IMG/VR virus record: IMGVR_UViG_3300042923_001283
Span: 1-55,253 of that record
Length of the DNA stretch: 55,253 nucleotides
Source of the DNA: a virus
Lineage: Duplodnaviria; Caudoviricetes
Strand: one strand, 5' to 3'
The translations under genes and the position numbers were made by a program. Under the pieces are notes generated by a model. It searched no databases, was not told where the DNA came from, and saw only the letters and a list, made by a program, of their open reading frames with translations. Shown here piece after piece: positions 1-55,253 of this stretch. Every line of letters begins with the position of its first letter. Positions within the stretch are counted from its first letter, which is position 1.

Positions 1-127
1 CGTCATAAAATGACGGTCTTTATCAACTATCGCATCCATTAGTTAAAGTACAATTTTTCACAAACTTCTACCGGAGTTGTAAAAAATTCGAGCATGCAAA
101 GTTTAAGGTACTTATTTAATCTCCAAT
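1..127. repeat. 127-bp exact terminal direct repeat (copy 1); circular-contig overlap
   Basis: Identical to 55127-55253; a length of 127 matches a common de Bruijn k-mer overlap. Confidence 0.95.
18..51 (+). repeat. loxP-like cassette site C
   Basis: CTTTATCAACTAT-CGCATCCA-TTAGTTAAAGTAC; follows hairpin GACCGTCAT-AAA-ATGACGGTC; duplicated at 55144-55177 by the terminal repeat. Confidence 0.6.
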
Positions 128-1857
128 ATTTCCTTCATATATTTTTTAAATGCATCATTTTTCCAGAATCCCAGCCGAATCCCGTCAATTCCTCTAGTCA
201 TCAGAATATAGTAAATATTCAACACAAATAAGGTAAACTCTTGTGCATTTTCCGGGCTTTCATCGTCTTTGGAGAACTTGCCGTTTACATTATGAAAATT
301 CTCTGGATTGCCGAACAACCGACCCTTTGCATCGACTTGAAGATCATTGCCGACTAAAACGCCGACTTTATTCAAATCGATTCCCTGAACTGCAAAGACG
401 GAGCCAATCTGCTCCTCAGCATCGGCCTCCTCCGAATAAATCCAATTTTCTTGAGTTGAATTCCATCTTCGTTTGATATTTCCTTCATGCCAATGAGTGA
501 TAAACGGGTTTTTGCCATCAGCCTGCTTCCAAGGTTCAACTAATCCACCTAGCACTCGGTTTATATGTTCAGGATTGAAATTTCTGTCTTCTTCTACCCA
601 GTCAATCAAACTCTTTAAAGGTTCTGTTTCAAAATATCCAAAATAAGCATCAGCATCACTATCTTGGAACACAGCTCTGTCAAATTTCGAATTAAAATTC
701 GTTTGTTCTAATAGACCTGTATCCTTATACAAAAGATATTTTATGCCATTTACGAAATCTTCTGATGTATAGTTCTTTCCTGCTGGCGCTTGGATTCTAA
801 ATTGAGTTGTTAAGTATCGCTTTACAAAGTCTTTGGTTGCTTCATTGAATTGCGCACGTGTCATATTTGCAGGGCGAATAGCTTGCAATACGTCATACAT
901 TAACACGATTTGACTGCCTATTTTTTTTAAAGCCTCCAAGTGGTGCTCATCCTGGGCAAATCTTCCCTTATAGACTTTGTTAAAAGATGCCATTTGCTTG
1001 GAAAATTTTCTAGAAAGCTTATGAGATTCGTCAACAATTACAACATCATAATTTTCATCGGCATTAATCAGCTGTGTCGAGCTAGCAAGTGTCAGGTTAC
1101 TGTTGTTCATTCCATATACTCTAAAGATATCCTTTGCCGTTTCAATCCAATTAGGCTGCAAAACGACTGCTACTCGCTGATTAGGTTTTTCTTTCAACAG
1201 CTTTGCGACCAAATGAGTCAGCAATACGGTTTTGCCAGTCCCTGCATCGCCATTAATCACAAAGTTTTTATCAGGATACGATATAATCTCCTCAAGAAAG
1301 TCCATTTGCTGGAGTGTTAATACTTTGATTGGGCTATATTTGACCAGTGCTCCATTGCGCAACTTCTCTAAAGTCGGTGTGCTTACCCATCCATTAGGGT
1401 ATAGCTCTTTTTCCCAAAAAGGCAAAATGACTTCTGAAGCAACCTTTTCTCGGTCTCGGTAGTCATTGACGCTGTTGCCATTGGTCCGATTAATAATCTC
1501 ATCATTATCATATTGAACCAGCTGCTTTTTAGATTTTGGATTGTCGGCCATAAAGTAGGTTATCAGCTGGCTTTCGACATCATCTAAGGCTGAACCGTTG
1601 AAATAGGTTGAAATAAGAATAATTACTTGGTCGAAATCTGCTAAATTAAATTTTTCCTCTTGACCATTGTAGTGCTGCTTATTCCGCTCAGTAAAGTGTT
1701 TCGTTTGTCCAATATAAATCTTTTTCGACTTCGTCCCTTTGTAGATATAAACGGCATTGCCATTTTTAAGAATATTTTGTTCAGGCTGGCGAAGTTTATC
1801 AAAACCTTCCAATTCTCCATTTTTCACTTTCAATGGTATACAGTTGTACTTAGCCAT
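112..1857 (-). CDS. GIY-YIG nuclease fused to DUF2075 (Schlafen-associated SF1 helicase); candidate defence protein
   Basis: N-terminal VYIY...IYIGQT GIY-YIG motif, Walker A GDAGTGKT, Walker B VDESH, C-terminal IGSVFAVQGIDL and YYILMTRG motifs. Confidence 0.85.
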   Translation of the reverse strand: MAKYNCIPLKVKNGELEGFDKLRQPEQNILKNGNAVYIYKGTKSKKIYIGQTKHFTERNKQHYNGQEEKFNLADFDQVIILISTYFNGSALDDVESQLITYFMADNPKSKKQLVQYDNDEIINRTNGNSVNDYRDREKVASEVILPFWEKELYPNGWVSTPTLEKLRNGALVKYSPIKVLTLQQMDFLEEIISYPDKNFVINGDAGTGKTVLLTHLVAKLLKEKPNQRVAVVLQPNWIETAKDIFRVYGMNNSNLTLASSTQLINADENYDVVIVDESHKLSRKFSKQMASFNKVYKGRFAQDEHHLEALKKIGSQIVLMYDVLQAIRPANMTRAQFNEATKDFVKRYLTTQFRIQAPAGKNYTSEDFVNGIKYLLYKDTGLLEQTNFNSKFDRAVFQDSDADAYFGYFETEPLKSLIDWVEEDRNFNPEHINRVLGGLVEPWKQADGKNPFITHWHEGNIKRRWNSTQENWIYSEEADAEEQIGSVFAVQGIDLNKVGVLVGNDLQVDAKGRLFGNPENFHNVNGKFSKDDESPENAQEFTLFVLNIYYILMTRGIDGIRLGFWKNDAFKKYMKEILEIK

Positions 1858-1873
1858 TGCTTAATCCACCTCA

Positions 1874-1907
1874 TCCAATTCATTATATTGCTCATTAGTT
1901 GCTTAAG
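1874..1907 (+). repeat. loxP-like cassette site D (degenerate left arm)
   Basis: TCCAATTCATTAT-ATTGCTCA-TTAGTTGCTTAAG, directly upstream of the RBS of 112-1857. Confidence 0.5.
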
Positions 1908-2077
1908 AAAATCAACATTATTCTTTAACCGATCATTTATTTAAAAAACTCTATATTTAAAAGTACACTAACATAAAAATGGCCATCATAAAGATGACCA
2001 AATATCTTCAACAGCTTTCTTTCTGCCCACTTGTATAGGTTAGAATTATGTTTTTATGATATTCCATACAAAATAGT

Positions 2078-3133
2078 TTACATTCCGAAATGTGCTTTTC
2101 TATGACAATTGGGACACAGCGCTTTGGCATTATCTACTGTATCATCTCCATCTTGAGAAAGTGGAACAACATGATGTACTTCAAGGTATGGCGTACCATC
2201 CGATGCTCTTAGAAAAGGTGCTTCATTTCCACAATCCTCACAAATTCCATTTGCTCTTTTCAACACTTCTGCAACGACATCAGGATTTCGTTTATAATTA
2301 GTTGTTATTACTTGGATTATCTGAGGTTTTTTAGGTGCATTTATCAAACGTTTTTTTCTCAATTCTTCAGATGTACCTTTTGATTCTGCAACCTTTTTTT
2401 CTAAATCATTATGATACTCCGTATCCGTAATAGGATTCTCAATAGTGTAATAATCTATTTTTCTTAGCCTAAACCACTTTGACCCATCATCTTCATAATT
2501 AATATCTGAATAGCCAAAAATTCCAGATAAAGTAAGAATAGTATCATTTTTAATAAAAACATAAATAGGTACATTACTCTGTGTTGAGTTGATTATTGCT
2601 TGATTAACTTTGTAATCTGGATCAAATTTATCTCGTAGTGAATAGAGATAATACTTTAACTCTTCCCCATCTTCGATCCATTCGTTGGGATACTTTCCAT
2701 TTTTCAATGTTGCTTTTATAAAGATTGCTTTATTCCTTGGCTTTCCTGGAATAATGTATATACCCGATTGAACATCATATGTTTTTGAAAAAATAGCAAT
2801 ATCCCAAGATGTATATTTTTGTCCGATTACAAAGTCATTTAAGGTAGTAATGTCATCAAAATCATTACTGAATCTTTCTTCAAAATCACTTAAAAGATCT
2901 TCATATGTCCTTAATCCTAGCTTTTTCATTTCCTCATAAACTTTTTTATTAGAAGCATCTGGGGCCTTATCGAATCTTTTCAAATATAAATATAGATCAC
3001 CTGTTTTCCTCATTCTATTAACTAAGGTTTTTGATCTTTGAATACTATTCTTTATAGATTTATCTAGTAAGGGGTGGCTAAGTGCAGGATCATGGACTTG
3101 TGATAATACATATTCTCTCGCCTGGTCTAACAT
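2078..3133 (-). CDS. McrA-like HNH endonuclease with putative modified-base reader domain (type IV restriction candidate)
   Basis: C-terminal RANGICEDC...LEVHHVVPLSQDGDDTVDNAKALCPNCHRKAHFG is typical of McrA-type HNH; central YPNEW...LKYY resembles an SRA/PUA-like domain. Confidence 0.8.
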   Translation of the reverse strand: MLDQAREYVLSQVHDPALSHPLLDKSIKNSIQRSKTLVNRMRKTGDLYLYLKRFDKAPDASNKKVYEEMKKLGLRTYEDLLSDFEERFSNDFDDITTLNDFVIGQKYTSWDIAIFSKTYDVQSGIYIIPGKPRNKAIFIKATLKNGKYPNEWIEDGEELKYYLYSLRDKFDPDYKVNQAIINSTQSNVPIYVFIKNDTILTLSGIFGYSDINYEDDGSKWFRLRKIDYYTIENPITDTEYHNDLEKKVAESKGTSEELRKKRLINAPKKPQIIQVITTNYKRNPDVVAEVLKRANGICEDCGNEAPFLRASDGTPYLEVHHVVPLSQDGDDTVDNAKALCPNCHRKAHFGM

Positions 3134-3221
3134 ATTATTTCCTCCTATATAATCCCTGGGGTGTACATAGAATTCGCTTAGTAAAATGTCCGCCCAAGGC
3201 TGTGTAGATCATATTCGATTT

Positions 3222-3257
3222 CTTATTCACTAAAGCTCACCTTTAGAGTTGCATAAG
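3222..3257 (+). repeat. loxP-like cassette site E (with indels)
   Basis: CTTATTCACTAA-AGCTCACCT-TTAGAGTTGCATAAG. Confidence 0.5.
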
Positions 3258-3399
3258 GATTTACATGTTTATTGAACAATTTCGTCGTATTGTTCACTAC
3301 TATTAGTATTGTTTTATTTTTTAATAAAAAATGTAAGTGTTTTGCAATGCTCTTACTAAGGATCCTTTATTTTTGTATCCCTACAACAATTGATCACAG

Positions 3400-3428
3400 A
3401 AAAAGGCTCATTATGAGAGCCCTTTTCT
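3400..3428. terminator. Probable intrinsic terminator downstream of 3459-4997
   Basis: AAAAAGGCTC-ATTATGA-GAGCCCTTTT hairpin with A/T tracts. Confidence 0.6.
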
Positions 3429-3458
3429 TTGTAAACTAATCTAGCAATTTCTTATATA

Positions 3459-4997
3459 TTATCTAACGGTTATTTTTCTCGTAACCGCTATTTTATTACC
3501 CGATTTATCTGTAACACTATAAATTAATGTATAGGTTCCTTTTTTCTTCGTGTTGACAACACCTGTTACTTTGATTTGGTTTGTCAAGTTTCCATCGACA
3601 TTGTCTTTTGCAGACACTCCTGCTTTTACGTCGAATTTCGCCTTCAGTTTAATCGTCTTAGGAATTGCTCCCGAAATAACTGGCTTTATGTGATCCATAA
3701 CAGTGATTTTTCTTGAAACAACCGCTGTGTTTCCTGATTTATCAGATACCGTGTAGGTTATGACATAAACACCTATTTTCTTTGTATTTACGAAACCTGA
3801 CAACCTGATGGCACTTGTTATGTCGCCATCGTTATTATCAATTGCCATTACGCCTTGAAGGGGATTAAATGTTGTGTTCGCGTTAACTGACTTATTATTC
3901 ACCCCTGATAGGACAGGTTCAACATCATCAATAACGGTTATTTTTCTTTTAACAGTGGTCGTGTTTCCATATTTATCACTAATCGTATATGTTAGTGTAT
4001 AAACACCCTTTTCCGTTGTCACTACACTTCCACTAATATTGATGAAACTTGTTAGGTCACCATCCTCATTATCAATGGCAGATACAGCTGACCTAGCGTC
4101 AAATGGTGAATCTATATTAATAACGGTATCTGTTGCTCCAGAAATAACAGGGGCAATAGTATCTACACTTGGTGTATTTAAGTCTGGAGATAATAAATAG
4201 GGTTTATAGTTTACATAGGCACCAATATCAAGGTCATCATTTTTATCCACTATTAGTTTTTCTATTTTGGTTTCATCAGTCGTACCCCAATAATTTTCTA
4301 CTGCTAAAATGTTCGCTTCCTTTGAGCCATTTGTAAGATATATGGCATACTGATTCGTTTTAAACGTATTATTTTTTATGATAGTAGTTCCTTCTGGAAA
4401 ATTATTTATTAATATATTTTTATTTCCACCATAGAAATAATTATTTAATACATAGGCCGTACTATGCCCCGAATTATATAACCCCTTAAATGGAGCTAAA
4501 ATAATCGGGTCTGCATTAAGAAAAATGTTTTTTTCAATCACTGTATCTCCATTTGCATATGAAAGATCGATCTTGCCAGTGTAATTTAGGGTGGAATTTG
4601 TTAAAGTAAGTTTTGCTCTTGTTTTACATGGTGTCCCTTGGTTAATCATAGAATAATCTATATTAATTTCACTTATGCCTCTAGGTTCTATTTCTAAATT
4701 GTTTAAAGTTACGATCGAATCTTTTTTACCTAAGACATTTATTTTTGAATCAAAAACTTCTATTGTTTTAGCATGACCTTCTACTACTACACCATCTTCA
4801 ATTGTTAAAGTAACATTTTCCCCTACTTGAATATTTCCAGCTAGTTCATATGGTGATTTATCTTTGGTCCAAATAGTGTTTTCTTTTATTCTTCCGCTAA
4901 CTTCAGTACCTGAATTAGCTTGAGCTGGGATATTTGTTTGAACACACATTAGTATTATCATAAAAGATAATACAATTGATACTAATCTTTTTTTCAT
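3459..4997 (-). CDS. Secreted/surface protein with beta-helix-like region and three DUF5011/Ig-like repeats
   Basis: Signal peptide MKKRLVSIVLSFMIILM; three repeats of P(V/I)xSG...A.DN.DG..T..I...G.V.T...G.Y...Y.V.D..GN. Confidence 0.85.
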   Translation of the reverse strand: MKKRLVSIVLSFMIILMCVQTNIPAQANSGTEVSGRIKENTIWTKDKSPYELAGNIQVGENVTLTIEDGVVVEGHAKTIEVFDSKINVLGKKDSIVTLNNLEIEPRGISEINIDYSMINQGTPCKTRAKLTLTNSTLNYTGKIDLSYANGDTVIEKNIFLNADPIILAPFKGLYNSGHSTAYVLNNYFYGGNKNILINNFPEGTTIIKNNTFKTNQYAIYLTNGSKEANILAVENYWGTTDETKIEKLIVDKNDDLDIGAYVNYKPYLLSPDLNTPSVDTIAPVISGATDTVINIDSPFDARSAVSAIDNEDGDLTSFINISGSVVTTEKGVYTLTYTISDKYGNTTTVKRKITVIDDVEPVLSGVNNKSVNANTTFNPLQGVMAIDNNDGDITSAIRLSGFVNTKKIGVYVITYTVSDKSGNTAVVSRKITVMDHIKPVISGAIPKTIKLKAKFDVKAGVSAKDNVDGNLTNQIKVTGVVNTKKKGTYTLIYSVTDKSGNKIAVTRKITVR

Positions 4998-5125
4998 TTT
5001 TTATTTCCTTCCTATATGTATTATTTTCTATTAATTTATTTAGCACCCGTTTAACTTGTTTCAATTATGTATATCACAATATTTCGAAATACTCTTAATT
5101 TTGATAATTAATATGTTCATCTAGT

Positions 5126-5396
5126 TCACTTGTAGTAGGCTCTCAATTGTTTTTCTAAATTCCACTCCTTTGATTTAAGTGTAGATGAACTAAACCAACT
5201 AGCACCTTCCTTTAACCATCGTTATCTATACTCTTCAATCGTTCGTTTCAGGATTGTTCTTACCATCATCATCAAATCCAGGTTGAAACCCACAACAAGG
5301 ACAAATGTTATGCATAGGAAAACCATTTTCATATTATGGTGAGTCTAAATTTGGATACCCACATACAACATAAGTAAATTTCTTTATATAAATCAT
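5126..5396 (-). pseudogene. Degraded cysteine-rich (CPCC-like) small protein gene
   Basis: Reads MIYIKKFTYVVCGYPNLDSP*YENGFPMHNICPCCGFQPGFDDD; a 4-bp AACG duplication shifts the frame to ETIEEYR*RWLKEGASWF...WNLEKQL; two stops and one frameshift. Confidence 0.7.
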
Positions 5397-5460
5397 CTCC
5401 TTTTAACCCTACATTAAAAACCTTAATAATGATAAATTCTACATCATTAGAAATCTTCCT

Positions 5461-5496
5461 CCTTATGAAAGTAAACTGCCCGTTACTTCCATAAGG
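5461..5496 (+). repeat. loxP-like cassette site F (best palindrome)
   Basis: CCTTATGAAAGTAA-ACTGCCCG-TTACTTCCATAAGG; 14-bp arms with 1 mismatch and an 8-bp asymmetric spacer. Confidence 0.7.
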
Positions 5497-5554
5497 AAAA
5501 AGAATTCTTAATTCACTTTTTTATTTGTTCCAATTGGCTAAGATAAAAGAAAAT

Positions 5555-5601
5555 CCTATTAAAGTTTTTATCGTCATTTCAATGAACAGGGGCAATAACC
5601 C
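5555..5601 (+). other. attL-like hybrid site (non-P left half, TC core, P' arm)
   Basis: TC at 5579-5580 then AATGAACAGGGGCAATAACCC, 20/21 identical to 52120-52140; left half unrelated to the P arm. Confidence 0.75.
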
Positions 5602-5625
5602 TTCTCTGCTATCAAGGGATTGTGT

Positions 5626-6258
5626 TTATCTTAAATCCTCTTTTGCGTAAATTTCACAGGATAAGTTATGTTGTTTGCAAATAGCTTTTAGATTATCACG
5701 TCTTAATGGCGTAAATGTGTAAAATACAATAACTGGTTTATGTTTAAATTGTTTTTGGATAGCTATATCTAATTCGGCATATTGTTGGATTTTATTTTTA
5801 TTTTCATTCATGGACTGTGTGCGATCCACTTCTAAAAAGTGATAAATACCATTACGGGTAAATTGAGCATCTGGTCGAATGAATTTAGGTGTATTAATAA
5901 GACCTGTTGGATTTATCTTAATTTCTTGTTCAATTTTCCAATCTGACGGCCTATTATAATAAAGATACATATCATTCCTCAACAGGTGGTGTTCCGCCTG
6001 GAGGTTCCATTTGATCTCTATCGATGTTCCGACTAACTCCCTTCCTTTTGCGTTTAGGTAGTAGACGTTCTTCCCATCGTGATTCTGAATGTGGAGATAC
6101 TCCTTCATTCGGCTTAGGATTTTTAGTGCGTTTCTTTCGTAACCGAGATTGTGAAGCTTTTGGAGCTGCTCCCTGGTCGCAAACTTCATCATCAATAAAC
6201 TCCACAAAATTTCTTCCTCTCGTTTCTTCTTTCGTTCCGTGCTCGTTAACCTGCTCAC
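5626..6258 (-). CDS. Replication-relaxation family (MOBC-like relaxase) protein
   Basis: wHTH-like N-terminus (FATREQLQKLH), HHLLRND and RPDA...FLEVDRTQ motifs; likely GTG start at 6258 after GAGAGGGG. Confidence 0.8.
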   Translation of the reverse strand: MSRLTSTERKKKREEEILWSLLMMKFATREQLQKLHNLGYERNALKILSRMKEYLHIQNHDGKNVYYLNAKGRELVGTSIEIKWNLQAEHHLLRNDMYLYYNRPSDWKIEQEIKINPTGLINTPKFIRPDAQFTRNGIYHFLEVDRTQSMNENKNKIQQYAELDIAIQKQFKHKPVIVFYTFTPLRRDNLKAICKQHNLSCEIYAKEDLR

Positions 6259-7480
6259 TGCCAATTTCCCCTCTCTTAACTTGATGCATTGCAAGTCGCT
6301 CCCACATTTCATCATCTTCAATTAATGGTACCTGCATTTCTTTTAATTCGTGGGTTTTGTAGAGACCTCTACCTTTAATGTTTGACGGTAATTTTTCGGC
6401 ACCTGATTCATCGATAGCAACGTCTGAGGCATAACTAGAAGGGAGTCTAAAGGTTATCTTTCCGTCGGCATTTTGTTTGATTTGACGTGGTAGTGTGTCA
6501 GCTGTAGGGTATTGAGTCGCAAACACTAAACGATACCCTAAAGCTCCACCTATTCGAGCAATTTCACCTAATGCATACTGGCAAAAGCCTAATTGTGCTT
6601 TTAGTTGAGGTTTCATCCACTTCTCAGGTGCCAATTGAGCCGCTTCATCAACAATTACAAATCTTCTTTTCTTTAATGGAGTATTTACGATATTACTCCA
6701 TCCTTTACTTCTAAATACACGATATTCTTCCTGCATTAAACCTAATGGGAGAGGTTTCTTTTCATCCCCTTCGTCTGAATTAGTAAGATAAAACAAAAGT
6801 GCCTGGGCTTCCTCTGGATTGTTAGCTACGGCTTTCACTTGCTTTAAACAATCGTATTTTCCAAATTCTAATCCACCTTTGAGATCGATAATATAAAACT
6901 CAACATCAACACCATGTTGTTCAATCAAATAAGTTATGAGGACTTTTAAAAATACGGTTTTTCCGAATCGGGTGGTACCAGCTACAGTCATGTGTGGGGT
7001 ATGATCAAAGTTATGCCATATAGTTTCTTCCAATGTGCGACCAAGTGGTATTACCCACTTATCTGAGATTGAAGGTACTTTTGCATAAGGGTATAAGTTT
7101 GGAATGTCTTTATTGAATACAGATATAGTGAGATATTTGCGAAGATCCTTTTCTATCGAAGCTTTAAATTCTACAATGACTGGCCGATTCAATCCATCCG
7201 TGAAAATGCCTACATTCTTTTCCATTTCAGCCAATTTTGTTGCAGGTAATCCTAGAGGAATTTGATAGAGATATCTGGTCCCGATTTGTTCCTCTCCATC
7301 CATAATGGAAAGTTTCTTTCTAAAACGAGGTTTATCTAATTTGCCATCTTTTTTCTTTATGCCATAGCCAACATTCTCGAATATAGTTTTTATCTTACCT
7401 TTATCTTGATTGCCAGATGGAACAAGAGCAGCTACACCGATTAAAGCAGGAACCATTAACCATTCAAGCATATATTTCAT
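5972..7480 (-). CDS. FtsK/SpoIIIE-family ATPase (coupling-protein-like) with N-terminal membrane anchor
   Basis: Walker A AGTTRFGKT, IDLKGGLEF, Walker B VDEAAQL, ATQYPT; start may be ATG 7471; C-terminal tail overlaps the relaxase gene. Confidence 0.9.
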   Translation of the reverse strand: MKYMLEWLMVPALIGVAALVPSGNQDKGKIKTIFENVGYGIKKKDGKLDKPRFRKKLSIMDGEEQIGTRYLYQIPLGLPATKLAEMEKNVGIFTDGLNRPVIVEFKASIEKDLRKYLTISVFNKDIPNLYPYAKVPSISDKWVIPLGRTLEETIWHNFDHTPHMTVAGTTRFGKTVFLKVLITYLIEQHGVDVEFYIIDLKGGLEFGKYDCLKQVKAVANNPEEAQALLFYLTNSDEGDEKKPLPLGLMQEEYRVFRSKGWSNIVNTPLKKRRFVIVDEAAQLAPEKWMKPQLKAQLGFCQYALGEIARIGGALGYRLVFATQYPTADTLPRQIKQNADGKITFRLPSSYASDVAIDESGAEKLPSNIKGRGLYKTHELKEMQVPLIEDDEMWERLAMHQVKRGEIGSEQVNEHGTKEETRGRNFVEFIDDEVCDQGAAPKASQSRLRKKRTKNPKPNEGVSPHSESRWEERLLPKRKRKGVSRNIDRDQMEPPGGTPPVEE

Positions 7481-7631
7481 TCGCTAATCTAATTTGCAAA
7501 ACATGCCCATAAGGAGTCATCACAAATAGCTCTTTTTCCCAGCTATACATAATTTCAACTGAATCACCTGGTAATGACGAAAACACTTTTCCATTTCTTT
7601 GATAATCCACTTGAGTAAAAATTTTCATCAT
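7464..7631 (-). CDS. Small hypothetical protein (55 aa) coupled to the FtsK gene
   Basis: MMKIFTQVDYQRNGKVF...; RBS GGTGGGG; stop overlaps the FtsK start region. Confidence 0.45.
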   Translation of the reverse strand: MMKIFTQVDYQRNGKVFSSLPGDSVEIMYSWEKELFVMTPYGHVLQIRLANEIYA

Positions 7632-7804
7632 TTCTCATCCCCACCTTTGCAAATTGGGAGGGCCCCCATAAATGCGACGAAGGAGTATTGGGGAGGGACC
7701 CAATAGTTTCAAATCATCGGTACAATTTGATACAAGCTTAAACCGTTGATACAACTGATTTTTTGTAGTTCCGAATACTAGACACCCACCGAACTGATGA
7801 CAGG

Positions 7805-8032
7805 TTACATGAAAAGGGTATGCCAAAGTGTAGTCTTAAGAATAAACATCAGAAGAGACGCACCGATTGACGTATAAGCAATTATCAGTACCAACGTTTC
7901 GTTAATCGACACTCCAAACTTTTCCGCAATAATCAGCCCTATAAGGACAACTCCACCAGCTACGAACAAGCCAACATCACTATTCATAAAAACCTTCCAT
8001 GGGATTGTCTCCGTTACTCCATTAAAGGCCAC
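7805..8032 (-). CDS. Small 2-TM membrane protein of the FtsK-relaxase operon
   Basis: GTG start after GGAGG; two hydrophobic helices. Confidence 0.7.
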   Translation of the reverse strand: MAFNGVTETIPWKVFMNSDVGLFVAGGVVLIGLIIAEKFGVSINETLVLIIAYTSIGASLLMFILKTTLWHTLFM

Positions 8033-8156
8033 GCTTTTCGACCTCCTTCCAGAACTCGATATCTTCCCCACGCTCCTGATCACGCTTCTCATATCCATGC
8101 AAATGACCGAAAAGGAAAATCATCGTTCCTACACATACAGCTGGAATAATAAACAT
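8022..8156 (-). CDS. Small single-TM protein (44 aa)
   Basis: MFIIPAVCVGTMIFLFG...; RBS GGAGGG. Confidence 0.6.
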   Translation of the reverse strand: MFIIPAVCVGTMIFLFGHLHGYEKRDQERGEDIEFWKEVEKRGL

Positions 8157-8157
8157 T

Positions 8158-8424
8158 TTAGTCCCTCCTATACTTATCAATAATTTTTTGTTCGATTTTT
8201 TGATAACTCGGTACATCGTGAGTAACGTCAGCAAATCGGTAGAGATGATCTAAGATACTTTCATACTCGCTTTTCTTTGTGGCTTGGTTGTAGCACTCAT
8301 TCAAATACTTTGAACTAAAAAGCATCGGATAAGATTCTAACTCTTGGAAGGTCCACTCTTTTCGTTCCGGTTCTTTAGCAGCTCCATAACCATCAAAGAT
8401 ACTTTTGATAAAATTATTCATCAT
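8158..8424 (-). CDS. Hypothetical protein
   Basis: 88-aa ORF tightly coupled to its neighbours. Confidence 0.65.
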   Translation of the reverse strand: MMNNFIKSIFDGYGAAKEPERKEWTFQELESYPMLFSSKYLNECYNQATKKSEYESILDHLYRFADVTHDVPSYQKIEQKIIDKYRRD

Positions 8425-8515
8425 GATTCATCGCCCAACAGTAATCACAGATTTTATCGTGATTGGTAAATTGGTAATCATCTCGTTCCTGACCACAATC
8501 CTCACACGTTTTCAC
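8414..8515 (-). CDS. 33-aa CxxC...CxxC zinc-finger mini-protein
   Basis: MKTCEDCGQERDDYQFTNHDKICDYCWAMNHDE; GTGA start/stop overlap with the upstream gene; RBS GGAG. Confidence 0.5.
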   Translation of the reverse strand: MKTCEDCGQERDDYQFTNHDKICDYCWAMNHDE

Positions 8516-8709
8516 GAAGCATCACTCCCAATTCGATTTAACAACGATTGGACTATGTTCGTATCAATGACATTCCAGTAGTTATTGAGGGAAAACTCTT
8601 CACGATTTTGGTCATAGCCAATACAATCACCATTTTTAAGCCATACATAGAATTGACCTTCTTCACGATCCTGTTCCCACATAGTTTCGAATAACTCCAT
8701 CGGCACCAT
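8512..8709 (-). CDS. Hypothetical protein, first gene of the leftward operon
   Basis: ORF with AAGGA RBS-like sequence. Confidence 0.6.
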   Translation of the reverse strand: MVPMELFETMWEQDREEGQFYVWLKNGDCIGYDQNREEFSLNNYWNVIDTNIVQSLLNRIGSDAS

Positions 8710-8853
8710 CCTTTCGTTGTTCTGTACTCTATTCTTATGACCGTTCTGGGCTAAAGTTGCTTGTACTCATAATATTTTTTTGATTATTATTTAAAAAATC
8801 TTTTGAAAGGACTTGTACTAAAGTAGTCGAACTTATTTATAGAGGTGTATATT

Positions 8854-9066
8854 ATGAAAAGTAAAATAGGATATTGGATAGAACAAAGAGGATATATGAA
8901 AAAATACATAGCAAAACAACTAGAAGTAACACCTACACAATTGTCTAACTGGGTCAGTGGAAAATCACACCCAACAATTGAAAAGGCATTCAAATTAGCT
9001 GAGATATTAGAGATAAAAGTAGATGATCTATACGAAAGAGTGGAAGACAATGAAAGCATCGATTGA
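8854..9066 (+). CDS. XRE-family HTH transcriptional regulator
   Basis: IAKQLEVTPTQLSNWVSGKSHPTIEKAFKLAEIL; RBS GAGGTG; divergent from the FtsK operon. Confidence 0.9.
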   Translation: MKSKIGYWIEQRGYMKKYIAKQLEVTPTQLSNWVSGKSHPTIEKAFKLAEILEIKVDDLYERVEDNESID

Positions 9067-9306
9067 CGTACATCTAATCGTAAATGGGACCAGGACTCTA
9101 AAACGGGGAAATTTTAATGTATTAAGGCAAGATGATATTCCAGCTGTTGCATATAACTGGATAAGGCAGATAAGGAGAGAAACGGGGCACTATGGTGAGA
9201 AACGGGGCACTATGGTGAGAAATCGATAATTGAGAAGGTCATTGTGGATGGAGATAAGGATATAACATTTGAGATTAAGGTAATTGATGAAGCTCCTCTT
9301 GTATGA
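9050..9306 (+). pseudogene. Small gene frameshifted by a 20-bp tandem duplication
   Basis: GAGAAACGGGGCACTATGGT x2 at 9177-9216; removing one copy restores ...HYGEKSIIEKVIVDGDKDITFEIKVIDEAPLV*. Confidence 0.7.
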
Positions 9307-9396
9307 GGAGTTTTTTTATTGAAACCAATTAAAGGGAATCACGTACATATTAGAGAATATAAAAATTGGTATTAATTTCTAGGGGGATGGGCTGAG

Positions 9397-10224
9397 ATGG
9401 AAACAAAGAAATTCTATCAAAGGAAATGGTTCACGGTCTTATTATTATTTTTTTTTACACCAGTTGGGATTTTTCTAATTTTTAAGTATGACCATTTTTC
9501 TAAAACAACTAAGGGGATACTATCTGTTGCTTTTGGCATATTCTTTTTAACAGCTGCCATTATTGGGATTACCGATGATTCAGCTGCAGATAGAACCGAC
9601 CCAGATGAAAAAACAGTTGAGGTTACAGCTCAAAAATCTGAAGTCAATAACAAAGAAGAAAAGGCTGAAGATGAGGTCAAGAAGAAAGCTGAGGACGAAG
9701 CTGCAGCTAAAAAGAAAGCCGAGAAAGAAGCTAAAAAGAAGGCTGATGATGAGGCAGCTAAGAAAAAAGCTGAAGAGGAAGCAACTGCTAATAATTCCGT
9801 TTCTACAAATCAAATTTCAAATGGGATTGGATTAGCAGACACCTTAGAAGCCTATGAAAATGAATACGGCAAAAATAATGGAGATGGAATGATGGCTCGT
9901 TTCCAGAATGATTATTTATTGCCCATTTTTGCAGATGGCCGCGCTATGAACTTGAAAATCCAATTCGAAGCAACAAATGATCCTTCCAGGACATTAAAAG
10001 AAGCTAAACAAATTGCTCAATTTTTTATTCCAAAAGATGCTCAATTTGTGAAAGAGTATTCCGACGATTTTCCAAGAGTTGTTCAAGAGTATCAGAGTGA
10101 GTCAATTGCTGAATTATACCCATCAATTGAACCAGTTGGTACCTTCATTGTGATTATCAGTCATAAAGATGGTAACCCTAACGATGTGTTTGGTATTACT
10201 GTTGGTGTTGGTAATAATCCATAG
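9397..10224 (+). CDS. Membrane protein with Lys/Ala/Glu-rich linker and C-terminal domain (possible superinfection exclusion/lysogenic conversion)
   Basis: Two N-terminal TM helices, KKKAEDEAAA repeats; moron position. Confidence 0.75.
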   Translation: METKKFYQRKWFTVLLLFFFTPVGIFLIFKYDHFSKTTKGILSVAFGIFFLTAAIIGITDDSAADRTDPDEKTVEVTAQKSEVNNKEEKAEDEVKKKAEDEAAAKKKAEKEAKKKADDEAAKKKAEEEATANNSVSTNQISNGIGLADTLEAYENEYGKNNGDGMMARFQNDYLLPIFADGRAMNLKIQFEATNDPSRTLKEAKQIAQFFIPKDAQFVKEYSDDFPRVVQEYQSESIAELYPSIEPVGTFIVIISHKDGNPNDVFGITVGVGNNP

Positions 10225-10275
10225 TAATGTAATAACTAAATTAGGATAACAAAATACATAAAAGAGGGATGAATT

Positions 10276-10809
10276 ATGAGTATTCAAACATATTTAGATT
10301 TATTTAAAATTGATAGTAAATGCTTTTTATTACTGGCAGTTTCCCCTAAAGGTGAGTATCCACTCAAAAGTTATGATAATGAGTTCCATAACTATGTCAA
10401 AAACATATTACCAACTGAAAAATATATAGGAGTCTATGAAACTAACAGAAAAGAAATATTACAAGATGTAGCTTTTAAACTATTCACAATGCCTTTAATT
10501 GGCGATAGCTATGACTTACCTAATATGACTAGGATAAATAAGCCACGAGCTAATAAAAATGAAATAATAGCATTTTTTGCAGTAAAAGAATATATGGACG
10601 TTGTTCCATATGGAGAACAGACTGAAAACGAGGCAATTGAAACTGGAATAGTAAAAGCTGAAAAATTCCTAAAAAAATATCCAATTGATAAATACGATGT
10701 TGTTATTTCAAAACAAAGTAGAAATGAAGATGGGTGTCAGCATTTAATTGACATGGAATTCGATTTTGAAAATCATTCTTTCCATTTCAATAAAGTATAT
10801 GTGTATTAA
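10276..10809 (+). CDS. Hypothetical protein
   Basis: 177-aa ORF, RBS GAGGG. Confidence 0.75.
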   Translation: MSIQTYLDLFKIDSKCFLLLAVSPKGEYPLKSYDNEFHNYVKNILPTEKYIGVYETNRKEILQDVAFKLFTMPLIGDSYDLPNMTRINKPRANKNEIIAFFAVKEYMDVVPYGEQTENEAIETGIVKAEKFLKKYPIDKYDVVISKQSRNEDGCQHLIDMEFDFENHSFHFNKVYVY

Positions 10810-10839
10810 TAAATTTGCTTTAATAAGTCGTTTCTTAAG

Positions 10840-10870
10840 AAGCCCCTCTCAATTGAGAAGGGCTTTTTTT
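10840..10870. terminator. Bidirectional intrinsic terminator
   Basis: AAGCCCCTCTC-AATT-GAGAAGGGCTTTTTTT. Confidence 0.75.
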
Positions 10871-11058
10871 AATCTTGAATCTTTCTCAAAAAAGTATAAC
10901 TAATTTCAGTAGAAGTTCCAGCAGAAACTGGAGTATAAACCCCAATAAGCTTCCAACCTTCTTGACCTAATGCATTTAGTTCTTCATCTGGTGTTTGATT
11001 TAGTTTTGAATAAGCCTTTTTTCTCAAAACTTACAGTTTTATATTCATATTTTTCCAT
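10869..11058 (-). pseudogene. DUF4177-like small protein, 1-bp frameshift
   Basis: MEKYEYKTVSFEKKGLFK then +1 frame LNQTPDEELNALGQEGWKLIGV...YTFLRKIQD*. Confidence 0.7.
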
Positions 11059-11578
11059 AAGTAAATCCCGCCTTTAATATTACTTTCAATAAATGATTAC
11101 GAAACACCTTCTAAAAAGTTCCGTAAGAACAAATTAAAGTACTTCCAAACCGGGAAAGACTTTTTTTCATATTTCTGTCACAAGGGATTTAACCTTTTTC
11201 ACCTAATTATTAGGTAAGGGATTGGTAGATATGATTAATGGTAAGGACCAATATCGATTTACAACCAAAACTCTGCGCAAATTACCGATGTATTAACTCT
11301 TTACTACGGTTATCGATTATCTGTTAAAAAAGTCGCAAAGGAATTGAATCTGGACCATCAAATGTTGGCAGATTACTTAGACAGTACGGTAGAGGTTTAA
11401 GGTGTGATATTAAACGAAGGGAAATGTTTAATGCTATTTCCAGAAAGAAAGCCCCTCACGAGTCAGAAGGCTTCCAAGCTGATTTATAGATTTGCTGCCT
11501 CACCAATCTAAAAAGTTCCAGAAAAGTACACATTTATTTTCAGAATACTTTGGTAATCTGTAAATGAGGTGATTTGGA

Positions 11579-11815
11579 ATGTTTTGGAATATATTAATTT
11601 GGATATTAGATTTTGGAAAAAAGGTATATAGAATTTTTCGCCCGAATTGGATAGATATTCAGGTTATTCGGATGGATGATGGTACATACGTTGCTATTGC
11701 ATTTGACGGTAAATATGGGGTTTATCACAATTACGGATCTACTCCTGAAAAAGCTAAAGAGATGGCAATGCGGAATTTAAAAAAGTGTTATGAAGATGAA
11801 AAAGCCCCTCTCTAG
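11579..11815 (+). CDS. Small protein with HicB-like motif
   Basis: DDGTYVA...YGSTPEKAKEMA resembles the HicB N-terminal GxTxEEA motif; RBS GAGGTG. Confidence 0.55.
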   Translation: MFWNILIWILDFGKKVYRIFRPNWIDIQVIRMDDGTYVAIAFDGKYGVYHNYGSTPEKAKEMAMRNLKKCYEDEKAPL

Positions 11816-11830
11816 TGAGAAGGGCGATCC

Positions 11831-14386
11831 TTACATTCCAACTTTTTCAACTTGCTTTTTTTTCTGAGTTAATTTCTCAACTATTTCTTTTTTCTTTAAG
11901 CGATAATCATCAATTACTTTTGGCATAATTTTTCCAAAGTGATTGATATTAGCTTTTCGTAAATATACAAAATCTTCTTCTTCTTTGATTTTTAAATAAT
12001 TTAAAAACATTTCAATACTTTGAAATCGAATTTCCCATATTTTATCAAAGTCGTTTCTCTTCTGAAGTTTTTGTAATTGTTTATCATTGAAGTCTAATTT
12101 ATCAAATGTTTTTTCATCTTGAATCATCGTGTCAAATAGCACTAATTCAAGGTACTGATGGTCAGATAATATTTCTTCTAAGTGGTACCTTCCAGAGGGT
12201 GTAATTCGTACACATTGAATTTTTTCTAAGTAATTATCTTCACCAAGTTTTCTTGCACCAATATCACTTTCAATCAGATGTCTTTCTAATAACGGAGACA
12301 ACACCTTCCTTATTGCTCCATTGTGAGAACAATATACTTTCAACTGACTTAACAAATTCTCTATTGGCATAAAACCTTTAGAGATATCCGTTTTATAAGT
12401 TACTTCACTGTTGTCTCTTAGTATTTCAAGTATTCTTAAATTTATAAAATGACTGTGAAATCCATCATCTAAATTATTTTGAAAAACATTCAACAAATTT
12501 GATTTGCTTGAATCATAAAATGCTTGTTGAGATAAACCAATACTTTTAATTAATTTATCATGCGGTATAATTTTTTTTCGGCGTTCTTCAATGTTATAGG
12601 AAAGAATACTATTTAGATTACTATGGCCAGATGTTACTATATCTCTAAAAATCTCTAATCCAAATCGTAAATTACCACTTGCTAGAGTTTGTAATAATCT
12701 TTGTGCATGCTCAGCTTTAACTGTATTAATAAATAAATTAAATACATCCTTATATTTCATTTTTATTACTTTGTTTCTAAAATCATTAGGAGATGAATCA
12801 AAGGTAACCTCTTTTTCACCCATGCTGTCAACAACATATTGAATTCTTTTTGTTAATACCATTTCAAGACTTGGTGGGACTATTTGATAAGGTGTTATGT
12901 TACCATAAGCGTTCATAGGAGGCTTTTTTTTCATTGCCCAATATGTCTCGTCCCTAAGTGATAAAATTGCTAATATCTTAAAATATTTCGACTTGGTCAA
13001 AATATAGAAACTAGCTTCCTCTTGAATTTCGGCTTGCTGCTGATCTAAATTATCCAATGCAATACAAATTTCATAATCAAGACTTTCTTTTACAAACATA
13101 ACCAATTTTTCAACATGCTTTACTTTATCATTCAATTTCTCATCAAGTAAATCACCAATTTTTTGTTCAATTAATTCCGCATTACCACTATATGGTTTCC
13201 ATGGCCCATTTACTTTTCTTAGGATATCTTCCTTATAAATTTCTTTTAGAATATCAAAGTCGTAAAGATTAATATTTTGTTTGTACAATGCTTCTTGTAT
13301 ATTTTCAATAATGAATGACTCAATGTCGTCTTTTGTGCCATACCATGATTGGAAATCGATTAAAACCCAGACCAACTTTGTTTTATTAATACTCTTAAGA
13401 ATGTAATTATAAAAATGATTTAAAAATGTACTTTTTCCAGCTCCTAAATTCCCGAAGATTACAAAAACATGTCCAAATGATATACCTTTTTGCATTTGCA
13501 TCTTCATAACAATATCTTGCCCAAAGACTCCAAGCTTGTCCTCTTTATTTTCTATTTGCTTAACACTTTCTATTGGAAGCCCTAGCATAGGGATTCGACC
13601 TTTTACAAATCTTTTTATTTCTTGTCCGTAATGATCCAAATCAGAGTTATCACAATACAAATCACTTAATAAGGCCAAATCAAACGTAATATCTGAAAAA
13701 AATCTATTAAGTATTGGTATTAAGGCTTGGGCCAGAGGATTCTCACCTTTCCTCGCATCTACATCATACATATTTTTCAATATAGTTTTTCTATGCTGAG
13801 GTAAAGATCGAACTTGGTTATTGGAATTAATAAGATTCAAAAAAAAGTCGAATCCATCCCTATTAGGAGACAAAATCTCACAAAGTATATTAATGTTATT
13901 TGTTATACAATCTTTTCCAAACATCAGCAAGGTATCATATGTTTCTTCTCCACTTACAAAAGTTTTTGAAATGGATATGTTCATACCATTACTAACAACA
14001 AATAACTTACAATCTTTTTCTTTTGCATAACTTCTACCCTGTTCAATAGCATCAAATAAAGTTTCTGAAGTTTTTTTCAGATTTTTAGACAGAACAGGTT
14101 GTACTTTATCTGAAGAACGAGTTTTAAAAACTATCTTAGTACTCTTTGCTTCAACCACGATTTTATTGTGAGATGACTTACATAAATAGTCTATATATCC
14201 TGCAGATATTTTATCTTCTCTATGTATATTTTTTTCATCCCAACCTAATACTTGTGTAAGGATAGGATCAATTATTTTACATCTACAGTCAGTTTCAGAT
14301 AATGGATTTTCTTGAAAGCTCTCTAAACTACTACTAATTTTATTCCAAGTATCTATTGCTTTTCCAAACTCGTATTGAAATTCCAT
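11831..14386 (-). CDS. PD-(D/E)xK (HsdR-N-like) nuclease fused to P-loop ATPase; candidate antiphage effector
   Basis: SETDCRCKIIDPILTQVLGW...YIDY...VVEAKS nuclease motif; Walker A GNLGAGKST; Walker B IALDNLD; helical/wHTH-like C-terminus. Confidence 0.8.
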   Translation of the reverse strand: MEFQYEFGKAIDTWNKISSSLESFQENPLSETDCRCKIIDPILTQVLGWDEKNIHREDKISAGYIDYLCKSSHNKIVVEAKSTKIVFKTRSSDKVQPVLSKNLKKTSETLFDAIEQGRSYAKEKDCKLFVVSNGMNISISKTFVSGEETYDTLLMFGKDCITNNINILCEILSPNRDGFDFFLNLINSNNQVRSLPQHRKTILKNMYDVDARKGENPLAQALIPILNRFFSDITFDLALLSDLYCDNSDLDHYGQEIKRFVKGRIPMLGLPIESVKQIENKEDKLGVFGQDIVMKMQMQKGISFGHVFVIFGNLGAGKSTFLNHFYNYILKSINKTKLVWVLIDFQSWYGTKDDIESFIIENIQEALYKQNINLYDFDILKEIYKEDILRKVNGPWKPYSGNAELIEQKIGDLLDEKLNDKVKHVEKLVMFVKESLDYEICIALDNLDQQQAEIQEEASFYILTKSKYFKILAILSLRDETYWAMKKKPPMNAYGNITPYQIVPPSLEMVLTKRIQYVVDSMGEKEVTFDSSPNDFRNKVIKMKYKDVFNLFINTVKAEHAQRLLQTLASGNLRFGLEIFRDIVTSGHSNLNSILSYNIEERRKKIIPHDKLIKSIGLSQQAFYDSSKSNLLNVFQNNLDDGFHSHFINLRILEILRDNSEVTYKTDISKGFMPIENLLSQLKVYCSHNGAIRKVLSPLLERHLIESDIGARKLGEDNYLEKIQCVRITPSGRYHLEEILSDHQYLELVLFDTMIQDEKTFDKLDFNDKQLQKLQKRNDFDKIWEIRFQSIEMFLNYLKIKEEEDFVYLRKANINHFGKIMPKVIDDYRLKKKEIVEKLTQKKKQVEKVGM

Positions 14387-14436
14387 TTGTACGATTTCCT
14401 TTCACAAAAAAAAGATTAAGGGTTAGTCCCTTAATC

Positions 14437-14916
14437 TTAATGAAGAAAACCATTTCTTTCAAGTGAATTCAATGCGTATTTAACTTGATGAGCATTATAT
14501 TGTGGTTTTAAGTTTATAAGTTTTTGGGTAATATTTTGAGTTGAAGAGTTATATTCGTATAAATAATGAACTGAAGCTAAAAGCTCTATCCATGAATCTT
14601 CTGTTAAATCTTGTGGACATTTAGTAATAATATTTTTTAATATATTGAGCGACGACTTAGCATCAGCTCTCAGAGAATATTTGTTCAGTAACTGTTGGTC
14701 AATTTGATGACAATCGTATAATACCCGAGTTAAAGCTGGTGAATATGGCCCCTTTTTATACCAATTAAATTCAAAATCACCACAGCTAACACCTAAACTG
14801 TTCGCTAAATAAATAACTTTTTGAGCTACAATTCGATCACTAAGGGTATTGGTTGAAGGAGGGCGATTCATCACATGATTATGAACAAAATATACAGAAA
14901 TATATTCAGTACTCAT
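14437..14916 (-). CDS. DUF4065/SocA (Panacea)-like antitoxin-domain protein
   Basis: QKVIYLA...FEFNWYKKGPYSPAL and ELLASVHYL motifs; ATG 14916 after GGAGG. Confidence 0.65.
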   Translation of the reverse strand: MSTEYISVYFVHNHVMNRPPSTNTLSDRIVAQKVIYLANSLGVSCGDFEFNWYKKGPYSPALTRVLYDCHQIDQQLLNKYSLRADAKSSLNILKNIITKCPQDLTEDSWIELLASVHYLYEYNSSTQNITQKLINLKPQYNAHQVKYALNSLERNGFLH

Positions 14917-15224
14917 ATACCTTCTTCCACCTCCCATTTTTGATGACCAATTATAGCATCACCTTAAATAAACTACAAGTACGTTTACTTTACCTTATTA
15001 TATTCAATAAACCAATTTTTACAATACATTCATTAAAATATAATTTCCCTGATTATTCAGCAAATATTTTACCCAATATAATATATTTTATGCGTTTTTC
15101 ATATTTTTTTCGATTCTCAAATACAGAATATATTAAACAATTCTTCATTTATTTCGAAAAACCTTCTAATTTGTTTCAAAAAATAAAAAAACCCCCATAC
15201 AAAATATGAGGGAGACTAGTTTGA

Positions 15225-15944
15225 TTATAATTTCATTACATGAACATTCTTCCAACCGTATTTTTCTTTTAACTCAGCTGCAACCTTTTCAGCAATTGAT
15301 TTTGGCAATGCTCCTGTTTTTATATAAGCTAATTCCCTTTCAGGTTGGACTTTAGGCTTAAATTTAAACTGTTCAACTAATCCGTTCACGATTGCTTGAG
15401 CACACTTCTCTCGATAAGCTGCAGTCTTTAATAAGTCAGCCTCTTCCTTATTCGTCATGAAACCGCACTCCACCAGGACAGAAGGGATGGAATCAGAAAC
15501 CTTAGTCATGTATAGGTTGCCTCGTTTGACCCCTCTATTCTTACGTCCAGTCTCTCTAATTAAATGGTTTTGAATATAAGAACCTAATTCCAATTCTGAA
15601 AACGGTAGTCGGTCCATTGAGATATAGGTTTCAATTCCATTCGCATCATTCCAGTCATCACCATATGCATTGGCATGGATGGAGACAACTGCATCCACTT
15701 TTTCTTTCTTAGCTTTAGAAACCCTTGCCACTAGAGCTATATCCTTTTTACCTGTAGGATCATCAAGTCGTATTATTTTAATACCTTCATATTTTTGTAA
15801 TAGTATCTTTTCAACTAATATCGCAACAGCATTATTGAAATCCCATTCGTACATCGTACCGTCGGGTAGTCTTTTGCCTGGTGTAACCCCAAACCCTGCA
15901 TGGCCACCGTCTAGTCCGAGTGTAAGTGCCGTCGAATTTTCCAC
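15225..15944 (-). CDS. Endolysin amidase_3 (N-acetylmuramoyl-L-alanine amidase) domain, translatable from an internal start
   Basis: LDGGHAG, YEWDFN, SIHANA, VECGFMTN motifs; AAGGAGGT RBS 7 nt before in-frame GTG at 15944. Confidence 0.8.
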   Translation of the reverse strand: MENSTALTLGLDGGHAGFGVTPGKRLPDGTMYEWDFNNAVAILVEKILLQKYEGIKIIRLDDPTGKKDIALVARVSKAKKEKVDAVVSIHANAYGDDWNDANGIETYISMDRLPFSELELGSYIQNHLIRETGRKNRGVKRGNLYMTKVSDSIPSVLVECGFMTNKEEADLLKTAAYREKCAQAIVNGLVEQFKFKPKVQPERELAYIKTGALPKSIAEKVAAELKEKYGWKNVHVMKL

Positions 15945-16630
15945 CGTTTTTACCTCCTTCTTATAAATAACTAGTGCACTACCAATCTTTCGTTCAGTAC
16001 CATCACTGGTAGCATTAACTATCTTTCCATCCACAATCATTTCACTTGAGCCGCCACCGTCTGCATTGATGGCAATGATACATCCGAGTGACAACATAAT
16101 GTCAGCTGACTGTGCTCCAGTAACACCTTTAGAAGTAGCATTTCGACCTTCTACAACGCAAAGGACCAACGTCTTGTCAGCTTTCTGACCAATCAATGTT
16201 CGTGGGTTTCTTTGCCCAAAATGACTGTAACCAGAGCTATCAGTAAATCCTTTTTTACCATTGATGACGACTGCATAAGATAAGGTACAGCCCCACTGGA
16301 CATTATCCTTTACGTTCGCTATCTGTTTATCTGTGATGTTACCAATAACAAACTGACCATCTTTAGTAAGATAGCACTCTACTCCTTTACCCTCTGCACT
16401 ACCGCTTAATGTGCTTGGAGAAAAGACTGATCCGTGATGTTCTGTGGTACCGAAAAAGCCTAAATTGATTTTAGCTAACTATTTAAAGCCCTGGCTCAAT
16501 TTAGAAGCATTTTTTATCGACGACAAAGTCTCATATTGTCCTGGCTTGCCGAACTCAATGGATGATTCGCATTCAGTCGGGGAATATTCGTAAGGATTGA
16601 GTCGAATTGTCGCTTGGTATAAAACTTCAT
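15945..16630 (-). pseudogene. Disrupted N-terminal phosphodiester-glycosidase (NAGPA-like) part of the endolysin gene
   Basis: ATG coupled to the holin stop (TAATG), frameshift near 16595, in-frame TAG at 16479-16481, then an open frame with RNPRTLIG and AINADGGGSS running into the amidase. Confidence 0.7.
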
Positions 16631-16998
16631 TATTTATCAGTTCCTTTATCAAAGGATTTAAACTTCGCTTTAACTTCACCAGGTAGATCAACATCGATGG
16701 CTTTTAGATTCTCCATAATGCTGCCCCCTTCTTTATAAATAAATAATCCAAGTGTAAAGCCTGTTAAATAAAAATTAAGTCCTAGAACAAGATCTATAGC
16801 AAATACAAAGACAATTCCTACAAGTTCACCAATCCATCTAATGATTCCGTCCCTCATGATGCGTGATTCGTACTTGTTTACCCCTTTCCATGTTTTCAAC
16901 AGTCCAGAAATAAAGTCTAGGACCTTCACAAGAAAATAGAAAAGTAGCGCATATTGAATTGGTTTAGGCAATAAGTCGAGCAAATGAATATCTAACAT
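16630..16998 (-). CDS. Phage holin (holin_4_1 / toxin-secretion type)
   Basis: LDFISGLLK...EGGSIMENL motif, TM helices, adjacent to the lysin. Confidence 0.85.
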   Translation of the reverse strand: MLDIHLLDLLPKPIQYALLFYFLVKVLDFISGLLKTWKGVNKYESRIMRDGIIRWIGELVGIVFVFAIDLVLGLNFYLTGFTLGLFIYKEGGSIMENLKAIDVDLPGEVKAKFKSFDKGTDK

Positions 16999-17238
16999 AC
17001 GTAAGTATCTGTCCCTTCAAAATAAAATTAGCCCCGATCGGTTCGAGGCTAAACTAAAAAAAAAAACGGATGCAAAATAAAAAGAGCCCATAATCGGACT
17101 CTCTAAAAATATTTTATATCTTGTTCTATTCTGAGTTCTCCGCTTAGGGCTGCATAAATCTTAATTTCCTCCCTCCAACATTAATTGTGAATTCTAAACA
17201 TATAGTTAATTAGTCACATTTAACAGGGAGTGGTAGGG

Positions 17239-17571
17239 ATGGCACTAGTAACATTACTGGAATACTTAAAACACAACGAAATAAAACATAATATTGTTGA
17301 TGATCATTTGATTTTAAATGATGTTACTATTGATTTTTTTGAAATTAATAACGAGAATTGTTGGGTTATCACAAATCAACACCATGAAGTAAAATTCGAT
17401 ATCACTAGTTTCAAACAAATGTCATTTGATGCATTACCTTGGGGTGCTAAAAATAGTATTGAAATGCATCGTTGCTTAAGAGATTTAGAAAGCAGCAAAC
17501 CATACAATGCATATTTCGAAGATGCAAAGGGAATAATTATCTTCGGTTTTTATGGAATTGGTAAGAAATAA
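17239..17571 (+). CDS. Hypothetical moron protein
   Basis: ORF opposite to the late operon, with RBS. Confidence 0.65.
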   Translation: MALVTLLEYLKHNEIKHNIVDDHLILNDVTIDFFEINNENCWVITNQHHEVKFDITSFKQMSFDALPWGAKNSIEMHRCLRDLESSKPYNAYFEDAKGIIIFGFYGIGKK

Positions 17572-17596
17572 ATCATGAATAATAAAATCCCGACTG

Positions 17597-18124
17597 TTAA
17601 TCAGCCGGGATTTTTGTTTTTCTACCTAATTTCGACTCATCAATATCAGGAGTATAAACTTCTTGTTTATTTTCATCCGTATTATTAAAGAAAATTGCAA
17701 AAGAGATAAAAACAAAAGTTAATTGTAAGCAAAAAAACATTAATACAAGCCCTATCCAAGAAGCGTTAGTGATTTGTAAAATCTTATAAGCTACCTCTTT
17801 ATTCTCATACATAACTTGGTAAACAATCGTCCATATAACTGTAATAAATCCTATAACTAATGATAAGCTCGAAATTAACAGAAATTCTTTCCTGTAATGT
17901 TTATCGCTCATTATTTCTTTAACAACTTTAGTATTAAACAATGAAGCGAATACACTCAAACATGCCCCGTAAAATCCAAGACTTATGCTAGAAATTAATA
18001 ATACACCATCTAACGCCTTATTAAATCCTTTGATTTCATAAAATTGGCCCCAGTAAAAAACCGCAATCCCAGCTAATATGGAAACAGTAAGAGTTGAAAT
18101 TAAGTATTTGTATGTCATACTCAC
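17597..18124 (-). CDS. Four-TM membrane protein
   Basis: Four hydrophobic segments; 7 bp downstream of 18132-19034. Confidence 0.8.
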   Translation of the reverse strand: MSMTYKYLISTLTVSILAGIAVFYWGQFYEIKGFNKALDGVLLISSISLGFYGACLSVFASLFNTKVVKEIMSDKHYRKEFLLISSLSLVIGFITVIWTIVYQVMYENKEVAYKILQITNASWIGLVLMFFCLQLTFVFISFAIFFNNTDENKQEVYTPDIDESKLGRKTKIPAD

Positions 18125-18131
18125 TTAATTT

Positions 18132-19034
18132 TCACATCCCTAATATTTTGTTTTTAAATCCTCCATCGTCATATTTTCTAGTCATTTCGTAAAACACACT
18201 GATTGGGTTAAGTTGTCTATCTTCATTAATTTCAAACATTGTGTACGTTTGAAGCTTATGATCAATTAAATCTATTGGTTCAACTATGTCCTCTTCGTTC
18301 TCCCTAGCTCTTATTTGAAGTCTTTTCACTTCATCATTATCGATGTATTCCTCCAAAATTTGCCTTGAAAAGTCATCATCGATTTTATCATTCTTTCCCG
18401 ATCTAGAATTGAATGATATTTCAATTGAATCGATTCCTTCTGCGCTTCTTGAAAAAAGCTTTTCTACTAAACCTTCAGCTTTATTTCCAGTTACCTTCAT
18501 GTGTATCTTTCTATAAGCATTTTGGTTAAAAGCCCTCCTCTTGGCTGAATTGTCAGAAACAATTGTTAAATAAAATATACCTTCCTCCCCGGTAGTTTGC
18601 AGTAGTGTACTAACAAACTTTTCGATACCTTGAGGTCCTAATGAGCTCCGGTTGCGTTGAATCATCATTATGTGATTTTCTGAATCATACAACACACTTA
18701 CATCTATACCAATATATTCATCTTCATCCAAATCTAGAGCTTGAGATTCACCATGTAGGGTTGTACGATTGGGAAGCTGATAATCCAGTCTTTCAAAAAT
18801 TAAGTGATAATATTGTGTTTCTGGATCTATAGTAATATCAGCTAACCTTGCAGGTTCATTATTATAAGCGTAAACATGCTTATATTCTTCAACATTACCT
18901 AACTCTCTAGCTCTCTGGTAATTTCTCCTTATAATTTCAAAAAGCGGTTTTAAATTAACAAATACTGTTTGTCCATTCTGTTTTTCGATAGTTGGTCTAA
19001 AAAAGTTAAATCCTACTCTTTTTGCTTTAGCCAT
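18132..19034 (-). CDS. DUF6731-like protein
   Basis: LDLDEDEYIG...VLYD...MMIQRNRSSLG and EPIDLI motifs recalled from this family. Confidence 0.6.
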   Translation of the reverse strand: MAKAKRVGFNFFRPTIEKQNGQTVFVNLKPLFEIIRRNYQRARELGNVEEYKHVYAYNNEPARLADITIDPETQYYHLIFERLDYQLPNRTTLHGESQALDLDEDEYIGIDVSVLYDSENHIMMIQRNRSSLGPQGIEKFVSTLLQTTGEEGIFYLTIVSDNSAKRRAFNQNAYRKIHMKVTGNKAEGLVEKLFSRSAEGIDSIEISFNSRSGKNDKIDDDFSRQILEEYIDNDEVKRLQIRARENEEDIVEPIDLIDHKLQTYTMFEINEDRQLNPISVFYEMTRKYDDGGFKNKILGM

Positions 19035-19319
19035 AGTATCCCCTCCATCTGTTTTAGTTCGACAAATAGAGAGGATTTCCTACTATTTACATTCGTCAAT
19101 TTTCGACACATAATACTATAGGATTCAAAGTGATTACATTATATGTCTCATTATTGACTATAAGAAACAATTTTAGACTATTTTTGTTAATGCTGTCTCA
19201 CTTAAGAACGCCATTCATTTTTCAGAGCATAAATGCTTATAAACCTTTATATATCAACATTTATAAGTACACACAATCAAATAATGGGTAAGAAAAAAGC
19301 CAACAAATAAAATGCTGAC

Positions 19320-19577
19320 TTACTTGTTAGAAGATGACTTGTCCTCGAAAAGAACAGCAAATTCATCCTCAACTGAAGGGGATTGATTGTTAATTTTACT
19401 TAGAAGCTTTCGGATCATTGTTCGTAATTGTTGGGTGTTTGACGATAGGTAACCATCCCCAGGTGCTTTTGATATTTCATAAACACGTCCGCTCTCCAAC
19501 TGATTTAGTTTATTAACGATTTCCAAAATTTCTAAACTATATTTCTTATCAATCCCTAATTTTTCATCATTACCCAT
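19320..19577 (-). CDS. Hypothetical protein downstream of RHH gene
   Basis: MGNDEKLG start after GGAAGGTGA. Confidence 0.65.
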   Translation of the reverse strand: MGNDEKLGIDKKYSLEILEIVNKLNQLESGRVYEISKAPGDGYLSSNTQQLRTMIRKLLSKINNQSPSVEDEFAVLFEDKSSSNK

Positions 19578-19616
19578 TTTTATCACCTTCCATCTTTTTC
19601 TTCCGGTATTCCTCAA

Positions 19617-19754
19617 TCATTTTCTCTTCTCGATAAATTCTTTCAGTTTGATAGTTACTAAGGTTGAGAGTTTAATACCTTTCTTGTTGGCCAAACGATA
19701 AAACTCATTTAAAACGTCCTCTTCTACCGTGATGTTTACTCTGGTTGTTGGCAT
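19617..19754 (-). CDS. Ribbon-helix-helix (CopG-like) regulator, 45 aa
   Basis: MPTTRVNITVEEDVLNEFYRLANKKGIKLSTLV; RBS AGGTGA; upstream palindrome ATACACAT-AA-ATGTGTAT abutting TTGAAA -35. Confidence 0.7.
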   Translation of the reverse strand: MPTTRVNITVEEDVLNEFYRLANKKGIKLSTLVTIKLKEFIEKRK

Positions 19755-19911
19755 ATAACATCACCTACCTTGATGACATTATTACCCATTTATACTTATT
19801 TTTCAATACACATAAATGTGTATAAATACATACTAGTGTTTAACATATGAACGCCTATAGTTCGGTAATTGTTATGATTGATTCTCTCTGGGAAACAGTA
19901 GAGAAATAATA

Positions 19912-20256
19912 TTATTTTTTCTCCTCTCTAACATTCCCCTTGTAATCAGTATGAGGTAATTCATCATATAGTTTCATACTATATTTATCTAATATACTTT
20001 GAAATTCATCACATTCTTCATCAGTGTAATAGGTAACACTAAATCCAACACCTTTACCTACATTTTTCCCGCTATCTTTTACAGAACAATCCACCAACTT
20101 CTCATATGCTTCGTCATATTCTTCCTTCCAAAACTCTTCATTAGAATTTTCATTATAATAATTGATACCCTCATTAATAAGCAATATTAAAACAACCAAA
20201 ATTCCTAAGCAACCAAATCCTCTTGCTGTATCGTTCACTACTTCCATCCCTTTCAA
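19912..20256 (-). CDS. Membrane-anchored hypothetical protein
   Basis: N-terminal TM helix GCLGILVVLILLI. Confidence 0.65.
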   Translation of the reverse strand: MKGMEVVNDTARGFGCLGILVVLILLINEGINYYNENSNEEFWKEEYDEAYEKLVDCSVKDSGKNVGKGVGFSVTYYTDEECDEFQSILDKYSMKLYDELPHTDYKGNVREEKK

Positions 20257-20440
20257 AACTTTTACTGTACAACTAATAAAGTTTAACGCAAAACGTAGGA
20301 ATTTGAATAGAATTTATTGGTGAACTATTTGTTAAAAGACCGCCGTTAGATATACATTTTCGATGTGTATTCACTAAACTACCTCAAAGGTATCATAACC
20401 CCCCTTTATGATTAATATCATATATCGGGAGGTGTTGAGT

Positions 20441-20623
20441 ATGGATTTTAAAGAACAGAAAAGGTTAGCTTATGAATTAGCTAAAATATTAATCCAAAAC
20501 AATTCTGTTAACCCTGTTTCAGATGGAAATAAAAATCTAAAGTTTGAAATTGATGGAGAATTATTTTCATTTCATGATCTTTGCGCTCATTTTTATATTG
20601 AAATCGAAAAGTTTGAACATTAA
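20441..20623 (+). CDS. Small hypothetical protein
   Basis: ATG after GGAGGTG. Confidence 0.6.
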   Translation: MDFKEQKRLAYELAKILIQNNSVNPVSDGNKNLKFEIDGELFSFHDLCAHFYIEIEKFEH

Positions 20624-20785
20624 TTATAAGGCGAAATCGCCGTTCTTTTTGTTTACACCCTTGTGACATGTAGACTAAAAAGGCTTAAAAAATACACCTT
20701 CATCGGTGCTTATCTTTTCGCATATAAACTTGTTTCGGAGCTTTCAGCCCACTCACTGACGAAAAATATAGAATTCTTTTTTTAT

Positions 20786-21058
20786 TTAGTTTGTATTTAG
20801 ATGTTCTTCTATCCATTGCCCATTATCAGGAACTTCTTGAGCTCTTACAAGTGCATCTTGCTTATAACCAAGTGCCCACAAACCCTCGGCTTCGATGTAT
20901 GCCTCAACACCATCTTCTCCCCATTGATCGAGTAAAGATGGCCAATAAGTCACCTCGATGGCATCTTCTCCCCTTTCTGTATCATGCACAGAAAAAAGGA
21001 CTATAGTTTTCAAATTGGGCTCCATGCCCTCCATTAAAACCCCTGTAGTAAATTTCAA
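20786..21058 (-). CDS. Small tail-region protein (possible fibre chaperone)
   Basis: Last gene of the tail operon; TTG start after GGAGG. Confidence 0.65.
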   Translation of the reverse strand: MKFTTGVLMEGMEPNLKTIVLFSVHDTERGEDAIEVTYWPSLLDQWGEDGVEAYIEAEGLWALGYKQDALVRAQEVPDNGQWIEEHLNTN

Positions 21059-21069
21059 AATGATTCCTC

Positions 21070-22404
21070 CTATTCTTCATTTCCAAAGGCTGTGACAGCA
21101 ATATTTCCTGTGACAGCATTATATCCAATGTCCAGCTTGTTATTGGCTGCTGCACTCAAATGACCATTCACCGGGAGATTGATTGGAATTATCCCTTTTG
21201 CTGGAACATAGACAGTCATGATGCTTGTGGTTCCATCCTTGATGTCTAGGACACAATCCACATCCGCTGAAATCAAAAGAGTGTGGAGTCTGAATTTCTT
21301 TGCTGATGCTGGAGTCCAGGCTGTCAAAGTCCCGACCACTCCAGCAGCTGTGACCTTTGCATATTTGGTCAAGTTTGCCAGTCTCTGTCTGTCATAGGAT
21401 GCCCCATTCCACAAATGCTGAATATTGGACACCATGGCTCCTGCTCCGGATGTTGATGATGTGGAGACACCATCTGCAGCCACCACTGCTGATTTGACCA
21501 GTGTTGTAGGCATAGTCATGATGTTGGCAGCAATCCCTTGGCCCGCCACAGTATTTCCTCTCCCAGCTGTGATCTCTGCTGTTAATTCAGCATAGTCCGT
21601 AATGTTGATAAACTGGAATTTGAAATCTGTTGCTGATGCAGGAGCCACCGCTTTATTTCTGGCTTTGATCATAATTTTATAAGTTTTTTCTGGATGCGGG
21701 ATGCTAGAGTGTCTAACTTTTGAATAAGATCTCCCTGCCTCACTGTCCATGGCTCTGGCATGGAACCAAGCCTCATCATTGAAAAGCTCAATTTCATATA
21801 AAGCATATGATGCCATATGAGTAACATTAGTGTCTACAGCTGCAGATGGTAGAGGAGTTGCTCCTCCAGTTTGAACAGTATACACTGCATAGTCTCCAGT
21901 GACTGAATCGTCGCCAGAAATTCTCCATGATGCCACATCCAAATTGTCTGGGACTCCTGTCACCGGATCCACAGAAACAAATGCAAAGATAAATTCTTGA
22001 TTGACAATTTTTTGAGATAACTGGAAAGCAAATAGTCCTCTGACTGGGATCAGGAAAGTCTCTTTGGAAAGGAGGACAGTTTCCTCAAGCGGAGTCACTC
22101 CCGCATTTATCTTTAATTCACTATTAGACACAACTATAGTCTGGCCTGCGCCTTGTCTCACTACTTCCCACTTATCTGTATTGAGTGCGGATCCGATAAA
22201 ATCAGTTTTCCATTTCTTTTGCAGAGATTTAACTTTGAACATATCATCATCGACATCATATGCAATATTACTGCCAGCTAATGTGACATTGGCAGCTCCA
22301 TTGGAACCTTCCCAAACCTCGTATTGATCCGATGTCTTATTAAAATATTGAGGGGCTACTAACCCTCCTAAAGCACGTAATAACCCTTTTGTATCGACTG
22401 GCAT
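21070..22404 (-). CDS. Tail fibre/receptor-binding-like protein
   Basis: Beta-rich, distal position in the tail operon. Confidence 0.6.
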   Translation of the reverse strand: MPVDTKGLLRALGGLVAPQYFNKTSDQYEVWEGSNGAANVTLAGSNIAYDVDDDMFKVKSLQKKWKTDFIGSALNTDKWEVVRQGAGQTIVVSNSELKINAGVTPLEETVLLSKETFLIPVRGLFAFQLSQKIVNQEFIFAFVSVDPVTGVPDNLDVASWRISGDDSVTGDYAVYTVQTGGATPLPSAAVDTNVTHMASYALYEIELFNDEAWFHARAMDSEAGRSYSKVRHSSIPHPEKTYKIMIKARNKAVAPASATDFKFQFINITDYAELTAEITAGRGNTVAGQGIAANIMTMPTTLVKSAVVAADGVSTSSTSGAGAMVSNIQHLWNGASYDRQRLANLTKYAKVTAAGVVGTLTAWTPASAKKFRLHTLLISADVDCVLDIKDGTTSIMTVYVPAKGIIPINLPVNGHLSAAANNKLDIGYNAVTGNIAVTAFGNEE

Positions 22405-22427
22405 GTTTAACCCTCTCCTCTCCCAGA

Positions 22428-22658
22428 TTAAATGATTTTTCCTATAATAACACCTTTAACAATCATCACTCTGTCATTGGCAACAGGTGAATAACCGGCT
22501 AAACGTGGTAAAGGTTTACTCAATACACCAGTAGAAATATCCACATCATATATAACAGAAGGTCGACCACTGGAATAATTAGGGTCGACCTTCGCAAACT
22601 TAATTTCATTAGGCAATTCTTTGGGTTTAAAGGTGGAAACAAAATCAAATACATTCAC
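22428..22658 (-). CDS. Small tail tip protein
   Basis: YSPVANDRVMI motif, coupled to the upstream gene. Confidence 0.7.
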   Translation of the reverse strand: MNVFDFVSTFKPKELPNEIKFAKVDPNYSSGRPSVIYDVDISTGVLSKPLPRLAGYSPVANDRVMIVKGVIIGKII

Positions 22659-23758
22659 ACAGAAACCACCCTTCGTACTTCGTGTTTCATTCTCCCTCCG
22701 ATTGATAGGGGCATTGTCCAGGAAGTTTCACTATACTTTCCCTTAATTCCTAATGGAGAATAATCTATTTCAAGAACATCAGCATAATCATGCATGGGCA
22801 TAAGAGCTGTTTCGAAAGTAACCTTTCCGTATACCTGGCTTGCTTCAAAAGCAATTCTTTGAACGTAGCCATCAAGTGCTTGTTGATCTGCAATATCCGA
22901 TACCTCTCTAAAGTCCACAATGTTCCTCCCTCTACTAATAGTAGAAGTTGGGCTCGTTGGGTTATCGTTGGTGTATACCGAGTACAATGGCTCAGCTTCG
23001 GCATTAGAACATACAACCACCCATTTATTTGGGATGGAAAATAGATCAAGTTCTTCCTCCATGCCTCGAAAGGTTACTGATAGCTCATCATCTTTGTAAG
23101 TGTAATCTATCGATTGAATTGCCGGGCTACGGTAAGTAGAAGACGTATAAACACCGTTTACGTCTACGTGTAAAGGAGTGAAATTTAATTGGCCAAGTAA
23201 ATCATTTATGGCATACAATTTTTCTTTTCCTGCCTTATACTCAATACTCCTGGTTAACATTTTATCCGTAAATTCAATATTGTACTGAGTGATACCTGCG
23301 CTCAGTAATATATCGATAAGTGCATCGTAATAAGATGTACCTTCTTGAATGACATACCGCTGTTCGAATTTATCATTGGTTAAGACTAGCAAACCATCGA
23401 AGGCATCAATGTCTCTTTCAGGTTTACCTGTTTTGTCTTTTCGTGTAGGAGTAGATAACAAGAATACTCCCTGCGGAAATTCCACCCATTTATTTTGAAC
23501 CCACAATTTTACATAAGGCTTAATGCGATCGTTTAAATAATCAATGTCACCATAGTCAACAAGAGAAAATTTAGCCGTTCTTTTAATGGTTGCTAATGCA
23601 TTGTGAGATATCTCTCCGCTTTTTACAGTTTGCAAATCTCCGATTCTTTGAAGGTTCTTGTTTAATAGTTCATATCGAAAAGATAAACGTATATGAGGGC
23701 TATGAAGAGCTTTCATTACAGACTCTGTTGATATTCCATCACGATTTAATGGCTGCAT
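22655..23758 (-). CDS. Tail tip/baseplate hub-like protein
   Basis: Position after the Dit-like gene; IKRTAKF and GVFLLSTP motifs common in siphophage tail proteins. Confidence 0.7.
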   Translation of the reverse strand: MQPLNRDGISTESVMKALHSPHIRLSFRYELLNKNLQRIGDLQTVKSGEISHNALATIKRTAKFSLVDYGDIDYLNDRIKPYVKLWVQNKWVEFPQGVFLLSTPTRKDKTGKPERDIDAFDGLLVLTNDKFEQRYVIQEGTSYYDALIDILLSAGITQYNIEFTDKMLTRSIEYKAGKEKLYAINDLLGQLNFTPLHVDVNGVYTSSTYRSPAIQSIDYTYKDDELSVTFRGMEEELDLFSIPNKWVVVCSNAEAEPLYSVYTNDNPTSPTSTISRGRNIVDFREVSDIADQQALDGYVQRIAFEASQVYGKVTFETALMPMHDYADVLEIDYSPLGIKGKYSETSWTMPLSIGGRMKHEVRRVVSV

Positions 23759-23760
23759 GG

Positions 23761-25836
23761 CTAGATACCTTCCCTAAAATCAATTTGCATAAGAGATAAT
23801 TTTGTTGAATAACTCTTTGCTATTTCATCAGAAAGTGGCGCGTCCACAAATACACCGAATACTTTTCGTCCTCTGCCATCCCTGTAACATACAGTCTGTT
23901 GGCTATATACGATTTCTTCAAGCGCTGTTCTTTCGGCATCATTTAGTATTTTCAATGAAAAGTCCACAGTAAATAGTTCCATTTCTCCTGTAACAATCAC
24001 AGGTCGTTTTCTACCTTGAAAATGATGAACAGCATTTTCTAATTCCCATTTAGAAGTACGTCCACCACCATCAAATTTGAATTGATGGATAGAGTCCTGC
24101 GGGCTGTCCACTATATGGAGCCAAACTCCTTTGAAATCAATAGCTTCAGAGATTATGAGGGTATCCCTAAATGTACTGTTAGTCCCTATGGCTCGAACAA
24201 AATAGCGAGTTGTTTCCCCACTTTTCACCTGGTAATCTTTGAAATTGCTCATTACATTTGTAGCCACTAACACAAATAATCCTTCGATATCTTTATAGAC
24301 TTCATGATAGAGCACACTAGGTTGTGAACCAGATGGAGTTGGATCTTGAATATTAATTTGAATATAGGCGTCTCCCTTAACCGTTCCAACATTAGGGACA
24401 GCTGGCGGTATAAAAGACATGCTAATATCAACATTGGCAAAACTGCTCCACAATCCTGTGTTTTTAACGGCAACCTGAATTTTATAAGAGGTTAGATTGT
24501 TTAAATTCGTTCCAATTGTTACCGCCTTATTGGTGCTCGTCTTTACTTCTTCCCAGATAATTGTTGTACCAGCAGCATTTAAAACTTTAACATGATAATC
24601 AGTTTGACTTGGAGCGCTCCACTGTACATTCGGCCTAGCAATGGATACAGTAGCGCCATTTGTTGGGCTTGTGATAATTGGTAATCCTGGCGTTTCTCCG
24701 ACATTTACAACAGCAATAGTTGAGTATGGGCTGACCAATCCGCCTTGATCGTACGTCCTAACGCGCCACTCGATAGTTCCGACTGGTAGGGTATTGGCAG
24801 GCATATCATAATAACTATTGGTCGTTGTTTGGGTAACCGTGTTCCATGTTGAATTACCCTGAATTCGCCAATCTAAATTGAACTTACTTTGCGGATCTGT
24901 GCCGTTGGGATCGTTATGTTGCCATGAAAAACGTTGACCAACATTTCTACTAATCGCACTACTGGATGGACTTAAATTGGTCGGAGATGTTGGGGCTGTA
25001 CTATGGCTAACTGAAAAAACCCCATTACTTTCATCCCATGAACCATAATTTAAACCGTCATATGCCCGTATTCGTATTTTGGCCGTGCTTGTTTCAGGTT
25101 CATTTGTAAAATCATAGGTGTATGAAGTTACACCAACATTAGTAAGGACAACTACATCTTTCCAAGTTGAACCATTATTCGTACTTAATTGGATGTGGTA
25201 TTTTAACAAGCTTTGAACGGTTTCAGCATCTGTCGCTGGACTCCAAGTAATGGAGTAGTTTTTATCTACCGTTTCGCCGCCATTTGGTGCCGTAACAACC
25301 GGCATGCTAGGATTATCGTCATAAACAACATTTAATACAGGTTTTCTTGAATCCGCGCTCTCTTTTGAATAGAATGAGTAATAAGCTCCGCTATTAACAA
25401 AGTTCATCATTTGTAGAGCTATCCCATGGAACGTATTACCTGCTGCAAAAAACTCTAATAGCTTCTTAATATCGAATGAAAACCAAGTTTGAGAGACGTT
25501 TCCGGGATTTAAATATGAGCCTGGATTTAATAAATCCACAGTTGGTTTATTTGACCATGTGGTGTTATTGTCCCAAGTGCTCTTGATAGGAACTGCTGCC
25601 AGACTTACCCCGCCGCTATACCATGTGGAATAACAATAGACGTCTAGAGTTGCGCTAATAATCTTTTTCCCTAGCAACGCATTGAGTTGAGTTCGGTCAA
25701 AATCAATTAAGGCATTATAATTATTTACTCCGTCGTAACCAGTAATCATTTGTCCGACAGATCCATAACTATTGCCTGGAAGACCTTGATTGACATAGGT
25801 ATCTTTCAAAATGCTTGTTATTTGTATAGTAGGCAT
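23761..25836 (-). CDS. Minor tail protein: DNRLRE/CBM-like N-terminal domain, fibronectin-like repeats, distal-tail-like C-terminus
   Basis: DTYVNQG...IISATL...TTWSNKP...SKES..KPVL; FN3-like WRVRTYD; directly after the TMP. Confidence 0.7.
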   Translation of the reverse strand: MPTIQITSILKDTYVNQGLPGNSYGSVGQMITGYDGVNNYNALIDFDRTQLNALLGKKIISATLDVYCYSTWYSGGVSLAAVPIKSTWDNNTTWSNKPTVDLLNPGSYLNPGNVSQTWFSFDIKKLLEFFAAGNTFHGIALQMMNFVNSGAYYSFYSKESADSRKPVLNVVYDDNPSMPVVTAPNGGETVDKNYSITWSPATDAETVQSLLKYHIQLSTNNGSTWKDVVVLTNVGVTSYTYDFTNEPETSTAKIRIRAYDGLNYGSWDESNGVFSVSHSTAPTSPTNLSPSSSAISRNVGQRFSWQHNDPNGTDPQSKFNLDWRIQGNSTWNTVTQTTTNSYYDMPANTLPVGTIEWRVRTYDQGGLVSPYSTIAVVNVGETPGLPIITSPTNGATVSIARPNVQWSAPSQTDYHVKVLNAAGTTIIWEEVKTSTNKAVTIGTNLNNLTSYKIQVAVKNTGLWSSFANVDISMSFIPPAVPNVGTVKGDAYIQINIQDPTPSGSQPSVLYHEVYKDIEGLFVLVATNVMSNFKDYQVKSGETTRYFVRAIGTNSTFRDTLIISEAIDFKGVWLHIVDSPQDSIHQFKFDGGGRTSKWELENAVHHFQGRKRPVIVTGEMELFTVDFSLKILNDAERTALEEIVYSQQTVCYRDGRGRKVFGVFVDAPLSDEIAKSYSTKLSLMQIDFREGI

Positions 25837-28800
25837 TATTTAATCACTCCCGCTTTCGCAGTTTGTGACAGGCGATCAAAGAAATCTACCACGCTGTTTA
25901 ACTCACTTAAATCACTAACAGGTATCGTAACGGCACCTGGCTGAACATAAACATTTGACGTATTGGATGATTGATTTGTAATCTGCCCATTTCCTAAACG
26001 TGGTGGAAGTCTTCTACCAATTTCATCATTCAGACCACTAAATGGTAGGTGGATGGATAAAGACTCTTGAATCGTTTTCGAAATGGCTTCCGCAATTTTA
26101 TTCGCCTCATCCACAATCGGCCCAATCATTGAGCTCATTCCGTCTAATAAACCTTGGATAGAGTTCTTCCCTATTAGGGTTAAAGTGTCTCTCATGTCCA
26201 ATTTATCGGAAATTCCTGTTCGGATTTCTTGAATTTTTACAAGCCATTCATTTTTATATATTTCTAAATCGTTTTGAGTTTGAATTCTTAATTCACTAAT
26301 TTTCTTAGTGGTATCAAGCTTCAAGCCCTCAAGTTCTTTTTCTGCTTCCGAACGCGCTAATGCATTCTTTTCTTTCCAGAGGTTAGCGTACTGTTGAAGT
26401 TCACTGTCAGCCAGTGAATTCAATGCAGCAATCTCAGCAGCTGCACTTGGTCCCATTGCTTTAAGCTCAGAAATCAGACCCTCGTCAATCCCTTTAGCCG
26501 CTAAAGCTTTAATGTTAGTAGACCATTCAGAAAAAGTATCAACCTGGGATTTTAGATTTTCGATTAATTTGGAGCCGGAAATATCGCTTTTTTTAGTTAC
26601 TTCATCAAAAATCCCCGTAAAGCTATAAAGAGATTTTGTTCTATCCTCTACTGCTTTAGTGTATTCACCCGTTAAGCGTTTTTCCTCATCGAATAATCGC
26701 TGGTTTGTTTCTGAAATTTTATTAGCGTACTGTTCGTTGATCGAAGTTAATTGGTCGTTGATTTCCTTTTTTACTCGATAAATTTCACGCTCATAATATT
26801 CTCTTTCTTCCGTTCCCTCACGATATCTCTTGGCGTAAAGTTCTAGCATCTCTAGTTCTTTAGTTAATGAAAGCTTATTATAAAACTTTCTTTCATCCAC
26901 TAAATGTTTTTCGAAATCGAAAGCAGATTCAAAAGCTTGCTTGGTTCCTATAGCCACTTTTTTCACCGCGTTAACTACTTTCTGGCTGTTCTGTTCAATA
27001 CCTAGAGCTAAACCATCGACAGCGTATTCACCTATTTGGAAAGTTGCTTTCGAAGGAGAATGGATATCTAACACTTTTCTGAGGGTGTTTTTTATACCTT
27101 CACCGACTGACTTTACCTTTTCAGTTACTTTGTCAATCATCGCGGTGACGCCATCGATAAGTCCATGGATTATGTCTTTACCAATCTGCTTTAAATCAAT
27201 AGATATTAAAAATTTCTTTGCTTTTTCCCATATTTCTTCAATCTTATTTTTAGCTGCTGACATCTTTTCCTCGATAGCTTTTTTCATATTTTCGAGGCCA
27301 TCACTTACACTTGTTTTAATATTTTCAAGTGTGGTAGTGAAAAAGGTTTTAATACCTTCCCAGATATCCGAAATTGATTTCTTCACAGCATTAAATACAT
27401 TAATAGCATTTGATTTTATATTTTCCCATGCCCCGCCTACAAAACCTTTAATCGCCTCCACTGCACCTGAAAAAATCTTTTTAATTCCTTCCCAAATGTC
27501 AGATAGGGCTTTTTTAATATTTTCAAAGATGGCCTTAGAGTCTTCCTTCAATCCCTCGAAGTCTCCAGTAACGAGATCCACGATGAGAAGTACAGCACCT
27601 AAGAATATATTCTTTATTAAATTCCACACGCCCTCAAAATATTGCTTGTACCCATCGAATATTTTTCCAAGTCCATCTTTCATTTCGTTAAAAATATTCA
27701 TTGCGCCATTAACAAATGGCGTGATAATCGCAGTAACTTTCTTTACAATGCTATTCCAAATATTAGTAGCTGTTTGTTTAATAGACTCCCAGGTTTGTGA
27801 AGATAAAGATTTGATCTTATCCCAAGTTGCAGTAAAGAACTGTTTTATGGACTCTAGAGTAGAACTAAACCATTCCTTCAAAGCTCCCCATATTTCAATG
27901 GAATTTCCTTTAATGGCGTCCCAGTTCTTCCAGATTGCTACTCCTGCCGCTATAAGGGCGACTATAGCTGCAATTATTAGTCCAATCGGACCTGTGATTA
28001 CTGTAAGTGCCGCACCAAGTGTCGGTAATATGCCAACTAAAGCCCCGAATCCTGCAATGGCTCCTCCTACTACAGCTAAAATAACTCCAATAGCCGTTAC
28101 AAGCCCTAAGAACGCTGTTACAACAACTGCTCCAATTGCAATAAATTTCTGCATGCCTGGTGATAAATTATTAAACCAATTCACTAATCCCTGAAAACCC
28201 GCAACCATCTTATCCATTAAAGGTAGTAAGGCGTTCCCTAATGAAATCAGCCCTGTTTCAAAAGAACCTTTCAGCTCTTCTATATTACCTTTCAGGTTGT
28301 TCATTTTCTCCGCTGCTACATCAGCGGCTTTAATCTTGTCCATTTGAGATGCCATGTAATTGACACCATCAGCACCTTCTTTGAAAAGGATATTAGCAGC
28401 TCGAATGGCATCAGACCCAAACATTGTTTCCATCGTAGCTAAACGCTGAGCATCCGTCATCCCCTTCATGGATTCTTGAAGTAAACCAGAAATTTCATTT
28501 AGGTCTTTAATGGATCCACTGGCATCAAAAAAAGCTGATTGTATTACTCCAGTTTCTCCCGAAAGTTCTCTAAATGCTTTTTCTGCTTTTGCGGTACCTG
28601 GTTTAACCCCTTCTATTTCAGCTGCTAAAGCCCTTAATTGAGAGTCAACAGTATCAAAGTCATTACCTAAAGGAGTAACCCCATTCTTCCTTAAAACATC
28701 CATACCTTTTTGTACATCGTAAGTCATTAAACCTAAGTCCATAAAAGCATCGTATTGGGCATCTGTTGCGGGTTGTAGATTCATCAACATCGTTTTCAAA

Positions 28801-29828
28801 GATGTACCGCCATCGGAACCTTTTAGTCCATTCTGTGCAAAAACGGCTAATGCTGTTGAGGTATCTTTAAATGTCATTCCCACGCTGCTGGCTACAGCAG
28901 AGACCATTGAGAGTCCGTATCTCATTTCATCAACAGAAGTAGCTGAAGCATTGGCAGCACCCGCTAAAACATCAGCAGCCTGTGAGACTGTTAAATTATC
29001 ATCCTTAAAAGCATTTAAGGCTGTAGAAGCAATTTCAGCCGCGGCAGCTAAGTCTAGTTCTCCAGCTGTTGCAAGTGATAGTGCTCCTTCTAATCCACCT
29101 GATAGAATATCTTCTACTCTTACACCCGCTTTTATTAATTCTTCAATTCCTTGCGCCGCTTCAGTAGCTGAATACTTGGTTTTCGCCCCCATTACTGTAG
29201 CTAATTCTTCAAGTGAGCCGCTGAATTCTTTTACTTCAGCAGGTGCCATAACCGATTTTACTGATGACATTTGAGATTCAAAATCCATTGCCTTCGAGAT
29301 GGCTAATCCCAATCCCGCTCCAATCGCTGCCGTTGCGACACCAAAAGAAGTAGCTATCCCTTGACCAGTATTTTGGAGGTTTCCTCCAACATCCTGCATT
29401 TTTTGACCAGTTGAATTTAAGGAGTCTTGAAGTCGATTCCATTTTGAGGATTGTTTATCGATTTGATCGGTAGTTTGTTTTAGTTGATTCTCGGTTTCCT
29501 TCATAGAGGCAACCGCTTTGTTGTAACGAATTAAGAGAAGTTCTGTTTCTTTAGCATCTTTCCCTTTTACAACTGTACTTTGCTCATATTCACGTTTAAG
29601 TTTATCTACTCTTGCACTTTGAAGGGTCAGTGAGTCATTTAGAAAATTTGATTTAGCCCTTAAACCTTCAAGGGAATTTTCAAATTCTTTATTTCCTGCT
29701 GACGATGCTTTGAATTCTGTCTGCAACCCTTTTAACTTTCGATTAATTTCCTGCATACTTTTGGAGAAATCAACCGCATTTAAGGACAAGTTTATTCGTA
29801 AGGCTCCTACTTCTGCCAGTTGAACCAC
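25836..29828 (-). CDS. Tape measure protein (TP901 family)
   Basis: 1330 aa; TKYSATEAAQGIEEL and GLKGSDGGTSLKTML motifs; Trp/Phe-periodic repeats. Confidence 0.95.
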   Translation of the reverse strand: MVQLAEVGALRINLSLNAVDFSKSMQEINRKLKGLQTEFKASSAGNKEFENSLEGLRAKSNFLNDSLTLQSARVDKLKREYEQSTVVKGKDAKETELLLIRYNKAVASMKETENQLKQTTDQIDKQSSKWNRLQDSLNSTGQKMQDVGGNLQNTGQGIATSFGVATAAIGAGLGLAISKAMDFESQMSSVKSVMAPAEVKEFSGSLEELATVMGAKTKYSATEAAQGIEELIKAGVRVEDILSGGLEGALSLATAGELDLAAAAEIASTALNAFKDDNLTVSQAADVLAGAANASATSVDEMRYGLSMVSAVASSVGMTFKDTSTALAVFAQNGLKGSDGGTSLKTMLMNLQPATDAQYDAFMDLGLMTYDVQKGMDVLRKNGVTPLGNDFDTVDSQLRALAAEIEGVKPGTAKAEKAFRELSGETGVIQSAFFDASGSIKDLNEISGLLQESMKGMTDAQRLATMETMFGSDAIRAANILFKEGADGVNYMASQMDKIKAADVAAEKMNNLKGNIEELKGSFETGLISLGNALLPLMDKMVAGFQGLVNWFNNLSPGMQKFIAIGAVVVTAFLGLVTAIGVILAVVGGAIAGFGALVGILPTLGAALTVITGPIGLIIAAIVALIAAGVAIWKNWDAIKGNSIEIWGALKEWFSSTLESIKQFFTATWDKIKSLSSQTWESIKQTATNIWNSIVKKVTAIITPFVNGAMNIFNEMKDGLGKIFDGYKQYFEGVWNLIKNIFLGAVLLIVDLVTGDFEGLKEDSKAIFENIKKALSDIWEGIKKIFSGAVEAIKGFVGGAWENIKSNAINVFNAVKKSISDIWEGIKTFFTTTLENIKTSVSDGLENMKKAIEEKMSAAKNKIEEIWEKAKKFLISIDLKQIGKDIIHGLIDGVTAMIDKVTEKVKSVGEGIKNTLRKVLDIHSPSKATFQIGEYAVDGLALGIEQNSQKVVNAVKKVAIGTKQAFESAFDFEKHLVDERKFYNKLSLTKELEMLELYAKRYREGTEEREYYEREIYRVKKEINDQLTSINEQYANKISETNQRLFDEEKRLTGEYTKAVEDRTKSLYSFTGIFDEVTKKSDISGSKLIENLKSQVDTFSEWSTNIKALAAKGIDEGLISELKAMGPSAAAEIAALNSLADSELQQYANLWKEKNALARSEAEKELEGLKLDTTKKISELRIQTQNDLEIYKNEWLVKIQEIRTGISDKLDMRDTLTLIGKNSIQGLLDGMSSMIGPIVDEANKIAEAISKTIQESLSIHLPFSGLNDEIGRRLPPRLGNGQITNQSSNTSNVYVQPGAVTIPVSDLSELNSVVDFFDRLSQTAKAGVIK

Positions 29829-29831
29829 CTC

Positions 29832-30005
29832 CTACAACACATGGTCTATAAACCCAATAGGTTCCTCTGGACCCTCACTAAAAAGCTCAAAATAAAAATG
29901 AATGTCCATCTCATCGATATCGTTGAGCGTCCATCCATCTTTTAGTAGTCCTCTGTATAGGTCTTTAATACTTTCATAAGGGTCTTTTAAGAGTTTGGGT
30001 TTTTT
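29832..30005 (-). CDS. Tail assembly chaperone extension (gpGT-like) via -1 frameshift
   Basis: Slippery A AAA AAC at 29999-30005; the -1 frame reads KPKLLKDPYESIKDLYRGLLKDGWTLNDIDEMDIHFYFELF...*. Confidence 0.75.
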   Translation of the reverse strand, partial: KKPKLLKDPYESIKDLYRGLLKDGWTLNDIDEMDIHFYFELFSEGPEEPIGFIDHVL

Positions 30006-30280
30006 GATTCACCGCTTGCCTTCCCTGCTACATTTTCCATAACGTTTTGTATAGTTGGAACCATGTCCCCCACTTCAATCCCGTCATAGAAATTGTCTCG
30101 GGAAAACTGACCATTAAAAACTTCACATACATAATCGACTAATCCATCTAAATCCTCTTCACTGAGCTTGCTGAAATCCATTTTTTTGTTAATTTCTAAA
30201 GCTCGTCTTAGCATACGTCCTTTTACAAAAAGGTTTTTAAAGGTTTTTTCTTTATCATTAATTAATAATTTGATTTCCAT
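29987..30280 (-). CDS. Tail assembly chaperone (gpG-like)
   Basis: Between the major tail gene and the TMP; VFNGQFS motif. Confidence 0.85.
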   Translation of the reverse strand: MEIKLLINDKEKTFKNLFVKGRMLRRALEINKKMDFSKLSEEDLDGLVDYVCEVFNGQFSRDNFYDGIEVGDMVPTIQNVMENVAGKASGESKNPNS

Positions 30281-30328
30281 TTGGGTCCTCCTAAAAAAAT
30301 AGAGCAGCCAAAGAGGCTGCCCATTCTA

Positions 30329-31207
30329 TTATGCTGTTGTGAAATTTACGACGCAGTTTTGAGCCAGGGCATTTCCTGAAAGATCTTTGACGTTTGTAGT
30401 GGCCACTGCAATATAAGCTGTAGCAGCTGTAAGGTTCGCAGTAGGATCCAATGTGACAATCGTTCTAGTTGCATCGATGGAAAGGTTGGAAGCAACTAAG
30501 GTACCATCTGTTGCCTTAAATAACATAAAGTTTGCGTTGTTCACCGCTTGTTCCTGGATATGTTCACTGAAAGTAAAGACTACGTTCGCACCGACAGCTA
30601 CAGTAGTTGCAGCGTCAACTGGCACTGTAGTAACAGTTGGAGGAGTTGTATCTGCAGTTACTGAAACTACATTATTAAACCAGGTACTCGCGCCTGTAAA
30701 TCCTGCCTCGTCCTCGTCCCCGTTAATTTCCCATGCTTGGTCAAAATCTCTCTTAACGAAAATGCCTTTGATTTTGGCCGTTTGGTAAGTCGGCTTATCT
30801 TCCATCGTTTTATGCTCTCTTTCAGGTAACTGAAACTTCCCTTTATAAAGCCAAACGAATCGATACTTCCCGTTGGATTTTTTACTTCTAAACCCAAGCG
30901 CCACATAAGGGGCTGAATCCGTTGCCTTTTTGACTAACATTCCATTTGAAACTGCATGTCCAAGAAGAGCTGCTTGGTGTGAAAAAGGAAGGTCCTTTGC
31001 CTCAAATTCTACTTCAATTTCCCCAAGTGTTGTCATGGTCTCTGATGCACCGTCATCTGCGTATAAAGTATCAATGCTACTCTTTGGTGAAATCTTTGCA
31101 TTAATCGCGCCAATCACTTTGACAGGTCCTTGATAATTCACACCTGTTGAATCATCCTTAGTCAGAATGGCATAGTATAAATCACTTAATCCCACTTGTA
31201 CTGGCAT
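30329..31207 (-). CDS. Major tail protein (phi13-like) with C-terminal Ig-like domain
   Basis: LYADD, APYVALGFRSKKSNGKYRFVWLYKGKF; DTTPPTV...FSE Ig-like tail. Confidence 0.92.
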   Translation of the reverse strand: MPVQVGLSDLYYAILTKDDSTGVNYQGPVKVIGAINAKISPKSSIDTLYADDGASETMTTLGEIEVEFEAKDLPFSHQAALLGHAVSNGMLVKKATDSAPYVALGFRSKKSNGKYRFVWLYKGKFQLPEREHKTMEDKPTYQTAKIKGIFVKRDFDQAWEINGDEDEAGFTGASTWFNNVVSVTADTTPPTVTTVPVDAATTVAVGANVVFTFSEHIQEQAVNNANFMLFKATDGTLVASNLSIDATRTIVTLDPTANLTAATAYIAVATTNVKDLSGNALAQNCVVNFTTA

Positions 31208-31210
31208 TTA

Positions 31211-31540
31211 TTACGCCTCCTCTACAAAATTAAATCGGAGCACCTTATGGTAAACCTTGGTGTCCAACTCATATAATTCGGTCTCAAATGTTCGTTTGAA
31301 ACCTACTATTTTTAATTCAGTTTTCACTTGTCTTACTAATTCGGTATAGTCACTTTTTGAAAATATGTTAATCTGGATAGAATGGTTAGATTGGAGTTCT
31401 TCATCATCCGCATGTACAGCAGGTGTTTGACTAAATTCAAAGAAAGTAATGAATGTTCCAGCACTTCCAGTGTACTCTTGAAAAGATACTTGCACATTAA
31501 GATGCTTCAAAGTATTGATGATTAAGGCATTTAAACTCAT
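31211..31540 (-). CDS. Tail terminator/completion protein
   Basis: Synteny; GFKR...YE.DT..YHK motif. Confidence 0.75.
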   Translation of the reverse strand: MSLNALIINTLKHLNVQVSFQEYTGSAGTFITFFEFSQTPAVHADDEELQSNHSIQINIFSKSDYTELVRQVKTELKIVGFKRTFETELYELDTKVYHKVLRFNFVEEA

Positions 31541-31896
31541 AATCTTAATCCTCTTTTAATTACATCAGCCATTTTGTCCTGGATAGTTGCCTTATTCCCT
31601 TCGAGCGCTGGACCCATAAAAGGCTGTGCCTTTGCTTTGGAAGTACCAAACTCCAAGAAATGTCCATAAAAAGCAGAACCTTGTTGGTCAGGACCCACAT
31701 CAATAATGCCATTCTTAACATCAGACACGACAATATTAACTTTTAACTTTCCCGTTAATACTGGAACGGTTTCCTCAATTTTTTCTTTAAGGAATTCAGC
31801 CCCTGCTTGAAGAGCCTGCTCTTCAAGTTGAGCTCCAACATCTTGTCCCATTCTCTCTACTTGTCTTAATAATTCATCCATACCTTCTAATTTCAT
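31537..31896 (-). CDS. HK97-gp10 family neck protein
   Basis: FYGHFLEFGTSK..AQPFMGPA. Confidence 0.9.
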   Translation of the reverse strand: MKLEGMDELLRQVERMGQDVGAQLEEQALQAGAEFLKEKIEETVPVLTGKLKVNIVVSDVKNGIIDVGPDQQGSAFYGHFLEFGTSKAKAQPFMGPALEGNKATIQDKMADVIKRGLRL

Positions 31897-31923
31897 AAGA
31901 TTACTCCTTTCAATATAGAAAGG

Positions 31924-32241
31924 TTATTGAGGTTTGTTAGGGGTCTCTTCATGTGATTGGCAAATAAGTTCTAACCATTGCCCTTTTTCATAGGTCCTAA
32001 CAACTTGATAGAGTTTGTTGTTATATTCAACAAAATTTTCTGCACTATATTCTAACAACCGTATTTCAAACATTAATGCTAGTTGAAATCCTTGTTGGGA
32101 AGCGATATAAAATTCCTTACTTTGAATGCTTTTTTTATTTGCAAAAACAGTTTTCCTTGAAATCTCATTTTTAACGGAGAAACCATTATCATTTGTGTCA
32201 TTTTCCATTTCAATTAGATTGATAACATTATCGAGTCTCAT
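31924..32241 (-). CDS. Head closure (head-tail adaptor) protein
   Basis: VFANKKSI..KEFY motif; synteny. Confidence 0.85.
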   Translation of the reverse strand: MRLDNVINLIEMENDTNDNGFSVKNEISRKTVFANKKSIQSKEFYIASQQGFQLALMFEIRLLEYSAENFVEYNNKLYQVVRTYEKGQWLELICQSHEETPNKPQ

Positions 32242-32253
32242 GACCGCACCAAA

Positions 32254-32526
32254 TTAATACGTCAACTGAGTCAATAGTGTGATAAATGCCGGAGAAAATC
32301 TCACTTCTCCGCTTTTTAATTCCCATAGATCTCCTACCCCCATAACAATTACACCAACTGCTAAATCGTCTATATCCTCATTCATAATTTGTTCTGGTAC
32401 GCCTGCCCTTTTCATGAAAGACTTAACCGTTAATATTTTTTGAGTGAGGGTCCCATCAAAAGCATTAGTTGATAAAGGGATATCCAGTCCTTTTTTACAT
32501 TCAATTAGCAGTTCTTTACTTGTCAT
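32254..32526 (-). CDS. Head-tail connector (gp6-like)
   Basis: Synteny after the capsid gene, 90 aa. Confidence 0.75.
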   Translation of the reverse strand: MTSKELLIECKKGLDIPLSTNAFDGTLTQKILTVKSFMKRAGVPEQIMNEDIDDLAVGVIVMGVGDLWELKSGEVRFSPAFITLLTQLTY

Positions 32527-32587
32527 GATTTAATTCACCGCCCAAAACAAAAGGTGAGGAAATAGCCCCTCACCACATAAATGTTAA

Positions 32588-33853
32588 TTAAGCACCTTTT
32601 TTAACGATGACGACTCCGTTAGGATCGATTAGCTTACCATCGGCGATGAGTACCGCTTTGTCCACCCACTCATTCGTGTCATGGTCAAAATAACGGAACA
32701 TAGTCATTTGCATATTACTGTTGAATCCATAGTTTTTAAGGTCAACATAAACCGCTACAACATCGCCCACCGCTGCATCATCGTATGGTGCGATAATATC
32801 ATCTTCCACTTGAATAACTTCTTTACCTCCGAATCGCTCTTGAGGTCCATTAGTAATTCCGTAGTTCACGCGTCCGATTGGTTGGCCGTGTCCATCTACC
32901 ATGCCGTCAATATAACCTTCAAATGTTCCTGATGCCATTAAGAAAGCAGCTCCCGCTTTATAGCTAAGTGGCATTTTTGCAAACACTTTTTTCTTCCATG
33001 AAGCCCAGTTAGCAAAATCGGCAGAAGACAACGTGACAATTTGTGCAGCTGGTACTCGAGTATCTGCCGTAATTCCTAATGCCTTACCTGTTCCATTACC
33101 TTTAAGGATGGCAAAATCTAAAGCTTTAACTATCGCTTCAACGATTAAATCAACAAGAGTATTTTCAAATCCAGCAAGAGAAACCGTATCTGCTAATAAA
33201 GATGTAGACACCTTACACTCTAAACCGTAATAGCTAAACGCAATATTCGTATTCGCTTGAACCTTTTGCTTATCGGAAACAGTCGTCTCACCAATCCAAG
33301 TAGCAACAGGCTTTAGTGATAAAATCGGGATTGTTAATCCACCTTTTACATTTAGCTTTCTTACACGATTAAACACTTGGCCATATGCTGTAACCTTTCT
33401 GATTACCTCGTTAAGAATAGTGGTTGGTACGACTGCTGAAATATCTCCAGTTGAAGTTGTAGCATTTGCACGAAGCTCAGGCATGATTTCACCCGTCTGT
33501 GCAAATCTCATGAATGCTTTGCGATATTCTAAAGAACTGAAACGATCTTCAGGTTCTTCAGAACGCTGTTGCTGTTGTTGATTACCTAAACCAAAAGTAC
33601 CAAGTGGATTAAGTTGCCCTGGAGGAGTTGATCTCTGTTCTCCTGCACCAGGAATAGGTGCTGCTGGTTGATTGTCATCTGGCATTACATCAATAATCCC
33701 TCGAAGCTCCGTGATTTCAGTATTTAACCCATCAAGTTCCGTGTTGATTGAACGTAATTCTGTGATGTCCTCTGTAGCAGCTGATCTAGTACCAAGTTCC
33801 GCTTTTCTTGCTTCCTTTTTTGCAAGAAGAGCCATTAATTTCTTTTTATTCAT
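32588..33853 (-). CDS. Major capsid protein, HK97 fold
   Basis: N-terminal coiled-coil delta domain, VPTTI, AILKGNGTGKALGI. Confidence 0.95.
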   Translation of the reverse strand: MNKKKLMALLAKKEARKAELGTRSAATEDITELRSINTELDGLNTEITELRGIIDVMPDDNQPAAPIPGAGEQRSTPPGQLNPLGTFGLGNQQQQQRSEEPEDRFSSLEYRKAFMRFAQTGEIMPELRANATTSTGDISAVVPTTILNEVIRKVTAYGQVFNRVRKLNVKGGLTIPILSLKPVATWIGETTVSDKQKVQANTNIAFSYYGLECKVSTSLLADTVSLAGFENTLVDLIVEAIVKALDFAILKGNGTGKALGITADTRVPAAQIVTLSSADFANWASWKKKVFAKMPLSYKAGAAFLMASGTFEGYIDGMVDGHGQPIGRVNYGITNGPQERFGGKEVIQVEDDIIAPYDDAAVGDVVAVYVDLKNYGFNSNMQMTMFRYFDHDTNEWVDKAVLIADGKLIDPNGVVIVKKGA

Positions 33854-33859
33854 CCTCTA

Positions 33860-34510
33860 TCACCCTTTTAGTAAAATTTGATTTCTTAGTTTTATTACTT
33901 CAAGCTCGTTTGAATTATCCAATTCACTAGACCTAACATTCTCCAATGTTAGTTTGGCATTATCCAATGCCTGTTTATCTCGAGCATGTATATCAGTCCC
34001 GGTATAAGCCGGAAACGTGACAGCAGAAACTTCAATTACCTTTTTAATTTTTTGAATGCGCCTAGTAGGCATATCGCTATCCAGGTCTTCCCACTTCTCT
34101 TCTTGAACATAAAAAATAAAGCTCATGCCATCCAGGTCTCCCCGTTTTACGGATGAATACAAGCTTTTTGCTTCGGAATTATTCTCAATGTCAAGACTTG
34201 CCTTAATAAGCAATCCTGTTTGATCAATGTTTAATTGCAATGTTGAATTGACGTTATTACGGCGGCTTCGGGCTAGGGGTATTTTGCGTAAATCGTGATT
34301 CGTACTAAATAAAACATCATCAAAGTCAGTACCATCAAAAGCGCCACGCTCAATAACTTCATAAAACCATCCACCAATACTTGTTCTTTGCTCAAATACA
34401 GCTGCATGACCTTCGATTGTTCCCTCATCTTCACTTGCCCTAATATCTGGCATGGTAAAACTACGAACAACCTTATCGTCTTTCAAAGGCAAATTTTTAT
34501 TTTTCCCCAT
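33860..34510 (-). CDS. HK97-family prohead protease
   Basis: IEGHAAVF, NHD, GMSF, EVSAVTFPAY. Confidence 0.95.
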   Translation of the reverse strand: MGKNKNLPLKDDKVVRSFTMPDIRASEDEGTIEGHAAVFEQRTSIGGWFYEVIERGAFDGTDFDDVLFSTNHDLRKIPLARSRRNNVNSTLQLNIDQTGLLIKASLDIENNSEAKSLYSSVKRGDLDGMSFIFYVQEEKWEDLDSDMPTRRIQKIKKVIEVSAVTFPAYTGTDIHARDKQALDNAKLTLENVRSSELDNSNELEVIKLRNQILLKG

Positions 34511-35753
34511 TATTGGTTCCCTCCGTTCCTTTTGCTCCTGCTCTTTTCATCTGGTAGTCGTTAGCTAAAGAGACATCGATGTAATTCAAACTCATATTAC
34601 GAACATCTCCTCCCTCGTATGGAGGATAGCCAAACAAATTGAGCAATTGATTATTTGTTAAAGCCCCTCGATTTCCAAGAATATCGGCAACTGCAATTTT
34701 GTTTTTTGTGTTCGTAAATAATAACATTTGAGGATAGAAGACTATTTCATTACCAACATCTAACTCTCTTGAAGTAAATGTTGTTTTACTGAAAGCTTGT
34801 CCTAAACTAATGATGATTGGCTCCAACGTTTTTTCGTAGAAAGCCTGGTACTGCTCGTCGGTAAAATCACCACTTAATATGGGGGATGAAACACCGTAAT
34901 AGTTTAGGATCCTGTCTTGAATAAATTTCATGGTGTCCTTATCAATCACTTTTGGATTTACTTGGATATTCTGAAATTCATTTTTTAAATCCAACGCCAT
35001 AATTCCAGTTTCATTGTTCCTCATTGCAGTTTCAAAACGCTGTCTTTCGGCTTGCTGCTTATCGTCATCAAGCATGGTATTTATCTTTACAATACCTCTA
35101 ATTGCCAAGCTTGCCCTTATTGCTCCATCCAATCCATTCAAAACTGTGTTATCTGTTTCTAGTATTTTTAGGATGGCTGAATTGTCGGCTTGCCCGTTTA
35201 ATCCACCGCCCATAATGTCATTAGTCGAAAATCTTTTCCGCAGATGAATAATATCTGAATAAGGCATGGTATAGTCGCTACCGTTAGAGAATTGAAATTT
35301 CACATACATTTTCCCGCTTTCATCTTGTAAAAAAGAAACCATAGTGGGGTTTAAAGGGTAAAATCCTGTATATTCTCTACGGGTATTTCCGTAAGCATCC
35401 TTAATTATGTCATACGAGGGGTAAATAAAAACGTTTAGGTTTTTGTAAAGCAGCCAAACGATTTTTTCAATGAAATCCCTCGTCGTCATTAACTCATTGG
35501 GAGCAAACTTAAAAAGACGGTTCAAGCTACTTTTGACGTTTAACTGCATTCCGTTGTTATCGGTCCTAATATGTTTGGGTTGTAATTTACTTAATTCCGT
35601 AGCAATGCAATCTACACATGCTTGAACAATATCTGATGCGTAAACATCCTGTCCAAACTGACTAAAAATCGGTATATAGCCGTTCAACATTTGAGCATGT
35701 TTCATATTCTCATCTTTACGAAAAAAATTTTTTATAGAACCCATTAGTGCCAT
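34497..35753 (-). CDS. HK97-family portal protein
   Basis: PNELMT..DF and DIIHLR motifs; synteny. Confidence 0.95.
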   Translation of the reverse strand: MALMGSIKNFFRKDENMKHAQMLNGYIPIFSQFGQDVYASDIVQACVDCIATELSKLQPKHIRTDNNGMQLNVKSSLNRLFKFAPNELMTTRDFIEKIVWLLYKNLNVFIYPSYDIIKDAYGNTRREYTGFYPLNPTMVSFLQDESGKMYVKFQFSNGSDYTMPYSDIIHLRKRFSTNDIMGGGLNGQADNSAILKILETDNTVLNGLDGAIRASLAIRGIVKINTMLDDDKQQAERQRFETAMRNNETGIMALDLKNEFQNIQVNPKVIDKDTMKFIQDRILNYYGVSSPILSGDFTDEQYQAFYEKTLEPIIISLGQAFSKTTFTSRELDVGNEIVFYPQMLLFTNTKNKIAVADILGNRGALTNNQLLNLFGYPPYEGGDVRNMSLNYIDVSLANDYQMKRAGAKGTEGTNNGEK

Positions 35754-35757
35754 TCAA

Positions 35758-37503
35758 TCACCTCCCAACTAGCGAAAGAAACTCAGTTCGATTATCGATG
35801 TATACCCGATAACCAATGATCATCGTTACAGCGCCGTCTATTTTCTTATCTTCTTTACCCTGGACTTTGATTGGCATGATTTCCGCTTTGGAGTTGAAAT
35901 TTAAAGCTGTGTTCTCCAAACACCACTTATCGATTGGATTGTTATTATAGTTTATGAGGTCGCTTTTCAAATCCGCTTCTACCAGTTTCATAGGCTCTGA
36001 CATACTTCCCCACTCTTGATTAACCCTTACACAATCGAATCCGTAGCTTTCCATTTCTTTTACCCAATAGATAGCTGACCATTTATCGTAGCCTACTTTA
36101 AAAAATCGAATACCATAGTCTTTGTACAATCTTACAAACCAAGCTGTTACTAAACTAAAATCATTTTCGTTTCCTGGTGAAACGGTAATCAAATCCTGAC
36201 GGATCCACTCCAAGAACTTTTCTCTATCATCTTTGGATAAATCATCAAGCTTTGTTTCAGGAATAAAATACTTTTGAAGCATATATTTTTTCTGACTACC
36301 CGGTTTCATCAAGATGGCTTTTGCACTTGCCAAGTCACCAGACTTCGATAAGTCCACTGATCCAATGGCAAAACAATTTCGGAAATCTTCAACATCGAAC
36401 GTTTCTTCATTCTTGATATCTTCAGGCGTTAGCCATGCGGAAGCATTGTTTTGTTTGATATTGAAATCCTTAGATAGAACGAAAACACGCATGGACTTAC
36501 TCGTTTTTGCCTCTTCAATCATCTTTTTGAGGAAACTCCGTTTTTTAATGACACCGATACCAGGATTCGATTTAGCCCATGATTTTTCATCCTGCCAAAC
36601 CTCTTGTTCACTATCCTGTGTGTACAACCAAATTAGCCAACGTGGACGCTCGAGTTCACCATTTAAAACTTGTCTAGCTTCTCGTATCCTCTCGTCCAGG
36701 TAACCATCATTTATAACACCTTCAGTTGTAAGTTCAATATATAAAGGCTCATCCTGAGTTGATACCGCTTGTCGGATAGGCATTGTTGATGTGTTGTCTT
36801 TCAACTCATGTACTTCATCGACCGCACCAACTTTGATATTTTTCCCCTCTTTAGCACCTGTTTTTGCGGAGATTTTTTTAATAGTCCCTTTATTTTTATA
36901 ACTGAACTTCCCTGTCTTTTTGGGCTTTTTAGGGTTACCAAAGAAAATACCTTTGATATTGTTTCGAGTGACATTAGAAAGTGTTTTACTTTCTTCTCGC
37001 ATCGAATTAATAGCTTGGAACATTAAGTCTGCTTGCTCATAATCATTACTGGAGCAAAGGATCCTTGTTCCCATTTCCCCACAAAAAAACTCAGCTAGAC
37101 ATTCTGCTGAGATAAGTGGAGTTTTTCCGTTTTTTCTGGCTACTAAGAAGATCACGTCTTGATACAACCTAACCCATCTGCCTATTTCTTCATCGAAAAC
37201 CTTAAACATATAAGTCGCTTCAATGAATGCTTTTTGAAACAACATCAAAAGAAAAGGCTTCCCAGCAAAAGGAGCCTCAAAATGTTTACATTCTTTTTCG
37301 ATGAAATTAATGCGCTTGTGGCCATCCTCAAAGTCGATATTGATATCGGGATTTTCGAAATGGCTAAGCAGAACTTCAAACATTTGCATGAGTTCTTGAC
37401 CGATAATGATATCACCAGACTTACATTTCCCAATGTATTCTAATAAAAATGAGTGAGTACCTTGATATTCATAAGGTGAATTTAAAGGGTGAACGGGAAT
37501 CAT
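35758..37503 (-). CDS. terL: Terminase large subunit (cos-type, Terminase_1)
   Basis: ARKNGKT, DEVHE, KSNP, DLS, KIDG motifs. Confidence 0.95.
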   Translation of the reverse strand: MIPVHPLNSPYEYQGTHSFLLEYIGKCKSGDIIIGQELMQMFEVLLSHFENPDINIDFEDGHKRINFIEKECKHFEAPFAGKPFLLMLFQKAFIEATYMFKVFDEEIGRWVRLYQDVIFLVARKNGKTPLISAECLAEFFCGEMGTRILCSSNDYEQADLMFQAINSMREESKTLSNVTRNNIKGIFFGNPKKPKKTGKFSYKNKGTIKKISAKTGAKEGKNIKVGAVDEVHELKDNTSTMPIRQAVSTQDEPLYIELTTEGVINDGYLDERIREARQVLNGELERPRWLIWLYTQDSEQEVWQDEKSWAKSNPGIGVIKKRSFLKKMIEEAKTSKSMRVFVLSKDFNIKQNNASAWLTPEDIKNEETFDVEDFRNCFAIGSVDLSKSGDLASAKAILMKPGSQKKYMLQKYFIPETKLDDLSKDDREKFLEWIRQDLITVSPGNENDFSLVTAWFVRLYKDYGIRFFKVGYDKWSAIYWVKEMESYGFDCVRVNQEWGSMSEPMKLVEADLKSDLINYNNNPIDKWCLENTALNFNSKAEIMPIKVQGKEDKKIDGAVTMIIGYRVYIDNRTEFLSLVGR

Positions 37504-37826
37504 TCGTAGTCACTCAGTTCATCTTCATCCACAAGAATATTCTTGTTTAACACACCATTTAATGTTTTGATCACAACAGCATAGCTATTAATGTTTTTTA
37601 AATACTGTTTACCTGTCTCAATTGGCTTTTGAAGGTCAGGATGATCAGGATGTATTTTTACCATGCCTGTTTTCGAAATGGCCTCTTTAAGAACGTGGTT
37701 TTCAGCCTTTAAGAATGCAGCATCTTCAACAAGTCCTTCAACTAGCAGCCTTTTCGAGTCCTCAACATCTTTAAAAATCTCGGTCAATTTCGCCAGTTCT
37801 TGTTGATACACGGCACTTTTTGACAT
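37500..37826 (-). CDS. Terminase small subunit
   Basis: Overlaps the terL start; 108 aa. Confidence 0.75.
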   Translation of the reverse strand: MSKSAVYQQELAKLTEIFKDVEDSKRLLVEGLVEDAAFLKAENHVLKEAISKTGMVKIHPDHPDLQKPIETGKQYLKNINSYAVVIKTLNGVLNKNILVDEDELSDYE

Positions 37827-37854
37827 ATTTCAAAATACCTCCAGCAAAATTCAA

Positions 37855-37931
37855 AATTTAAGGCATGTGTGGAAATCGAGGTCCCCCCACGGTCCCCGTG
37901 GGTTTTTCCAGTGAATTTTAATGGGGGGGCA
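37855..37931 (-). other. Probable cos region
   Basis: GC-rich CCCCCC...GGGGACCGTGGGGGG tract in the non-coding gap before terS, downstream of the HNH gene. Confidence 0.5.
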
Positions 37932-38189
37932 CTACCTGTACACTCTTGTAAATTCAATGTTCAACACTGCTAAAGTCGCTTCAGCTAATCCAGTTGGATT
38001 CTCTGATCCTTTTGCAATAGCTTCAAGAACATCTTTAAACAACTTATCTTGTTCAACATGCGCTTTCTCGCTGGCAACAACAGGATGTTCTTCCTGAACG
38101 ATTTGCTGAATCAGTTCCACTCTTTCAGATACTTTCTCAATAGTTAATTCCACTTCTGTAGTTACCTCTTGCGCTTTTGTCTGCTTCAT
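37932..38189 (-). CDS. Hypothetical phage protein
   Basis: 85-aa ORF, RBS AGGAG. Confidence 0.7.
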   Translation of the reverse strand: MKQTKAQEVTTEVELTIEKVSERVELIQQIVQEEHPVVASEKAHVEQDKLFKDVLEAIAKGSENPTGLAEATLAVLNIEFTRVYR

Positions 38190-38201
38190 AACGACACTCC
38201 T

Positions 38202-38501
38202 TTAGTTATCTAGTTTGGTTCTCAAGTTATCCATCTCCAACTTGTTATACCTCACCAATTCATCTTTACGATCAATTAATTTCTGTAGCTTACTGACATT
38301 TGGATTTGTCATTATCTTTGCAAAGAGTTCTTGTATCTTCCCTTGTCTAGCCCTTATCTTTGCATCGGTGTAATAGGACTTGAACTCATGATGGCAATGC
38401 GGGCAGCTGAAGAACGCAAGATGAATGTCTCGCTCGACTACTTTCGATTCCAATTGCAATTCAAATTCTTTTTCACAGTTATCACACGTTAATTGATTCA
38501 T
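38202..38501 (-). CDS. Zinc-binding hypothetical phage protein
   Basis: CDNC...CPHC; likely start MNQLTC. Confidence 0.7.
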   Translation of the reverse strand: MNQLTCDNCEKEFELQLESKVVERDIHLAFFSCPHCHHEFKSYYTDAKIRARQGKIQELFAKIMTNPNVSKLQKLIDRKDELVRYNKLEMDNLRTKLDN

Positions 38502-38511
38502 ACTCCACACC

Positions 38512-39195
38512 TTACTCCGTATAGGTCTCAAACCACTTATTGATATACTTTTGCCATTCATCTTTTCGGTATCGCCTGTCCTCGTCCTGTTCTAACCGAT
38601 TTATACAATCCTCAATTAGTACATTACAGAAAATAAGTTCAGCTCCTAAGTCATTGGCCAATCGTTCCCGTTTGTATTTATCCGCATACCCACCGATAAC
38701 CCATGCATTGTTCCATTTACCGTGCCTAGTTCGGATATTATCAATCAATTGATTGTGAATTCCTAGTACGTTGGACAATAGGTTGTCAGGCTTATCGTAG
38801 TAAGGCAACATGGAGATGGCTGCAAACAATTGATCCATATCCACGACTAAATCACCTCGACGCATTTGCTGTCTAACAAAGGTGGACTTACCTGACATTG
38901 GTGGTCCGTAGACTAGATAGACCTGTTTCTCTACTCGATAACCAAATCGGTTATGTTCCTGGTTATGGCAATCGAAACACACCAGTTCAATTAAATCAGG
39001 GTTTAAACTAATTAATCGATCATGTACATTTTCAGGGGTGAGCTCTATCTTGTGGTGTCCTATTAAGTCTTTAGATTTTGCAATGAATTGATTACATCTT
39101 ATACATCTATTACCTCTTTGGTTTATTAGCGACAACCTAAGGGTTACCCACTCTTTGGAGGCATAGAAGGATTTTATTACCGCATACTTTGCCAC
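38512..39195 (-). CDS. Packaging-associated HNH endonuclease fused to P-loop (AAA-like) domain
   Basis: FYASKEW, CIRC, HHKIEL, CFDCHN; GPPMSGKST. Confidence 0.9.
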   Translation of the reverse strand: MAKYAVIKSFYASKEWVTLRLSLINQRGNRCIRCNQFIAKSKDLIGHHKIELTPENVHDRLISLNPDLIELVCFDCHNQEHNRFGYRVEKQVYLVYGPPMSGKSTFVRQQMRRGDLVVDMDQLFAAISMLPYYDKPDNLLSNVLGIHNQLIDNIRTRHGKWNNAWVIGGYADKYKRERLANDLGAELIFCNVLIEDCINRLEQDEDRRYRKDEWQKYINKWFETYTE

Positions 39196-39196
39196 A

Positions 39197-39937
39197 CTAC
39201 CACGCCTTTGAACTAGCTGCTATAATATCAGCTTTAAGTTTCTCAATTCTCAATCGATGTTCTTCTTTTACCTCATCTGGAGGCATGGACCTTATCATTT
39301 CCTCATACTGCTTAATTTTGTTTGTTAGTGCTCTCATTGCAGCAGCTTGAGATGTAAGTGCCTTTGCTTGCTTGTCCCATCCGAATTGAATCTCGTACTC
39401 TCTTTCCACACTAATCTCGAGATACTCTTCACCGATTACTTCGCCATCAGAGTTTGTAACATCTATCTTTTCTTTATAGAATTTTTCTTTTTTCAATTCC
39501 TTTGTCATATCATCTTTGTTTTGAACAAACATAATTTTTTGAGCACGTATTATATTGGTAAAAGCTATACGTATTTCCTCATACAACAAATCGAGCATTG
39601 GCATTTCTCTTGTAGCATCGTAAATTTCCAATGTTTCCTCGTCGTTTGGCATCCATTTGCGAAATAAACCATGCTTTACAGCTTTATCATTTCCAATTGG
39701 TCCACCAGGTCCGCCTTTGTTACCTACCGCATTCTTATTTCGATAAGGAGCTCCTCGTTTTGGTGGAGTAATAGGAATCTCTTCCCATCGATCAACACTT
39801 TTCCATTTTCTGATTAAGTTAGGACTAACTCCAAGTTCTTCTGCGATTTGTTTTGGTTTCTTTTCTCGGCCACTTTTTAACCATATTTTCAAAGCTTTTA
39901 ATCTATTAGTACTTATTGGTCTCGACATCGCAAACAC
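39197..39937 (-). CDS. Second small-terminase-like HTH protein (Terminase_5/YqaS-like)
   Basis: IAEELGVSPNLIRKWKSVDRW, GAPYRNKNAVGN, GN.KAVKHGLF. Confidence 0.75.
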   Translation of the reverse strand: MFAMSRPISTNRLKALKIWLKSGREKKPKQIAEELGVSPNLIRKWKSVDRWEEIPITPPKRGAPYRNKNAVGNKGGPGGPIGNDKAVKHGLFRKWMPNDEETLEIYDATREMPMLDLLYEEIRIAFTNIIRAQKIMFVQNKDDMTKELKKEKFYKEKIDVTNSDGEVIGEEYLEISVEREYEIQFGWDKQAKALTSQAAAMRALTNKIKQYEEMIRSMPPDEVKEEHRLRIEKLKADIIAASSKAW

Positions 39938-40082
39938 CCCACCTCCAAACTAATTGAGTTGGTTTTCACGTTTTTTAAAATTAGACATAGTAGGCTACCC
40001 GCCTGGAACTTCAACTACGCAAAAAAGCCCCAAATATAGAGGCTCATGAAGTTACTTATTTCCCCTAAAATATGGTTCTAGG

Positions 40083-40196
40083 GTGAATCATAATTAGTAT
40101 TCTGTTGCACTGGCTTAAACATGTTTTTCCTATGATATTTCTAATTATTTTCTTCATTTTAAAAATGAGTGCAAAATATTAACAATTATGGTGCAC
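40083..40196. other. Two dif-like 11-6-11 tyrosine recombinase sites
   Basis: GTGAATCATAA-TTAGTA-TTCTGTTGCAC (40083-40110) and GTGCAAAATAT-TAACAA-TTATGGTGCAC (40169-40196). Confidence 0.6.
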
Positions 40197-40203
40197 TAAA
40201 ACA

Positions 40204-40764
40204 TCATTTTAATCGCATTATTGCTGAGTCCATCATATCTTGAGTAATTCCGATATAGCGTAATGTGATTGAAGAATTACTATGATTGAACATTTCCATT
40301 AGTAACGCTAAATTGTAAGGATTTTGCCTATAAAGATGATAGCCCCATGTTTTTCTCATAGTGTGACAACCGATTTCTTTTAAACCAAAATGCCGGGCTA
40401 CATTATTCAACATTTTATATGCAGTGCTTCGATCAATAGGTTGTTTTCTTAACCTGCTTTTTGTTTTAATTTGCCTACTTGGAAATAGGTATTCATTATC
40501 ACCTTTACCTTCGATAAATTTTTCAAGATCACTTTTTATCGATGGATGAATAATAAATTTCTTTTTCTTCTTTGTTTTCTGTTCTTGAATATTAACGTGA
40601 GTGCTCTTAACCATTCCCACTTTTAACTGTCGTAAATCACAAACCCTTAAACCGCTATATATTCCAAAACAAAAAAATAAATAATCTCTCATACTTCTTA
40701 ACTTTAAATATTGTTTTACAGCTTCGATTACTTCTGGATCGCGGATAGGTTGAACGAAATTCAT
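40204..40764 (-). CDS. Small tyrosine recombinase (catalytic domain only)
   Basis: SGLRVCD, HTMRKTWGY, FNHS, TLRYIG catalytic residues. Confidence 0.92.
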   Translation of the reverse strand: MNFVQPIRDPEVIEAVKQYLKLRSMRDYLFFCFGIYSGLRVCDLRQLKVGMVKSTHVNIQEQKTKKKKKFIIHPSIKSDLEKFIEGKGDNEYLFPSRQIKTKSRLRKQPIDRSTAYKMLNNVARHFGLKEIGCHTMRKTWGYHLYRQNPYNLALLMEMFNHSNSSITLRYIGITQDMMDSAIMRLK

Positions 40765-40778
40765 TCAGAAAACTCCCC

Positions 40779-40973
40779 TCAATCCTCAGTAACTAACTTA
40801 GGAGATAACCCAAATCTTTTTTGCTGCTCCTCAAATTCTTTTAATGCCGATGTTGCATTTTTTGCTTCTCTGGTTACTGCCTTCAAACCTTTTAACGCGT
40901 CAGAACAATCAATATCGATTTTTATAGATTGCTTAGAAATCAAATTTTTGTTTGACTCGCGCTCATCTGCCAT
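40779..40973 (-). CDS. Small hypothetical phage protein
   Basis: MADERESNK start after AAGGAG. Confidence 0.65.
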   Translation of the reverse strand: MADERESNKNLISKQSIKIDIDCSDALKGLKAVTREAKNATSALKEFEEQQKRFGLSPKLVTED

Positions 40974-40992
40974 GTCACAACAACTCCTTTTA

Positions 40993-41075
40993 TTTTTTGT
41001 ATTCAACATCACATTGAGGGGAAGTGATGGCGACACTTGCAGTATGAGCTGCCATGTGATGCTGAATACAAAAAA
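40993..41075 (-). ncRNA. Candidate structured RNA (22-bp closing stem enclosing two hairpins)
   Basis: TTTTTTGTATTCAGCATCACAT / ATGTGATGTTGAATACAAAAAA arms; inner GCAG/CTGC and AAGTG/CACTT stems. Confidence 0.45.
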
Positions 41076-41125
41076 CAAAAGACTATTAATGTTCTTGTCT
41101 TTTGCTTAATATGTTACTTGCTTTT

Positions 41126-41317
41126 TCATCGTCTTTTTAAAGCTCCTCCCTTGCCACGATACAAACCTTTATTATTGCTACCCATAATTTCGTGCCAATC
41201 TATTTTTTCTTCCTTTTTAGGCTTCGCCTTTTGATGTGATTCGTTCTTAGGTGACTTAATCTTATCCAGTTGCCTCTTTTGTTTTTCAGATAAATGATCA
41301 GATAGCTTCATAACCAA
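41126..41317 (-). CDS. Small basic hypothetical protein
   Basis: Lys-rich ORF ending YRGKGGALKRR. Confidence 0.65.
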   Translation of the reverse strand: MVMKLSDHLSEKQKRQLDKIKSPKNESHQKAKPKKEEKIDWHEIMGSNNKGLYRGKGGALKRR

Positions 41318-41339
41318 TCACCTTTTCTATATTTATTAA

Positions 41340-41412
41340 CGCCCCTTTGAGGATTCGAACCCCAACTCTAAGACTAGAATTCTCGTGTGCTATCCAATTA
41401 CACTAAAGAGGC
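41340..41412 (-). tRNA. tRNA-Arg (UCU), imperfect anticodon stem, no encoded CCA
   Basis: GCCTCTT/AAGGGGC acceptor stem, D-loop AATTGGATA, anticodon loop ATTCTAG, T-arm TGGGG-TTCGAAT-CCTCA. Confidence 0.85.
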
Positions 41413-41581
41413 ATAGAAAAGACGATACCCCCTGATAAGTATCGCCTTAAATTTGACAGTGCTTGTTCAAGGCACAGTCTGCACAAACCAAATTCACGAC
41501 AAAGTCGTAAATAAGAAGGAATTTCCGGGTATTTCCGTACCCTTATATATAGGTGGCATTTGCACGGTAAAAAAAGCCACT

Positions 41582-42094
41582 TCAACAAAAGCTGAAGAGG
41601 CTTGAACATAATTTATTTTCTGCTCTCTCAATTGTAGATTGGACAGAGGAGCGTGAAACACATAAATATCTAGCAATCTGTGAATATGATAAACAATGAC
41701 CACGTGACATAAGATAGATTTCTTTTTCTTTTTCTGTTAAAACAGTAAGTGCCTGGTCTATTCTTAATCTATCCGAAATTGAAATAACATCTTCCTCTAC
41801 GTGATTGTCCCATTTGTAAATTCCTTCGTTTGTACTTCTAAAATATCTTTGGATAATTAAAGGATCCATTGGTCGCTCTCTTTGATAAGCAGCCCGTCTT
41901 TCAATACCTCTTTTGTTTCCTGGGCGACGACCTGATTTCATCCATTCAATGGTGTACTCTAAATCAGAGATAATTCCTTTAATGATATCTTCTTCTTCAC
42001 CAGATGCTTTTTCTAGGAGGTTTTTTGTTTCTTTCAGTGTAAGTCTATAATCTTCAACTGTCGCAAATCTTGACGGATTATACTCTAACTCCAT
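41582..42094 (-). CDS. Xpf-like sigma-70 region 4 late-gene activator
   Basis: ISDLEYTIEWMKSGRRPGNKRGIERR and LSYSQIARYLCVSRSSVQSTIERA, as in PBSX Xpf-type proteins. Confidence 0.8.
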   Translation of the reverse strand: MELEYNPSRFATVEDYRLTLKETKNLLEKASGEEEDIIKGIISDLEYTIEWMKSGRRPGNKRGIERRAAYQRERPMDPLIIQRYFRSTNEGIYKWDNHVEEDVISISDRLRIDQALTVLTEKEKEIYLMSRGHCLSYSQIARYLCVSRSSVQSTIERAENKLCSSLFSFC

Positions 42095-42199
42095 TTTGGT
42101 GCCTCCCGTGGTAAAATAATTAGTAGTGGTATTCACCGGGAGAAATCTCGGTTTTTTTATTTTTCTTCACATTTCATCTTGTTCAATGCTTGTTTCGTA

Positions 42200-42480
42200 T
42201 AATTCTCGAATTGTACACTAACTCCAAGATGGTTCTGGTTTATTATCTGGTGTAACACTGTCACTTTCGTAATCAGAATCAAGAATAAGTTTTGTACCAT
42301 TTTGCGTAAGTTTCATCAACAAGACTTCAAAATCACTTAGATATATTAAAGAATCTAAATCGTGAGTTGATTTGTAATCGATTGTCCATCCCTCTTTATC
42401 AAACTTAGTCCATTGGTCTGCACAATGGATTGAAGTACCATGAATTGATTTTTCTCAATAACATTGAGGTAATCTCGCAT
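42200..42480 (-). pseudogene. Fused gene fragments (probable deletion junction near 42418)
   Basis: MRDYLNVIEKNQFMVLQSIVQ with good RBS, joined out of frame to an unrelated reading frame WTKFDKEGWTIDY... that contains stops. Confidence 0.4.
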
Positions 42481-42719
42481 GAGTTGTTCTCCTTTCCTTT
42501 TAATTTTGTAAATACTGTGAAGTCTGTTTACTTATATAAATCAGATTGATAAAGTCATGTTGAGGCCTTTACTATAAACAAAGTCCTCAACTCCTATAAT
42601 CACCCAAGAGCGTTTTCCAGGACTGTCGCTCTTGGGATTTTTTATTCTTAAGACTAATCCTTTAAAATGCCATTCTTAACAAAGATGTTTCTTCATGAAC
42701 GCTTCAATTTATCTTTATA

Positions 42720-42906
42720 TCGACGGGAAAACAGTTTACCCATTCTCCTTTTACGTTTCTTTTTATTAGCCATTACTTAGTAAACTCCCGAATTTTGCCT
42801 GGAATGATTAACTGCATTTTTATCCATGTAGGCTTGTTTTTCTTGAACAGCCTTTACAATTTTCCAGTAAATCATCCAATTTGTAGAGAAGTTGGAGACG
42901 GTTCAT
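42720..42906 (-). pseudogene. Degraded zinc-finger gene, paralogous to 45287-45664
   Basis: MNRLQLLYKLDDLLENCKGC then premature stops; ATGA coupling to the upstream gene. Confidence 0.5.
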
Positions 42907-43262
42907 TTCCCAGTTCCACTTATTTTCAATATCTCCAATGCCTCTGAAATGAAATCTTTTGGATTATCCGATTCCAATCCGTATTCCAAAAGATAAATGA
43001 CTGCTTCCTTACGATCCATCTCGTTTTGAATGTATTTCAATCCATCTGCCATCTCTTCCAGAATCATTTGTAACCAATCATATTTGTAATTGCTTCTAAG
43101 CGGTTTTTTGTATTTATCAAAGCCGTAATCATCCTGTTTGTAAGCAATCTTTTTTAAGGTCTGAAGCATCTTATCTGAAACATTGTGAATCTCTTTATAA
43201 CCAGGAATAAGATGTTTTAAAGGTTCAATTGTTTCCATCTGGTTAGCTTTTAAGTCGCTCAT
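42903..43262 (-). CDS. Hypothetical phage protein
   Basis: 119-aa ORF, GFDKYKKPL...WLQMILEEMAD. Confidence 0.75.
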   Translation of the reverse strand: MSDLKANQMETIEPLKHLIPGYKEIHNVSDKMLQTLKKIAYKQDDYGFDKYKKPLRSNYKYDWLQMILEEMADGLKYIQNEMDRKEAVIYLLEYGLESDNPKDFISEALEILKISGTGK

Positions 43263-43263
43263 A

Positions 43264-43443
43264 TTAACCTCCTACTCTTTCAGACATATTTTTTCTTGCC
43301 TCTTCAAGCCTTTTTCGAATAACTTGCTGTTTAGCGATTCTAATTTTTTCTGGAACAGGTCCACAATCGGGACAGGTGTCAATCTGGGTGTAAAAACTAC
43401 CAGTAGAGTGGACCACGTGTGTACCGTTACATAATGGGCACAT
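43264..43443 (-). CDS. Small zinc-finger protein (59 aa)
   Basis: MCPLCNG...TCPDCGP; RBS GGAGG. Confidence 0.7.
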   Translation of the reverse strand: MCPLCNGTHVVHSTGSFYTQIDTCPDCGPVPEKIRIAKQQVIRKRLEEARKNMSERVGG

Positions 43444-43452
43444 AGTAGCCTC

Positions 43453-44253
43453 CTAAAATTGTTTTCTACGAAAATCTTTCCCGTTCATTTTGATAATTTC
43501 CGTGTTATCGAGAATCCTAGAAAAGTTACGCTCGTTCACTTTGATTTCTAAATCAGCGCTTTTTAAATTAGTCGTGTAAATGGTGCTCTTCCCAGCCCGA
43601 CTATCGACTACTTCAAAAATTTTCGTTTGAGCCCAATTGTCATTTTCGTATCGTTTGTTGGTATATTCAGCGCCCAAATCATCTAAAACTAGAAGATCCA
43701 CTTGTTGTATGTACTCGAATAAGTCCTCTTCCGACAGATTTGATTTGCTGTTGTATGTCTCTTTAATCTTGGTTAGTAGCTTAGGTACCGATAAAAACAA
43801 ACATGAATACCCTGCATCTAAGAGAAACTTTGTAGCAGCATAAGACAGATGACTCTTCCCAGTTCCATAGGTACCAACCAGTAAAAGGTTTTTAGCTTCG
43901 CTCGGATTGAAAAGACGTACAAAATCTCTGATTTTCTGTTTTGCCTCGACCAATTCCTTGCTGGGTGGAATGTAAGTTTCAAAGGTTGCCCGTTTAAGGT
44001 TTTCATTAACCAACGAATTTTGATCAAACACATCTTTTACTTTTCGCTTCGTCATCCTGGTATGAGCTTCTATCGTCTGCTGAGCAAGTATTTTATCTTC
44101 AGCTGCAATATACTTACAATAAAAACAAAATGGTTCCTCCGTTACTGGATCTAGTTGCATACGGCGACGACAATTATCATTACTGCAACGTTGGTCAGTT
44201 ATCTTAGGGAGATTAACCGTTTCGATGGTGATCGATTCTTTTACGGATTTCAC
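43453..44253 (-). CDS. DnaC-like helicase loader (IstB-like ATPase)
   Basis: GTYGTGKSHL, LVLDDLGAE, TTNL, GKDFR. Confidence 0.92.
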   Translation of the reverse strand: MKSVKESITIETVNLPKITDQRCSNDNCRRRMQLDPVTEEPFCFYCKYIAAEDKILAQQTIEAHTRMTKRKVKDVFDQNSLVNENLKRATFETYIPPSKELVEAKQKIRDFVRLFNPSEAKNLLLVGTYGTGKSHLSYAATKFLLDAGYSCLFLSVPKLLTKIKETYNSKSNLSEEDLFEYIQQVDLLVLDDLGAEYTNKRYENDNWAQTKIFEVVDSRAGKSTIYTTNLKSADLEIKVNERNFSRILDNTEIIKMNGKDFRRKQF

Positions 44254-44267
44254 ATATTCACCCCATT

Positions 44268-45104
44268 TTAAAAATCGTAAACGTATTCACTTTCAGCTTT
44301 AGGCTTACTTGTTGCATCAGGTCCTTCTCTTTTCCTGCGAAATTCAGCATCAAGGGCTTGTACATCTTGAAGGGTCCAAACACCTCTATTTGCCCATTCT
44401 TTTAAAATGCTATCAGCATATTTCCAGCGCTTTCCTTGGAGTAAAGCTCTCTTCATAGCTTCTAATACCAACTCCGCACTTAGGTCTTGAATCCACTTAA
44501 TAATTGCCTCGCTCATATAAGGGTTAATCATTCCGAAGTTTTGTTGGTAAAAATCACTAACATCAGCTAACGAAGGATTTTCTTTTTGTTGTTTTTCTTT
44601 TTCTTTTTCTTTTTCTTTTTCTTTTTCTTTTTCTTTTTGCCCCCGTATCGTCGACGTATCGTCTAACGTATCGTGGTACGTATCGTCGACGATACGTGAA
44701 AATAATTCTTTAATGCTATCATTAGGGATTTTTTCGGCAATTAATTTCACCAGTTCTAAATCCTTTACCAGTGACAATTCTTTTTTTACGCAATCCAGAA
44801 TAGGTTTTCCACCTTTGATGAGGTTGTATTTCCCCCAATTAAGAATGGCAATTTCTCTTGTTTCTTTGTTGTATTTAATTAACTGGTGAGAATTTTCAAA
44901 GCGATCTAATAAGTTATTAACTGACTCATTTGAATACCCGATATCAAAAGCTATTTGTTTCTTAGTAATTTGGTAGACTCCTATTTGAGTAGTATTAGGA
45001 TTCGTTAATAGATAAATATAAAAATATTTATCCTCAGGAGTCATTTCTTCCAAAATCTTTGAATCCTGCCAAAATGAAGTGTGTACGTGTCTGTATTTGG
45101 ACAT
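44268..45104 (-). CDS. Phage replication initiator (replisome organizer plus DnaD domain)
   Basis: FWQD..ILEEMTPEDKYFYIYLLTN; C-terminal DnaD-like WKYADSILKEW. Confidence 0.9.
   Translation of the reverse strand: MSKYRHVHTSFWQDSKILEEMTPEDKYFYIYLLTNPNTTQIGVYQITKKQIAFDIGYSNESVNNLLDRFENSHQLIKYNKETREIAILNWGKYNLIKGGKPILDCVKKELSLVKDLELVKLIAEKIPNDSIKELFSRIVDDTYHDTLDDTSTIRGQKEKEKEKEKEKEKEKQQKENPSLADVSDFYQQNFGMINPYMSEAIIKWIQDLSAELVLEAMKRALLQGKRWKYADSILKEWANRGVWTLQDVQALDAEFRRKREGPDATSKPKAESEYVYDF
44590..44697. other. Probable phage replication origin (iterons plus AT-rich tract) inside the initiator gene
   Basis: Four CGTATCGT iterons spaced 11-12 bp apart at 44644-44690, ending in the palindrome CGTATCGTCGACGATACG, next to (TTCTTT)n. 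Confidence 0.65.
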
Positions 45105-45107
45105 GAA

Positions 45108-45293
45108 TTATTGCTCCTTTCGAATGCATATTGCAAAACCATTTTGAATTGATTTCACCTGGTAATGTGGGTACCGAACCATATATTGTAGAACGAGTTT
45201 CTTGAGTTGTTCTTTATCTTTTGCTTCATGGAAAATACGGCTAGGAAATAGGACGCGATACAAATCTTTATTGACTAGCAATTCCATCACCAA
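45108..45293 (-). CDS. Hypothetical phage protein
   Basis: 61-aa ORF, RYPHY..K motif. Confidence 0.7.
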   Translation of the reverse strand: MVMELLVNKDLYRVLFPSRIFHEAKDKEQLKKLVLQYMVRYPHYQVKSIQNGFAICIRKEQ

Positions 45294-45664
45294 CCGATCA
45301 TATCTGGGTATTTTCTTCTTAGATAGCTAGCTTTTGCTGATACTGATTTAGGAGCTCTATTTAGCCTTTGCGATAAGTGCGCCACTTTATAAAGGTTTAG
45401 ATGGTTCAAGAGGTAAAACTCTTCATCTGAGCTCCATGGCCCCACAATAACAGGTATTGAAATGGCTACGACCTTTTGTGAGGTTTTTATCGTTTCATCT
45501 GAGATTAATTGAGCAGCTAGCTTCTGCATCGTTATTCCTGATGGGCATACTGTTGAACAATGAACTGGAACTTCACCATTGCCAATTCGATACTGACAGC
45601 CATTGCAGGAATCCAAAAGCCCAGAAATCTCTTTACGAATCACTCGCTTTTCCTCGCGGTTCAT
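45287..45664 (-). CDS. Zinc-finger plus Myb/HTH-like protein
   Basis: CNGC...HC..VCPSG; WSSDEEFYL...LNRAPKSV. Confidence 0.75.
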   Translation of the reverse strand: MNREEKRVIRKEISGLLDSCNGCQYRIGNGEVPVHCSTVCPSGITMQKLAAQLISDETIKTSQKVVAISIPVIVGPWSSDEEFYLLNHLNLYKVAHLSQRLNRAPKSVSAKASYLRRKYPDMIGW

Positions 45665-45776
45665 TTTCTATCCTCCTTTTAGACAAGTCGTTGAATAAAT
45701 ACGTGGTTTAAGATAATATAAAGTTAGACTTTTTCTTAAGGGTTTTTCCTGGAATGATAACTTGTTGCTGCAAGTG

Positions 45777-46559
45777 TCATTCCTTGACCTCGTATCCTCT
45801 AGCTTTTGTTAACAACCCCACAAGAATGGTATTGAACTTCTCCAGAACCCCCATACGGACCATGACATCAATTCCGTTTACCTTCTGTTTAAGAGTGGAT
45901 TCCGCGTACAACTTCCCTTTTTTCTCGTAATATTCAGCATTGATTTTCCTGCGCTCGTTCTCTACTCTTGCTTTCACATCGATTCCGTGTTGAGCTTTTA
46001 ATATTTTATAAATGCCTTTGTAGATTTCATCATGTCCTTGACGGGTATAGCGAGCATATTCATTCACTCTTTCCACAACTTTCGCTGGCTCTGGAACAGC
46101 AGTGAGATTATGGGCTATTGATTGGACATTACTTTCGATGGCATTTATCTTTTGATCACGTAAAGCATTGGATTTTTCTTGCTCTACCATTTGCTGAGCA
46201 ATCATAGCTATCATCTCGACTTGAGACTTAGGTTGTTTGAATCGTTTTTCCACCTCAATGAAATATTTTCGAATTGCTCTCCCCATTTCATTGTTCTGGA
46301 CCATGGCTATTTCTTTTGCGGTATCTAAAGTTAGTATGTAATCTTGCTTCGGACGACCATTTTGGGTTTTTTCCAAAATCGGAAAAAAGTCCTCACCTTC
46401 AATAAATCCATATCTCTCAAATTTTTCTTGGATCCAAGCTGCAAAAACTTTACCGACCAATAATTGTTCATGAAGCTCACGAGCATCCACAACCTTTTCA
46501 CCAGTTGATGATTCATAAACCGGAAGCATTTCATTCGCTACAACTTTTAATCCTTTCAT
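45777..46559 (-). CDS. AntA/AntB-family antirepressor
   Basis: VDARELHEQL, GFIEGEDF, LTLDTAKEIAMVQ, RKYFIEVEK. Confidence 0.9.
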   Translation of the reverse strand: MKGLKVVANEMLPVYESSTGEKVVDARELHEQLLVGKVFAAWIQEKFERYGFIEGEDFFPILEKTQNGRPKQDYILTLDTAKEIAMVQNNEMGRAIRKYFIEVEKRFKQPKSQVEMIAMIAQQMVEQEKSNALRDQKINAIESNVQSIAHNLTAVPEPAKVVERVNEYARYTRQGHDEIYKGIYKILKAQHGIDVKARVENERRKINAEYYEKKGKLYAESTLKQKVNGIDVMVRMGVLEKFNTILVGLLTKARGYEVKE

Positions 46560-46589
46560 TGTTTGACCTCCTATCAAACTAATAGTCTA

Positions 46590-46739
46590 TTATTCAATGT
46601 TATCTATTCGTTCTAAAATGGATAACTTCAAACGTTTTGGAAGACATTTAAAAACAATTGCCCCTATAACTAATGGGAGTAAGAAATAAAAAATTCCAAA
46701 ATATGCAACTCCAAGCCCACCAACTGTACCTGGCTCCAT
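46590..46739 (-). CDS. Small membrane protein (49 aa)
   Basis: MEPGTVGGLGVAYFGIFYFLLPLVIG; RBS GGAGG. Confidence 0.6.
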   Translation of the reverse strand: MEPGTVGGLGVAYFGIFYFLLPLVIGAIVFKCLPKRLKLSILERIDNIE

Positions 46740-46846
46740 TAATTCGACCTCCTATGAATCTCCTAAACTTTTAGAACTAAATTCCTTCACCAAAAACTGC
46801 ATTATGGCTAAAAAGAGAAGCTCCTCTGGAGCCGAAGTTTTAAACC

Positions 46847-47068
46847 TTAAGCACGTTTTACTAATTCTTCTTGAATCAAAGTTAGTAACGTTTGTTGTCT
46901 TTCCACATATACCTGAACTGGGTCTCCACCAGCTACATGTAAACCGATTCGATGTTCTGCATCTTTTGCCAAGGTAATTAAATCAGAAGTAGATAATTGA
47001 GGTATTCTTGATTGCCACATTTTCATGTGATTCACCTTCCTTAGATGTAACCTTCTGCTTCTATCCAA
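46847..47068 (-). CDS. Hypothetical early phage protein
   Basis: ORF in the early operon; likely start MKMWQS. Confidence 0.65.
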   Translation of the reverse strand: MDRSRRLHLRKVNHMKMWQSRIPQLSTSDLITLAKDAEHRIGLHVAGGDPVQVYVERQQTLLTLIQEELVKRA

Positions 47069-47535
47069 GCATGTAAATCCTTCTTAAGAACAATAATTTG
47101 ATCATGTTGTTCAGCATTACACCCCCAAGAGTTAGCAACAACAGATGTATAACCCGCAATCGCTTCAGGCAATGATTTGAATGTTTTAATATCTGGAACT
47201 CTTAGTTGACTGCCTTCTATTTTTATGGATTCAAGAAACTCTTCCTTTTCCTTTTGAAATTGATCAACATACTTTTTATTTAATTTTTCAATAGCACCTT
47301 TGTATGGTCTAAACTTAAATGTACCTCTACCAGTTTCTGTGTTAAAATCACACATTTTAGAAACAACGGCCATATTACCTTTTGGCGTAGAATAAACACT
47401 ATTTCCTGCAGATGAATGCCCAAGTAAAACAATTTCCCCCGGTTTGCAGTTATAAAATTTAGATAAAAGCTCCCAATCAAAATAAAATCTCTTTTTTACA
47501 ATGTTAGTATCGTAGGACATAATTGAAGCTCTCAC
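47041..47535 (-). CDS. Hypothetical early phage protein
   Basis: 164-aa ORF with GGAGG RBS. Confidence 0.75.
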   Translation of the reverse strand: MRASIMSYDTNIVKKRFYFDWELLSKFYNCKPGEIVLLGHSSAGNSVYSTPKGNMAVVSKMCDFNTETGRGTFKFRPYKGAIEKLNKKYVDQFQKEKEEFLESIKIEGSQLRVPDIKTFKSLPEAIAGYTSVVANSWGCNAEQHDQIIVLKKDLHAWIEAEGYI

Positions 47536-47554
47536 TTTTAAGCCCTCCTTTTAC

Positions 47555-47746
47555 TTAGCCGTTGGATATTTCAGACATTACTTCCGTAAGTTCCTGGAAC
47601 AGTTCCGTGACTGGCATTTTTCTTTCCCCCCAAATCCTCAGATACTTTATTGCAGCTTCAGAATCGAAATAAGAAAGCTCTGCGATTTTGGTCGGAATCA
47701 TGCTCCGTTTTTTAAGAATTTCGTGATCAATAGGTAGTTCCATCAA
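47555..47746 (-). CDS. Hypothetical early phage protein
   Basis: 63-aa ORF with AGGAGG RBS. Confidence 0.7.
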   Translation of the reverse strand: MMELPIDHEILKKRSMIPTKIAELSYFDSEAAIKYLRIWGERKMPVTELFQELTEVMSEISNG

Positions 47747-47790
47747 ATTCCTCCTTTCTTAAAATTAGAAATGGGTAAACTAAAATGAAA

Positions 47791-48027
47791 TTAATTATTT
47801 GCCATTTTGGCAATTTCGCGTTCAAAAAAAAGCTCACCAATTGGAGTATTTAATATTTCTGACACTAAAGCTAATTTATCTGCAGAAAATTTAATTCGCC
47901 CTGTTTCTAGATAATAATATCCATTCGGGCTGTCATATCCTAATAAATCAGCCATTTTTTCTAATGAAATGTTAGCTGTTTTCCGCAATTTTTTAATTTT
48001 TTCGATATCGACAACAATATTTTTCAT
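47791..48027 (-). CDS. Cro-like XRE repressor
   Basis: HTH MADLLGYDSPNGYYYLETG; divergent from CI. Confidence 0.9.
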   Translation of the reverse strand: MKNIVVDIEKIKKLRKTANISLEKMADLLGYDSPNGYYYLETGRIKFSADKLALVSEILNTPIGELFFEREIAKMANN

Positions 48028-48152
48028 TTATTCTCACCGCCTTTATATTTACCATTTTGGCAATTAGATACTTTTATATTATTTTACCGAAATGGCAAAG
48101 TCAATACTGATTTTACCGATTTGGCAAAAATATTTTTTACCATATTGGTAAA
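47798..48152. promoter_or_regulatory. Immunity-region operators and divergent promoters
   Basis: Five 17-bp TTT(A/G)CC-N5-GG(C/T)AA(A/T) palindromes at 47798, 48048, 48083, 48112, 48136; leftward TTGACT-17-TAATAT. Confidence 0.8.
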
Positions 48153-48214
48153 TGTTATTATTTAAGTAGTTAATATCAAATAACTTAGTATTTATAAAAG
48201 AAAAGGTGTTTACT

Positions 48215-48598
48215 ATGAGTATTTTGGGGAACCGTTTAAAACATCTTAGAGAAAAATCTAATTATTCACAGAAAAGAGTTGCTGACACTATTGGTATATC
48301 TAACGTTCAGCTTTCTCGTTATGAGTCTGGTGATAGAAATCCTGATCCTGAATTAATAGCAAAATTCGCTGATTATTATGATGTTACAACGGATTATTTA
48401 CATGGTAGGACTGATAATCCGAAAAGTTCTCAAAGTAAGTTATCTAATACTAGCGAGAAAGACCATGATAAAGAATTCCAAGACTTCATTAACGACCCCG
48501 AACTTAAACGTTGGTATAAAGATTTACCTAAATCCAGCGAAGAGGACTTGCAGAAGCTTCGTAAAATGTGGGAGATCATGAAAGGCGAAGGAAAATAA
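48215..48598 (+). CDS. CI/ImmR-like XRE repressor
   Basis: LGNRLKHLRE...QLSRYESGDRNPD...YDVTTDYLHGR. Confidence 0.92.
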   Translation: MSILGNRLKHLREKSNYSQKRVADTIGISNVQLSRYESGDRNPDPELIAKFADYYDVTTDYLHGRTDNPKSSQSKLSNTSEKDHDKEFQDFINDPELKRWYKDLPKSSEEDLQKLRKMWEIMKGEGK

Positions 48599-48630
48599 AA
48601 TAATTATATAAAACAGGATAAGGAAAACAA

Positions 48631-49383
48631 ATGAATACTTTTTTAAAGCTAGTGGATTTGTTTAAGGACGGGAAGAATACTTCTATTGACCTTATTGTAT
48701 TACTCATTGCTTTTGGACTAGCAATTATCCCAATAATAATGAAATTGCTTAAAATTACTTCATTAAATGATTTCGATAGATTATTCGTCCCTAAGAATGA
48801 GCGAGGTATACAGCAATTTATTGTTCAAATTAAAGATTATATATTATTTTCATCAATGTATATTTTTTTAGGGATTTTCTTCTCTCTAACAATGCAATAC
48901 AAACCAATATACAATTTGGCTAATGGGTACATTTCAGTTTTATTTATAATGGTATTTGGTTTAAGCTTTTTTGTTATTTTGTTTAAAGTTGTTCTAACTG
49001 AATTATTAGGTAAAGGGAAATTCAATTATTATTCTATATTTTCAAAAATTCTCTTTAATACTAATCTGTATCTAGGGATTTATACATTTTCTTTACTTTT
49101 TGCCTTTACCCCACTCAGATGGGACTATTTAAGTTTCCTATTGATAATTCCAGTAATCTTACTTGCCACCTATCGTAACTATCATAAGAAATATGATCAT
49201 GAATATATCTGTACCACTTCTAGTGAGGAACAATTTAATCAATCCATGCTTATATTTAAATATTCTTTAGAGAAAGACAAAATGATTTTTGTTAAGCCAG
49301 ACGACAATTCTTTTAAAGAAGTTTATATGTTTGATAAAACCGCAAATCGATTTTTTAAGTTTACTAAAGTTGAAATATTATAA
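48631..49383 (+). CDS. Multi-pass membrane protein in the immunity operon (possible superinfection exclusion)
   Basis: About five TM segments, very AT-rich. Confidence 0.7.
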   Translation: MNTFLKLVDLFKDGKNTSIDLIVLLIAFGLAIIPIIMKLLKITSLNDFDRLFVPKNERGIQQFIVQIKDYILFSSMYIFLGIFFSLTMQYKPIYNLANGYISVLFIMVFGLSFFVILFKVVLTELLGKGKFNYYSIFSKILFNTNLYLGIYTFSLLFAFTPLRWDYLSFLLIIPVILLATYRNYHKKYDHEYICTTSSEEQFNQSMLIFKYSLEKDKMIFVKPDDNSFKEVYMFDKTANRFFKFTKVEIL

Positions 49384-49445
49384 GAATATCATTTACCTTT
49401 TTTATAAAATAACAAAATGTCCTTAATTTGGACATTTTCTTTTTA

Positions 49446-49474
49446 TTGTAAAAACGAACATACATTCGTATAAT
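49446..49474 (+). promoter_or_regulatory. SigA promoter with DinR/LexA (Cheo) box in the spacer
   Basis: TTGTAA-17-TATAAT with CGAACATACATTCG at 49455-49468 (one mismatch to CGAACRNRYGTTCG). Confidence 0.8.
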
Positions 49475-49494
49475 TAAATTGAGGTGACGATTTT

Positions 49495-50100
49495 ATGGAA
49501 TATACCTATACACAATTAGAGGATTTTATTAAACAATTGTACAAACGTCTTTCAATTTCTGATCCAATTGAAATTAACATGATGGAAATTGCTGATAATT
49601 TAAATATCAAACTTCATTTTTATGACGATGGTAGCACAGCAATATGCCGAAAAAGTGTTTTTCATATCTTTATTAATGAACGACTAACAGTTCAAGAAAA
49701 ATGGCAGGACTTTGGCCATGAACTTTGTCATGTTTTACGACATGAAGGCAGTCAAAATGGAATGGTTAAACCTTTTCTTTATTTGCAAGAAAACCAAGCC
49801 GAAAATTTCATGTATTATTTCTGTGTACCTACTTTTATGCTATTAAACTTTAAAATTTCTAGTTTTCTTGATGTGAAAGCTGGAATACCATTTGTTGTTC
49901 AAAACTTTAATGTTACTGAAACATTTGCAGAGGAACGATTAAAGCGATTCAAAAGACAATTACTTCAGTCAAAATCGGATGCTGAACATAGAGCCTATAT
50001 GGAAGCATTATATCCAAAATCTCCCCCCTATTCATACGAAACGAATGCCATTTTAAAAAGGTTAAATATGCTTTTAGAAAAGAAAGGAGTTAGATCCTAA
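49495..50100 (+). CDS. ImmA/IrrE-family metallopeptidase (anti-repressor protease)
   Basis: QDFGHELCHVLRH HExxH motif, QENQAENF. Confidence 0.92.
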   Translation: MEYTYTQLEDFIKQLYKRLSISDPIEINMMEIADNLNIKLHFYDDGSTAICRKSVFHIFINERLTVQEKWQDFGHELCHVLRHEGSQNGMVKPFLYLQENQAENFMYYFCVPTFMLLNFKISSFLDVKAGIPFVVQNFNVTETFAEERLKRFKRQLLQSKSDAEHRAYMEALYPKSPPYSYETNAILKRLNMLLEKKGVRS

Positions 50101-50477
50101 TGCCCCAACAACGACTTTACTATGAATATATGGATACTCAATTAGTACCTTACTGGTACGTACTAACCTTTCAACCGTGTGAAATTATCTGGGATAAGCC
50201 TGTTTTTCATTTTACGCCTATCCCACCATTTGAGTATGTGGAACGCCATGAATTCGATGAGTCATTAATAAGTGTTACTATTCAACTCACTGATTTCATA
50301 CTTAATCCGGACATACCAGGACGCATAGGAATTAACTTAAATAATGTAAAATTACGTATTGAAAGACATGGTGTCGATCCTTACGTCGTACGTCAGTTTA
50401 TTATGGCACCGCCTGATATAAATGAGATGTTAACTCTACTTCCTAACCAGCGTAAAATGAGTTTGCTTGTCGGTTAA
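50100..50477 (+). CDS. Hypothetical protein between ImmA and integrase
   Basis: TAATG coupling; 125 aa. Confidence 0.7.
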   Translation: MPQQRLYYEYMDTQLVPYWYVLTFQPCEIIWDKPVFHFTPIPPFEYVERHEFDESLISVTIQLTDFILNPDIPGRIGINLNNVKLRIERHGVDPYVVRQFIMAPPDINEMLTLLPNQRKMSLLVG

Positions 50478-50561
50478 TTTATTGTTTTCCATTAATTCTC
50501 ACATAATAAGGCATTACATACGTCTTATAATAGATACGAATCAAGAAAGGGAGGTTAAAAC

Positions 50562-52088
50562 ATGAGAGTAGCATTATACTACCGCGTTTCTACAAAGCTC
50601 CAAGAGAAACGATTTTCTTTGGCTGCCCAGAAAACAGAGCTCATTGCCTATGCAACTTCTCAAGATTGGAGCATAATAAACGAATTTACCGACGTGGACT
50701 CAGGTGGAAAATTGGATAAGAAAGGATTGAATGCGCTCCTAGACTTAGTTGAAGAAGGTCGTATCGATGTAGTTTTGTGCATTGACCAAAACCGCCTATC
50801 ACGTCTTGATACTGTTTCTTGGGAGTATTTAAAATCCACATTAAGAGACAACGATGTGAAGATTGCGGAACCTGGTAATATCACGGATTTAGCCGATGAG
50901 GACCAAGAATTTATTAGTGATATTAAAAACTTAATTGCTAAGAGAGAGAAAAAGGGCATTGTACGAGCAATGATGCGTGGTAAACGTCAGCGTATGCGTG
51001 AAGGGAAGGGATTTGGAAAAGCTCCGATAGGCTATATATTCAACAAAAAAACCAAAGAGTATGAGATTGATGATAAATGGGCATGGGTCATTCCGATGAT
51101 TGATGATCTTTATTTAAATAGGCAGCTGGGGATGAAATCAATTGGGGATGAGTTGAACAAGGTATCTAGAACTCCATCAGGAACGCTATGGAATGAAACA
51201 CTAGTATATCGTCGATTAATCTCTAAAGCATTCCATGGTGTCATGGAGAAGACTTTCGCTAGCGGGGAGACCATAACCATCGATAGTCTCTATCCTCCAC
51301 TAAGAACGGAAGAAACGTGGAATAAGATTCAAGATGAACGAAAAAAGAGAAGTGTTCAGTTCAAGTCCACCAGTAGGCAACGTGATGACTTGCATATCTT
51401 AAGAAGAACTCTTATCACTTGTGGCGAATGTGGGAGAAAGATTCATCTCTCTCAGCACGGTAACAAAGAACAACCACTCTATTATTTAAAACATGGCCGT
51501 AAGCTTCGGATAAGTGACGAGACTGCATGTGATATAAGCATCAATACAGTTCGTGTAGAAAATAATATTATCATGGCCATAAAAGACATTATCACCAATG
51601 AAGAACTTGCAAAGAATTACATTGACTTGGAAATGGATTCATCTGAAATGATGTTGCTGGAGAAACAGACCAAGAAATACGATACCCTACTTAGAGGATT
51701 ACAAACCAAACTTGATAAGTTAATTGACTTGTATTTAGATAGTGCCTTATCCAAAGAAATATTAGCCAAGAAACAGGCTGAAATTGAAACTGAGATTCAT
51801 ACCATTACCATGCAAAATAAACAGGCTAGAGCAAAGCTAGAGGTCCTCAGAAACAATTCGTTTAATTATGATTTCATTTATGAGTTATTCGAAATTGCTG
51901 AAGGATTTGAAACAGATCTCACTCCACTAGAAAAGGCTCAAGTGATGGGGAGCTTATTTCCAAACGGGTTAATTTTCCATGACAAACTTACTCTAAAAGC
52001 AGTCATTAAAAATGTCCCGATTGATATTGAAATTCCAATCGATCCAGATCCTTACTCTTGGCATCATACCAAAAAGGGCAATATCTAA
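50562..52088 (+). CDS. Large serine recombinase (phage integrase)
   Basis: YYRVST catalytic Ser, DSG, recombinase domain, zinc ribbon CGECG, coiled coil. Confidence 0.97.
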   Translation: MRVALYYRVSTKLQEKRFSLAAQKTELIAYATSQDWSIINEFTDVDSGGKLDKKGLNALLDLVEEGRIDVVLCIDQNRLSRLDTVSWEYLKSTLRDNDVKIAEPGNITDLADEDQEFISDIKNLIAKREKKGIVRAMMRGKRQRMREGKGFGKAPIGYIFNKKTKEYEIDDKWAWVIPMIDDLYLNRQLGMKSIGDELNKVSRTPSGTLWNETLVYRRLISKAFHGVMEKTFASGETITIDSLYPPLRTEETWNKIQDERKKRSVQFKSTSRQRDDLHILRRTLITCGECGRKIHLSQHGNKEQPLYYLKHGRKLRISDETACDISINTVRVENNIIMAIKDIITNEELAKNYIDLEMDSSEMMLLEKQTKKYDTLLRGLQTKLDKLIDLYLDSALSKEILAKKQAEIETEIHTITMQNKQARAKLEVLRNNSFNYDFIYELFEIAEGFETDLTPLEKAQVMGSLFPNGLIFHDKLTLKAVIKNVPIDIEIPIDPDPYSWHHTKKGNI

Positions 52089-52096
52089 TTGTCTAT

Positions 52097-52140
52097 GGGT
52101 TATTGCCCCTGTTTATCTCAATAAACAGGGGCAATAACCC
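52097..52140. other. attP-like site (perfect 20-bp inverted repeat)
   Basis: GGGTTATTGCCCCTGTTTAT-CTCA-ATAAACAGGGGCAATAACCC, 8 bp after the integrase stop; central TC. Confidence 0.8.
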
Positions 52141-52180
52141 TTTTTGTGTATCACGGATTTAAGTACTTTTTTCAAAAATA

Positions 52181-52206
52181 AAAAGGACCATTATTAGGTC
52201 CTTTTT
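52181..52206. terminator. Bidirectional intrinsic terminator
   Basis: AAAAGGACC-ATTATTA-GGTCCTTTTT. Confidence 0.75.
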
Positions 52207-52214
52207 ATATGTGC

Positions 52215-52245
52215 CTTATGCAACTAACGCACCCATTAGTGTAAG
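52215..52245 (+). repeat. loxP-like cassette site A
   Basis: CTTATGCAACTAA-CGCACCCA-TTAGTGTAAG; the stop codon of 52236-52490 lies in the right arm. Confidence 0.65.
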
Positions 52246-52490
52246 TGAGTAAATGCATAAACACTAAAACAAAAACAAATAAAGGCAAATATAAATAACA
52301 ATGTTTTGGTAACCTGATATGGCAACAGTCTCATTAAGATGACACCGAATAAAGCGATGATTGCACCGATGATTGAATCAGCTCCAGAACCATCTAAACC
52401 ATCGTTTTCGTGTCTTTTTTTATTATAGGCGAATCCACCATATAACGCTACAAAACCAATCAAAACAGACATTGCACCCAATAAATCCAT
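52236..52490 (-). CDS. Small 3-TM membrane protein
   Basis: Three hydrophobic segments; RBS GGGTGAG. Confidence 0.75.
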   Translation of the reverse strand: MDLLGAMSVLIGFVALYGGFAYNKKRHENDGLDGSGADSIIGAIIALFGVILMRLLPYQVTKTLLFIFAFICFCFSVYAFTHLH

Positions 52491-52576
52491 TATCTCACCC
52501 TATTAATAGCGATACCTTATTTAATAGCTTAATTATACCTGAAATAATGTTTTTTATAACTTGGGGGAATTTCACC

Positions 52577-52610
52577 TTTTTTCAACTAACCTGACCGTTC
52601 GTTGCTTAAG
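52577..52610 (+). repeat. loxP-like cassette site B
   Basis: TTTTTTCAACTAA-CCTGACCG-TTCGTTGCTTAAG. Confidence 0.65.
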
Positions 52611-52618
52611 CAATTTCA

Positions 52619-52687
52619 GTGGAGTAAACATTTCTGCGATTTTGTCTACTCATACGAAAAAGGGACCGTCAAATGACGACCTTCTTT
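52619..52687 (+). repeat. ~65-bp imperfect direct repeat, copy 1 (copy 2 at 55083-55147)
   Basis: 23-bp identical GTGGAGTAAACATTTCTGCGATT followed by similar CTCATA..GAAA..GACCGTCA..ATGACG. Confidence 0.8.
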
Positions 52688-52807
52688 AATTGATGCTAAT
52701 TACATCTTTTAGAACATCAATCGAACTACATATGTTACCATCAAACTATAAACAATGATTAACAACGCAAAAAGTAAATTTATCTATCTGTGGAAAGAGA
52801 TGAATAT

Positions 52808-55036
52808 ATGAAACAGAGTTTCTATCAATGGTGCATCGAAAACGAAAAAGAACAATTATTAACTGAGTGGGATTATGAAAAGAATGATTTAGATGTAAAA
52901 GAAATTGGATATGGTAGTAACAGAACGATATCGTGGATTGGTAGCTGTAACCACGAATGGAGAACTTCTATTAAAAATAGAGTTAGGGGAACTGGTTGTC
53001 CTGTGTGTTATGAGGAAAAAAGCGGTAGGAAGATTGTACAGAGACGCATTTTCAAAAAAGGTATAAACGATCTAGCAACCGAATACCCAGAATTGGTAAA
53101 AACATGGGACTTTAATAAAAACGGGGACTTGCTCCCATCTGAATGTACGAGTGGGAGTCACAAAAAGGTATGGTGGATATGTCCCAAGTGCAATCAAAGT
53201 TATCAAAGTAGCCTTAGTCACAGAACAAGAGGTAGAGAATGCCCATATGAGACATGTCGAAGAGAGAAACAAGCAGAAAATATTAAAAAAGCATTAATAG
53301 AAAGAAGAGGATCACTATTAGAGCATCATCCTGAACTAGCTAACGAGTGGCATCCTTTTAAAAATGGTACATTCACACCTAATGAGATCAGTCCATGTAG
53401 TGATATACACGTTTGGTGGTTGGGTGCTTGCAATCACGAATGGCAGACAACACCAAGTAACAGGGTGCGTATGAATAGTGGTTGTCCTATTTGCAATAAC
53501 AAGGTCATTTTAATTGGATTTAATGATTTAGCTACAACACACAAAAAATTATGTACGGAATGGGATTATGAAAAGAATAGTGATTTATTACCTACAAGTG
53601 TAGTAGGTGGATCAGTAAAACAAATTTGGTGGTTATGTGAAAAAGGGCATAGTTTTAAAGCTTCTGTTAGTAACAGGGCAAAAAAAAATGGTACAGCTTG
53701 TCCCTTTTGCGATATGGAAAGAAAATCATCCTTTAATGAAAAAGTTATTTTATACTACTTGAAATTGTTATTTAACGATGTTCAAGAAAATTTACGCCCT
53801 TATTTTCTTAACAGAAAAGAATTGGATATATTTATTCCGAGCTTATCCCTTGCCATTGAGTATGACGGCGAGTATTATCACAAGAATGCTTTAAACGACA
53901 TAAAAAAGAATGAATTGTGTGAAGAGAATGGGATTGATGTAATTCGGATAAGGGAGCCAAATTGCCCAGTACTACCTAAAAAATTTAATTGTTTTGTGAG
54001 AAAAACATTGAGAGAAAATGAATTGGAGCAATGTGTTGAATTTATCATTGATTATATAAATGAAAAATATAAGTTGGCCTTAGTTGCCGATATAGACTTA
54101 TCCCGTGATCGACCAAAAGTAATGGAAATGTATTTAATATCCGAAAAAGCAAAGTCGCTTGCCTATATGAATCCTGAGCTAGCAAAAGAATGGCACCCAA
54201 TCAAAAACAGGAATCTAAAATCTGAGAAGATTTCTTTTAGCTCGAACAAAGATGTTTGGTGGTTAGGTCTATGTGGACACGAATGGACTGCTCGAGTAAA
54301 CAATAGGATAAATGGAAATGGTTGTCCAATTTGTTATGAATCTACTGGTAGAAAAATCGTGCATAGACAAAGTTTGAATAAAGGAACGAATGATCTAGCA
54401 ACCGTAAATCTTGAGTTAGCAAAAGAATGGCATCCTACTAAAAATGGCAACAAACTCCCATCTGATTTTCTGGTCGGTAGCAGTAAAAAGGTTTGGTGGA
54501 TGGGCAAGTGTAGTCACGAATGGGATGCCAAAATAAATTCCAGGCATAAAGGTACTGGATGTCCTTATTGCATTAATCTGAAAGTATTAAAAGGATTTAA
54601 TGATTTGGAGACCTTAAATCCTCAATTAGCAAAAGAATGGCACCCGAACAAAAATGGTGAACTAAGACCAACAGATGTCACTCCAGGAGTCGGTAAAAAA
54701 GTTTGGTGGTTGGGCAAATGTGGTCACGAATGGGATGCCCAAATATTGAGCAGAAACAATGGAACAGGCTGCCCATATTGTGCAAATCAAAAAATATTAA
54801 AAGGGTTTAATGATTTGGAAACCAAATATCCTCACTTAGCAAGAGAATGGCATCCGACAAAAAACGGGGATAAAAAACCAACAGATGTCATTGCAAATGG
54901 GGACAAAAAAGTATGGTGGCTCGGTGAATGCGGACACGAATGGGATGCCATTATATATAACAGAATTAATGGCAGTAGCTGCCTGATTTGCAGAAAAAAT
55001 AGAAGTGGTTCCCAACAAATGCATTTCAAATTATAG
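52808..55036 (+). CDS. Eight zinc-ribbon (DUF4379-like) repeats around a central Vsr/DUF559-like PD-(D/E)xK nuclease
   Basis: Repeats EWHP.KN...VWW...C.HEW......R..G.GCP.C (4+4); central ELDIFIPSLSLAIEYDGEYYH. Confidence 0.85.
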   Translation: MKQSFYQWCIENEKEQLLTEWDYEKNDLDVKEIGYGSNRTISWIGSCNHEWRTSIKNRVRGTGCPVCYEEKSGRKIVQRRIFKKGINDLATEYPELVKTWDFNKNGDLLPSECTSGSHKKVWWICPKCNQSYQSSLSHRTRGRECPYETCRREKQAENIKKALIERRGSLLEHHPELANEWHPFKNGTFTPNEISPCSDIHVWWLGACNHEWQTTPSNRVRMNSGCPICNNKVILIGFNDLATTHKKLCTEWDYEKNSDLLPTSVVGGSVKQIWWLCEKGHSFKASVSNRAKKNGTACPFCDMERKSSFNEKVILYYLKLLFNDVQENLRPYFLNRKELDIFIPSLSLAIEYDGEYYHKNALNDIKKNELCEENGIDVIRIREPNCPVLPKKFNCFVRKTLRENELEQCVEFIIDYINEKYKLALVADIDLSRDRPKVMEMYLISEKAKSLAYMNPELAKEWHPIKNRNLKSEKISFSSNKDVWWLGLCGHEWTARVNNRINGNGCPICYESTGRKIVHRQSLNKGTNDLATVNLELAKEWHPTKNGNKLPSDFLVGSSKKVWWMGKCSHEWDAKINSRHKGTGCPYCINLKVLKGFNDLETLNPQLAKEWHPNKNGELRPTDVTPGVGKKVWWLGKCGHEWDAQILSRNNGTGCPYCANQKILKGFNDLETKYPHLAREWHPTKNGDKKPTDVIANGDKKVWWLGECGHEWDAIIYNRINGSSCLICRKNRSGSQQMHFKL

Positions 55037-55126
55037 CAATAATACGATTCTAATACTAAGTAGTAAAAATTTTATCTACATGGTGGAGTAAACATTTCTG
55101 CGATTATGTTTTCTCATAAGAAAGAC

Positions 55127-55253
55127 CGTCATAAAATGACGGTCTTTATCAACTATCGCATCCATTAGTTAAAGTACAATTTTTCACAAACTTCTACCGG
55201 AGTTGTAAAAAATTCGAGCATGCAAAGTTTAAGGTACTTATTTAATCTCCAAT
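55127..55253. repeat. 127-bp exact terminal direct repeat (copy 2)
   Basis: Identical to 1-127. Confidence 0.95.

Follow-up and report, generated by a model that had tools for sequence, protein, structure and literature searches.

Here we describe the analysis of a phage DNA stretch of 55,253 nucleotides (hereafter the window), whose 8.6-kb accessory arc is probably a short, decaying fragment of a gene-cassette array; arrays of this type are frequent in Peribacillus and related Bacillaceae and Planococcaceae. Within them every gene unit has two bounding sites, related but distinct, designated T1 and T2, and four sites of the window, A, B, C and F, are members of this family. The cassette-array reading, put forward in an earlier note on this DNA, is supported by large co-oriented arrays in which homology breaks at the sites. 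We found no published description of a T1/T2 array system.

Bases 1-127 of the window are identical to bases 55127-55253, therefore the contig represents a 55,126-bp circle, and for the same reason site C recurs at 55144. The source is a soil phage, circular and temperate. On its left side the arc is bordered by a perfect palindrome of 17-20 bp (attP or a terminator; 52098-52156) that follows the serine integrase gene, and on its right side, at 5576-5617, by a direct-repeat copy (repeat D11) of 52115-52156, in which the right half of the palindrome and its flank recur with 81% identity over 42 nt. The phage arc gave no T1 or T2 HMM match at E < 1, in line with the earlier observation that it holds no convincing copy. 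No close phage relative showing gain or loss of the arc was found.

The HMMs applied to the window were trained only with copies from other genomes, and E-values were scaled to its 55-kb length. The earlier note listed six strings, at 52215 (A), 52577 (B), 18 (C), 1874 (D), 3222 (E) and 5462 (F), which are indeed located there, and took them for real imperfect palindromes of a single 13-8-13 family, with a spacer-only relic at 5042. This was borne out for four of them: the T2 HMM matched A at 52214-52245 (E = 6e-6) and C at 17-54 (E = 1.8e-5; identical to 55143-55180), while the T1 HMM matched F at 5460-5500 (E = 4.6e-5) and B at 52576-52610 (E = 0.017), all on the + strand. The single family has to be split in two, the 13-8-13 layout being correct for T2 and the T1 consensus being 13-9-13. 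A and C are of type T2, with 8-nt CGCACCCG-like spacers (CGCACCCA and CGCATCCA, respectively); B and F are of type T1, which has a 9-nt CCTGCCCCG-like spacer, although the spacers of B (CCTGACCG) and F (ACTGCCCG) have lost one base and are 8 nt long. Site C also carries the AAGTACA..TTCACAA extension that follows many genomic copies. The remaining three, also on the + strand, are individually below significance: D (1874-1907), T1-like in its right arm only (1895-1907; E = 2.3), E (3222-3257; E at least 12), possibly a decayed T1 with indels, and the relic AGCACCCG (5042-5049; E = 3.6), whose flanking arms are decayed. E and the relic lie at positions predicted by the array grammar. The gapped consensus score was 19 for B and 13.5-15.5 for E, against shuffle maxima of 12-16. 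The left arm of D is the 5' leader of the helicase gene, conserved in two plasmids without the site. In general, window copies are degenerate, with 1-3 changes or a one-base loss in the spacer, and may therefore no longer recombine.

As palindromes these sites are weak. When the whole circle was scanned for 13-nt arms complementary at 10 or more of 13 positions, with spacers of 7-10 nt, 101 matches were returned, and among the six sites only F, the best palindrome (12/13), passed. With 3 mismatches allowed at most, the inner palindrome pattern occurred 6 times versus 5.3 expected, and a count of 6 was reached in 46 of 100 shuffles. The de novo motif statistic for six intergenic segments exceeded shuffles only modestly, with 87 versus 83.7 +/- 1.6 on the same strand (reached by 5/100 shuffles) and 92 versus 86.1 on both strands (0/100).

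The order of sites along the arc follows the array grammar. Site A (T2) overlaps, as claimed before, the stop codon of a cassette gene at 52236-52490 (- strand) for an 84-aa small membrane protein with a weak DUF308 match, and B (T1) lies 87 nt upstream of the start of this gene at 52490. B is followed by a junction with an insert, a zinc-ribbon repeat gene with 8 DUF4379 stretches in Pfam (52790-55036, + strand, opposite to the cassette genes), placed within the T1-T2 linker. Its insertion duplicated about 70 nt of the linker, and both flanking copies are on the + strand: 52611-52695, with a conserved block (52619-52659) and a hairpin (direct repeat D10, 90% identity), and 55083-55142, with the conserved block and a terminator-like hairpin directly before C (T2). 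After C comes a cassette gene at 112-1857 (- strand) with GIY-YIG and DUF2075/Schlafen-type helicase domains (Pfam; weak Nhi/AbiO matches), whose ribosome-binding site is abutted by D, the T1 remnant, as had been noticed. Next is a cassette gene for a 351-aa protein with a C-terminal HNH nuclease domain in Pfam (2078-3133, - strand; 90 bits with the PADLOC type IV methyl-directed restriction model), and E, the possible T1, 88 nt upstream of its start. The interval from E to the T2 relic holds a gene for a surface protein in which Pfam recognises three Ig-like domains (3459-4997, - strand). The last cassette, between the relic and F (T1), is a small Cys-rich ORF with an in-frame TAA, read from the sequence (5222-5393, - strand); its 36-aa piece has no Pfam match, and F is 69 nt upstream of it. 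To call this cargo "defence and surface" genes stays a prediction, as the PADLOC and Pfam matches behind it are weak.

A scan of Bacillaceae, suggested in the earlier note, yielded clustered and co-oriented arrays, not scattered hits. At least 17 genera, all Bacillaceae or Planococcaceae, carry T1 and T2. The exact T1 core matched at least 120 stretches, which belong to at least 17 named genera, and 52 of the 67 genomes of one GTDB family, with only 1 match overall to the reversed control pattern. Peribacillus sp. RS7 (G001) has 86 T1 matches versus 0 for the control and includes an array of about 104 kb, and in genome G041 a single array of about 105 kb holds all 46 matches, each of them on the + strand. 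On a 216-kb plasmid of P. frigoritolerans 33 oriented regex matches were counted (27 + and 6 -, a few of them due to chance), and nearly all genes between 120 and 166 kb are on the opposite strand. Orientation was uniform in 97 of 103 multi-site loci, with 6 of 557 sites in the minority orientation. In RS7 every array runs in the direction of both replication and transcription, therefore co-orientation is not independent evidence of directional recombination.

T1 has arms cTTaTTcAACTAA / TTAGTTnnATAAG-like around the spacer CCTGCCCCG, while T2 has similar arms around CGCACCCG or AGCACCCG, the latter being the commonest T2 spacer of the arm-only census (29 copies). In this census 299 of 351 matches had a spacer of one of the two discrete classes, the T1 share being biased because the loci were ascertained through the T1 spacer. 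T1 is located about 90 nt upstream of a gene and T2 at or just past a stop codon. In 120 loci the start codon was at a median of 89 nt from T1, 146 of 199 T1-to-T2 gaps measured 25-45 nt (about 40 nt per junction), and 523 of 700 ORFs were on the strand opposite the C-rich spacer; T1 and T2 were also often single. The T1-T2 junction holds a small terminator-like hairpin, with a T-run after it on the gene strand. At every outer-arm position the Watson-Crick fraction equalled the independent-column expectation, and this absence of covariation points to sequence-read protein-binding half-sites, which would be favoured over hairpins. No Rfam family matched, and no Y1 transposase was found in RS7.

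Alignments between loci show that unit boundaries, as judged by where homology ends, fall at sites, in agreement with the breakpoints anticipated in the earlier note. When paralogous units within one genome and units common to different genomes were pooled, 253 of 939 non-edge HSP ends lay at a site versus 6.9% expected, and 11 HSPs had all four ends at sites. Identity switched at the spacers: at 51 boundary sites it was 81% in the inner half and 49% in the outer half. Since the sites are conserved, a crossover point can be narrowed down to a site but no further. Single units formed the sole HSP between some loci and were common to different genera, e.g. the unit shared by a Paenisporosarcina MAG and Peribacillus sp. 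BBB004 (90.9% over 636 bp).

For the cassettes of the window the breakpoint evidence appears mixed. At the membrane gene, bases 52394-52502 match the P. frigoritolerans plasmid with 97% identity, and the break is inside the gene, yet at a T2-like site of the plasmid. The helicase cassette has 93.6% and 85% identical DNA in two plasmids without T sites; homology stops inside the "spacer" of D, leaving the T1 right arm over, and at the other end 25 nt from C. B and C are two halves of a single junction, which is contiguous in Bacillus sp. OV166 (locus L149); there the linker block of the window fills the interval from T1 to T2. Over 109 nt, B-linker-C shares 84% identity with an array junction of another genome.

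A 279-aa Xer-family tyrosine recombinase (motifs RIGE, HQLR, GH and KIY) is physically linked to the sites. In 21 of 30 loci its gene is no more than 155 nt away from a site, and in 14 it is flanked by sites on both sides. The gene sits in T1-T2 junctions in either orientation, and copies in Paenisporosarcina and Psychrobacillus loci follow a T1 at 77 nt. The recombinase unit itself ends at spacers, with pairwise identity of 95% versus 58% across the T1 spacer (9 loci) and 98% versus 52% across the T2 spacer (5 loci). The association predicted in the earlier note is not universal: with presence set at E <= 1e-40 and site-rich genomes defined by at least 10 T1 matches, 13 of 26 site-rich genomes had no Xer-like match, and 21 of 41 site-poor genomes did carry one. 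Among the matches listed, 17 of 51 recombinase matches had in-frame stops, and the tyrosine recombinase closest to the 105-kb array of G041 was about 1 Mb away. As the earlier note supposed, the window itself lacks the Xer-family recombinase, the sole PF00589 match there being an unrelated small phage-type integrase.

We infer the recombination chemistry, the identity of the enzyme and the acquisition of the arc by the phage from these patterns. Each site would be a double-stranded tyrosine-recombinase core with two inverted protein-binding arms and an asymmetric crossover spacer, and T1 and T2 would be heterospecific owing to their two spacer classes. T1xT1 and T2xT2 crossovers could excise, insert or exchange units, on the principle of recombinase-mediated cassette exchange. 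Among candidate enzymes the dedicated Xer-family paralogue sitting in T1-T2 junctions of host arrays ranks first, and it may act in trans on the phage.

We consider it unlikely that another enzyme (IS110-family or unknown transposase) moves T1-linker-T2 as a selfish miniature element or uses it as a preferred target, with the genes and the Xer-like gene as passengers. Such a reading would fit the half of site-rich genomes without the Xer-like gene and the array of G041 with none nearby, as well as the IS110-family transposase genes found between T1 and T2 twice in RS7 and in 7 further array loci (68-85% identity); other junction inserts are the DUF4379 gene of the window and group II intron reverse transcriptases of the plasmid array. 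Inverted 13-nt arms around an asymmetric spacer, in two classes, are however the layout of a tyrosine-recombinase core site, units including that of the recombinase end at the spacers and not outside T1-linker-T2, T1 and T2 often stand alone, and the IS110 copies resemble discrete insertions into junctions.

Even less probable is that T1 and T2 act without any gene movement, as expression elements (an operator or 5' element and a 3' stabiliser or insulator) or as REP-like palindromes. Their positions upstream and downstream of genes, the hairpin and T-run of the linker on the gene strand and the match between transcription direction and site orientation would suit this role, but arms without compensatory covariation argue against selection for a hairpin, Rfam and Y1/RAYT searches (the latter in RS7) gave nothing, sites are restricted to arrays and near-identical in many genera, and unit homology stops at them. 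That the resemblances within the window arose by chance among AT-rich intergenic sequences is very hard to believe; the unenriched palindrome pattern, F as the only good palindrome and the weakness of D, E and the relic speak for it, whereas independently trained HMMs detected A, C, F and B, all of them on the + strand, intergenic and at grammar-fitting positions. For these four sites chance is refuted by the HMM matches and the junction identity; it is a possible explanation of D and E.

Like REP/RAYT and IS200/IS605-derived palindromes, T1 and T2 are short multi-copy intergenic imperfect palindromes oriented relative to genes; unlike them, they occur with 86 sites in a genome without a Y1 transposase, are clustered in arrays with the same sequence across many genera, and have no hairpin covariation. 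In Cre/loxP and FLP/FRT, too, inverted 13-bp arms surround an asymmetric 8-bp spacer, and two spacer classes flanking a unit are the logic of engineered recombinase-mediated cassette exchange. The candidate T1/T2 recombinase comes from a different clade, and the T1/T2 sites, whose activity is predicted, form natural arrays with hundreds of copies.

The likeness to integrons, claimed in the earlier note, holds in behaviour only. Both form long arrays in which small, unrelated units, mostly of a single gene, are co-oriented and split by repeated imperfect palindromes. In both, sites overlap stop codons, some arrays have a recombinase nearby and others do not, recombinase genes are often inactivated, units are common to distant hosts, and IS110-family elements and group II introns are lodged at sites. 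Integron membership failed and was rejected. The Xer-like protein scored 96 bits with the integron-integrase model (cut-off 265). T1 and T2 are, moreover, conserved in sequence without structural covariation, form two heterospecific classes per junction, and each junction carries a terminator-like hairpin; the recombinase is inside a junction, in either orientation, and not at the array head as in integrons. The hosts are Bacillota, in which, according to one report, complete integrons were not found (PMC4889954).

The sites of dif modules are 28 bp long, and those of T1/T2 are 34-35 bp (13-8/9-13) with spacers of their own. Acinetobacter dif modules consist of accessory genes between Xer-type sites of two alternating kinds, are shuffled between replicons and have sites targeted by insertion sequences; they are mainly on plasmids, and their dif-like sites are ascribed to housekeeping XerC/XerD (PMC6449649, PMC13141974, PMC10132070). 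T1/T2 units are likewise discrete modules bounded by two kinds of sites, but they form chromosomal arrays of about 100 kb and are linked to a dedicated Xer paralogue.

A string check found the six repeat sites of the earlier note where it had placed them (A at 52215, B at 52577, C at 18, D at 1874, E at 3222 and F at 5462 of the window). Their description as palindromes did not hold up well: a search for 13-nt arms complementary at 10 or more of 13 positions recovers F only, and the inner-arm palindrome pattern is no more frequent in the window than in shuffled sequences. A motif statistic over the six intergenic segments exceeds shuffles modestly. For the window taken alone, the repeat finding is marginal.

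The lead came from a plasmid of Peribacillus frigoritolerans, to which 109 nt of the small membrane-protein gene between A and B are 97% identical, with three copies of the motif around the match. Scanning of the whole 216-kb plasmid gave dozens of copies of two types: in T1, arms ..AACTAA / TTAGTT.. flank CCTGCCCCG, and in T2 similar arms flank CGCACCCG. The annotated genes at 120-166 kb are nearly all small, unrelated and located on one strand (DinB, GNAT, HAD, methyltransferase, hydrolases), and T1 precedes each gene while T2 marks its end. The array also contains two group II intron reverse-transcriptase genes (locus L039, NZ_CP085396.1, 131850-133178 and 140156-141430). A fixed-spacing IUPAC pattern was discarded, as it missed plasmid copies because of their variable spacer length; regular expressions and HMMs were used instead. 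In IMG/VR the naive inner-arm palindrome gave 18 single chance matches, none reaching the outer arms or the C-rich spacer, and the 23-nt block of the linker (the sequence joining T1 to T2 at a junction) had no match there.

HMMs built solely from copies in other genomes were then applied to the window. The T2 model matches A (E = 6e-6) and C (E = 1.8e-5), and the T1 model matches F (E = 4.6e-5) and B (E = 0.017), all on the plus strand, which upholds the common orientation claimed for these four sites; the phage arc, said to be free of copies, has no match at E < 1. D, which is a T1 right arm only, E and the spacer-only T2-like relic at 5042 are not significant. To judge by these matches, A, B, C and F are members of a family of sites, T1 and T2, that punctuates gene arrays of Bacillaceae and Planococcaceae. 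The spacers of the window deviate from the consensus by one to three changes or the loss of one base, and because of this the accessory arc may be a relic. The inner arms of F carry a symmetric change (AAGTAA / TTACTT for AACTAA / TTAGTT) at positions that are 96-98% conserved among genomic copies.

Since bases 1-127 recur at 55127-55253, the record is a 55,126-bp circle, classified by IMG/VR as a complete virus with terminal repeats. The 127-nt overlap falls on site C and its junction, which places the closure of the circle in the repeat-bearing arc; a misjoin driven by the repeats seems unlikely, because the two linker copies of the window are only 90% alike. The phage genes include those for a small terminase, a sigma factor, a replication initiator, an FtsK-like protein and a large serine integrase (50562-52088), and there is one tRNA. 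A perfect palindrome of 17-20 bp follows the integrase gene (52098-52156) and could be attP or a terminator. A 42-nt stretch at 5576-5617 is a direct repeat, 81% identical to the right half of this palindrome and its flank, so that direct repeats bound the entire arc on both sides. INPHARED, queried by megablast with the arc and with 22 kb of the phage arc, yielded no relatives of the phage, and in IMG/VR the serine integrase had none. One sequencing run contains the entire window and may be its source; among the runs listed as containing it, none is of RNA.

Unrelated accessory genes, most of them on the minus strand, occupy the arc, which runs from about 52100 across the origin to about 5600; they encode the small membrane protein, a GIY-YIG/DUF2075 helicase, an HNH protein and an Ig-like surface protein. 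All its sites are on the plus strand and its genes on the minus strand, apart from an inserted plus-strand gene for a DUF4379 zinc-ribbon repeat protein (52790-55036). The latter encodes eight zinc-ribbon repeats, the last three being 210-nt tandem units 77% alike. The order of the sites fits the array grammar: A (T2), membrane-protein gene, B (T1), the junction from B to C, C (T2), helicase gene, D (T1 remnant), HNH gene, E, surface gene, the relic (T2), a small Cys-rich ORF and F (T1). That ORF, a 53-codon frame at 5222-5393 with one in-frame TAA, may resemble CPCC-type small proteins. Site A overlaps the stop codon of its gene, as had been noted, and C follows the helicase stop at a distance of 67 nt; B, F and E are 87, 69 and 88 nt upstream of gene starts, respectively. 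One junction is split between B and C. Its counterpart in Bacillus sp. OV166 has T1, a conserved block, a hairpin and T2 in one contiguous piece; in the window the linker is interrupted by the DUF4379 gene, with a copy of the block on each side. The T2 expected for the HNH unit is missing from 1908-2077, where arm-like and AAGTACA-like pieces without a spacer (1955-1985) may be its remnant. Distant blastn of 1850-5700 gave gene-internal matches only.

For the helicase gene, identity is 93.6% with a Bacillus mycoides plasmid and 85% with a Lysinibacillus plasmid, both devoid of T sites. The homology stops inside the D spacer at one end and 25 nt from C at the other, breakpoints that would fit acquisition of foreign DNA at T1, in this single case. 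Among sequencing runs X2, X3, X10 and X15, a helicase relative about 96% identical occurs in X3; the comparison otherwise gave short T2-like pieces in other contexts and no joints, an uninformative result.

The same grammar recurs widely. By the rule applied, T2 lies at the 3' end of a gene and T1 25-150 nt upstream of a start, both co-oriented and with genes on the opposite strand. Over 120 loci the T1-to-T2 gap is 25-45 nt in 146 of 199 cases and the start codon follows T1 at a median distance of 89 nt, with T2 a few tens of nucleotides past the stop and at times overlapping it; 523 of 700 ORFs are on the strand opposite to the C-rich spacer. On the gene strand the linker contains a short hairpin and, after it, a T-run. 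Transposase genes of the IS110 family (DEDD), identical to one another, are located between T1 and T2 at L160 8069-9307 and L162 15450-16688, and relatives of 68-85% identity occur in seven more array loci; the junction may be a target of such elements.

The exact T1 core was found on at least 120 stretches of a species-representative genome collection, in Peribacillus, Cytobacillus, Neobacillus, Metabacillus, Priestia, Fredinandcohnia, Pontibacillus, Pallidibacillus, Lysinibacillus, Viridibacillus, Psychrobacillus, Sporosarcina, Paenisporosarcina, Solibacillus, Ureibacillus, Rummeliibacillus and several Bacillus species. The scan of Bacillaceae genomes that had been proposed gave the core in 52 of 67 genomes of one GTDB family, against a single match in total for the reversed control pattern. 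In Peribacillus sp. RS7 the 86 T1 matches (control 0) make up one array of about 104 kb and six lesser clusters on the chromosome, and some lie on a plasmid; within every cluster the orientation is uniform. In another genome, G041, all 46 matches fall into a single array of about 105 kb. Mixed orientation, expected of scattered repeats, was not the rule, as 97 of 103 loci with at least two sites are uniform; dnaA of RS7 lies at 2.07 Mb, so every array of RS7 is co-directional with replication, and orientation alone therefore says little. Comparison of the array flanks between RS7 and G041 gave no common DNA (E <= 1e-30, at least 400 bp) and identified no shared insertion locus or head structure. 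Plasmids contain 99 junction-like places in 15 records, and INPHARED phages none. Exact T1 is present on two further IMG/VR contig stretches (L195 and L196), beside small accessory genes; these contigs are not close relatives of the window. Site-bearing viral DNA, the window and these two contigs, suggests phage carriage as one route of cassette spread.

Target sites of tyrosine recombinases consist of inverted arms flanking a conserved asymmetric spacer, and T1 and T2 have this layout of the loxP/FRT/dif type, with inverted arms read as sequence and a short spacer. Among arm-only matches, in loci ascertained by their T1 spacer, 299 of 351 have a spacer of one of two discrete classes, 9 or 8 nt long. 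No compensatory covariation was seen at the variable outer-arm positions and no Rfam family matches the sites; because of this the arms look like sequence-read half-sites rather than hairpins. With two spacer classes per unit, the ends of a unit would be heterospecific.

Breakpoints of homology were examined in 247 HSPs that each join two different array loci (length at least 250 bp, identity below 99%; within-genome and between-genome pairs pooled). As anticipated for cassettes, 253 of 939 non-edge HSP ends fall within 45 nt of a site centre, against 6.9% at random positions, and in 11 HSPs all four ends coincide with sites. Several pairs of 8-kb loci have a single shared stretch and nothing further in common, for example a single unit in a Paenisporosarcina MAG and Peribacillus sp. 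BBB004, or in P. frigoritolerans and a Viridibacillus sp. For 51 boundary sites, identity is 81% in the half that faces the shared stretch and 49% in the opposite half. Presence or absence of a unit between collinear loci gave one unclear candidate, species-representative 8-kb loci being ill-suited to this comparison.

In the large array of RS7 a gene for a 279-aa tyrosine recombinase lies between T1 and the linker with T2. The protein matches PF00589 at 138 bits, and its best models are XerD, XerC and XerA at about 200 bits, all under their cut-offs. The association of arrays with a recombinase, which had been predicted, was observed in 21 of 30 fetched loci, where T1 or T2 is within 155 nt of the Xer-like gene; sites flank it on both sides in 14 of the 30, and relative to the sites it occurs in two orientation classes. 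It also adjoins T1 in Paenisporosarcina and Psychrobacillus loci. Across nine loci with closely related recombinase genes, pairwise identity is 95% over the 20 nt next to the T1 spacer towards the gene and 58% over the 20 nt beyond it; at the T2 end the values are 98% and 52% (five loci). Identity switches at both ends, and the recombinase unit therefore ends at the spacers, which, like the switch at the 51 boundary sites, is only indirect evidence that strand exchange may take place inside them. A hybrid site in L166 (about 1437) combines a T2-type spacer with the right arm that usually follows the T1 spacer of the recombinase unit.

Matches to the Xer-like protein at E <= 1e-40 occur in 34 of the 67 genomes of the family. 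Thirteen of 26 site-rich genomes (at least 10 T1 matches) are without the gene and 21 of 41 site-poor ones have a match; among the tyrosine recombinases listed for G041, none lies within about 1 Mb of its array, and 17 of 51 matches among those listed have in-frame stops. For these reasons the Xer-like protein is no more than a candidate for the enzyme acting on the sites. The window itself encodes, close to its small terminase gene, a 186-aa tyrosine recombinase reduced to the catalytic domain (phrog_216; 40204-40764, minus strand). This protein has 35% identity to the product of a 189-aa gene located 200 bp from T1 on the Peribacillus plasmid. It was rejected as the array enzyme, belonging to a common phage family and being 22% identical to the Xer-like protein; no consistent link of such small recombinases to the sites was found.

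The reading of these arrays as gene cassettes is supported by the grammar, the site-bounded homology and the co-oriented clusters, and we consider it likely that units are exchanged by recombination at T1/T2. The broader reading, to which we give about even weight, is that of an independent counterpart of integrons in Bacillaceae and Planococcaceae: arrays on chromosomes and plasmids, up to about 100 kb long, would consist of single-gene cassettes, each bounded by heterospecific double-stranded T1 and T2; a dedicated Xer-family recombinase would shuffle them by natural cassette exchange, and temperate phages like that of the window would carry mini-arrays and ferry cassettes between genera. 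Cury et al. report complete integrons as absent from Firmicutes (PMC4889954), which leaves a gap in explaining the pooling and exchange of small accessory genes among these bacteria. An array system with its own site grammar and candidate recombinase would fill this gap and make the question testable. If true, it would also account for near-identical single genes in unrelated contexts across genera and provide new recombinase/site pairs, with built-in heterospecific spacers, for engineering of Gram-positive bacteria. No description of T1/T2 sites or arrays was found in a search of openly accessible full-text literature.

Among known systems, REP/RAYT elements combine a Y1 transposase with sites dispersed genome-wide, whereas T1/T2 are clustered in few arrays and RS7 has 0 PF01797 matches (6 of 14 control genomes were positive). 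T1/T2 arrays behave like integrons and also like the dif modules of Acinetobacter, whose sites resemble chromosomal dif and are bound by XerC/XerD; T1 and T2, at 34-35 bp, differ in length and layout from dif, which is 28 bp. Action of host XerC/XerD on dif-like sites was considered as an alternative. By the features examined, the arrays are not integrons: the Xer-like protein scores 96 bits with the integron integrase model TIGR02249 (cut-off 265) and 57 bits with PRK15417 (cut-off 435), and has 279 aa, whereas integron IntI is a subfamily with an extra domain. The attC sites conserve structure, vary in sequence and act as folded single strands, in contrast to T1/T2, conserved in sequence across genera and free of covariation. 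An integron has its integrase at the array head, together with attI and a common promoter, whereas here the recombinase lies inside arrays, between T1 and T2 and in either orientation, and each junction has a terminator-like hairpin. The label integron-like applies to the behaviour of the arrays and not to membership; arrays in genomes that lack the Xer-like gene resemble integron arrays without integrases.
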